Positions 1-64,000 of a stretch of DNA of 64,000 bases are shown here, piece after piece; position 1 is the first letter of the stretch; each line of letters begins with the position of its first letter. The stretch is taken from positions 11,170,698-11,234,697 of the forward strand of contig OZ037765.1 in the NCBI GenBank assembly GCA_964035545.1. The letters are read 5' to 3'. The notes under the pieces were generated by a model. It was not told where the DNA came from, made no database searches, and worked only from the letters and a program-made list of their open reading frames with translations. Made by a program: the position numbers and the translations under genes. Source of the DNA: Bugula neritina. Taxonomy: Eukaryota; Animalia; Bryozoa.

Positions 1-822
1 TCAACTCTCCAATCTAACAACAAAACCAGCTATACTTTTCATATATTACATGCAAATAAATACACTCTTATGTATAAAACAGTAACTTAAAGTCACTCTT
101 TATTAGTTGAATCTCAAAAAGCCATAGCTATTAACATTTTCTACCACATTGTTTTTAAAAATAATTACTGGCTATAAAACATCATATATGATAACTTTGT
201 TGTCTCTAAATTAAAAACTTTATAAAATTATTTTTACCAAGACCCCACCACAAGTTTACAAAAAATATTGAGATAGTAACAAGATCGAGATGCTGTGTTG
301 TGAATAAAAAGCATGTTTATGTGCTTAAAAACACATGACATATTTACAATTTACTTTTCATAAATGAAAGAGTAGTTTTTAATTTCTGCAAAAGATTGTG
401 AGTGAGCATGTACTAATGGCAAATTAAAGTCTATGATAAATAATAAAAACATAATACTTAATTGTGTATACTAATTAGTCTAACTCTCAACAAGACCTTA
501 TGAAAATTGATACTTTTGTACTTAATTTATTAATGTGAAGAAAGTTAAAAGTTCTGCACAAGAAACTGCTAATGAAATGCTTGCTTAGTTTTCAGTGACT
601 AGTTCAAGCAAAAAATTTAAATAAATGAAAACCCATAAACACTTTATGATTTAATTTTATAAATTTTTTTATTCCACTCTTCAACAAAAAAACTAAATGA
701 AAGCATTTTTATGCTACTGACAATCAACTAAAATGAATTGAATTTTCATTGCAATCAATAATTAGTTCAGTATTTGCAAAAAATCTTCTACTAAAAGCTT
801 ACACGTGTAGAAAAACACTCAC

Positions 823-3011
823 TCGAGATGATATGTCGTAGGCTAGCATATCACCTTCATCTTCATTTGAATTCAGATCCTGCATGTCTGCAGTGTTGTT
901 ACTTTTCATAGCCGTATAGAGGACCGTGGTGACTTTGAGCAACTCTTTAACAGCATAACCATCAGCTGAGTAGAGTCTTTTTGTATTGAGCTTAATGTGA
1001 GCCTTCAACGCCTAAAATAGTAGGAAATATGAAGTGAAAGTTTAGCAATTATTTCAAACTGTGTTTATAAATTTTGTTTACAGAAGTGCGCTAATCTACT
1101 GCTGCAGTGTAGCAGCCTTGTGTAGTAACAAACCAACACATTCCCTAGTTTCCAAGCTTGAACATTTGAAAGAAAAGAAAAAAGACTAAAAAATATATCG
1201 TTCATAAATTAATGCACTATAAATAGTATTGCTAGCATTTATACCATTCACACAATAAAATTTAAGTTTAATTGGAAAATATTTGACTAGTTAATTGCAT
1301 CTCACTCTATTATAAAAATATTTATATGGCACTACAAAGTTTAAGGGGAGACTAATTATATGATTTAAAAATAGAAATTTAGTTAGTGATTGTTATTATA
1401 TAAACCAAGTTTTAGCTTGAACAGAAAACATTTCAATTCATCGTTTTAAATAGAAAAATTCTGTTGCTTTAGAACGCACTTTTTAATGGCAGTTAACGTT
1501 TTTGTAAAATAAAATTAAACAGCATAAGCTGGTTACTGCATCAACTAAATTGAAAATAAGTAAACTATGAGAAAAATCAACAGTGTCTTTAAAATGCAAA
1601 AATATTTTGACATATATTTTCATCCCCTTATAACACTAGTGCTGACGCTGATTAATCTAGATGCTCTTACCATGAATTGTGAAACAGACTTTATGAATAT
1701 AACTCTATCTTGCTCTGTTTCTGTGTCTTCTGGCAAATCTGCATTCGGATCATATCTACAGTAGAAATAAATTATTAAGACATATGTTGACTTTACACTG
1801 ACAGGGGAGTTGTAAAAATTCTATTTTAAATCTGTTTTCAAATTGAATATATTTAAAATTATTAAATAACTCTCACAGTATTTAAGGACGCAAAATTAAT
1901 TCAAAAATCTGCATTTACCGCTTTACAAGCCAAATTAACACTTCTGCTACTAAAGGAAAGTTTGGTTGTCTAAAGTTTTCCATTGAAATCAGCCGTGGAT
2001 ATCCAAGAGACCTCATCATCTCTGTAAAATCTGCAAATGATAATAAATTAATGAGAGAAAAGGCAAGGTGAATTGTTAATATAATCCAAATAATTATTCA
2101 AAAATAAACTATAAAATTCAACAAAATAACAGCAATTTATTGATTTTCATTAAATTCAAATTGGAACTTTTTTATTTGACTGAATTAACATTGTGGTACT
2201 TCATTTAGCACCATCCAGAAAATGCAATAGTTACAGATAAAAACATTTAAAAATAATAAAATGCAAACAACACAAGAAATTGAAGCAAAAGCAAACAACA
2301 TAAGTAGTATTTATTGAAATTAATCAATATAATCAACATATTTTAGCAAATTAAAATTCTTATTTGTCAGTCAAAATCAAAAGCAATACTTTTCAGTTAT
2401 CAAACTTTCGAATTGAATTATTTTTTGCTAAATTTACTTTCAAATTTATAGAAATTAAATTAAGTATACCTATGGCTATAGTGATCAAATCATCATCATT
2501 ATCATTGTAGCTTTTTTACTTGCACATTGATGTTGAGCTAAATTCAAAACTACAGTATAACGATTCATGACTAATTGTGTGATTGCTAATAGTAATAGTT
2601 ATACTAAAACTTATATTTATATTAATAGAAATTCAATTGTACAGCTGTACTCATAGAGTATCATAGTGGCATTTGATTTATACTTATCACTTATGATATT
2701 GATAACTTGCTGTTATTGATATTCTTACTTGTTAATTATTATTAAAGTATTGGTAATATTATTTATTATATTCATTACCAATAATTATATTTTAAATTTG
2801 TAATATACTATTCATTAAATTTAATCTTTCATTTTATATTATAAATTCAAATTGAATTTAAAATTAATGATATTCATATTGATTGCATTTGCTTAGCCTC
2901 AAGTATTATTATTATTACAATAACTTAAATAACAAGTTGGCTAAAGCATGATTATTAAGAAAAAAGTTTTGATTTTTTAAATAACTTACTTCTTAAATCT
3001 CTGAACGACAT
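823..3011 (-). CDS. CLUAP1: Clusterin-associated protein 1 / IFT38, first four coding exons; gene continues beyond position 1
   Basis: Exons 2990-3011, 1919-2030, 1671-1755, 823-1011, all GT-AG and frame-consistent. Spliced protein [99 protein letters not shown] matches the CLUAP1 N-terminus as I recall it. Confidence 0.95.
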
Positions 3012-4408
3012 ATTTATTGAGTGGTGGGATGTAATTTCAAATTCAGCGTTGACTTTATGAAACAACTGCTCTCAAGGTATGATTGCTTCGTTTCTATAGA
3101 CGTTTCTAAAGGAATGCATAATCAATAACCTAAATACTATAAAAGAGTATCCGGTAAAATCCGAGGGGTTTAATGTTACCACACGTTTTGTAATACAGTA
3201 ACAAACTAAGGTTAAGTCAAAGTTTTCGAACAGCTTCTAATAATTCAACAGACAGCAACTCCCAATTACATGGTACTAAATCGAGGTTTTGGATGTCTTA
3301 CTATCCTTATGAATGATACGCACTGTTATGGTGCTGCAGTGAAAATAACTCGAATGTATTACATTAAAACATTAATAAACATAACAGAGACAACGTTTTT
3401 ACCCAAATAAGAAAAAAATAGTGCTAATCAAGTTGCAGCTGAAATTTCTGTACAAAATCTAAGTAAAGTTGAAAAGGTGTAATCATCGGGTTCTTATTAC
3501 AAGTAAAGTTTTAATATATTATAGTTTAGTGCTTTAAGCAGGAATTGTTACTTTATTTTTAAAATCGTTGATATGCTCTCATTAAGAGAGGTAAGTCAAT
3601 AAATATTAAACAATAAATATTTTATCAAGTACGTGGCCTGATAAAGCTATAGCATTTATTCTCGCCACTTGCAAATAAATAAGCCGCCTAATGCAAACAA
3701 TTGAGCTGTTGGTGAGAGGAAATCCATGATGGATAATGGCTGTTTTTGTCACTTTAATAAAAAGAATTGTAATTTTGAATGAAATGTGTAAGATGAAAAT
3801 AACCTTATAAGTTATATAAACAAAAGAAAATTTTCAACTTACACATTATTTTGGTATAAAACAACTTGTTCAAAATTATGTTTAAGCAATTTCTTTGCTA
3901 AAACTAGTAACACAGTTATACAAGTTTCTTTCCAAAAGATTCATCACATTGCACAACTGCTTTACATAGGCAAGTTAGCTTGTACAACACATAAACTATA
4001 AACAAATTCTAGACTTAGATATAAAGTGAATGTATTAATTTATTTTATTTCAGTATTGAAGCACATATATTTTATACATACTAATGTGTATAATACACAT
4101 GATAAACTTTACTTACAGTGAAATTATTCTTATATTAAAAAGTTGGTGTATACATGTCGAAAAGCTGTGGTATTTAATTACAAGCAAAGTATGCTTGGTG
4201 CAGACTGTGTGATAATATGGGAAGTTTGGTTGCTGTACATTCTCCATGCACTATAATACACACTATATACAAAATATATATAAAGGCTTATTCAATAATC
4301 AATGGTTTAGCTTATATATTTAAAAAATTACATTTAATCTAAAAGGACTGAAACTAAAAATTTCCGTTCAAGAAAGCAAAAAAGTTGTGAGTTAAATTAT
4401 TGACACAT

Positions 4409-7400
4409 TTATACGGCACTCGACATGCCGGGATCATTAAAGATTTCTTTGTGACCATTTGACACGTAGTTATTGTTGAGGGAAGAATTCTTTTGAGTAT
4501 ATGGAGGTGGTGCTGCGTGAGAAGCGGAATGTGAAGTAGAGGCTGCAGAATATGCAACTTCTGCTGTTCTCCTGACATCCTTGTTGAGGTTTAGATCACC
4601 CGTTGAGCTCCACGTTCTTCTGCTTGGATCAGCCGCTAGTAACTGTATGTTGTTTGGGTTTAGAATCATGTCTTTATAAACCGGTCTTTGGGGCTTATTA
4701 CTATAAACATCTTGAATCACTTGATTTCTAGGAGGACTGTCATTACTGTCATTACTACCTCCACTACCAGAGAACATTGCACTATCATCACATTCAGTAT
4801 GATCACTTTCTGGTATAGTATCCAAATCAGAGTCTAAGTTTGTTTCTATTACAATTTTTGTGGCTTCTTGAAATTTCACTTTTTGTTCACTGCTTTTTTT
4901 TCTAACTTTAGCATACATTTTGTGAGCCAATATTCCAGGTGCTGGTCTATTAGTTAACCCATTATTAGTGGAAGTCGTAGAGTTACTGATATTGTCGTCA
5001 TTACAATTGGAAGTTGGGAGAGTTGGTCTATCTCCGGTTTGAAGTTCCTGGAGAGGATAACCACCATTTTCATCTTGCTCATCTTCAACATGGTCATCAA
5101 CAAAGAATCTGGTCCGGTTCTGCAGAACTGCGTATCTTTTCAGATTTATTTCATGAATCTCGAAATTCCAATTCTGTTTTATAGTAAAAGCAAACCAGAT
5201 TACAATCCATAGAAGCATATACAAGACGCAGGCAATTAGATGGGCAATTAACACTCTATCTTTTGTTTCACTGTACATGGAAACATAGTCATACATGATA
5301 GGTGCATTACATGCCACGTAGAATAAGATAGAACCGAGTGCCATAGCATGGGGAAGATAAGCACCACAGTCGCTGTTAATACCCTGGTGATGGCCAAGTT
5401 TCTTTAGCAAGTTTCTTATCATTTCCAAAATCACGCCATATCCAAAGTGAAATATACACCATGACGAAACAAACAGTAATAGGTTGCCGCAAATATAAAG
5501 CAGAAGCAGTGCATAATTGTCTAAAAGAAATATTGTAGGCTTATTAGTCGTAACTATTTCAGAGTATAGAGTCTTGAATCCTATATACGATAGAACGTGA
5601 AGCATTATAGCTGATATTGATTGAATCCAATAAATTAGTGTAAATAATTTGTTTGAGAGCCAAAATACTGATACAGTTCGATGTGAGCAAATCAACAGAG
5701 AAAGGATGAGATTTGCCAGCTCTAGGTTGGTTGATGGTATTGCTGTGGTGCCAATATCGGGATTGGTAGAGTTGATACTCAGCATTTCCCAATCCAGGAA
5801 GAATGCACTACCGCTGTTACTAGACTCTAAAACAAATGTATTAAAACTCATGTGATTGAGACATATACATATTAACTAGTTCTTATATTTTCTTGAAAAA
5901 GTTACTCGGGTTGGGCTGAGTAAAATATTTGAATTGCACCATTCAGGACACTGTGTCCTTGAAGCTGACATAATTTTTGTTGCAAAATTTCATTTGAGAT
6001 GGATAAGCAAAATAAATTGTTCTGCTTCGCCTCAGCTAACTCATGCTAGTCACTGCAGAGTTAACTCAACTACATTTCTTTCCAACATGAAAATGCCATT
6101 CTTAACAAAAATATTATTTGTTTGCTCCTAAAAGCATTTGCACTCTATAAATAGTATACAATGTATACTATACATGATAAAGCATGCAGCTACACTTATC
6201 AGGATCGTGCTGTTGACAATTTATAAAAGTTAAATAGCAGAGTAGTTTTGCTCAATTTTATGTAAGACATGTTGATGCTTGGCACACAGACTATTGTAAG
6301 TACTCAAGCAAACAGTGTGGCCCTGTAAGGGACAATACAAACGGTAATTGAATTCTAAACAAGAAATTATTAGATTAGATTGAGTGGTGACAGAGGTGCT
6401 CCAAGCTACTTGAGGATAGCCAGTTCTTTTATGAACTTACTAGCTAGTAAGTGAAATACAATAACTGTCATTACTTGTGATCATATAAGATGCATTTTGT
6501 GAACAACACAGTTGCATTGTTTGGAAAGATGACAAAATAAATATATTGATTATATTATAATTGAATAATTAAATCAGGCAACTTTAAGGTATACTTGGTA
6601 CACTGGGTAATGTTGGCCAGCAACAATAGCCCTAACAAAAGGCTAATTGATCCTTGGGCAGCATACAGAGTATTCAGGACAGGAACATTAGCTAGAAGTC
6701 ACTGATCTGCACAAGTATTATCTGAGAAAATGACCATCAGAATACTATGTTTCACAGTACTAGCATAGCCCATAGATATACATACACTAGTGACTGGCAG
6801 TTAAATGGTGAATTGAATTCAGATTTTGTAACCAATAAACACTAAAATTGGCCATGAACCAAAGAAATGGTTTGACAGTAACAAAAAATTAGAAGAATTG
6901 TTAAAATTATTATTTTGATATTTTTAAGCGCAACATACATGGTTAAATACTTTACCTGTGTATATTTTATTTTTTCTCCCAGTTGCCACGACAAAAACAT
7001 TGCCAATAAGCAATAGGTACGCGCAAACTATGTGCAACATAACCGCAAATGGAGGAGCTCCCATGTAGATCCTAGAGGTGCACAATCCAGCTTTATCACT
7101 AATTTCTTTTTTCAAAAAATCGAATCCAACTGCAACACAATTAACATTCTTTTTAATATGTGGACTTCCCTAATGGCTTAAAAATTGTACTGTATGCAAT
7201 ATGTAGATAACAATATAACAATAGCATGTACCAAGCAGTGTGCCTTTTTTAGTTACTGTGGTTGATGTACAGCAGATTTTGTAACTAAGACTTACCTTGA
7301 CAAGCATCATTTGTATAGGTGCCAAGCTTGATGAAGGAGATAAACACGGCAGCAGGTAGAAGAAGTGCAGATATACATATTAGAGAAAGTTGATAGTCAG

Positions 7401-7566
7401 CAGTTTGTGGTAGCACAGTCTTGTAAATAAGATATCTAGTAATTGCCTGATACAGCAGGTAGGAATGTGTAATTAGGATGACTGATGAGTAACAAAAAGG
7501 CCAAAGACTGCTCAGCCAATGGCGCCTTTTCCCTTTCGCTTCTAAAGGCTTTCTTCTCCGTGGCAT
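4409..7566 (-). CDS. Tincar-like multi-pass transmembrane protein, about 620 aa
   Basis: Exons 7296-7566, 6956-7129, 4409-5826 (both introns phase 1; acceptor tttgttttag before 5826). Hydrophobic helices with tincar-type blocks SLWPFCY, KLGTYTNDA, PPFAVMLHIVCAYLLL, NLILSLLICSHRTVSVFWLSNK, LWIVIWFAFTIKQNWNF, then a long low-complexity cytoplasmic tail. Confidence 0.8.
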
Positions 7567-8246
7567 GTCTCTGAAAATGTTAGAATCATAGCTACTAATA
7601 ATCACTAACAAGTCATATTGCTATGAGTCTAAAAAGTTTGAGCTAGTTACAAACCTATCTGGGAGTTTGGCAGAATTTGAAAAATATTGCTGTGCCAAAG
7701 TTCACTTGTGGTTTCACCAACCAGCATGGTCAACTGAAAAACCATTAGGTGGAGAGAATGCAGCAAGTATAAATTTAGCAGCCTATCAAATATAGCTTTA
7801 TATGGCAGTTAAACCAACCTGTGTCACCAGAACTATTATACCAAAAGCCGATTTTAATTAGTGCTAAGGAGTTTTTGGTCTGTCCTGACCTGTCAAGATT
7901 TATTTTATTATCTTTTGTGTTTGCAGTATACCATTAGACAAACCATCAGTCATATATTTTATAGGTGTGATTTTCTCTGCTAATGGTACTATACTACAAG
8001 GACACAAAACTTCTGGTATTGAGTAAACACATTTAATGAATTTAAGTTGTACCTACCAGTAACAAAAATTATTTGAAATTCCAACAGCACAAATGACAAA
8101 TTATAGTACCCCAAAATAGTGAAATACTAAAATAATGAAAGCTCAGCAGCCACTTAATTTCGACATCTATACATTGTTTCCAGTACAGCCTCTGAACTAA
8201 TTTTAATTACAATAACTCATTCTTAATTTCTCATTAACTGAAAAAA

Positions 8247-8315
8247 TCCTTAGCGCTTAAAAAACCTTTCCATCAGCAGTTTTTATAGGAATGGTGACTA
8301 TTACCCCACTTGAGC
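8247..8315 (+). mobile_element. 3' fragment of the tRNA-derived SINE family
   Basis: tccttagc...aaaaaacctttccatcag...ggaatggtgactat aligns with the 3' half of the copy at 44055-44284. Confidence 0.5.
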
Positions 8316-9116
8316 TCATGAACGGCAAATGATTTTAGTTGCTATCACAGAGACTGTTTAAAAATAGCAGCTCCTAAATAAACTCTAACCATCAACTAGC
8401 TATATTGCTAGTCAACATGTCCAGTACTTTGCCAAAGATGATCAGTGTTGAGTGTGAAATATAGTAACTCTTGATACATAAAATTATTTGGAGTTACATT
8501 AAATTAGTCAATGAATTCAGTACTATTGTAAAGTTTTATTCATAGTTTGAATTTATAGGATACATCAAAGGGACATTGCACCAATGTGTGAAGATAAACA
8601 TAATATAAGCTGATGAGTATAAAAGAAAAATTGTGCTTAATATTTTAGCTGATTTCCTGCTTTTGTTTGTTACATAAGGTGGCTGGTAAATATTATTTTG
8701 TGGTAATGTACACAAAAAGCTTTCACTTGATATCAATACATGCTAAAGTTGTTATTTGCAATCATATCCATAAAGGTACAAAAAATTTCGCACATTCTTT
8801 CTGGCTTGGCAGAGATTGGGTTACTTATATTAATAGCTGGTGCATGACAACAGTAAGAATGAAAATGCTTTCTAAAAAATGTTTGGGCTTCGAATATATT
8901 TGAAGAAACCAAACTATCTTCTTGACATTTGAGCCTTGCATATACCACCACACAATAATGTACATTATATGCTTGTAATGTCTGTTGTTACTTATACAGA
9001 TATTTCTGTATTCTATCAAAAACAATAGCCAACAGAAAATATCAGTTGCTGTTGACGTTTTAGTATGTAGAACCCAGCGCTGCAACAGCTTATCCAGTGC
9101 ATAGAAACTTACTTAC

Positions 9117-9204
9117 TTTCAATGAGTGCTATTCCTGGTGTTGCACATTCCCTTTCAAGTAGAAGTTAGCAAGATGACCATCTAGTCAATAAAGTATGTT
9201 GGAG
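9117..9204 (-). other. Candidate non-coding 5' UTR exon of the tincar-like gene
   Basis: Strong acceptor (ttttatttttag) and strong donor (gtaagt) on the minus strand; a further minus-strand gtaagt donor after 10817 suggests another upstream exon. No transcript evidence. Confidence 0.35.
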
Positions 9205-12200
9205 CTAAAAATAAAAGGAATGCAAGGTGAGATAAAACACTCTGAGCACTAAAAGAGCACACAGTAGACTACGAGTGCCCACTATAATGTTCACGTTGTA
9301 TCCTTTATTTATTCACAGTGGCCTTTTGTAAAAGCACGATTAGATTACGATCAATAATTCTTAAGCTGAGTCTGATGTTCAGAGTGAAGCAAACTCTGCA
9401 TTTTACAAATAGCTTTCTATGAGATATATTGTGATGTTTTTGGCATTACATGTCTTCAGGTCAGTGATGAGTAACTTATTGCTGGTGACAGGAAACCTAC
9501 ACATATGTTATGACTAGTGCTGTCATGCTGCTGTATATATTGTTAAAACTAACAGTTCAGAGTGTCATTAATGATTAATCATAATGTGGCTTTTATTATA
9601 ACAGTTATCCCAAAGTAGATAAATCTGACCAAGGTCGATTTCTTTATAGTTTTAGTAATATTAGCAATATAATATATAATGTTTATTTGTAACACCGCAT
9701 AGGAACAAAAATTAATATAGTTTAACTTGAAGTTACTGCATTTTTGTGAACCAAGGGTTGACTGGTCGGTTCATCAAGCAACTTGAATATTATGTAAGAT
9801 ATCATAAAACTGTAGAAATAGTTTCTAAATCACCCAAATAGTTAATAAAATGCATGCATGCAACTACAAGTACAAGGCCTACTGATAACACTATATAATA
9901 TTAATTAATATAATTTACCAAAGTTTAATTTAATATATGTCTAACTATAAGTATACTGAATATCTTGACATTAGTTTAACCTTAGGAGTGTTCTTACCTC
10001 AATACAAGTACAAGAATTAGCATCATAATCAAAGTACACTCACTGTGAACACTGAGCACACTGACGAACTGACATCAGGAACTACTAAAGGTCATGCAGT
10101 CAAATAAAAGTGCACCTATAAGAGGTTACTACAGCCCAAGCTGTGCAGATAATTGGTGATTTGTTTATTACATATTTTTATTGTACCCATGCCAAGTTTG
10201 ACATTCACAGCAGGACTCATGGCAGCTGCAAGCTAGTATAAGATAACAAACATCAATTAGTGTAGTGTGTACAGGTGTGTAGGCGAGTATAAAAATGTAA
10301 TCCTTGCTGAAATAAGAAACAGATAAGGAAGCTAATGACATTTACTGGCTTACAGTTAGTAATTCAAAACCTAATGTAAAAGTCTTGCCATTTTACATAG
10401 TGCAAGTTATGTACACTAGATTAGATAGCAATTTACATAACCTACTTTTATCGGTTTATGCAATATACCTTCAAAATAAAATAGGTTCAACCCATTAGGA
10501 ATTGAGAGCACATTTGTGTATAATACTATAAGTATAAATGGTACATAAGCTATCCAATACTGATACTCATTTCTCATAGTGATAGTCATTTGCAAAATAC
10601 TGCATTAGTGCCATCATCATGTGAATAGCGTATACACTATGCCGTACACATTGTCGAGTATTATACTAATTTTTAGTGTTCAGCCGTTGATACCATATTA
10701 TATTAAAATATCCCGACCAAATAGCTGCTTTAAAATAGTACACCCAATTAAATAAAATATAGTCCGATATTTATTTCACATAGGTACCCAAAAGACAATA
10801 ATAATTATCTACTTACTTCAAATCTCTAGTGAGAAGACACTTTTAAAACATTTGAATGTAATACCCAGACATGTCTTAAGCTTTCAGTGAGAGAATGCAA
10901 TGGAAATGTAATCACATACACAATAGCATTGAAGATGAGCAACGTGCACACAATAGGCTGATAGATAGTCACAACTCCACTGTTCACACGGTCTAATGAG
11001 AAATCTAAACATTCAGTAGGCGGAGTAGTTGTGCATTGTACACGTGTTGTCATATCGCATCCTAATCTTTTCCTTTTCAAACAAAATCAAAGTTAGTAGC
11101 GGCTATATTTTGTGCAAGAGATTGTAAAGTGATAAAGAAAGAGAAAAACAATTAGTACAAAGTTGAATAGGATGTTTAGGCTAGTGGCAGGCAGATTTCT
11201 TGCAAAGGTGGATGCTACTAAATACGTATCGAACTCACCCACCCACCCCCACCTCCCCCCATAATCGCAGTGGACTAAATGTATAACATAACTTTTTTTT
11301 ATATACAAGTGTATAACTTGACACAATTATTCTAAAAATTTAATATATAAGATTATATTTAAGAAGCTGCAATAGGAAAGTCAACAATTTGATGTTGGAC
11401 ATATTCGCAATCGATGAGGCACATACACTGTCTATGCTGTGATTAGAAGAATAATATGTACAGAAGATGTGCATAATAGGCATGCCAAGCTATTTACAAA
11501 TAATGACCGTGTGTTAACTAGTTAAAAGCAAGAGAAAATAGAGAAACCTAGCCAATAGCTAATATCGATTTTTTGTAACTAAAACATGCAAACAGTTTAT
11601 TATAAAAGCTCTGTTGAGTTTTCCTTCCTAAAACTTTTTGATATAAAGACAAAGCACACAATTTGTATCCAACTTAAATAAAGCTTATCCCAAAATACAA
11701 ATTAATGCATCATTCACAATTTTATTTTATTATTAACCTACGTACTTATTTCCTATTTTCACACATGCATAGTTTGATAGATGATCATCACATGGCTACA
11801 AACCAATGTGCTGAAGAACATACAATTATTTTCTGGCTCACAATTTACAAAAATATTTCAGTTTATCAAACTTTCTAAATAGATAATAAAAAATTAATGT
11901 CATTTATTTTAGCAATAGACACATAGCACTAATTAGTTTTCAGGGCAAAAAGGGTAAAATGAAAATCCTTATTTTTATTGGACATGTGCAGTTAAATTAA
12001 CCAATTATAGGCATTAATTTTTGCAGACCGCCCAAAACTATTTTAGGCCTATTAGCGTTGTTGATGTAGTTAATCTATAGACATCTACCACTTTTCTTTG
12101 GCTTGTAGTTTAAAATGTTATAACTATATGTAGGTATAAATTAAACAGTACTAAATAAAATTAGTCTATTTTGGGCCCAAGACTCAAGTATGAATTTTAT

Positions 12201-12361
12201 AATACAAATCAGATAGTTTCCTGTGAGTAGAGTAATGGGAAGTACTGTATCAACAGTATAGCAGATGTACACAATAACATTGTTTGTGAACATCTGAGGT
12301 AAACTTAGTGCACATTTTTGATGGCCTGGAGAACAAAACCGCAGGTGTAATAAAGATGTGC

Positions 12362-15300
12362 AATAGACCATGTAAGATTGGTACATTTAGTACCTTGAAC
12401 CAATTCTAGATACTCACCACTATAACTTATATAAACTTCTGCAAGTTCAAATGCAAAATGCATACTTCTAGGAAATAGCTGTGCAACTTTTATTACATGC
12501 ATTGTTTTATTTCATATCTTAAATTTATGAATCATGAGTTCATTTTTCAAAATGTTTAAATTAAGTGCTTAAAAAATGCATTTAAAGAATGTATTCCTGA
12601 AAAATTACCCTGGAGCAGTTTGACCACAACCCCAGCTGTTTTGGCAAAACACATTTAATGACATTTTCATCGACATAGTGGTAAATGGGCTGGTTGTTTT
12701 TGGCAGATGAGTAGCACGCTGGCTGGCTGCAACTTTATACAATTCTGATTGGCTGGACTCTACATGACCAGCTAATGATTGTATCTGATTGGCCTAATAA
12801 TTCATTTGCATTTGAAAATGTAGAGTTTTATATAAGTTATAGTGGTGATATTTTAGAGTTGGTACACACCCCTTTTTTGGTTGAGTTTTATAATCTGATC
12901 ACGCTGTAGTCATCTACAACACTTCAGTGTATGGGGAAATTATTAGTATTGCGAAATCTGTTTTGGCTTATAATTATTGCTATGCCAGTTTTCTAACTTA
13001 GTTTTTCATCAACTATATGCAGGCTGTTCTAACTTAGGTGATTTCATCAAAGGTAGACATTACTTAGACCTTAGAACATCAAATCAACCAGTGCTGTTAC
13101 TTGGTTTTATTGCAAAGCAGTAGTGAGAGCATAGCACACTAGCACAGTCACCTAGCTGCAATGGCAGTGGCCACACTAAACTCACCAGTTTTATTAAAAT
13201 ATCTTATGTAAGGCACTTGAATACACTAGCCTAGTCTGTTAGTATGTAGAGCAGTAACACAATTACAGCAGTCACATCACCCCTCTCTATCTTGTCTACC
13301 AAGTACAGAGGTTGCAAAAATGATAATCATTTCATGATTTAGTTTTAAATCAATGCATATTACTGAATACATTCTCATAGTCTGATTATTTTGCGCTTCA
13401 GTTTACTTTAATGTGATAATTTAAAAAATTGCTTCACATGCATATTACAAATGCATGAACCTACGCTAGCCATAAATTATTTGCTTGTGTACTCACTACT
13501 GTTTTATTTTAAATTTATATAGCAGTAGCTTTTTTAATCAATCACATATTAATCTGCAAGAGTTTAATTGCACAGATAATGTAGACATTTTGTATAAAAA
13601 TTAGTATTAACATGTAATGCCTTGCATGTGGGTCTATATTGCCAGTTGGTATCATCACCTATAATACCATGTTGATAACCCTTTCTTGTATACGATTTAC
13701 TTAGCGAAACAGCATGATTATCTTACAAATGTAATGACATCAGCCGTGGGACAATATAGTCTAGAATCTAGACTCTAGATTCTTTTAACTGTGAAGTAAT
13801 CAGCCTCAAACCATTGCTGGATGAAGTGCCTACACTTAGCTGTGAAGCTACTGCAATAACATCAACAGTTTTACTAATGAGTTTTCAATACATGTTTTAG
13901 TCAGTTGGGTAAAATACAAAGGTTCTCTGGTATATGCTAGAATAAATGATGATTAAACATTGGATTTGATGAACATTTTTTCATGTTGTGTGATGCAACA
14001 TGATAGTTACAGAGAAACCGCTGATCCCACTAAAACTGTAATGAAGGCATTATATTTCAACACTGACTGCATACAACATTGTTACCAACAGAATATTATC
14101 CATATATGAGTTTGTATTTTGCAAAATAAGCATCGAGTCTGAGCTGCCATTTTCTTTCACCCAAAAACCAATAATATCAGACTTTAGCTTACAAAGCATA
14201 GTGGTATAGCACATGCATATACAATAGCACACCAAAAAAAATATTATAAAGTGCTACACTTTATTGGTTACCAAGGGTGGCTGCAGAAAGCACAGCAGAC
14301 TATTATAATCTTTTCTAAAAGAGGTGCAAACAGTAAGCTTACACCTCCAGGACTATTTAGGATATCAAGTCCTTTATGGGTTGATTGCTCTTTTAACCTG
14401 GATTCTAAGAATAGCAATTAATTTAGTTTAGAGTTACTGCATTCTAGTCAGTTGAAAATGGCCTTTTTTTCCAGGTGGCATGGCCAGGAAATAAGTAAAT
14501 ACTGTAGGAGGATCGCCATGTAGTAGAAATAGGTGTGCTCCGGAAGCACTATAGTGAAGTTTTAATGGCTGGCATATGGTATTGGATACTAGCCCTCAGA
14601 ATGTTTTTGTCATCTTCCTGCCTCAATGGTGGTTGATGATTACTTTGAGTGAGGAAAAACATGTATTGAAAACTCATTAGTATAGCTTCAGAGCTAGGTG
14701 AAGATATTTCCTCGAACAATGACTTGAGACTGAGAAGCTCAAGTTAAATATCACTTAAAAATGAAGCAAGCTGCTAACAAAATTACTTCATAGTTGAAAA
14801 AACTGGACTATATAGTCCTATGGCTGATGGCATTGCATTTGTGGGATAAACATGCTGTTTCACTAAGGAAATCATGTACAAATTGGTGATGATACCAAGT
14901 AACAGTATAGACTAGCATGCCAAGCACTACAGGTTAAAGCTCATTTTTATATAAACCATCCATGTTTTCTGTTGCTAAAAGCTGTGCATTTTAACTCCTG
15001 CAAATAAATATGCAACCAAGTCAAAAAAATTACTGTTGTAATTTTTTTAAGTAAAATAATGGTGGGCACATAAGCAACTATAATTTATGCTTAGCACATG
15101 CTTATACATGTGTTTGTCAGTGTGCTGTAAATATATGCTAGTGATGATAAATATGGTGCAGCACTGCCATTACAGTTCGCTGACTGTGCTATGCTATTGC
15201 TACTGTTTTGCAATAGTAACAACAGTGTTTGATTTGCTGCACCTAAACAGTGTCTACCTTCGATGAAATTACCTAAGTTATATAGCTGCCTATGGTTTAT

Positions 15301-15942
15301 TACAAACCAAGTCAGAAAACTGGCATAGCAATATAAGCCAAAACAGATTTCGCAATACTAATAATTTCCCCATACACTGAAGTGTTGTAGATGACTACAG
15401 CGTGATCAGATTATAAAACTCAACCAAAAAAGGGGTGTGTACCAACTCTAAAATATCACCACTATAACTTATATAAAACTCTACATTTTCAAATGCAAAT
15501 GAATTATTAGGCCAATCAGATACAATCATTAGCTGGTCATGTAGAGTCCAGCCAATCAGAATTGTATAAAGTTGCAGCCAGCCAGCGTGCTACTCATCTG
15601 CCAAAAACAACCAGCCCATTTACCACTATGTCGATGAAAATGTCATTAAATGTGTTTTGCCAAAACAGCTGGGGTTGTGGTCAAACTGCTCCAGGGTAAT
15701 TTTTCAGGAATACATTCTTTAAATGCATTTTTTAAGCACTTAATTTAAACATTTTGAAAAATGAACTCATGATTCATAAATTTAAGATATGAAATAAAAC
15801 AATGCATGTAATAAAAGTTGCACAGCTATTTCCTAGAAGTATGCATTTTGCATTTGAACTTGCAGAAGTTTATATAAGTTATAGTGGTGAGTATCTAGAA
15901 TTGGTTCAAGGTACTAAATGTACCAATCTTACATGGTCTATT
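12362..15942. mobile_element. Non-autonomous DNA transposon / foldback element with 611-bp inverted arms
   Basis: 12362-12972 is the reverse complement of 15332-15942 with no indel and no mismatch that I could find by eye; a further ~200 bp of diverged inverted similarity continues inward (to ~13175 and ~15155). Ends read caAT-AGACCATG...CATGGTCT-ATtc. No transposase ORF is recognisable inside. Confidence 0.85.
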
Positions 15943-17050
15943 CTACAGTTTACATTTGTATGACTAAGATAAACATTGTCAAGACCCCATATTAAAGAAA
16001 TAGTAGAAAATGTGAAATCTTTATGAAAAACACAACATTGAATTATAAATAGACCCAATGGAATTAAATGCTGCAAATCAAGCTTCTGATAATTTAACCT
16101 GACAGCTAAAAACACATGGCACACATAGCAATGTAGCATACCTCACACCAAATCATCTAATAAAATTACAAACTACTAGCCAAAATTGCAATGAACCAGC
16201 AGTGGCATAAAGTAAAGTACAAAGAAAAAGAAATAATCCAACTGCATTTATGAGATTTTTCATTGGCATCCATGCTAAACTAATTACACAGAAAAATTTA
16301 TTACGAGTTTATTGAGTTAGATATTTTGATAAATGAATGCTTTGAAAATTAAAAAATATTGCATTTATCAATTAATTTTTTAAATATCTTCTTGCTATGG
16401 TTTAGTACAGAATCATTTAGAATTGGTTGCTCAATATCTAATAATGTCATGGTGAAAAATAAAAATTGAGCTTACCTAATGTTAGTACTTTTAATATTAT
16501 AGCATCATGAATTATAATTCTACAATATAGTTAGTTATTGAACAGTAGAATATATACATGTAAAACAATTACAATGAACAACATATCAGAATAACATCAA
16601 CAAACATGAACTGACAACCAACATAACACGAGTATAACACATTTAGAATAAATATATATGAGTATATAGAAGCAGATCAACCACTTGTGCGTGACTAGAT
16701 TAAATAAATGTTAGAAAAAACAAAAGCAAAATTCAGATCTGAATATAAACATAAAATAGAATAAAACTAGCAACAGTTAAATGCTAAAAGATAAAATAGT
16801 ATAACATAAATAGTTATATGATATTAAATGACAATCTAAAAATACACATATTTTGCTAAGTTTAAATAATCAACCTACATTATCTTGGAAGACATATTAT
16901 AGACCATAGGCTATTGCATGCAAATATATGCGAGGAATGAGAGCAAATCTAGCAAAGGGACAGGCATAAGCATATATCTTGAGCAATCTTACAAATTATA
17001 TAGAAGTCTGTCTATAAGCAAAGAGAAAGAAACTAACAAGACTGAAGTTT

Positions 17051-20000
17051 CTAGAATCTAACCATGCCTTTGACAAAGTTACCGTTAGCATTAAAGTCAG
17101 ATGGGATTGTTTCACAGACCAGAGGTCTTTCTAGAGTGAACTCATGAGCTGCTGAATCGATGGACTCCTCCAGCTCAGTAGAAATCATAGTAGTAGCAGA
17201 CAAGTTTGATGAGTTTGGCAGCTTGTCACAGGTTGGCACAGTTTGGGTTTCAAAAGTGGGAGTTGTCTCACTAATGGGAGTATCTTCAGCAAGACTTGTC
17301 TCATCAAAGGGAGATTCCTCAGCAAGACTTGCGTGTACAGTTACAGACTCAGATGCTGAAGGTGTATCATTTGAAAGTGAAATTTCTGGCTCCTTAATCT
17401 CAGTGTGATCAGCATCACCTTCACCATTGTATAATAACGGAATCACATAGCTGACTTCTAATTCTGGTTTCTCAGAATAACACGAATCATTAGCTTCACC
17501 TTGATCAGGAAAATACACAGGCGCCGCAGCTGACTGTTTGCATGAGTATTCCGGAACATTCTCATCAGGAACTTCTGCAGCTGTCACTGCTGCCGACTTC
17601 TCATCCCCCAAGTTGTCAGCAGTATCTTGACTGGCAGTGTCTACCTCTGAACCTTCCGTACTAGAATTAGGAACCAGCATCTTCAAACTGGCACAACTAG
17701 CTCTCAACTCTTCTAGATTTCCTAACATTTCTACGATGTACAAGTATAACATGTAAAACCAAAACAACAATGTGGATTACATTAATGCATCTAGACAAGT
17801 TGAACTCAATTGACTTTTGAGCCAAACGTGTATCAAATAGCAATGGCATAACCTTAGTAAAGAATTTAAGTTATACAATGCACAAATTTCAAGGGTTTTA
17901 CATATTTAAACATACCTTTAAAATTATTAGATTCTCCAGACAACTCCATCTGATACAGTTTGTTTTCCAAATCTGTTATTCGACTTCCCAGTAATCTACA
18001 GCATTGAAATGAATGAATGTCAATATACATATGCAATAGATTTTTCATTCGATGCATGAAGACAGGTCAATTGAATGAAATCACGACCATACATTAATGC
18101 AAACTGCAACCATGAATTCATCCTTACAAGCATATACAGTATATGGATCCATTCAATGTATGGGAAGACAGTGATAGAGATGGATGTACATGGAACAAAA
18201 GATTATGTTGGTGCAATGATATACATATACATTGTGGCTTAAGATGCTGAAGGCTACAAATTAATGTAAAATAGGAGTTGTTTGCTCAGCTAGAATAATA
18301 ACATTGAGTGGTGTCTTAGAATCTTTAGTAACACTTTAATGTATTATCTTAAAACTTGATTAACTATGTGGATTTTTACAACTGTCACATATCAGAATAG
18401 TATGCACTGGAAGGCATCGTTGTGCTGAGCTAAATGATCCTATGCAGTTGGCTTATTAAAAGAACAACTAAGGATATATGAAAAGAATAATAAATAGGCA
18501 AATGCCAGACAACCAACTGGACCAAGCTGCGTACACATTTCTACAAAAAACCAACTTGACTCATAGGAAACATACTTGTTGCTTTTACGCTGGTGATTCA
18601 AGGCAAGGTTTTTGTCATTTATTGCATCCAGTAGAGTGGCAGCCAACGTCTTTAACTCTTGAATCATCTGAAATGTAATTGTGATTTTTAATATAAAGGA
18701 CAAGGTAACTGTTAAAAAGAACATTGTGTCGAGCCATAAATCCGTGTTCAAATGCGTCACAAGACAAAACATGTAAAATGTAATGCTAGACTGTGTGCAA
18801 GTTGGGAACGTATTCAATGGTTGTGAAGTGTAGCTTACTTAAATTTTCAAAACTTTTAATATTGATCTAGTAGGACACAACTTAATATAACAACTTATGT
18901 ACTGCACTATATAGCTATCTATGGTCAATGCACAAACAACAAGTTTATTTTATTGAGCATAAACACAATTGAACATACTCTTTTAATTGGATCACAGTCA
19001 CAAAATATTAATTTATTAATACGTTCAATCGGTGAAATCATTTTACTAATGACTTTTCCAATTAGAATGTAGTTTATTAATTCAAAAAATGAATTATATG
19101 ATAATGTTGAACAAATTATTATAATCCAATACAGAAACTCTCAAAGATTTCATAATGTGTTTCTGAATTCCCAATTCATCTACATTGTGCACAGTTTACA
19201 AAAGCTAACCTCCATGACACTCATAAATATCAAAACTAGTTTGGACATCAATGGCTACATACTACTACAATATATTGAATAAGTTTAGTCAACATAAACT
19301 CTACAGTTACACTTGCAAGACTACAGCTGAAAAATGACCACAGCCATCTAGGTGAAAAGGTGAGAAAGACATTATAAATGCTGCATCACACATAGCAAAT
19401 AGATATATAGTCTAGCACACAAGAAACCTGTGGGTACCTGAGGTGAGGTGCTGCCAGCTGAATTACTTGGAGCTGCCAGAAGTTGCCGGACTTGTCTTTG
19501 TGAGATTAGCAAACCTCCAATAACATGGTTGGTAGTAGATTTTAATATACTTGTTGGTTTCTTTTTTTCCATCAAATACTTTAGAGAAAAAAACATTCAA
19601 AGTAATGATTTTATATACAGATAAAAACATGCGCAAAGTTTATAACGATTATCAAAAGTTAAAGCATGTCGGGCAAAGGCAGCAATGTCATTACCCAATA
19701 ATTAAGAACATTTAATAGATATTTGGATAATTACACTGCATAATTAAACATGTTTACTCATATTATTTTTAGAAGTATTGCTGTATTTTAGTAGCAAGAC
19801 AAATTAGCTGAATCAATACAGTTCCACTAGCATTTATTTAGTTGTAAGGGTTTCATATGGTTCAAAGCTCATTATCACATAAGTAAGATTATCAAAATGC
19901 TGGTACTACTACAAGAGATCAACCCTGTATTCACTACCCTTATACCAGATACACGTGATGTACTGTGACACACTTCTATTCCTAATCACATTGAAGTAAC

Positions 20001-22684
20001 GTAATGCATTGGCTTAGACTTATAATATTTAGGAATGACTGGACTTCAATTCAACATAATATGCAGCCCATTGCAACACATGTACGCTGTTGCAACACAT
20101 GTACGCTGCTGCAACACATGTACGCTGCTGCAACACATATACGCTGTTGCAACATAATATGTACGCTGTTGCAACATAATATGTACGCTGTTGCAATAGA
20201 TGTGGCTGTGTGTATGTTAATTACTAGTAATTTGGTAACTACTCAATTCAGCAATAATTAAAATAACATACACGTACACTATTTAATATTTACTACAGTA
20301 ATTACATAAGTCAGTAACTGTTTTCATGAAGTAATGACTATATAAAATGTAATGATAGAGTGCTGAAGAAAATAGTACCTTATATTTTTTCAGAGCTGCT
20401 TGTGAAGCTGTATTCTCTTCCTGCAGATGTTTGACTCGTTGTTGGAGAAATCTAAAACCACAGAAACACCATTTATCAGACTCATCATAGCAGAAAGCAT
20501 GTATGAAAGTTTAGATAATTCAACAGGTTTCAAAAGTCCAGACTTTTTCCAACCAGATGTCACTAAAATATGTAACTTGGTTACCAGATCCAGCTTGTTT
20601 TAATTACATATTTTACTCCAATATTGTTGTCTAAATTGAATAACAACTCTATTACTCATTGCTATAGTTTTGGTACACAAAACACTAAAAGTGAATTATG
20701 GATGCTGATCACTTTCATTGTTTTGAAATACATTTGTGTGTATTATTTTTACGTGTGTAAAAGCGAGACGTTTGCTAGCAATCACTAATGGAATATTAAT
20801 AGGGCAAATCAATAATTATGAACCAGAGCAAAGGTTGGCTGGGATTTGTGTAAAATACGAAGCTCTCTGCTCCCACCTGTTCTCCATAATCAATGCGTCA
20901 ATATCTAGCACATGCTTCTCATCTCCTCTCATAATGAAATTCACTTCCTTATTTAGTCTTATGTACTTGGTTTTATAAGTATCTCGTTCTGTTTCTAATT
21001 CTTCCTTTAAGTCTAGTACTTGTTTCATATCTAGCTCCAGCTGAGAATACTACAAGTGGACACCAGTACATTGTGTTTAAAACACATTATTTTATACAAG
21101 CCGGAATTATTTCAAAACAAGAAAATAACAGAAATATAACAGAAAATTGCCCTTTGCCCTAGTGAGAGCTTAACACCTGCTACAAGAGGAAACTAGGTAC
21201 TAGCTAAGAATGATTCTGTGGGTAGGTTGATACAACTAAAATATTTTCTTGATCATGAAAACTACGCCTACAGTCTAATAAAATATGACAACCTAAAGGG
21301 GTAGACAAAGCACTGCGCCTTTTGCAAGATAAAAGTTAACTCAAATACATCTCAAAATTACGACAGAATGTCGAATATATTACTTCGAGACGAGATTTTT
21401 CTAGTTCTTCAATTAGTGCATCTCTTTCACTGGCGGTCAGCGGTTTTCTCTCCGGTGTAGTCGGCTCTGTGGTACCCAGTCTGTACTTAACTATCTTTGC
21501 ACGTAGAATCTTTAAATATATAGATTAAATATATTGAAGCAGCATAGCCTATATTATTGTTCCGCCAAAAAAGTTAATGACTTGGGCTACAAAGTTAAGG
21601 AACTTATATGATCATTCTAAATGTGTGATAAAAAGTTTTAATTTATTAGAAATAATTAAGAAATATTCACCTTAATATCACCTTCAGCATCTGATAACTT
21701 TTGTTTTAACTCATCAATTTCTAAGTGAGACGAAATATTGGTAGTACTAAACAGTTCAGGCATTCCAGCATCCTAAATGAAGAAAAATTCTCCATAAAAT
21801 ACAGAAAAAACATTCAAAAATTATCATAGAATTGAACCAAAACTTTAAAATGATTATTAAAAAATTAAAAAATCTAAGAATTACTTTAGCGAGGATCTGC
21901 TTCTTCAACCCTTGACATCTACTTCTTAGCTGATCAGCCATAACTCTCAGCTGGTTTCTTTCACCTTGACATTCAGCCAACTCCCGACTCAAGATTAATA
22001 AAGCATCATTTTTACTATCTAACTTTCTTTTGAGATCTTGATACTAGAAGTATACATATATATAAAACATTCAATTTTAATACTTCTCTTTATGCCCATT
22101 ACTGCAAAATTATGTATACAAATGCAACATTTGCTATCCTGATACAAATCTAATCTTTAGACTATAGTAGTATATTTAAATCATATGATAAAGAGAAGTA
22201 AACCAGTAAGAAAACCAATACAATTTGTTTAGACATACAATAACTTTTTTCAATATCATTTTTAGTGAAAGTAAATTAATTTTATAAAGAAAATGAAGCT
22301 AGCAGAGATTATTATTTTCTATAAATAATCATAAAAATTGCACGAATTAAAACTAATAAACTAGCTATCTTAAACACAATATAGTAGCAAAAACTCTTTG
22401 TTGATACAACACAGTTATTGGATCACTTTAGATGTTAAGCTGCATCTAAAATTGCTAATTTTTTAAAGATCGAATCAACTTTTGCATATCATATAAGATG
22501 ATTCAGGAGTGCTTTATTTCTGCATTCGAGATTTGGGTCAGGATAAACAGCTGATACAGAAATATTAACATAAAGATGAGAGCATACATGTAACTACACA
22601 TTAACTATGTACCTCATTCCTCAAGATCTCATGCTTATGCTTTAGATTAGCATGTACAGCTTGAATTCTAACAGTTGGATCCAT
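17051..22684 (-). CDS. CCDC149: Coiled-coil domain-containing protein 149, about 565 aa
   Basis: Exons 22613-22684, 21885-22043, 21671-21772, 21384-21509, 20877-21049, 20379-20451, 19438-19578, 18576-18667, 17916-17995, 17051-17730; GT-AG, frame-consistent. Family blocks KRKLDSKNDALLILSREL, AEGDIKILR, LDIDALIMENRFLQQR, LKTLAATLLDAINDKNLALNHQRKSNKLLGSRI; acidic low-complexity last exon. Confidence 0.92.
20071..20195. repeat. Minisatellite, unit TTGCAACACATGTACGCTG (19 bp, about 4 copies, then two 22-bp variants)
   Basis: Directly visible tandem array in a CCDC149 intron. Confidence 0.9.
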
Positions 22685-24295
22685 TTTTCAATGTAGTAGC
22701 ATCGGCTGCTTTAAGCTGCATCCATTTCTAAATAACATTTCCTGATAAAGAAATGGAATTTGAGTATAATTAGTAAATAAATTTTATTTTTTTTCAAATA
22801 TTTCAGACTACAATGTTCCATTAGAAAAAAATATAGAATATATTTAACCAGAGCTGATTTATAAATACATCTGTTCATTCCAATAAAAATCCCGTATAAT
22901 TCAGTATGCACAACAAAACGATAAATACGTGTACAAAACCTAATTTTAAAAAGAAGAACCACTACTACATAGAACATCTAGTTAACTTAGGATCATGGAA
23001 TGGCATATCTAGAACATAATAAATTTTTATTCAACGTGCATAATCAATCTTTTTATATCGTTGAAATTTTAAATAGGAATTTACACCAACATTTAAATTG
23101 GTAACTTTTTCAAATATAAACAAATTAAAGGTTAAAGATATAATAAATGCAAAATAAAAAAATACGAGAATTAATACTATTTAAACAACAATGTTAGAAA
23201 CTGAAAAATATTAATCAATAAAATAAATATAGGTTCTCTTTACAGTGGTTACCAAAAGACAGCAAATACAGATAAGAGATCTATCTAATTTCAATTATAG
23301 AATTGTTTTTGACCATTGATAATGACAATAAAATTTAGTAAATGTTAAGACTAATTGCTTATATTTTGAAAACTACTACAAAGATTTTTCAAGTTCTAAA
23401 TATATGAGTTGAAATGAATTGATTGGGCATATTTGAAGTGAATTTTCAAATAAAGTTTTAGGCTTACAATTATAATTCTTAAAAGAATCACCGTATCGTT
23501 GCAATAATAACTATTTGTTGAACTCTAGCTGTATCACTTGGATAGTTTACAATAACTATGAGGCTTGATCAGAATATGGCTCATATTATTCTAACTGATT
23601 TAGAGAATAGATATTCTTTGTATTTATTGCAGAGTATAACTATGTATAGTTATTATTTAGAGTCAATATTATTGAATATCAATATAATTGTATGATACAG
23701 CAAAACATGAAAAAAATAACTAACCAATAGAATAAAAAGCATGTCATAAGTCTGCTAAAATCATTGAGCATAACACTGGTGGTAGCAATCTGTATAATTT
23801 GATATTTACAGTAAAAATTTCAGTTTACATGCCTATTTGGTGTCATTCTAGATAGATGACTTCCAGTTAGATGACCTAATAATCAGCAATACATAGTAAC
23901 ATGAATATTAATATGCATGCAATTAATATTATTATTGAATTTATTATCACAAATTAAAACAAAATCATATCATTGTTACTGTAATAGTAATCTAACAATT
24001 CCTTCAGCTTAAACTCAGAAGCTTACAATTGCCAATAGTAAAAATGCTAAAATTTAAAAGCAGCAATTTGAATTTTGGACTTTCACTTTGACCAACTACT
24101 ACTAGGCCTGCAGCAAGTCAATTACTATTACTATCAGTATAGGTACAAATGTATTTGTGTTACTATTGGTGTTAGTGTATTACCATTCGAAAAGTAAATT
24201 TTGAAAATTCAAGTCAACTTCAAATTGAGTTCAAATGCTTGAAGCCTTGAACAGCTGCAAGTGTAAGTTTAACTTTAAGTTTACGTTAAGCTAAA

Positions 24296-24626
24296 TCAAT
24301 CACAATCACAAAGATTCAATAATCACAATCACAATGACTAAAAGACGTGAGACTAAGAGTAAGAGTAAGACTAAGACTAAGAGTAGGTGTAGCAACTGTA
24401 AAGTGTAAGCCGAATCGGAATCAAGTCAATGAGTTTAAAATGAAAATTAAAGTTTTAATATTTTATTTTTTAATTCAAAATTAAATTTAAACCTAAAGTA
24501 CTCATACTCATACTGATGCTCATAAGTCTCATAGTCATAGTGATAGTGATAGTCATACTGATAGTGATACTGATACTCATAGTCATACTCATACTGATAG
24601 TAATGTGATACTGATAGTGATACTGG
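24296..24626. repeat. Cryptic hexamer repeat tract (ATACTC/ATAGTG/ATACTG, ACTAAG/AGTAAG)
   Basis: Degenerate 6-bp periodicity directly visible, just inside the inferred CCDC149 5' end. Confidence 0.85.
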
Positions 24627-24779
24627 AGTTGCAACGTCAGGCTCAGCTAAACACAATTTTGACGCTGAAAATCACTATAAATACTGGTTGGCAGTTTTTA
24701 ATCACAGCATAAGCATATTCACTAAATATCATATCGTCATTGTGAATATAAATATCAATATCATACCAACTAAAACTGT

Positions 24780-25140
24780 TGAGCAGCAATTGCAGCCGAA
24801 CTTACTACAACTATTAAACGGAAGTGCATTCACACTAAAACGAACTTAGTGGACACGCTGAATGCTTTTTCTTTTTCTGGTGAGATTCTATATTAGCAAA
24901 TATTCATAGTTGAGTTTTCTACCGTCACGTACCTCAATTACTTCAGGCCCTACGTAAGGCTTCAATGCAATATTGGAAGTTGTACCCCGGTGTTACATTA
25001 TAGTCCAAAATTACATTTGCACACAAAAATAATGTTGTTCTAAACGATATTGATAAATTTTTGTATAATCATATACTAACTAGTAGTATTATTATGTGTA
25101 TGATATTTTTGTTTGCATAGCTGTATGTTTGGATTTCAGA
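24780..25140. promoter_or_regulatory. Probable bidirectional promoter region between CCDC149 (minus) and the p24alpha gene (plus)
   Basis: Head-to-head arrangement; locally more CpG; ETS-type CGGAAGTG at 24819-24826; minus-strand gtaagt donor near 24805 that could end a CCDC149 first UTR exon. Confidence 0.5.
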
Positions 25141-25187
25141 GCTACATGATGTGGCAGTCAACTCTCAGTATCAATATGACCATCAGT

Positions 25188-28100
25188 ATGCATAAACAAA
25201 TTCAATTTCTTGTCGTTTTTATATTAATGTCAAGCATTTCTGCTTTGTACTTTCATATCCAGGAAACAGAGAAAAAATGTTTTATAGAAGAAATTCCAGA
25301 CCAAACAATGGTAACAGGTGAGACCAGCCGTCATTAAATTTAAATTATTATAATTAATAATAATTAAATTTATTTAATAATTTAATGATTATCATTATCA
25401 TTATTGATTATTCATATTGATTAAGTTTATTTTTAAATTAATTTTGATTTATTAAATAATTATATTAATTATAATATAAAATATTTAATTTCATGTTGAA
25501 TTTAATGTTCAAATTCATAGTATTATCAAGTTTAAAATTAATCAGTATCACTATCTGTAAGTGTAAGACTAAGTGTATAGTAACAGTTAATTACTATTTT
25601 TATTAGTATTAGTATTACTATTAGACATTAGTATTACTATTAGTAATACTAATACTAATAGTAATAGTTATACTAATGTAACAGTAATACTAATACTAAT
25701 AGTAATACTAAGTCTAATAGTTATAGTGTATACTGTATAGTAAATTAAAATATATATTAATAATAATATTTATATTATAATTATTATAAAATAATAAACA
25801 TTATTTAAATATGCGAGACCTAGGGCCTGGGGGGCAAGGGGCTGAGAGTGAGACGTAATACTGATACTGATACTCATAGTAATGCTCATAGAGTTAGACA
25901 TAGCTCAGACTTTAACTCATAAGTCAATTTGTCATAGTTATACTTGTACTTGTAGTTATAGTATAAGTTATACTCATACTGATACTGATTATCATAATCA
26001 TAATGATAATGTCAATGATATCCTATTCATATTGAAGTGATATTGATTACCAGTGTCACTTAATCATTATCATTATGATAATGATTATGTTGTACTTCAG
26101 GGCAGGGTTGGGGTCAATTGCATGTGAATGTAATTAATTACAACTACAATTACATGAAGATTTGTCAATTACAATTATAATTACAGTTAAAAAGTGATGT
26201 AATTAATTACAATTACATGGCAATGTAATTAATTACAATTACAATTACTATTGTTCTCATAAGGGATAAACGGAAGTTATGCAATCTCACTTCTGGGGTC
26301 CAACTACCAGGGGCAATTTTGACAGTGGTGAATCAGCAGTGATACTATACTACATTGACTTAGTTTGAACTTGTTATTTAACAGTAGGCATGGTAGGAAA
26401 AGCATGAATGTTTTATGATTTAAAAGTTTGAAGTAATTTACATGTAATTATAAAGTAATTGTAAAAATCAATTACATTAGATATGTAATTAATTACAATT
26501 ACATTTTTATACATCAATTGCAAATTACATTCAATCACTTGAAAAAATGTAATTAATTACAACCAATTACAAATTACAATTACCCCAACCCTGCTGCAGA
26601 GTCAAATGTATAATTTATTTTTGTAAGTTCCTCATGGGAAATTTTTTACCAAGATTCTTGACATATTCCAAGATAGGTTCACACAAGCTGATATATGCAA
26701 GTCGTTGTACTCTTTTTGGGGTACCCATACTGTTAAGGTACAATTTTCTTTAAGTTGAATTTTAAGTCTATCTGATAGTTTGCTTCAAGATGATTAGTTT
26801 AGCCTGTTCTAGTATTCTCTATTCTGTAGTTAGCTGAAATTAGGCTTTTGATTTTAAGGTTAAAATCAAATAATTTCAACTTGGTTAAATTATTTTTAAG
26901 CTATGATTTGATCTCTTGTCAGTTTTAAAATCAAACTTTATATCTTGTATAATACATATTTTACTAGATTTATAATTATGTTATAATATAGGATATATAA
27001 TAGGACATATTAGTTTTATTATAAATATTGTTTATTATATATTATGTAAATTAAGTTAGCTAAAACTAGTGGCCTGATGAAATTAAATGAATCGTAATTG
27101 CCAAATTTAAGTGATTGTAGTTTCAAATCTGAAATTTAGTTTTTTAACTCATAACTCATAGCCATAGATGAAAGTTTAAGTTAAATTGAAACTATTTTTT
27201 TACAATTTTTTCATTGTTATTAGTGTTTAATCCAGTAATTTTAAAGTACTCCAGTGTTGCGTATATGTGTAGAGCCAAAGTGCTTCATTTGTTTTGGTTG
27301 TGAACCAGTGGATACTCACAGTTGGCTAGTATTGCATTATTTTATGTTCAAGCATTATTGGGGCCCAAATTTCAGTTCTTTATGGCAGGAAGCTACTGTA
27401 GTAAGCATAGGAGCTTGTTTGTAGCTGGTGAAAGACTAAGTAGTGATGAAATTCTGATTTCTTTCATTCATAACTTTGCATAGTTTGTTTTGTTAGAGAA
27501 TTCCTAACTATAGTGTTTTCTGTGTAGCTGTTATATGTGTATGTATACACACCGAACTACACATGCATATTCAATATAGATTGAAATATTTGTAGGAAGT
27601 GTCAATTTTTGAAGCTTGAAAGCTTGAATAATTTTGGTATTACTTTTGACAGAAAGTTGCTTGTCGGTATTTTTTGAGTATTCAGGTTTGATGAGCAAAT
27701 AAATTGCTTATTTTATCTACAGAAAAACCTTTAAAGGTCACCAACCCTTTAACTATCCTTTAGCTGGTGTCACAGATTGCTGTAAAAGCTTACTATCCAT
27801 ATTCCTGATTTTTATATGCAAAACTTCCTTTCTAAATTTTACCTTTAAATAATATGCAAAACCTGTTTTGTCTTCAATCACATGATATATGGTGTTGTTT
27901 TAAAAATACGTTAAAAGTTTCTAGAGTATTTAAACAATCTCATTTGCTAACGATCTATACTATAGGAAACTATAAGGTGGAAATGTTTGACGAACAGAAG
28001 AACACTTTTGTTCCAACACTGGTAGGTTTGGGCATGTTAGTACAAGTTAAGGATCCTGAAGAGAAAGAACTCCTATCAAGGGTAACTTACTTTTCACTAT

Positions 28101-29840
28101 TTAACTATATGAATAATTCTATTTAATGAATGTGTCGCAGGATTGTACAAAGTGCAGGAATGGGACGATGGAACTAAAGATTATTATGACCAGGCTGCAT
28201 TTAGCTATGGCATGCATGTAGAAGTGCTTGATCCCACTGGACACCCTCAATTATCAAGAGTAATTGCTGTGGCCGTCAAAACTCAAATTATCTATGTGTT
28301 AATTATAGTAGTGGGGGCAAATAAAGTCTTCCAGTATTTGATCTCTTGTCTTGTCTTGTGTTGAATTTATAAAGTTTATTGTGTAATTGTCATGTTAAAT
28401 TTCGGTTGTAGCTACGTCTTTCTATGTGAAATTATAATGTATGATTTGTTATAACATCATGCTGTCATTTACTAGGCTCCTCAGTCAATGGTTTCATTGG
28501 CAATCAACATTTCTGTCTTTGCTCTGTGAATCTAAGCCTTACTTAAACCACACTTGGCAATAACTCTAAAAGTTAGATTATTGTACCTAGTCAGTAGTTC
28601 TATTTGAGCTGTTTGCTCTGGTGAAATGTGACCTTTCTCAAGATTGCCACTTACTACATTTGTATATAATTTCAATGGCATGTTTACTGAGCTAGTTATC
28701 ACATTTTTGCATCAACCAATCGTACTGCAGTTGGACTAGTCTCTTATCAAACTCATCTAAGATGCTTTGTTAGTGCTTTTTCAAAATTTGGAGTCATGTG
28801 ATCTTTCACAAAGAAAAATATGGTACAATAGGTTTGCATAAAGCCAATTTAATGCTTTATCGTCTTCAGTCTTAAATTAATTTTTTTAAACTGCTAAATG
28901 TTATTGGCTAGAATTCTGTTTTCAAAGTTGTTTTAGGCAAGTTTGAGTCGCATATTTTTATTGTCTATATTTATAAACCAGCGCAGGAAAATTGAATTTC
29001 TCTAGTTGGTAACCAACGAAACTCTTATAAATTTGCTATTTACATCTACTAATTAGCAAATATATTAAATGTTTTTCAGATGTATGCAGCAGAAGGAAGG
29101 TTTACATTCACTTCTCATACTTCTGGAGAACACCAGATATGTTTGCATTCAAACTCCACTGCTTGGTTTGGTGGTGGCAAACTGGTTGGTAAATTTTAGT
29201 ATTATAAAACTTCAATTCCAAATTGTATCCGTGATATTTTTTTAAAACAACCAGAATTTCAGTGGGTATATGTAGCAATAAACCTGTATTTTGATTTTTT
29301 TTCTGCATACATTAGTGTAGTTGCACAATTTGAGACAAATTGACTAATGCTTGTTGAAAAAATAAAGTGAAAATTTACTGCAAAGATGGCAATTTCTCAG
29401 TTTTCCAAAAGTATTGATTTTCCCTGTAGAGAGTCCATCTTGATATTCAAGTTGGTGATCATGCCATAGATTACCAGGATGTAGCCAACAAAGAGAAGCT
29501 GTCTGAGTTACAAATTAGAGTGCGTCAACTGCTGGAACAAGTGGAGCAAATTCAAAAAGAGCAAAACTACCAGAGGGTTTGTAATATTCTTCATTCCTAA
29601 TGCAGCCAATTGCAAAATGTGTAAGGGTTGTTTATCCAGAAGAGAACGGTCTTGTTCACCAATTGATACATCGTGTGATTTATTTTTTAGTATCGAGAAG
29701 AAAGATTTAGACAAACCAGTGAAAGCACCAACCAGCGTGTACTATACTGGGCATTGGCTCAAACTTTTGTTCTTTTATTAACTGGTTTATGGCAAATGCG
29801 ACATCTTAAAGGCTTCTTTGAGGCTAAAAAGCTTGTATAA
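25188..29840 (+). CDS. TMED9: p24alpha family cargo receptor (TMED9/TMED4/eclair type), about 215-216 aa
   Basis: Exons 25188-25317 (in-frame ATGs also at 25146, 25149, 25176), exon 2a 27966-28081 or 2b 28141-28259, 29080-29184, 29430-29576, 29691-29840. Signal peptide, [41 protein letters not shown], coiled coil, transmembrane helix and C-terminal FFEAKKLV dilysine signal; AATAAA at 29991. The symbol is nominal: it is probably co-orthologous to TMED4 and TMED9. Confidence 0.93.
26103..26593. mobile_element. hAT-type MITE in p24alpha intron 1
   Basis: TIRs CAGGGTTGGGGT...ACCCCAACCCTG; flanking 8-mers cttcaggg / ctgcagag (6 of 8 match, decayed 8-bp TSD); many subterminal CAATTAC / GTAATTAATTAC motifs at both ends. 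Confidence 0.8.
27966..28081 (+). CDS. p24alpha exon 2a (GOLD domain variant A)
   Basis: tatag acceptor, phase 1 in, phase 0 out, gtaact donor; encodes [39 protein letters not shown]. Confidence 0.9.
28141..28259 (+). CDS. p24alpha exon 2b (GOLD domain variant B, duplicate of 2a)
   Basis: cgcag acceptor, phase 1 in, phase 0 out, gtaatt donor; encodes [40 protein letters not shown]; open frame, homologous to 2a. Confidence 0.85.
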
Positions 29841-30959
29841 ACAGTGAATTCCATAACTGCTGTACATTAGGCCTTTTCTGATTTTTCACTTTGTTGTAGA
29901 TGGCACTAGTTTATCACTGTTATGCAGTTTACTTACTTTATATGTAATAACTATGATCTAATTATTATGAATTTAGTTAAGCTTCTTTTTAATAAATTTT
30001 TCATGTTTCTCTCACAAGATATCTACTTGTTTTGAAAACACTAATACAAGTTTGTAATCAAAATTGGTATCTTGGTAACCGGTTTGAGTGAAGGCTCTTT
30101 AAATGAGCTATTGATAAAGACAGTACCCAAATTTTGTGTGCAATGTGTTATATAAATTTAAAGGTCTGCATAAGTTGTGTTAAGCTCTTTCCACATTCCT
30201 ATGTTTATGAAAAGCACCATCTGTTGAAGTAATTTCAAGTAGTTGTTGCTAACATATCGATATCACCATGTTAATTTTTTATGAAATGATTAATACAAAC
30301 CCAGTCTTTGTCATACATAACCTGGCAGTTGGTAGTTCAATCCTCTCTTGAATCTTGAAATTTCTCTGCAATAATGATATTAATAGCAGTTACCGTAATG
30401 CTTCTTGATTAAAAGCTCGTGCACTAAATATTATCTAAGTGAAGGCTCATTTACTAAATAATGTCGCAAACTTTGACCACTTTTACACATTTATATCTAG
30501 ATGTTTAATATATTGATGTGAATGTTGACTTTTCTTGGAGTTTAATATATTTAAAACTATAATTCAAATCTCAAGTAAAACTATATCCTACAACAGATTG
30601 GCTAAAATTTTGCTGCTTTTTTCAATAGGCTGTTGGATAAAGAAAAAAACAAGTTAGAAACAACAAAATGCCATTAGCAGTTTTCAAGTGGACAACATTT
30701 GGGTGCTGCATAATGTTGGAGTTGTGTTCCTCACTAGTGAGTCGAAGTCTTAACAGCCAGGAAGCAAAATAAATCCGCTTTTTAATTATTATTTCAGTAG
30801 CTATGCCTGAGAATACAATAATATAGCCATATGTAAAGGCATGCCCATAGTAAGCTGCAGCGACTGCAATTCCATTTCACTTCATGCAGCAAATGGGTGA
30901 AGAGTAGGAGTAATATTTATTAACCGTACTGAGCTGCAGTAAAGATCTATCAAGAGCCA

Positions 30960-31340
30960 CTTTACTGTTACACTTTGACTTACACTTACTCTTAGTCTTA
31001 CAGTTTCTGTTACTGTTACTCATACTGTTAGTGTTAGTGTTAGAGTTATACTTAGTGAATTACTGGTGATGGTCATGGTGTACCGAGCTGGACACCATGA
31101 TGGTGACCATTACCGTCACGGTCACCATGACACTGACAGTGACTCAGACTGAAACTGTCAGTCTGTGGTACTGACTTATCAGTATGAGTATCACTATCAT
31201 TATGAGTATCAGTATGAGTATGTCCTATAGTATTACTATTACTGTTAGTATTAGTATTACTATTAGTATTAGTATTAGTCAGTAACTGTAAGACTAAGTG
31301 TAAGACTAAGTTAATTATTATCATTATCGTTATGACTTAA
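30960..31340. repeat. Cryptic hexamer repeat tract upstream of the BTBD1/2 coding region
   Basis: AGTATG/AGTATC/ACTATT/AGTGTT/ACTAAG units in phase. Confidence 0.85.
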
Positions 31341-31878
31341 AGTTAATGAGTTAACCTTATGAGTTATGAGGCTGAGTGGTAGCACTTTGCTTTGCACTTG
31401 CAGCCAGAGAGATTTTAATTAATTGACTTTGATCACTCAGTTATCCGACTAACATTTACATTGGACTACTTCTTGATATTGCCTTACCATCCTAGAGCTT
31501 TACAGTTGCCATAAGTTTGACAAACATTATGATTATAATTATTAACATGCTAGCAGTAGTACTACGTCTACTCCCACAGCCATACTTATAGTTATACTGA
31601 TAGTGATACTCATGCTGGTGCTTATTAATCTTAGACTTAGGCATTAGCCACTGCCATCATTATTATGATTATATCACGAGAATCATGATAATAGTTATAC
31701 TTATAGTATTTTGATACTCATAGTCATATGATACAGATGGTGCTAACATGAGAAACACTTAATCTAAATCTGATGTCAGATGATTATACTGATAGTCCTT
31801 ATGGGTGCAGGTCATTTTGTATACATCTAACAGGTCGTTTTGTACACATCAATATAGATTAACTTTAATACATAATAT

Positions 31879-32078
31879 AAACTCACGCAAGTTTATAGTC
31901 GCTATCCCTGTGAGAAACCTCTGATGGTAAGGGTTTTTGCTAGAACGGGCTAAGGACTTGTTTAAATGAGGCACAGGAGCAATTATGACTGAATGCTCTT
32001 CCTAACATCACCAATGGCCTTTGTCGTGTTCGTGTTCACAAAGCAAACGCTTTAACCCCTAGACCACGGCTGCTCCCC
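31879..32078 (-). mobile_element. tRNA-derived SINE copy with perfect target-site duplication
   Basis: Flanked by tttaatacataatat at 31864-31878 and 32079-32093; aligns to the copies at 38666-38875 and 44055-44284; short deletion around the B box. Confidence 0.88.
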
Positions 32079-32315
32079 TTTAATACATAATATGCTTATA
32101 GTTATTTACTATTTGATGTATGAGTCATGCAGTACAATAAAATTGCATATTAATTCAATTTTTTACAAAATGTTCTTCAAATTTTAATAGTTCTTCAAAA
32201 TAACTTTAGGTGGGAATTTCTAAAAAAAAAACTAAAACTTCATCAAAGCATTAAGCTATAATTTAAAGAAATAAGTAATTGTTACAGTAGTTTTGTTTTG
32301 TTTTATCTAGCTTAA

Positions 32316-32500
32316 GGAAGCAGCCATTTTCTAGTAATTAGGAAGCGCTAAGTCATGAGTTCAAATCTTAGGAGGCATCTAGTCATGATTGCTCCTATGC
32401 TTCAAGCCAAAACGGTTAGAGGCACAGTTCTTAGCTCACTTAAAAAACCGTTACCATCAGGGGTTTTCATGGGGATAAAGACTGTAAACAAACATGGGTT
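32316..32500 (+). mobile_element. Degenerate copy of the same SINE family
   Basis: ggaagcagcc...ctaagtcatgagttcaaatc...gattgctcctatgc...aaaaaaccgttaccatcagggg matches family blocks with deletions. Confidence 0.65.
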
Positions 32501-32652
32501 TGTTTGAGAATTATTGTTGGAAAATGGAGTTATTACAATTTACAACATAACCATTTTCAAATGTTTAGAGATTGCTGTATAGAAACTGGGGACAGTTGAA
32601 AGTAACATGTATATAATTTTATGTTGATGCTCTTAATTTTAGCAAATTAGTA

Positions 32653-35613
32653 ATGAGTGAAGACAGAAATTCCATAGAGAGGGTAGAATCTTTAGAAGAT
32701 GCCAGCAATGCTGAAAGACCTCGTAATTTAGCTGTAAATCCAATTAATATCGGCTTGGCTACAGCAGATGGTGTTTTGTCACCAAACAACTCTAGAATAG
32801 TTCAACGTTTAGAAAGGTCTGCCAATTCTTCAGCTCAGACTAGAGCTAAAAATGATCCCGTAGAATGCAACTACTCGGAAGAAGTACCAGAAAACTTTTT
32901 TGGAAATTATAATAGCTTCAGGCGACCTGTGCTCAACCGGCCTGCAGGGTATCATTCAGCTCAAGAGTTGGAGAAGTCTGGTAATGATTCTTCGTCACCA
33001 ACTGGTGAACGTGCTTGTCTTTATGAGCAGACTGTCGGTGATTCTGAACCAACCACTGATGAAATCCTTGAAGCTGGACTTGGTTTAGTTCTTCATCCAC
33101 AGTCACCGAAAGTTGGTGCTGTTGAAAACACATTTACTTACTCTTCTTCACATGTACATAATTGGCAGTCTGGTAAACATTGTGTTAAATCTAGATTGCA
33201 ATATTTGTTAAATACTGGCGTTTTATCAGATGTGACTTTTTTAGTTGGAGGCAGTAGCTTACTAATGTCAAACTCTACATCAGTTCTACCTACTCCTGAG
33301 CGATTTGTTGCTCATAAGTTTGTACTAAGCATGAGTAGTGCTGTATTTGATGCGATGTTTAATGGGCGAATGGCTAGCTCGGACGAATCAGCCATTGAGA
33401 TACCAGATGTCGAGCCTATGGCATTCACAGCTTTATTGAAGTTTGTGTACACTGATGAAGTTGATATTGAATCTGAGAGCGTAATGGCAGTGTTATATGC
33501 TGCAAAGAAATACGCTATCCAGGCTCTTGAGCAACAGTGTGTAGAATTTTTAAAAGATAATATTCATAGTGAGAATGTATTCATGTTGCTGACACAAGCC
33601 CGCCTGTTTGATGAATCAGTCTTGGCCGACATGTGTCTCGATAACATCGACAAGAACACTTGTGAGGCCATGTCTTCTGATGGATTTGTGGACGTAGATT
33701 TAGATACACTCTGTTTGGTGCTTGAACGAGACTCTCTCAACATTAGAGAAAGCAAATTGTTCTCCGCTGTTACCAAATGGGCAGAGCATGCATGCATCAA
33801 ACAAGAATTTGAGATTACTGCGCAGAATCTTCGAACTGTTTTGGGCAGAGCTGTTATGCTTATCAGATATCCTTTGATGACTGTAGAAGAGTTTGCTGTG
33901 CAGGTATTTTAAGCTATTGCAAGATATTCTTTACAATGTTAATTCAATTATGTTCCGTAGTTTTTGAATCAGTTTGTATGATTTGTTGTTTTTTGAAATA
34001 TTCTATTGAGCTAATATTTTGTTGGGAATAAACTTACAAGAAGCGTATTAAAATGTTTATTGAAACAAGCACTAAATTTCAACACCATTTTTGAGTCATT
34101 TTCAGGATCTGAAATCATCAGCTGTTTTTGCTGTTACCATTTTCAATGAAACTGGTTTAGGCAGACAGTCTTTTAGGTTGTTGTACTCAGACATTGTTCT
34201 AAGTGAATGTGACACTAAATTATTTCTTTGTTCCTATTAAATAACCAGTAATTTGCAAACGGTAAAATGCATTGCATTTTTTTACAGCAACATTTAAGTA
34301 GGTGCAAACCTGAAAATGACCCAAAAAATTGAATTCAAATTTAGTTTTTTTTCTGTTAAAAATTTTAGCATACTTTTTGAAATTTTATTATTGTTTTATA
34401 TAGCAAGAACTTTGCAGGTCGCTCAATCAAAGATTTTAACTGATTCTGAATTGGTTGAGCTTTTTCTCTACTTCACCATTACACCAAAGCCACCAATAAC
34501 TTTCACAGATTTGCCCAGGTGCTGTCTTAAGGGCAAGGAACAAGTAGTTTCTCGGTTTTGCCAGGTTGATCACAGATGGGGTTATAGTGGTACCAGCGAT
34601 CGCATCAAGTAAGATTTTCTCCATTTAAAAATGTGGAATTTTGCTAGCCAAAGTCTAAGGTTTTTATATACATGTGATTATTACAACTGAAGACATCTTG
34701 CTGATATTTAAAGTGTTTTGTAGATTTCTGGTAAATAGAAGGATTTATGTAGCAGGATTTGGGATTTATGGCAGTGTCCATGGACCTGCAGAATATGCTG
34801 CTACTATTGAGGTGAGTGATTTCAATGAATTTGATATTCATCCCTTTTTTATTTTATAGCCCTTTGTTGAGAAATTGAGATAAATAAAATGGGGGGTACT
34901 TTTAACAAACTATGCTGGTTTTTTCTTATCAAATACAATGGAGTATAATAATCTTATAATCTAAATACAGACATAATGCCTTTTTTCATTTGCTATATGA
35001 GACATTTATATATAAAACCTGTTTTCGCAGATATTAAGTGCAGACACTCAGAGAGTGCTGGGATCTACAGATACAACATTCCACTGTGACGGTAGCAGCT
35101 CAACATTCCGAGTAATGTTTAAGGATGCTGTTGAAATCTCACCTTTTGTACATTATATAGCAGCTGTCACTCTTAAGGTGTGTTGCCTAAATCCATATAG
35201 TGTTCTATAAATGCTAGTATTTCATACCATTTTTATTGCATCATAACCTTCTGAAGTTGGCTTGTGTCAATTTATTCGCATCTTATATATAACTATATTA
35301 TCTCTCATTTTTCTCTTATACTAAAACACTCTGTTGTAAACATGGTTACAATAATATGCTGTATCTGTGTTATATTTAATATTAAAATCATGTACATTAA
35401 TTACTAACTTTCTGGTATTACTCTAATTTTTAGGGTCCTGATTCATTCTATGGAGGTAAAGGCCTGAGAAAGGTGACTCATGAATCTCCCACCAGTGGCA
35501 AGGTGTCCTTTCAATTCTCATACGCAGCTGGTAATAACAACGGCACATCTGTTGAGGACGGTCAGATACCAGAGATTATGTTTTATACTTGCCATGATGA
35601 ACACTTATCTTAG
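32653..35613 (+). CDS. BTBD2: BTB/POZ-BACK-PHR protein of the BTBD1/BTBD2 group, about 618 aa
   Basis: Exons 32653-33903, 34418-34608, 34724-34811, 35031-35177, 35434-35613. HNWQ motif, BTB ([27 protein letters not shown]), BACK, PHR ([31 protein letters not shown]). BTBD1 and BTBD2 cannot be distinguished here. Confidence 0.92.
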
Positions 35614-36323
35614 TCTAATAGCCGTTTACTTGCTTCATCTTTTAATACTCGTCTCTAAATTATAGCAATCTTGAATTTTGTTTCTCTATTATAGTTGGTT
35701 TTGAGTCTTCACCGATAGTTCTTGCTACTGAATAGATGTGTTTTTATTTATTGAAATGAGTTTCTATTTATGGATAAAAAGTAACTTTTTTGTTTTTATC
35801 GCAAACTAAGATTGGTGATCAACATGTTTTTAGCTTTTGTAGTAGTTCTTGTTAAATAACACATTGAAGCACAACATTCTTAATAAAGTTTAGTTCTCTC
35901 TTGCTGATATTATTGCAGAAATCTGTTTTAAAAACCTGTCGAAATTTGAGACTATACTGTGATGGAAGTTTATTTGTAAATGGACTATTTTCTTTCGTTA
36001 TAATATGATTTTGCTGCCAAACATATTTTACTGTAACCAACTATTTTATGTCAAATGTTGTTATACCATGTAAATCATAGAGCAAACATGATGTAACAAA
36101 GCATCAAAGCTAGGGTCTTGCATAGCTATCTATAAAAATGCCTATTCAAAGTCTAGAGCAGCCCCCAGGGATAGAACAACCTTAAATTTAGGTAAGGCTA
36201 CAGCCTTCATGAGATAAAACTTGGCTTTACCAATAAAGCTGTTTTCCACCATTGAGTGTTATAAGTGCTTATAAGCAAGTAGATAATTTTTTGTTCAGTT
36301 TATGTGCCTAGCTGTAATGATGC

Positions 36324-36690
<367 letters not shown>

Positions 36691-37321
36691 AAGCCAATAA
36701 GTATAACTTGTAAACCCCTCTAGTCTTGAATATTATATACTGGCTCCTTATGTCTACTTTCTTTTTGCAGCACTCAAGTGATTGAAAAGATTAATTAACA
36801 GTTAATGATACAAAGGCATTTCATATGTGTATATTATAGTTTATACATTTGGTGGTTGGTCAATCAATATAGTACAAACTGTACAATGACGTCCTATTTT
36901 AAATTACACCAGGCTTTTAAGCTGCCATGTAAAGTATATTGTGTTATATAAAACATAAACTGGTTTAAGGAGTTATAAACTTATCATGAGAGATAACTTT
37001 AGTTTTGTGGAACAAATTACTGCTCAAAATTAAAGTCATATTTAAAGAGAAAAAAATTGTATTTGATAACACCAAAAAACAACAAAGTTTTATCACCACA
37101 TGAATAACAATCAAGTAATTAGAAATCTTTAAATTTACTGCAAAGTTAGAATTTCGACAGAAACCAGCTGTGAAACACTACAATTATAATTACTGCCATT
37201 ATACTTTATTTACTAAGAGTTGTCCTCTTCCATTATTACAGCTTATTTGCTGAAAAACGCTTCTCGTTCAGCGATTACAGCTCTATAGCCGTTCCATTTT
37301 AATTGGGAAATTCCTTGTTCC

Positions 37322-37337
37322 GGCACGAAAATTCAAA
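37322..37337 (+). promoter_or_regulatory. CDE-CHR-like (DREAM/LIN54) motif near the inferred MCM9 5' end
   Basis: GGCACG-AAAA-TTCAAA fits the GC-rich hexamer + 4 nt + TTYRAA layout; lies in a CpG-containing patch just before a candidate donor (cg|gtcagt at ~37342). Confidence 0.35.
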
Positions 37338-37677
37338 TCTCGGTCAGTGTCTGTCTTTTCTTTAATTTTTTACTTTTTATTTACTCACTAACATGAACGC
37401 CCTAATGAACAGCTGAATGTTTTCTATAATAATAATTATATAATAAAATGTAAATTGAGTCTTAATTTGTATTTATGTGTGGTTGCATTTGACTAATGAA
37501 TTATCACTATCTGGGTGAGGAACTGGGTCTGGAACTGGAAGGCCAGCCCAAAACGAAAATGAAATGAAAATTAGTAAAGTATTTAAGTAAAAGTGTAAAT
37601 CAGTAGATTTAAACTCAAATTGTACAAGTAAATCATTAAATAAAAGTTTAAGTTGCTATAAGCTCAAGTTGTATAAT

Positions 37678-38070
37678 CACTATTAGTATTAATTAATAAC
37701 TAATACTAATTCAGTAATTGTAATGTAATACTAATACTAATACTAATACTGTAATAGTAATACTAATAGTGAGTATCAGTATGTCTACTGCTTAATTACT
37801 ATTACTATTAGTATTAGTAATTACTAATAAGTAATAAGTGTAACTATCACTATTGGTAATATTGCTATTGCTTTTAGTATTAATTAATAACTAATAGTAA
37901 TACTAATACTATGAGTATGAGTATGTCTACTGCATAATTACTATTAGTATTTATCAATTAGTAATTGATAATACTAAAATCTAATAATAATAGACTAATA
38001 GTTTTAGTATTAGTATTACTAAAAGCAATAGTAATACTAATGCCAATAGCTGTAGTTATACCAATAGCAA
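37678..38070. repeat. Cryptic hexamer repeat tract upstream of the MCM9 coding region
   Basis: ACTAAT/AGTAAT/AGTATT/AGTATG units in phase. Confidence 0.85.
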
Positions 38071-38579
38071 TAAAGATACTTGCAATAAAAAATGTTTAAT
38101 GATTAATCCACTTGGTAGGTTCTTATAGTTATTACTAGCCCACAGTGACAATAATCTTAATAGGCTTATACTTATAGTTGATTAAAGTTATGCCTCGCTC
38201 TACTCGATCATTATGGTTACTTTAAAACGGACTTTATGGTGCCTATTCTGCCACCAACCCATATTTATATTGATATTTTATGTCCTATTCATACTGTTAG
38301 TGTTATTCTTATTTTTTCGGTAACTTTGGGCTTAATCTAAATCTTATAACCTATAAGTATGAGCATACTTGCATTTTTTTCCTAGAATTTTAATCGTATG
38401 AAAACGGTTGCTATTTACATTTTTAATATTGACTATTAGTAAATAGATTAAATAAATTGTCTCTTTAAATTTATGTTATGCAAATATACCGAAAATGCTT
38501 AACTCATCATGTATATATTTATGTTTGCGTTTTCAGGTTTATCAAACCTTGAAGTTTTTGCCCAATGTTTTAGTTCGAC

Positions 38580-45151
<6,572 letters not shown>

Positions 45152-45587
45152 TTTTTGTTTAAAAAATTTATTTTTTTATTGCATTATTATTATAAATAAA
45201 ATGTACATATTTAAAAATAGAAAACAATATTATACATTATATGTAGCGTAAATAATCACATATTTTTTCTAGAATAGACAATTCGCTAAATTTGATTTGA
45301 ATATAATATCCTCTAGAGTTGACAGTAATTTTCATTTCGGCATGACTTTGGTTAATCTGCATAGGTCACCTGGAACTTGTTGGTCTAGTTCTACAACAAA
45401 AGCATTGAATAATAAAAAAAAATACAAATCATTTTAGTAGCTTCATCTTCAGCTTTTTAGCTTCAAGCAGCACATAAAATATCCCAACACATTGCTATTC
45501 TATATGGATTGAAGATCTGGCATGCATATTAAGCAAATTAAGATGATGTATATTTTAATTGAGAAGAAAAATTTTCTTAAAATATTA

Positions 45588-47955
45588 GGGGAGAGTGGGG
45601 AATATGGATATACTTTTAAAAGTGCTAAGGTGAATATTTTATTTTGAGACAGAACCAGGCTAACAGTTTTTAATGCTGCAACACTTTGATCAATGGTATG
45701 CTAGAAAATTTTATCATGGAAGTTAATAGTTTTTGATAGGCTACATGATATTTTGTAATTTGTGCAGGCAGTCTATATTCCCCCTCAAGGGGGGGGGGGA
45801 GGGTAACATGGACATTTGAAACAACAGGTATATTCACTTATTAAACAAGTTTGGTTTGACATTTCTGGTGGTTTTATTTAAATTTAACAGCAATCTAGCA
45901 ATACCCACAACATATTATTGCAAATTAGTATGTATATTTTTCAAAACGTTGTCTATTTTTAATACTCAGATTGTAGTCGTCTTTTGTCGAGAAGTAGAAG
46001 GCTGCTGGCAACCTGCAACATCATCTGGTTTCTGGGGAGTTGCTGTCAATACTGTTGACTTTTGGCGTCTTCTTTTAGTAGTATTGACCTTTTGGGAGAG
46101 TAAATATAGTTGACTTGTGGCATCTTCTTTTAGTGGTGGTGACCTTTTGAGGTGAAGCTTTTGGCAGAAGTGGAAATTACATAGAGTTTGCATGCAGAGC
46201 TGCTTGGCCAATATGTGACACTGCATGAGATAAATTCATCAGCTTCTAAAACCTGTTATTGAAAGGGTAAATCCCTGCTGCCAGAAAACCCTTTGTAATG
46301 TTTTAATGTATGCTTTGCCACTGCCTTCCACAACACTATACATGAAGAATATCTTTCCAGGCTTTGACAGCATCTAAGCATCAAGAAAAGTGTTATAATA
46401 TTTTTAAATGGAGCACAAACACTAACATTCAGTCATTTCAATTTATGGCTGCTATGAGGAGGGAAGGTAATGATAGTTTTGTTATTATTTTTTCCTTGTG
46501 TTATAGCTTTAAAAGAGGCGTGGCTGGCATGGTTGTCTAGAAGCTTTGATTTCTCTGTTGCACCACTGAAATGACTAATAAAATGTCTCAGTTCTTAAGG
46601 GAACAGCTCACAGTTCATCCAGCCACTAGGCTTTGCAAATCCCTCGAATCCAGTTGGAGCGCAATACATATTATCTTTAAAGCTCACTCTAGGGAAAATA
46701 TATGAGGGTGGGAGACTTTGGCCTGGTGCACTCACAGAGGAAACTATGGTTATGGTCATTCCAAGCTCAGCACTTGTCACCTGCCCCAGCTGTGTGATGC
46801 CTTTCTGGGTTAAAACCTTTTGAGTTTGCTGAACACTTGAATTTGAAGTTTCGTCTAGATTATATATGCTGTCAGAAGTAAACTTGTAGCGCTTAAAGAC
46901 ATATTCCAAGTTAGTGAAAAATTCTGCAACTGTTCTGTTGAAAGCAGATGCTCTGCCTAGACCAGTCGCTTTTGGGGTTCGAAGACTCACTGCACCATTA
47001 CGCTTTCTGAAGCCTTCTAGCCAATCTTTGCCTGCCATTTTCTCTGCATGACAAGATTCCGGGATTGTATCCTTTTGTAGATTGATAGCATAGCTATATG
47101 CTAGCTCTCTGGTTTTTCATAAACCCAGACCAAAAAGCATTTTAGAGCAATCTATGATATAATCTACCAGCTTTGATTCCTCTTCTGCCGTAAACACTGC
47201 CTTCTGACCAACTGCTGATTTGATATCTCCATTTTGAGCTGCACACCTAAGAAGAGCAGTCCGTGGAATTCCATATTTGGCAGCAGATTCACGTTGGCTG
47301 AGTCCTGATTTAATGTCATTTAAAGCTGATTGAAACTATGTTGCAGTAAATTTGGATCTCTCACTTTTTCTCTAATAACTCCTTGGCATATTGGCTTTAA
47401 AACCTTCAAAACAGAGTAAATACAGGCTTCAACATGAGATAATACTTTTCTTATACTTTAAACTATGTTGAACTTTATTGTTAGTGACTTGGAAATGTAT
47501 AATAACTTGTCAGATAGAATACTTGGTGTTGGGGTAATATGGAGCACTGGTGCATATTGCCCTACTTGAAGTGGTCCATTTTACCCCTCTAGCTCTCAAA
47601 GGAGAAATTTTGAAGTTTTTTTTCAAAAACATCAAGTGTTATCTTCTCAGGCTCATGCATTTTGCTTTTACACATTCTGGATTGCTGTTGTGCAAGACGT
47701 TGAACTTGTGAGTTGATATACCGCAAAGTAATTTTCGATTAACTAAGTTTGAGAATATTTATATTTGGTTGCATATAATTGTAATTTACTCACCTTGTAT
47801 GTGGAAACAGAACTACAAATGCAGGAGCAGCATGTGATACTCTAGAAAAGGAAGTTACATGACAAAAGAAAGAAAAAAGCTAGAATCACTAAATATTTTT
47901 GACCAATCAGGAAGTGGTCTGTATTACTAACTGGTCCATATTCCCCACTCTCTCT
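45588..47955 (-). mobile_element. pogo/Tigger-type (Tc1-mariner superfamily) DNA transposon, full length but decayed
   Basis: TIR GGGGAGAGTGGGGAATATGGA at the left end and a 2-mismatch inverted copy at the right, TA on both sides; subterminal repeats of the TIR core near 45765-45815 and 47530-47590. Confidence 0.9.
45966..47389 (-). pseudogene. Disrupted pogo-like transposase (HTH-psq, CENP-B HTH, DDE_1)
   Basis: MPRSY*RKSER...SQRESAAKYGIPRTAL...VFTAEEESKLVDYI...AGKDWLEGFRKRN...IYNLDETS...LLDNHASH...FPPHSSHKL; in-frame stops and frameshifts; the third catalytic Asp position appears to read N (LNVSV). Confidence 0.88.
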
Positions 47956-47990
47956 TACTTTTGTTATTATTTAGTTTACTTCTACATAGT

Positions 47991-50900
47991 TTACCTATTT
48001 TGATTGACTAGCAACACCAAATTTTGTACAGCAGTAAGTGTAGACTGTTCATTTTGTCCAGTAATAATATTGCCATCAATGGCTACGTGTAGACCATCCA
48101 TTGCTCCTACTGTAAATATTAAATTGGCAATTATTATTATTACAAAGTGACAAAAAGTTAATTGCTACTAGATAATAAATAAAAGGTTGGTTAAATACAT
48201 TGTATTCTAGTGAGTTTAAAATTAAAAGAAAATTCAATTTTAAGGCGTGTAAAAGCAGTTCATTTTACAATTTACACTGATATCAATGGAGATATTGCAG
48301 CACTAACTCAATATAATCATGTTTCAAAGCCAATTACTACTTCATAGACTAAACAACCAAATGATTTATGAATCACATCAATGTTGCAAGCATATGCAGA
48401 TTTTCACATGTACAGACGAGATTTATTACTTTTCATTTATAAATTTTGTCAATTGAATAATATGACATATTCACCAGTGTGCTTAGCGCCATTGTCTTTC
48501 ATAAAATCTTCCACTATTAATGACATGTTACTAAAATCCTCCTGCCTGGCTAACTCGTATACTGACAACTGTAATATATAGATAGCCAAAGAATATATTG
48601 TATTTCATACAATAAGTATGCTATGAAATATTAAGAATACCAAAAGAAGAAGCTTGGTTTAGATACCTACAAAAGCACAACTAAACTACGTGCTTTAAAT
48701 ATACCAGTACAAAGTAGGAAAAGAGGCAGATAGTATAACACATAGCATTATAATATTAGCATTCATGATAATATACTTAAACTACATAAAAACCTACATA
48801 AGCAACAAATTTGTATGAATTGAAACGCTGACTTACTGATGTGAGACATCTGCCTTTAAATGACCACAATTCTCCAGCCCTCTTTGCACTACATAAAGCA
48901 GCGCAGCCCTGGCCAATTGCACAAATGAGCTCTACAGCGTTCAAAAATCCAAGTTAAACATTATATCACAATTGTGGTGGGAGCAAATTGTAAAATATAA
49001 CACATCACTTCATTTAAAAAACTAATGCTAATAATATTAAGTGATTCCATTTATATAAAATGATGACTAGAAACAAAATTTAACTTATTCTTGTAGCTAA
49101 TGACAAAAGCGCATATAAAAAAGTTAACAATGTGAAGCATAATGATAAAATGATAATAAAAATATACCGGAAAATGATTCTTGAAATCTAAAACAGAAAA
49201 TAATAATCATGCTTCATACTAAAACTACTTACAAATTTTATTCATTCCATTGCCTGAATATACATAGGCAAGTTTACCATATCCAAAATACATAGTGAGC
49301 ATATTTCACTTACTGTCTTCTTTCACAAAACTGTTTAGTATTTCTCCCATATTCTTGTCCCTTGCTAAATCATCCACTGCTCCAGGGCTATGTGGAATTA
49401 CAACAGCAGCATACCTGCTAGCTGTAATTATATTCATGCATGCTTCGTCATAAAAAAACTTGTAACTGTAACTAAACTTAGTTTCATTTTTTTTATATCT
49501 AACTGGCAATGTTTTTACAATTTAGATGCACATTTCCCAAAATATATTTCTGAAACAAATAATAATAATGGCAAATAAAAGAGACAAAAAGCAAGTAGTC
49601 AGCTAATACCAAAAGCAGCAGCAAACAGTTAATTTTGTCTAGGCAATCTGCTTTTAACCTACCATCTACACTGTCCAAAGCAATTGGTTGTGAATAGGAT
49701 TTGCTTTTGAAATCAGCTACCCATTTTCTATTAGTATCATCTTGATTGACCAACTCACATAACTTCCCCTATAAAACACGAGTCAAATATTCATCAATTT
49801 TATAACTTTTAGTCATCGGTTCCATGTAACTCTAACAATTGGGCATTAGAAGAAAAGTAGTAGATTATTAAGTTGATATAATCATTTTAATGCAGCTCTA
49901 ATTTTTACATAGACCAACAATCATATGCATATACATCTATACCCATACGCACATACATAAATTTTACATATTCCACGTATATAGTATTAGTATAATTGTT
50001 TATCTTTCACCATCATGTCCTGATCAGATGGCGGATATGATATTATTTTAAATTTTGCCACCATATTGCAAATTTGTTTGTATGTAGTAGCATACTTAAT
50101 TCTACTTGAAGTTCATACTCAATTAGAGTTATCTGTTATTTCCCAAACCTTGCATATTCAAATTAGTAAACCACATTCAAGCATTATATATTTTCTCTCT
50201 ATCTATTTCACTTCCTATTGTTGTTAGTTTGGTAAGGAAAACTATATTGTTATAGTAAGCTTAACAGATTCTTTCATTTGAAAAATAAAGTTTAAGAATG
50301 AAGCGTGAGACCAGCAGTCAATTCTCGGTATCCAAGTTAAACATTGTAGAGGCCTAGTGAATAACTTTATTAAATATTTTCTAGGTATAATTCCAATATG
50401 CCCTTATAGATTCCATTTTATTCTCTCTTGCCATCAAACATAGGCCATTGCATTTCATGTCTCTTAGTTTTTGTAGGTCATTACTTTTGTTATAATGAAT
50501 AAGAGAATAAGAGTGACTCAAGGACAACTAGGTTTTAATAGCATTAGTATTGCCTACAATAATATTAGTAAATTCTTATACTGTATGTTTTTATTCTGGT
50601 TAATAGCATTAAATGTTTAGTAAGGTTAAACATGTCAAACATTTAGTTAGTGAATAAGATCAACTTACACCTGGTGATGCCAACTGAATTTGCAACTGGG
50701 CTTGATGTAAAATAGTGTAGGTTTGTACAAATGACTGAGAAGACACTCCTACAAGTAAAAATTATTTCATAAGTTTCAACGAATGCAATGACAACTACTA
50801 TAAAAATGATTATTATTACTTTGAATTTCTGATCATCATTTTCATAAGCTTTATCACTTATGATGATCATCATGGTGGTGATGTAAAACAAAAGTCCAAA

Positions 50901-51682
50901 GAATAAATTAAATAAAAGCATTAGTATAACTATATCACTAATTAATTACTAATACTAATAGTAAAACTTGAGTATAACTTACATGTTGCAAGTATTGTGA
51001 TTATGATTAATATTATTGTAGTTATTATAGTATTAGTTATATTGGTAATAACTATAATAATTATCATTATTCATCAATAAATTAAAACATCATAATGATA
51101 ATCATAATGATAATGTAAATTATTATCATTATTATTAATCATGATCATAATCTTTAGCCTTAGAGTTAGATTTAGATGATGATATTGATAATCAAAGTCA
51201 CTATAATAATCAAGATCATTATCATTATGAATGCACCTAACTGATCAGTATGAGTATCACTATCAGTATCAGTATGAGTTATGACTATCACTATGAGTAC
51301 GAGTCTCTGTTAGTGTTACTTACACAGTTACAGTCATTACCAATATCACACTGTTGGAGTTGAACTTGGTGTTATCACTTTATGACTTACTCTAACTCTT
51401 AGTCTAAAGTTTATGACTATCAGTATCACTATCACTATGAGTATGAGTCAGAGTATCAGTATCAGTACGAGTTAAAATGTTGATATTGATTATCAATATT
51501 GATATCAATATTAGGTCCATAACAGTAACCATGGTAATGCTCAAGTTATAGGATCAAATTACAAATATAAAAAATTGCTTGAAGTAAAGTAAAGTATAAT
51601 CGCTTTGATGGTAGTTACCTTGTGGAGATGCTGAAACTATTAGCAAGCAACTTCTTCGAGGAGTGGCAGAGTGTGTCGCCAT
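47991..51682 (-). CDS. GATD1: Glutamine amidotransferase-like class 1 domain-containing protein 1 (DJ-1/PfpI family), 221 or 227 aa
   Basis: Exons 51619-51682, 50669-50748, 49663-49768, 49314-49421, 48837-48931, 48475-48568, 47991/47995-48109. CLLIVSASPQGVSSQSF, KWVADFKSKSY, IPHSPGAVDDLA, ICAIGQG, LIVEDFMKDNGA, IITGQNEQST. Either stops at 47991 or splices from 47995 to a terminal exon at 45495-45516. Confidence 0.92.
50920..51512. repeat. Cryptic tri/hexamer repeat tract in GATD1 intron 1
   Basis: ATCATT/ATGATA and AGTATG/AGTATC/ACTATC units in phase. Confidence 0.85.
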
Positions 51683-52317
51683 TTTTAAAGTCACATGATC
51701 GTATAATAAGAAAAAGGAGACAACTCATAATAATATAACTGATCCACTAAAGCTTTGTAGATTGAACAGATGTTCGCACATGGCACTACCCAAGTGTACT
51801 GTGCCACTATCATGATTTATTGTCACAATTTAAAAATTATTCATCACTCATAATTGTACATTACACAAAAAATACTGTACCTTATTGGCAAAAATGAAAG
51901 TTTTTGCTTGCCAGCTGACAAATTAATATTCCAACAAATTTGTAAGTTAGCTGTTCTATTCTGACTATTTTATCATAACAGTTGCCTTAATAACTTGCTA
52001 TTCTTATAATTTAAATATCTGGTTGCAGAGTATAAGATCTTCTGCTTGTACACTTTGGATTCTAAATAGGCCACATTAATTATAATTTTCATGTTGTAGA
52101 TTAGATGTCTTACAGACAGGAATTAAAAGTTCACGCTATTGGTTGAGTTGGTATAATTATTTAAGGGACAGCCACACAATACAATATATATAAATTATTG
52201 CTATCAAAAACTTTATTAAAAATAGTTTCTACTCTTGGAAAACATATTATAGTTTCTCACCTTTCACTATGGAAGCTTAGAACTGCATAATTAGCCTGTG
52301 TGTTGTATATTGCTTGT

Positions 52318-52320
<3 letters not shown>

Positions 52321-52386
<66 letters not shown>
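52321..52386. repeat. (TA)n microsatellite
   Basis: Pure TA run; explains two spurious IYIY ORFs. Confidence 0.97.
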
Positions 52387-52387
<1 letters not shown>

Positions 52388-54945
52388 TCAAGGTGTTTTA
52401 AACTCATGTTATACAACTGTGAGTTTAGCACAATACAGTTTAAGTATTATAATTTTGCTTGCAACAAAATTAAACTATATAGCTTTCTATTACAAATTTA
52501 AAATGTAATGCTAGCAATAAATAACAATATAACTCTCAGCATCCATGGGTTTGTTTATAAAAAATTTAGTTTGCTATTTTAACGGTACCCTTTCAATCAT
52601 AAAAACACCTTCATTCACATAAAGCTTCAGTTTACAGCCTTTTTACTATTTCAAAAGCAAGTCCAACTTTTGGTAACCTATTAAGTAATTACTGTTGTAA
52701 TATTGGCTTCATAACTGCTATTCACTTGTGGCTGAAGCACTTTATTAAGGAGCATTTAGGATTACCTATACTTTAGTGGTATTGGTTTTCTGCTTCCTAT
52801 TGTCATTATTCATGATTAGGAATTGCGATAGAGACAGAAATCACTTGCTCAAATATTGTTATTATAACCATATTATTATTACTGTTGCTTTTGTAGCTAT
52901 CAAGGAGCATCACATACTGCAGTGTATAGCTAAAATGGACAGCGAGCACTTTCTATATTCATCTGCCCGCAGCTTATACTGTGCTGCATTGAATCATAAA
53001 TGCCAATACATTACATGTAACTGCAATACGATTACAGCAATAATAAACCTATAAAATTTATTTCTATTTACAGTTTGGAAATGATATGTACATTATAAAC
53101 AGTGTTAATAGGTTTGAAACAGGAAGGAGACTTTGGGTGTAGATAGTCAGGTGTACCATTATTACTTCCACTTTTATTAGTTAAAGCAGACATCGTTATC
53201 TAGCACTTGCGTAGGAAAAAGGTACCAAAATGTTGCACATGCATATAATTATACCTGTTTCAGAGAGTGTTTTGTAACATCCATTTACTTGAGCTAAAAC
53301 AGCAAGCAAGCAATTTATTAAGAGAGTTTAGTAGTAGGAGTATCTGAGTTATAGCCCAGAATTATGAGAGCATGAACAATTAACATTGTTAACAATTAAT
53401 GTGGAAGGCATATTTAGGATAGTTTTGCAGAATCAGTGGCAATAAATATTTTTAAGATTCTGTCACTGTAGCTATCCTCACTTCTGCTCTATAAAATATC
53501 ATATCATAGCATCATCATTAGATGACTTCAGCTTCCATTATCTGAATACAAGCTGCATGCCTATATGGGTGATTTACAAACATCAATTTTCATCTTTCAC
53601 ATGGGGAAGACAATTCTCATAGAGAAACTGAAAGGTAGAATTTCTAAGCATGTACCATGATGTACACATATAAAGATGAAAAGATAACAAAGGTGGATGC
53701 ACTTTGAACAATATTTTTTATTCAGAATCTAATGGGATGGTACTATCAATCAAAGTTACTAGATTAGATAGTGTTGCACGACTCTAGCATGCATGCAGTA
53801 CATTGAGCGATACATTCAAGTAGCTTTATATTTCTAGTAGCTATTTACATGTGTCTACTTGAATTTTTTAGAGCAAGACTATGAAATCCGACAAAGAGAA
53901 ATTTTGGTCTGTTGCACAGTTGGGCCTTAGAAATGACAAAAAGTGTGAACTTTAAATTTAATTATGATGGTAGCATTAAATACATCAAAGTTGTTTATTT
54001 TCACAATTTCTATGGTTCTCTTCATGGACAGTTGTTACCACTTGGCAATAGGAAAGATCATAAATATTATAAGATTATAGCCAAATGACAGACTGACAGT
54101 GTTATCCGTTTACGTCAGAGAAAAATCATTATAATTTATATGTATGTTGCAACTAGAGACAACAAAATGTTTACTAAACATAGAAAACTGTAACTTTTGA
54201 ATCAAAGTGGTAGAATTTACCAAAAGAGACAAAGAAAGGTGTTGGATTCTTGTAATACTTCAAACCTTAGGCCTGGTTTGCCAAAACCCACACCAGTATA
54301 TAGTTAGAACAAGACTCCTCAAGTGAATTTTTGATACAACTTCCATAGTAATGCTCATATTTGAAGTTTTTTACAAAAAATAATTCAATGATTCATTGCA
54401 TATGAAGTAATACTATTTTATATAATATATTTTGATACTTTGGAATGTCTAAAGTAGAATAAAGTATGTTTCCAACTATAAAATAGTTGATTAGTAACAA
54501 GCTATTGGAACTAACTATAGGAAAAATAGACAGAGATGCTTCATATGTTCCATTATAAAATATAATAATAAAGAGAAAAACTTTGAAAAATATAATCACC
54601 ATATTTAAGTTTTGCTAGCTGATCATTGGTAATGATTATATTAAGACCTAATCAAATAGTGGTCATGACTTTTGAAGCCTCTTGGTACAGAAATAACAAA
54701 AAACAATTATTTTAGAAAATGATTTGCAATTGATTAGAAGTCAATATCTTGTTGCTATGCATGTTGAAATAATTTAAACTTAAACATGGCAATCACCTTT
54801 ACATATTTCATATATAAAGGCTAGTTTGCCAGTTTTATAGACATATTTATTGCTGACTGCTAAGCAGTAATTAATATAATATTCTTCAGCTTAAAACCGT
54901 GTGTCCTGTGTGTCCTCATTTCTTGTCGCTCAACATGTTACTTTC

Positions 54946-55299
54946 CTAATGAACTTGCTGCTGTTGATAAGGCACAGGCTTCGACACAACTTTAGTATTA
55001 TCTGAATTAGAATTATTCTCCTTAGACATATCTTGAGACAAATCATTTTTATTGGCATCTTCTACTGCATCTGCTGTCATTTTATTGTACAATTCATCTG
55101 ACAACTGTAATCTTTCTTTGGTTTTAGCTTTATATCTACCGGACCTGGACACAGACAGGTTGTTCCGTCTGGCTCTTATTCTCTTCTCAATATCATTGTC
55201 GGCAAACATGGTCTCTGTTGGCAGGGGAGAGTCCTCGTATTCATCCGCCCCTTTTTTATCTTTATTTTTCTTTTTCCACCATTTTTTCCAGAATGACAT
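54946..55299 (-). CDS. PRR15/PRR15L-like small protein, 117 aa, single coding exon
   Basis: N-terminal FWKKWWKKK and central LSVSRSGRYKAKTKERLQLS resemble the WWK and V-S-x-SGRFK-x-K-x-K-x-R-x-x-L blocks I recall for the PRR15/PRR15L (ATAD4) family; coding-like composition. Confidence 0.7.
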   Translation of the reverse strand: MSFWKKWWKKKNKDKKGADEYEDSPLPTETMFADNDIEKRIRARRNNLSVSRSGRYKAKTKERLQLSDELYNKMTADAVEDANKNDLSQDMSKENNSNSDNTKVVSKPVPYQQQQVH

Positions 55300-58200
55300 A
55301 TTTCCTGACTTTCTATTTTACACAGTTGTGCCGTCAGTCATCAATACTAAAATAAATATTCGACACAATGACAACCAAAGCATTGGTAAAGCTAATATTA
55401 AATTATAATTTTTTCATAATATTCAACAACCTTGAACCGAGAACTTAGGAAGGAATTCAATATGCAGTGTATTTCTTGAAAATAATATTGCATAAAATAA
55501 AAGCTCGGGCATGCCTTGTTACAGATAATGCAGGATTGAATTTAACTGGTTGAGTAAGTAGTAATGCATCATAATGAGTTTATGATTAAAACATATTCCA
55601 AACATATTAATTGATTTGTCAAACCAGAAAATATGACTATCAGCAACCTCTGATCAATGTAGGCAACAGCCACCTGTTGAATATTATAGGAGTTTATAAC
55701 AAAATTATTCCAGGAAACAAATATTTTAGAGGGCAGAACTGAATATTATGGACACCTGTTTATACAGGATTCATATCTACAACTTAAAGTTAAATAAAAT
55801 TCAAACAATTGTCCCATGTCATATAATCTATATTAAAATTGGGCTCTAGACTCCTAAGTTATAAAGGCTAATATTAATATCGAAAGTAATTTCAATAGGT
55901 ATATTAAAAATATATAAATAATAACTATTACAAAACATTAAATTAACCGATACACTTCAGCTTCAGTGTTGGAACTATACTACCTTAATATTCCAATTGA
56001 CATAATGATTAAATAATTAACAGCTTTTTGTTCAACTAAATATAATTTGTGTGAATTAATTGAGATTCAAAGATGTAGAAAATATGCAATGTGTTGAATT
56101 ATTTCATGTTTTCCAAGACTGAAGTATAATCTTCTATTCTGACAAGGTTAATGTGATCAGGTTGTATAGAAAATACTGCAGGAGGAATATAATGGCAAAC
56201 TGGAGTATAGAATTAGAAATTGACAAGAAAACAAACACTGGCTTTAAAACGTGGGAGCAGGGAAGGCTTGCTGATTGCAAACTATGTAGTCATATATAAG
56301 AAGCTCATATTTAGCAGCTGCTGCGCGAAGCCTAAGCTGCATGTTATTTTACCTCACACAGTGCAATAAAGTTGTTGGAGGCAATAAAGTTGCTGGAGTG
56401 TTCATTACAAACTGGTTTTGTCAAAGCACCCCTACTGATTCAACAGTTTTAGTAAATGTGCTTTGGCTCCTTATTTTTTAAATGCTTACTTGAGAAAAAA
56501 GACAAACCTGAATTTAGGCCTGTTCAATAAAATGAACTGTAAATTATACATAATTAAAGATGTAACAATTCACCAGAAAGTAGATAACTGGTGTTTGACA
56601 GGCATAATCTCATCTGGGATCAGTTGATGGAGCTGTTGTTATTGTGGTGGTAGATTGGTAGAGCTAGGCTAGCGGGTAGGGGAACCACATGACTGTCACA
56701 CTCAAACAGTAACAAATTCATTGTAGATTAAGCTCTATGGAGATTGATTGTGTGATAATTTATGTAACTTGGTGTTTGAAGGCTGCAGATTACATGAGCT
56801 TGCTTAGAATACCAAATAAATTGACTGAACATTTTGAATGAAATTTAATAGAATAAAAGAAAAATGGTTTACAATAAGTTTATATATCTCACAATGCTAC
56901 AATAGTTTAATTACATGATTTTAAACAATCAAAACACACCTTTTAAACCAATAAATTGAGTATTTAGCAAAATTGCAGTTAAGAGCAGCAGACCTTGTTC
57001 TTCAGAATAAAATGCAATTTGGTTATTTGTTATCTGGTAAGTGAACAACTGACAATACCTTTGATGGGTGATCACTAATGACCTACAATTGCTATACTTG
57101 GCTGTGCTTGCTAGCAAATAGACTGAGGAATAATGCAGTAGTTATATGCAATCAATAAATCTATTATAATAGCAGTGCTATAAACGGGAGAATTTGCAGT
57201 TTGTCAACAAATATAATAAAGTATTCTATTGAAAAAATGTATTGTTCGTGCTAGCCCATGATTATTCTATAATAGCCCCAATGAATTATTATCCTAAGAG
57301 GTGGTACTAGTGTTTAGTACTAGAGGAAATTGGAGTGGTTAATCTGAGTTCAAACACTTGAGTAAAATAATAATATAACAGATACAGGCTGGGCTGGGTT
57401 AGTAGCTCCTATCCGATAGGATGAAAAACAGCAGTTAAATTAAATCTTTCAGGGAACACTTTTAAAAAAGAGGTCAGCTTTAGGGCATAGCATTAGTAAG
57501 CTCCTAAAGCTGTTAACTTTAGACTTTAAACTATCTTATTCCAGCTGTTCCTAACCGAATTAGAGTGATTGCAGCAGCATTTTACTGCAGGTAAAAAACT
57601 GTAGCATCAATAACTTATTGTTTCTGCTTTTATTAGTCAGTTATGCAAGTGGTGTAAAACATCAAAATCATTTTTTTACAATAATTGTGTAAATGACAGG
57701 GTAATTAACGGTCTTTAGTGTGCATAGATTATCACTATGTCTCTTTGCATTATTCAAATGAATTTTTCATACGCTGCATAGGAACTTAGTGAATGATGCA
57801 TGCCATTTTAACATTAACATACACGTTAGTTGCAAAATTATCACAACACTAAAAAAAGTTGTTAGCTGAAAGATTTTTGTTGGGTGCAAATTTACCAAAA
57901 AGTATTTGGATGCCGACTCACAGTCGCGGAACTATAATATATAACAATATGTAGTAGTGTATAGTATGCAATGAAAACATGCCGAAACATACAGGACCAC
58001 CTAAAGCTTACAATATCCCACGACATACTGAGCTGATTACTTCACTTATTAAAATAAGCTTGGTCTCCTACTTTACTAGTTCCCTGTTGCTTGAGGTGGT
58101 AACAAAGCCTAATCATAGAACTAAAATATAGGATTAACAGAGATTTTTTATAAACCAGATGACTGCAATACTTATTCCCCCCAAGGTCTTCCAATAGAGT

Positions 58201-59354
58201 TCAGAAGGATAACAAGACCAACCTGAAGGGTGACATACTAATTTTGCAGCGTCTACTAGCTAGAGCATTATTTATAGCACTAATAGTGGGGGAGGGGAGG
58301 GGTGACAGAATTATTTTGGTCACACGATAACACAATTTATACAATAAAAATAATATATTAATCCAATAACAATACAGGAATGAATACAGTACTTGTAGGA
58401 GTTGGTGGTAATTTAATTAAAAAGCTTACTGAACTAAACACTACAGGTAACAATAATTAATGTACACCAAGTCAAAGACTAATGTAGGCACCCAAAGTCA
58501 AACTCTAAACTCAAACTGAGGTTGTTTGTAATGTTTGACTAACAACGAATTAGATAACGCGATTTTCAGTCCATTTTGACTTCTGCACCTGCAGCCATCG
58601 GTTCAGCCAGAACCTAAACTATTTGAACAACACAAAACGTAAATGTGCACACATTTTCATGCAAACTAATTCTAAAGACAACTTATATAGGACTAGGTTG
58701 TGTTCCAAACAAACATCAACATGACAATCTTACAAACTATATTTAAAATTAAAAACCAATTTTAGCTAGAATTTTATTTTATGCTTTCAGAAAAACTAAA
58801 ACCACTATGAGTATGAGTATGAGTATGACTAATCACTATGACTTGAGTCAACGGCTATAAAATATAAATATAATAATAATTATAATATCGTTATTGGGTT
58901 GCCGGCTCTTCCTACGATGAGCTGTTAATTTACTGAGGCTAAACATTTGAAAAACAACAAGAAATTTTGTTTTACAGCTGCCAAAAGAATTGAATGGTAA
59001 TACGATGATTTACTAACCTTACCTCGCTAATAGTAATAGTAATTGTAACACTTTGACCTGGAGTTGGTTCCTAGCCCAAATAAAAATTAAAATACAGTAG
59101 ATTCAGAAAGTATTACTATTTGAAAACTTCCAGCCTAGGTTGCTTCAAATCACGTTTTCAACATCTGAATAACGTCGTCTTTATGTGAAATCTCAAAGTT
59201 GCATTACAAGAGAAACTAAGTAAATAAGATAACAGCCTCTTTAAAAATAGTTGCTTTGATTACTAGCGATATTGCTGTACCACGCACCACTAATTCATCT
59301 CGAATAACACTTGCTCTCACGCTGTTCTCCTGCCCATACAACAAATAAGCGCTA

Positions 59355-59390
59355 CGTAGACGTCAACTTTTATAACTGGGCGGGGCTAAA
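59355..59390 (-). promoter_or_regulatory. Candidate promoter of the PRR15-like gene
   Basis: GC box GGGCGGGG 59378-59385, minus-strand TATAAAA 59368-59374, CRE-like GACGTCA 59359-59365 in a CpG-richer patch; minus-strand donor gag|gtaagg near 59022. Confidence 0.4.
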
Positions 59391-60454
59391 ACGTAGAAGA
59401 CTTCAACTGCGTTCACACTTTCCATTATTGTTTCGGTGCGGACTCATACAGATTCGCCCAGTAATCTTGAATTAAAACTTCGTCTAAGAAATATTTCAGA
59501 ATTCAGCAAAGACACTGTATTAATGACAAAAGATAATGAATGGTAGTGGGCAACAAAAGCCCATTCAATAATGTTAGGTAAATGCGAACATTACCTTTAT
59601 AGGTGATATTTACTTTTTTGAAATGTTGATATCCGATCCTTTTTATTTAAGTAATAAATGGTAGAATATGATGATAGGTACAATGACTGTAATCATTCTG
59701 ACATTTAATTATCATTATTATTATGGAAGAAAATATGTTCACCATGTTCGACAGTAACAGTCAAGCAAAACCATGGCTATAACACAAACCATCTCATTAA
59801 GTTACTATCTTATAGTAATGTTATACATACATTACGTAGACAGCTAACTGTTAGTTCTCCTCAGCAAAGGCCTGGTGCCTCGACTAGCTGCAGTGCTATT
59901 GCGCCATAGGCCTAAACACATTTTTTTCTTATTCTTGTAAATTTTTCATTATGTTAATTAAATAAAAACAAACAAAACAAACATAGAAATACTGAAAGTT
60001 AAACAAGTAGTGTAGAAGTTATTATAGCGATTATAACTTGACCGTGTAGCCATTATGTGAGTTTGAAGACATAGTGTACCTTAATACTTTACATAAGCTG
60101 TTGAATTTACATCATGTGAGGGTAGGCGGCTTGTTTATCAACTGTATTTAGGGAGCAGAGTCATGTTACTCTTTCCCATACAAAGTTAATATGTGGGTAA
60201 ACATCGTTATCTAATCCTTAAGCACACACAAGCAATAATATACAGTCAATATTACGGTCCAGCAAGCAGCCTGCCTGTCCCCATCACAGGTAATTTATAA
60301 GATTATAAACAAGAAGAGTGCAATTCACACTACATAAAACCTGTATTACACCAGTCCTCCCTTATTACACATAGCAAATAAGTGCAGTTGATTTCACCAG
60401 AGCGTAAAAGGCTATAGTCATAGCATGTTCTGCTAGAATGGTACTATTATACAC

Positions 60455-62274
60455 CTAGAGTCTAGAAGTCATGCCACCGGCCATGACTATTGTTTCTCCA
60501 GTTATATAAGATGCATCATCTGAAACTAGGAAAGATACTGTTCCAGAACAATCCTTTGGTGTGCCATATCTATAATAAAATATGGTATCTATATCCCACA
60601 TAATTTAACTGAGCTAATAACACTGTATTCAATTTTCTAAAAGTCACAAAGTTTAAAGTATCTAAACAAGCTGAAGGCTTTGAATAGGTAAGGAGAGGTT
60701 ATGGCAGGACAAGATGACTAGTCTTGAAAAACGTTTGTTTCAATTCCATAAAAAGTGCCAATCCAAAACCCATGTCAAGGTTAATGGCTCACAAAGTCCT
60801 TGAAATATTGTCAACTATAAGGTCTCCACACTTTTCACTTGGTTCAATACACAAGTGATAAGTTATAATAGGCGGATAAGTGTGACAACTAAACCACTGA
60901 GGTAGAATGGTTTTACCTTTTCATCGGTATACCTAGCAATTCAGGATCTTCTTGAGTCAACTAAAACACAAACAAGGAACATCCTATTATTTCGGTGTTA
61001 CTGAAAGGATGACTTTCTTGATCAGTCAAGCCAGTGCTTATAGAACACTCCATCAAAATAGCTGTAGCTTGTTTCACACTGATAATGGGAGAGTTCAGAT
61101 GGGGCTTATACAAGGTCATGAGGCGGTTTTCTCACCTTTCCTGTGATGTGCACATAAAAGTTGATGCTATCTATTTCTCCGAGCACAAAGTCTAATGTTG
61201 ATTACCAGTTTTCGAGATTGTGATTTTAATTTTGCTGCATCAATATTATGGGAACCAGGTAACTGGGTAACAAACATAACTTTGTGAAATTAACCAGACA
61301 ATTAATATTCTAGCTAAAGTTCTGGCAAATATGCAGTTTTTCATTAGGATCAGTTTTAGTACACATTTTCTTCGAAAGAAAATCCTGTTTTTAGCAGACT
61401 AATTGGTTAATATAAACAAATATATTTTCATAGTGAATTAAATTGAAAATTCTTAATAATGAGCATCTTAGAAAAAAAACAGCTAACAACAAACTGTTCG
61501 ACTATAATTATTGGATATAACCTTTGAAAGAATTTAAATTAGAAAAATCAAAAAATCCCATTGAAAAATTTGGACTATAAAATTGAAGCAAAGTGAGAAT
61601 TTTAATATTTTCAGAGAACTTTTGTAAAAAAACCCAGTCAGGATAAGAACTATTAAGGATTTGCAGACATTAAGGTCCTTAGTAAAGTGGAGACAAAAGG
61701 AATTATGACACATGCAATACAAATTAGTCCCTTTACATGTAGCATATGCAGTTGAGCCCTCTCAATAATGTATTATCTAAGTAACAAAGTAAACAAAGAT
61801 AATAATAACATGACATAATGTAGCCAACACCTGGAGTATACTGCTGTACATTATAACGCTCTCCTGCACTGATAACATTCACTCTGATAACTAACTACTT
61901 AGGTAATTCTAAAATCAGTGAAGGAAAATTGTTTTGTTGCCTGCAATGAAAGGCTGTTTTATTTATAGTGAAAGTTGAATTAGCTTGATTCTACACCTCC
62001 AGCAATTCTATTTTGCTAGTCATAAGATATTCTAATAAGTTCAAAGGACAGCTATGGAAAAATTTTGATGGGACAAATCAATTTAAGGTTTACAGATATA
62101 AGATGATCAGTTTAAAGATCACTGCCATAAAAGGCAATTAATTTGGGCTATTTCTGTATATACCAGCTTCCTATTGTGTAATGAGCTGAAAATTTGTGTG
62201 TGTGTTGTGTGTGTTGTGTGTGTGTTGTGTGTGTGTTGTGTGTGTGTGTGTGTGGTGTGTGTGTGGTGTGTGTG

Positions 62275-62326
<52 letters not shown>

Positions 62327-62931
62327 TGTGGTGCTTGTGTGTGTGTTGTGTGTGTGGTGTGTGTTGTGTGTGTGGGGTATGCGTTTCGTACCAGCTCCTA
62401 TTTACACCAATAGCACTTGTCTCAACTCTAGCTGTACCAGCATATCATGAGCATTATTTGAAAATCAGCTCTCTAGTTTTGTTTGTATAGAAAAACAAGA
62501 AAATAAAACTGCTACCTGCACATTATTCAGCAGTAGTAAAACCAGTAAAGTCACAGTTCAAAGAAACATACCGTCAAGTTCAAATCATTGGAAAGCATAA
62601 AAGAATACATTTCAGTATTGACAAAACACTTTAAATACAGCTTAATGAGTTAACCCCTGAAAAAATTGCTGAGGTTAATTAAATACTAAGCTTAGTTTCA
62701 AATTTACTTGGTCAACTATAATATTTCGTGAAAATATGAAGAGTATGTATTATATAGAAATAAAAAATAGTGAGTCAAATTACGAGTACTACCTACCATT
62801 GCAGCAAACTTGGTTTTTATAACACCAGGAGCAATAGCATTTACTCTGATATTTTCAGGTGCCAGTGCATTAGACATTGCTCTGGTTAACCCCAGCAATG
62901 CTGTCTTCGTTACTGAATATGATCCAATGAC
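60455..62931 (-). CDS. DHRS4: Dehydrogenase/reductase SDR family member 4, last three coding exons; gene begins beyond position 64000
   Basis: Exons 62797-62931, 60917-60960, 60455-60569. Catalytic YSVTK, NIRVNAIAPGVIKTKF, VSFLVSDDASYITGETIV and C-terminal SRL peroxisomal targeting signal. Confidence 0.9.
62195..62373. repeat. Interrupted (TG)n microsatellite in a DHRS4 intron
   Basis: TG run with T and G insertions; explains the Cys/Val ORFs. Confidence 0.95.
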
Positions 62932-64000
62932 CTACAACGCCAATGAAGATTACTGAAAAATGACCCATCAAATTTCAAAGAATATAAAAGAAATTATGTA
63001 AAGCAGCCAATTATTTGCAATGCAAATAAAGTGCAAACTGTATGTTATCTGAAATAAAATGCAGTTGGTATATAATAGCCTTAATATAACCTGATTATAA
63101 GTTAAAAAATTTTCACACAAGGTAGCTGGAGAGCTAATTATTCGCAAAACAATGGTTGGGATAAATAGATACAACAGATGTCATTTAAATATTTTATGAA
63201 GCAATAGCCTAAAGTAATCTTTCATCAGTAACAAGTTTTCCGATTGAGTTTCAATTTACTTCATTAAAGTTTTTTGGGAAATTTTTTTTCTGGTTGGCAT
63301 AAAAAAGTTTTTAATTTAATAGGACTTTCAAAGTGGGAATTGTCTTTCTTTTGACATACAAAATTGTTATGCTTGGCACAGATGGTGCCTGTTTTTCACA
63401 ATATCCTTGCAAGTTTCTAGACACGCTGCACAACAAAACACACTCAAATCAATAGGCAATCAATCATATTGGTAGTGTTGGTAAATTTATTTTCAAGACA
63501 AAGCTGACTTCGCAGTGCAATAAGTGACTCTTGAAAATAGATGCTGAAAGCAAAACTAAATTTTCAAATCACAAATTTTAGTTTTACTGAAAAATTTACC
63601 TTTGACTCCTTAGAGCTTCAAAATTTTAGAAATTATAACAATGTTGCAATATAAATTATAATAATTTAGCCAACATGACATCCAAAAAAGTATAATTTGG
63701 TATATTTAACCATTTCAAAAAGTTTTAAAATTTCAGTATAAAAAGGATAGAATCTATTCTGATTTATTTTCTTTTAAAATGATGAAAAGACAAATGTCAA
63801 GGTAAAGGTTCAAGAACATTCAGCTGAAATCATAAAGTTTCACCTCCCCCCCTCTCGAACCTGTGCATAAAGATGAAAAGCTCTCCACCACAAATGTGAC
63901 CTGAGCTAAGAATTATACAAAGTATTTTTTGCAACTTTTATATGACTAGAAAGTGAATATGAAGTAAATTAACATCAGAACAATTCAGAGAATTCTTTTT

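What the first reader, a model, noticed from the sequence alone, without database searches (positions are those of the whole stretch)
27966..28259. Tandem duplicated, apparently mutually exclusive exons swap part of the GOLD domain of a p24alpha cargo receptor
Seen: two homologous exons (116 and 119 nt), both entered in phase 1 and left in phase 0, both open, with intact AG/GT sites, sharing G-x-YKV-x-x-x-D and GM-x-V-x-V-x-DP-x5-LSR but only about 14 of 40 residues identical. Either one alone gives a complete 215-216 aa protein. Using both shifts the frame to a TAG inside 2b, and skipping both also breaks the frame. The spacer is 59 nt (28082-28140), whereas every other coding intron I assembled here is 112 nt or longer, and candidate branch points (ctatttaac ~28100, ctatttaat ~28122) lie under 50 nt from the 2a donor. 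Established: short donor-to-branchpoint distance and frameshift-coupled NMD are known ways of enforcing mutual exclusion, and the luminal GOLD domain takes part in p24 oligomerisation and cargo handling. Inference: one gene makes two p24alpha subunits with different luminal surfaces, a splice switch for ER-Golgi cargo selection. High divergence with preserved frame suggests an old duplication under selection. I do not know of a described mutually exclusive exon pair in this subfamily.
Basis: partly seen in the sequence, partly recalled or inferred. Interest (0 to 1): 0.85.

Follow-up and report, generated by a model that had tools for sequence, protein, structure and literature searches.

The report
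Either-or exon pair in p24alpha receptor
A moss animal's gene for an ER-to-Golgi cargo receptor (p24alpha) carries two alternative copies of one exon that rebuild about 40% of its cargo-side domain; the same either-or pair is already annotated in molluscs, ribbon worms and an annelid, so this is an old but unremarked splice switch, not a one-off.

Summary
Window 25146-29840 (+) holds a five-exon p24alpha (TMED4/9, eca-like) gene of a Bugula neritina-type bryozoan. Exon 2 occurs twice: 2a at 27966-28081 (116 nt) and 2b at 28141-28259 (119 nt), 59 nt apart and 14/38 identical. Using both or neither gives premature stops.

Exon 2b is missing from the published Bugula and Watersipora gene models. 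It is intact in eight bryozoan lineages, with AG/GT sites and exact length. Its substitutions follow a coding pattern (0.29/0.19/0.56 per codon position), and dN is about 0.31 against saturated dS. So it is translated, and only replacing 2a keeps the frame.

The same exon is an annotated either-or pair in a chiton, bivalves, gastropods, nemerteans and an annelid. There the isoforms are identical except for this segment; where I mapped the genes, the A copy comes first. This is therefore the bryozoan member of a spiralian-wide mutually exclusive pair. It is present in databases but, as far as I could search, not described in papers.

Steric enforcement is plausible in five lineages (52-63 nt spacers) but not in three (77-119 nt). 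Frame incompatibility is universal.

The functional difference between the isoforms is inference only.

The parts
25146..25317 (+). Exon 1, coding part from the first in-frame ATG: signal peptide and the first GOLD strands (LYFHI..., KKCFIEEIP with the first Cys). It ends in phase 1 before GTGAGA.
   Evidence: EMP24_GP25L profile positions 1-25. It matches the start of Bugula neritina TMED4 KAF6032925.1.
27966..28081 (+). Exon 2a (116 nt), the 'A-type' copy. It encodes G-NYKVEMFD...[11 protein letters not shown]...LLSR and is the copy used in the published bryozoan gene models.
   Evidence: It is identical in P0210. It is 79-87% conserved in other bryozoan contigs. Pairwise dN is about 0.10 and codon-position differences are 0.16/0.04/0.53.
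28082..28140 (+). Spacer intron of 59 nt between 2a and 2b (GT...AG). Candidate branch points lie 15-45 nt from the 2a donor.
   Evidence: The homologous spacers in other bryozoan lineages are 52, 56, 56, 63, 77, 89 and 90-119 nt.
28141..28259 (+). Exon 2b (119 nt), the 'B-type' copy. It encodes G-LYKVQEWD...DQ...[10 protein letters not shown]...QLSR and is not annotated in the Bugula neritina or Watersipora subatra models.
   Evidence: Columns invariant in nine sequences (alignment A5) are Q, W, DQ, GMHV, DP, Q.SR. Codon-position differences are 0.29/0.19/0.56 and dN is about 0.31.
29080..29184 (+). Exon 3: GOLD strands including the second Cys (GEHQICLHS).
   Evidence: It is 95-100% conserved in the bryozoan contigs.
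29430..29576 (+). Exon 4: the last GOLD strand, the linker and the coiled coil.
29691..29840 (+). Exon 5, coding part: end of the coiled coil, transmembrane helix, FFEAKKLV tail and TAA stop.

Best explanation
The gene is the p24alpha (TMED4/TMED9/eclair-type) subunit of the ER-Golgi p24 cargo-receptor complex in a Bugula neritina-type bryozoan. Its exon 2 encodes residues 58-96, which form about three and a half of the eight GOLD-domain strands and the loops between them. The exon exists as two tandem copies.

Each mRNA takes one copy: exon 1 > 2a > 3, or exon 1 > 2b > 3. This gives two receptors that are identical in signal peptide, disulfide cysteines, coiled coil, membrane helix and COPI/COPII tail. 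They differ at about 24 of 39 positions on the luminal GOLD domain.

Exclusivity is guaranteed at the product level because both exons are 2 mod 3. Transcripts with both or neither carry early stops and should be removed by nonsense-mediated decay. In lineages with 52-63 nt spacers, including this one, splicing from the 2a donor to the 2b acceptor is probably also sterically disfavoured.

The pair arose before the sampled bryozoans diverged. It sits at the same place and in the same order as the annotated pair in molluscs, nemerteans and an annelid, so it is probably one old lophotrochozoan invention.

What is shown: the anatomy, the frame logic, the conservation and coding constraint of 2b, and either-or isoforms in other phyla. 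What is inferred: actual either-or use in this species, NMD, the steric block, and any difference in cargo or partner choice.
For: Gene identity:
- Pfam EMP24_GP25L hits on exons 1, 3, 4 and 5.
- P0210 (Bugula neritina TMED4, identical to the window product from exon 2a to the end) matches human TMED9 chains at E 1e-99.

Pair anatomy and frames.

Exon 2b is conserved. Phmmer of the 39-aa exon against 1.84 billion representatives found six fragments of genomic ORFs that carry it, at E 6e-17 to 8e-06. Contigs L007, L008-10, L011, L012, L013 (Watersipora), L017-23 and L024 all show 2a, spacer, 2b, exon 3, with 116 and 119 nt and AG/GT kept.

Coding constraint:
- Differences per site at codon positions 1/2/3 are 0.288/0.191/0.560 for 2b and 0.161/0.039/0.532 for 2a.
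- The two other frames of 2b are open in only 3 of 8 and 0 of 8 lineages.
- dN is 0.31 for 2b and 0.10 for 2a, with dS saturated.

Tree: bryozoan A copies form one clade (100/99) and B copies another (99/99).

Other phyla: eleven isoform pairs are identical except for this segment. These are Liolophura, Lineus, Tubulanus, Biomphalaria, Babylonia, Mercenaria, Sinanodonta, Mytilus coruscus, Owenia and two pairs of unnamed proteins from JGI and MERC. The Babylonia pair also differs in the last exon. Both copies lie in one gene, A before B, in Lineus, Liolophura and Owenia.

Structure: the AlphaFold2 model of P0210 places exon 2 on strands 54-66, 71-74, 81-86 and 92-98.
Against: - No transcript of this or any other bryozoan containing 2b was seen.
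- The three protein searches and the metagenome scan returned only genomic fragments for 2b.
- The two named bryozoan gene models (KAF6032925.1 and XP_067938373.1) use 2a only. So 2b may be a minor or tissue-restricted form.
- Exon 2b evolves three times faster than 2a.
- The steric block is not general, given spacers of 77-119 nt in three bryozoan lineages.
- Orthology of the B copies between phyla is unresolved on 39 columns.
Confidence: 0.85

Rival explanations
1. Exon 2b is an unused relic of an exon duplication (a pseudo-exon). The gene makes only the annotated 2a protein.
For: Both named bryozoan gene models lack 2b. No 2b-containing spliced product was found in any database searched. 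Exon 2b is much less conserved than 2a.
Against: At synonymous saturation a relic would not stay open, exactly 119 nt long and flanked by AG and GTAA/GTAT in eight lineages. Nor would it show third-position-biased change and thirteen invariant residues. The homologous second copy is used in annotated isoforms of other phyla.
Confidence: 0.04
2. Exon 2b acts mainly as a 'poison' exon. Its inclusion after 2a creates a stop and lowers p24alpha output through NMD, rather than making a second protein.
For: Joint inclusion gives a stop 26 codons into 2b. In lineages with 77-119 nt spacers, 2a-to-2b splicing should be possible.
Against: A poison exon needs no conserved peptide. Here the conserved, periodic frame is the one used when 2b replaces 2a. 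The frame read after 2a is the +2 frame, which carries stops in all eight lineages. The short spacers in five lineages disfavour joint inclusion.
Confidence: 0.06
3. The bryozoan pair is an independent, bryozoan-specific duplication that only mimics the pairs of molluscs, nemerteans and annelids (convergent exon duplication at the same exon).
For: B copies of different phyla do not group in the tree and differ in length (37-41 aa). The spacers differ 20-fold.
Against: The exon, the phases and the order (conserved A copy first, divergent B copy second) are the same in the four groups whose genes were mapped: bryozoans, a nemertean, a chiton and an annelid. A single clade of all B copies is not rejected (p-AU 0.3), although that test has little power here.
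Confidence: 0.3

Closest known systems
Annotated isoform pairs of 'transmembrane emp24 domain-containing protein eca-like / 4-like / 9-like' in Liolophura sinensis, Lineus longissimus, Tubulanus polymorphus, Biomphalaria glabrata, Babylonia areolata, Mercenaria mercenaria, Sinanodonta woodiana, Mytilus coruscus and Owenia fusiformis (RefSeq/GenBank)
   Same: The same exon of the same gene is swapped, and in all pairs but Babylonia's the rest of the protein is identical. Where mapped, both copies lie in tandem between exon 1 and exon 3, with the conserved A-type copy first. Lengths are 2 mod 3, so the copies exclude each other by frame.
   Different: Spacers are 326-1766 nt there against 52-119 nt in bryozoans. 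Owenia has a third copy. The B copies are too diverged to prove orthology. In bryozoans the second copy is not annotated at all.
Vertebrate paralogues TMED4 and TMED9 (p24alpha3 and p24alpha2)
   Same: Both give two alpha subunits with the same architecture and tail that differ on the GOLD domain. One difference is His versus a hydrophobic residue in the G-M-x-V strand: TMED4 has H and TMED9 has F, while bryozoan 2b has H and 2a has L.
   Different: The vertebrate forms arose by gene duplication, so they differ along their whole length and have separate promoters. Here one promoter and one gene are used, and only 39-40 residues differ.
Sterically enforced mutually exclusive exons such as alpha-tropomyosin exons 2/3 (established knowledge, not tested here)
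   Same: The intron between the two exons is very short. Candidate branch points lie 15-45 nt from the upstream donor in five bryozoan lineages.
   Different: Branch points are not mapped. Three bryozoan lineages and all other phyla have spacers long enough to splice.
ERGIC-53/LMAN1 tandem alternative exons noted elsewhere in this genome (scan note s1-442876, unchecked)
   Same: It is another ER-Golgi cargo receptor whose luminal binding domain is said to be varied by a duplicated exon.
   Different: It is a different protein family (L-type lectin). I did not test that note.

Membership tests
p24 alpha subfamily (TMED4/TMED9/eclair) | emp24/GOLD domain followed by a coiled coil and one transmembrane helix | tested here: met
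   Pfam PF01105 hits on exons 1, 3, 4 and 5 cover profile positions 1-25, 61-85, 90-138 and 140-182. The AlphaFold2 model shows strands followed by one long helix, 146-228.
p24 alpha subfamily (TMED4/TMED9/eclair) | Closest to alpha members rather than beta, gamma or delta; FFxxKKLV-type tail | tested here: met
   P0210 matches PDB chains of TMED9 at 1e-99, TMED10 at 3e-26 and TMED2 at 3e-14. The tail FFEAKKLV is read directly.
p24 alpha subfamily (TMED4/TMED9/eclair) | Two GOLD cysteines forming the conserved disulfide | tested here: met
   The Cys in KKCFIEE (exon 1) and the Cys in HQICLHS (exon 3) are invariant in 41 aligned homologues. They correspond to C49 and C121 of TMED9 (PMC11414720). 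Both lie outside the swapped exon.
Mutually exclusive exon pair | Adjacent homologous exons with the same entry and exit phases and intact splice sites | tested here: met
Mutually exclusive exon pair | Joint inclusion or joint skipping is not productive | tested here: met
   Both cases give stops. The exons are 116 and 119 nt in all eight bryozoan lineages.
Mutually exclusive exon pair | Both copies kept by selection on the encoded peptide | tested here: met
   Codon-position periodicity and dN well below saturated dS for both copies. Each copy forms its own clade across bryozoans.
Mutually exclusive exon pair | Mature transcripts contain exactly one of the two | not testable with these tools
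For the homologous pair in other phyla it is met at the level of annotated isoforms and two unnamed JGI proteins from short contigs of 1306 and 1312 nt.
Sterically enforced mutually exclusive exons | Distance from the upstream donor to the branch point of the downstream exon is too short for spliceosome assembly (roughly under 50 nt) | tested here: inconclusive
   YTNAY candidates lie 15-45 nt from the donor in the window, L008, L012 and L024; L013, with a 56-nt spacer, has no YTNAY match. In L007 and L017-23 most lie 61-105 nt away, with single matches at 49 nt in four of the L017-23 contigs; L011's single match is at 41 nt in a 77-nt spacer. Branch points are not mapped, and the minimal intron size of this animal is unknown. 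The shortest constitutive introns seen in these genes are 78-114 nt.

The most novel reading that the evidence does not exclude
The exon-2 pair is a single invention of the lophotrochozoan ancestor. It does by splicing what vertebrates later did by duplicating the gene into TMED4 and TMED9. In this reading it supplies two alpha subunits that differ at a surface position of a GOLD strand: His in G-M-H-V versus Leu, Phe or Tyr. That position would set pH-dependent cargo release or the choice of partner subunits.

One copy has lost the His in bryozoans (2a), bivalves (B copy), Babylonia (B), Owenia (B) and vertebrate TMED9. Every single-copy exon compared keeps it.
Probability: 0.15. Interest if true: 0.7.

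Novelty: new member of a known kind. Interest (0 to 1): 0.45.

Why it matters
p24 proteins are abundant, essential ER-Golgi cargo receptors, and how they choose cargo is still unclear. The GOLD domain is held responsible for that choice (PMC11414720).

A natural, conserved swap of 39-40 GOLD residues, with the rest of the protein held constant, is a ready-made experiment. The positions that differ between the two copies mark surfaces that selection treats as functionally separable. Several invertebrate phyla offer the same test.

The finding also corrects two bryozoan gene models that list one isoform only. Together with the unchecked ERGIC-53 note, it hints that this animal diversifies early-secretory receptors by exon choice.

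It is not a new mechanism. Mutually exclusive exons are common, and this scan has many such notes on this genome.

Tried and rejected
I did not resend a trimmed stretch, so read laying was never used.

2. Spliced 2b products. I looked with a 2b-fragment profile, with a profile headed by a full-length relative and with one headed by Watersipora p24alpha. Only genomic ORF fragments carry a bryozoan 2b.

3. Metagenome contig scan with the 2b profile. It returned eight loci, all genomic.

4. One cluster member (P0013) was an unrelated bacterial AMP-binding protein, so that look-up was wasted.

5. Look-ups of the shorter isoforms failed because only the longest product of a gene is on record. The longer isoforms worked.

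6. Pairwise dN/dS. dS was not computable for most pairs because of saturation. I replaced it with codon-position counts.

7. Inverted repeats around the pair that might act as docking or selector RNA. Only short AT-rich matches of chance quality turned up, so I did not pursue this.

8. Exon tree across phyla. It is unresolved between phyla.

9. Steps left out because a spliced model has no reference: searching, exact look-up or folding of the joined 2b isoform of this gene, and any search with a typed exon-exon junction.

10. Rejected reading: an insect origin, my first guess from the size and A+T content of the genome. It was replaced by the match to Bugula neritina.
Full report
**What is in the sequence**

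The + strand between 25146 and 29840 carries a five-exon gene.
- Exon 1 ends at 25317 in phase 1, before GTGAGA.
- Exon 3 is 29080-29184.
- Exon 4 is 29430-29576.
- Exon 5 is 29691-29840 and ends in FFEAKKLV and TAA.

Exons 1, 3, 4 and 5 hit Pfam EMP24_GP25L in order along the profile.

Between exons 1 and 3 lie two exons of 116 nt (27966-28081) and 119 nt (28141-28259). Each has an AG acceptor and a GTAA donor, is entered in phase 1 and is left in phase 0. They are 59 nt apart. Their translations are 14/38 identical with one gap, E 2e-06.

If both are used, 2b is read in a frame that stops at its 27th codon. If neither is used, the frame stops at the 4th codon of exon 4. One tool quirk: the first full codon of 2b is TTG, which these tools print as M.

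**Whose gene it is**

The genome (216 Mb, about 32% G+C) is that of a bryozoan. The 90% cluster of the Watersipora subatra protein XP_067938373.1 also holds KAF6032925.1, 'TMED4 [Bugula neritina]', 229 aa (P0210). That protein is identical to the window's product from exon 2a to the end. It differs at four positions of the signal peptide. The window is therefore from Bugula neritina in the broad sense or a very near relative.

P0210 matches solved human TMED9 at E 1e-99, TMED10 at 3e-26 and TMED2 at 3e-14. So the gene is a p24 alpha.

Both named bryozoan models use 2a only.

**Is 2b a real exon?**

Phmmer of the 39-aa exon against 1.84 billion representatives gave eleven matches at E up to 0.001. 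The six best are fragments of genomic ORFs carrying the exon. Each is followed by V, which is the GT of the donor.

The contigs behind these fragments, the Watersipora gene and a metagenome scan give eight lineages at DNA level: the window, L007, L008-10, L011, L012, L013, L017-23 and L024. In all eight:
- The order is 2a, spacer, 2b, exon 3.
- The exons are exactly 116 and 119 nt.
- The AG and GTAA/GTAT sites are kept.

Synonymous change between these lineages is saturated; dS was not computable for most pairs. Mean dN is 0.31 for 2b and 0.10 for 2a.

Differences per site at codon positions 1, 2 and 3 are 0.288, 0.191 and 0.560 for 2b, and 0.161, 0.039 and 0.532 for 2a. The other two frames of 2b are open in 3 and 0 of 8 lineages. 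Thirteen columns are invariant in nine sequences: Q, W, DQ, GMHV, DP, Q.SR.

This is selection on a peptide read in the frame that is used only when 2b replaces 2a. A relic or a pure poison exon would not show it.

In a tree of the exon segments, the bryozoan A copies form one clade (100/99) and the B copies another (99/99). So the duplication predates the sampled bryozoans.

**The same pair elsewhere**

Two profile searches that reached full-length proteins listed many spiralian p24alpha entries named isoform X1 and X2. Eleven pairs have the same N-terminus and the same 80 residues after this segment but differ within it. All but the Babylonia pair, which also differs in the last exon, are identical everywhere else:
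- Chiton: Liolophura sinensis.
- Nemerteans: Lineus longissimus and Tubulanus polymorphus.
- Gastropods: Biomphalaria glabrata and Babylonia areolata.
- Bivalves: Mercenaria mercenaria, Sinanodonta woodiana and Mytilus coruscus.
- Annelid: Owenia fusiformis.
- Two pairs of unnamed proteins from JGI and MERC. The JGI pair comes from contigs of 1306 and 1312 nt.

I mapped the genes of Lineus, Liolophura and Owenia. Both copies lie in one gene between exon 1 and exon 3, with the conserved A-type copy first. Spacers are 1229 nt in Lineus and 326 nt in Liolophura. Owenia has 562 and 1766 nt, because it has a third open copy.

The chiton and bivalve B copies group together (86/91), and so do the two nemertean B copies (90/95). 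Relations between phyla are unresolved on 39 columns. One clade of all B copies is not rejected (p-AU 0.3).

The bryozoan pair is therefore one more member of an either-or pair that is already in sequence databases. Four full-text searches found no paper that describes it. The one TMED mention next to 'mutually exclusive exons' that I read concerns Tmed2 in muscle and is unrelated.

**How exclusion is enforced**

Frame incompatibility is universal, because the exon bridges phase 1 to phase 0 and so every copy is 2 mod 3. Removal of the faulty forms by nonsense-mediated decay is inferred from the position of the stops.

Bryozoan spacers are 52, 56, 56, 59 and 63 nt in five lineages, but 77, 89 and 90-119 nt in three.
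- In four of the five short-spacer lineages, YTNAY candidates within 10-45 nt of the 2b acceptor lie 15-45 nt from the 2a donor; L013 has none.
- In L007 and L017-23 most candidates lie 61-105 nt from the donor, with single matches at 49 nt in four of those contigs. L011's only match is at 41 nt in a 77-nt spacer.

The spacer is the shortest intron of the gene wherever I could compare. Constitutive introns in these genes are 78-114 nt or more. No convincing RNA pairing around the pair was found.

**What the swap changes**

An AlphaFold2 model of P0210 has mean pLDDT 78, and the GOLD strands are mostly 76-82. It puts exon 2 (residues 58-96) on strands 54-66, 71-74, 81-86 and 92-98 and the loops between them. 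That is about three and a half of the eight GOLD strands.

The two cysteines of the conserved disulfide lie in exons 1 and 3. So does the beta2 edge strand, which a TMED9 study proposes for cargo contact (C49, E52 and C121 in PMC11414720). These are not swapped.

Positions shared by 2a and 2b are Y, K and V of the first strand, D, G-M-x-V-x-V, D-P and S-R. These follow the alternating pattern of core residues. The differing positions are mostly the alternate residues and the two loops. This fits one fold with two surfaces, which is inference.

One recurrent difference is His versus a hydrophobic residue in G-M-x-V:
- Bryozoans: 2b has H and 2a has L.
- Bivalves: A has H and B has L or F.
- Babylonia: A has H and B has Y.
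- Owenia: A has H and B has L.
- Vertebrates: TMED4 has H and TMED9 has F.

Whether this matters is unknown.

**Limits**

No RNA of this species was examined. I did not resend part of the stretch, so no reads were laid.

Because a spliced model has no reference, I did not search, look up or fold the joined 2b isoform, and I did not search typed exon junctions. All searches were exon by exon.

The unnamed contigs are called bryozoan only because their exons group with Bugula and Watersipora.

**Verdict**

This is a real, selected, almost certainly mutually exclusive exon pair. It is new for bryozoan annotation but belongs to a spiralian-wide pair already present in databases. It is of moderate interest as a natural experiment on the GOLD domain. 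The mechanism is not new.

Noticed in passing
window 21870-22067 (- strand): An exon similar to the CC149 (CCDC149) gene lies head-to-head upstream of p24alpha. The same arrangement is seen in Owenia (L016) and, from the called genes, in Liolophura (L015). This points to microsynteny conserved across three phyla.
   Followed up: partly
L016:2789-2902 (Owenia fusiformis): A third open copy of exon 2 lies between the two annotated alternatives, so Owenia seems to have a three-exon cluster.
   Followed up: no
P0054 (Lamellibrachia satsuma) and P0156 versus P0117 (Babylonia areolata): The Lamellibrachia model contains two tandem copies of the exon-4 segment (147 nt each, so both stay in frame). 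This is probably a second either-or pair annotated as joint inclusion. The Babylonia isoforms also differ in the last exon, which holds the membrane helix and tail.
   Followed up: no
L013:3975-4093 (Watersipora subatra, OY755158.1): An intact B-type exon, 56 nt after exon 2a, is absent from the only Watersipora product found in the protein collection, XP_067938373.1. Its first codon would read Ala instead of Gly.
   Followed up: yes
G000:C2:22925800-22925943 (L003): A second, divergent p24alpha-like gene end lies on another contig. Its exon-5 segment is 56% identical with a KKLV tail, and its exon-4 segment is 37% identical. The upstream exons were not inspected.
   Followed up: partly
L017-L023 (ENA assemblies ERZ1740056-72): Within one lineage the 2a-2b spacer varies between 90 and 119 nt among contigs from different samples. 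Spacer length is therefore not tightly constrained there.
   Followed up: partly
P0055 (Saccostrea echinata isoform X2): This annotated isoform joins the whole A copy to the second half of the B copy. It may reflect an internal acceptor in the B exon or a model artefact.
   Followed up: no
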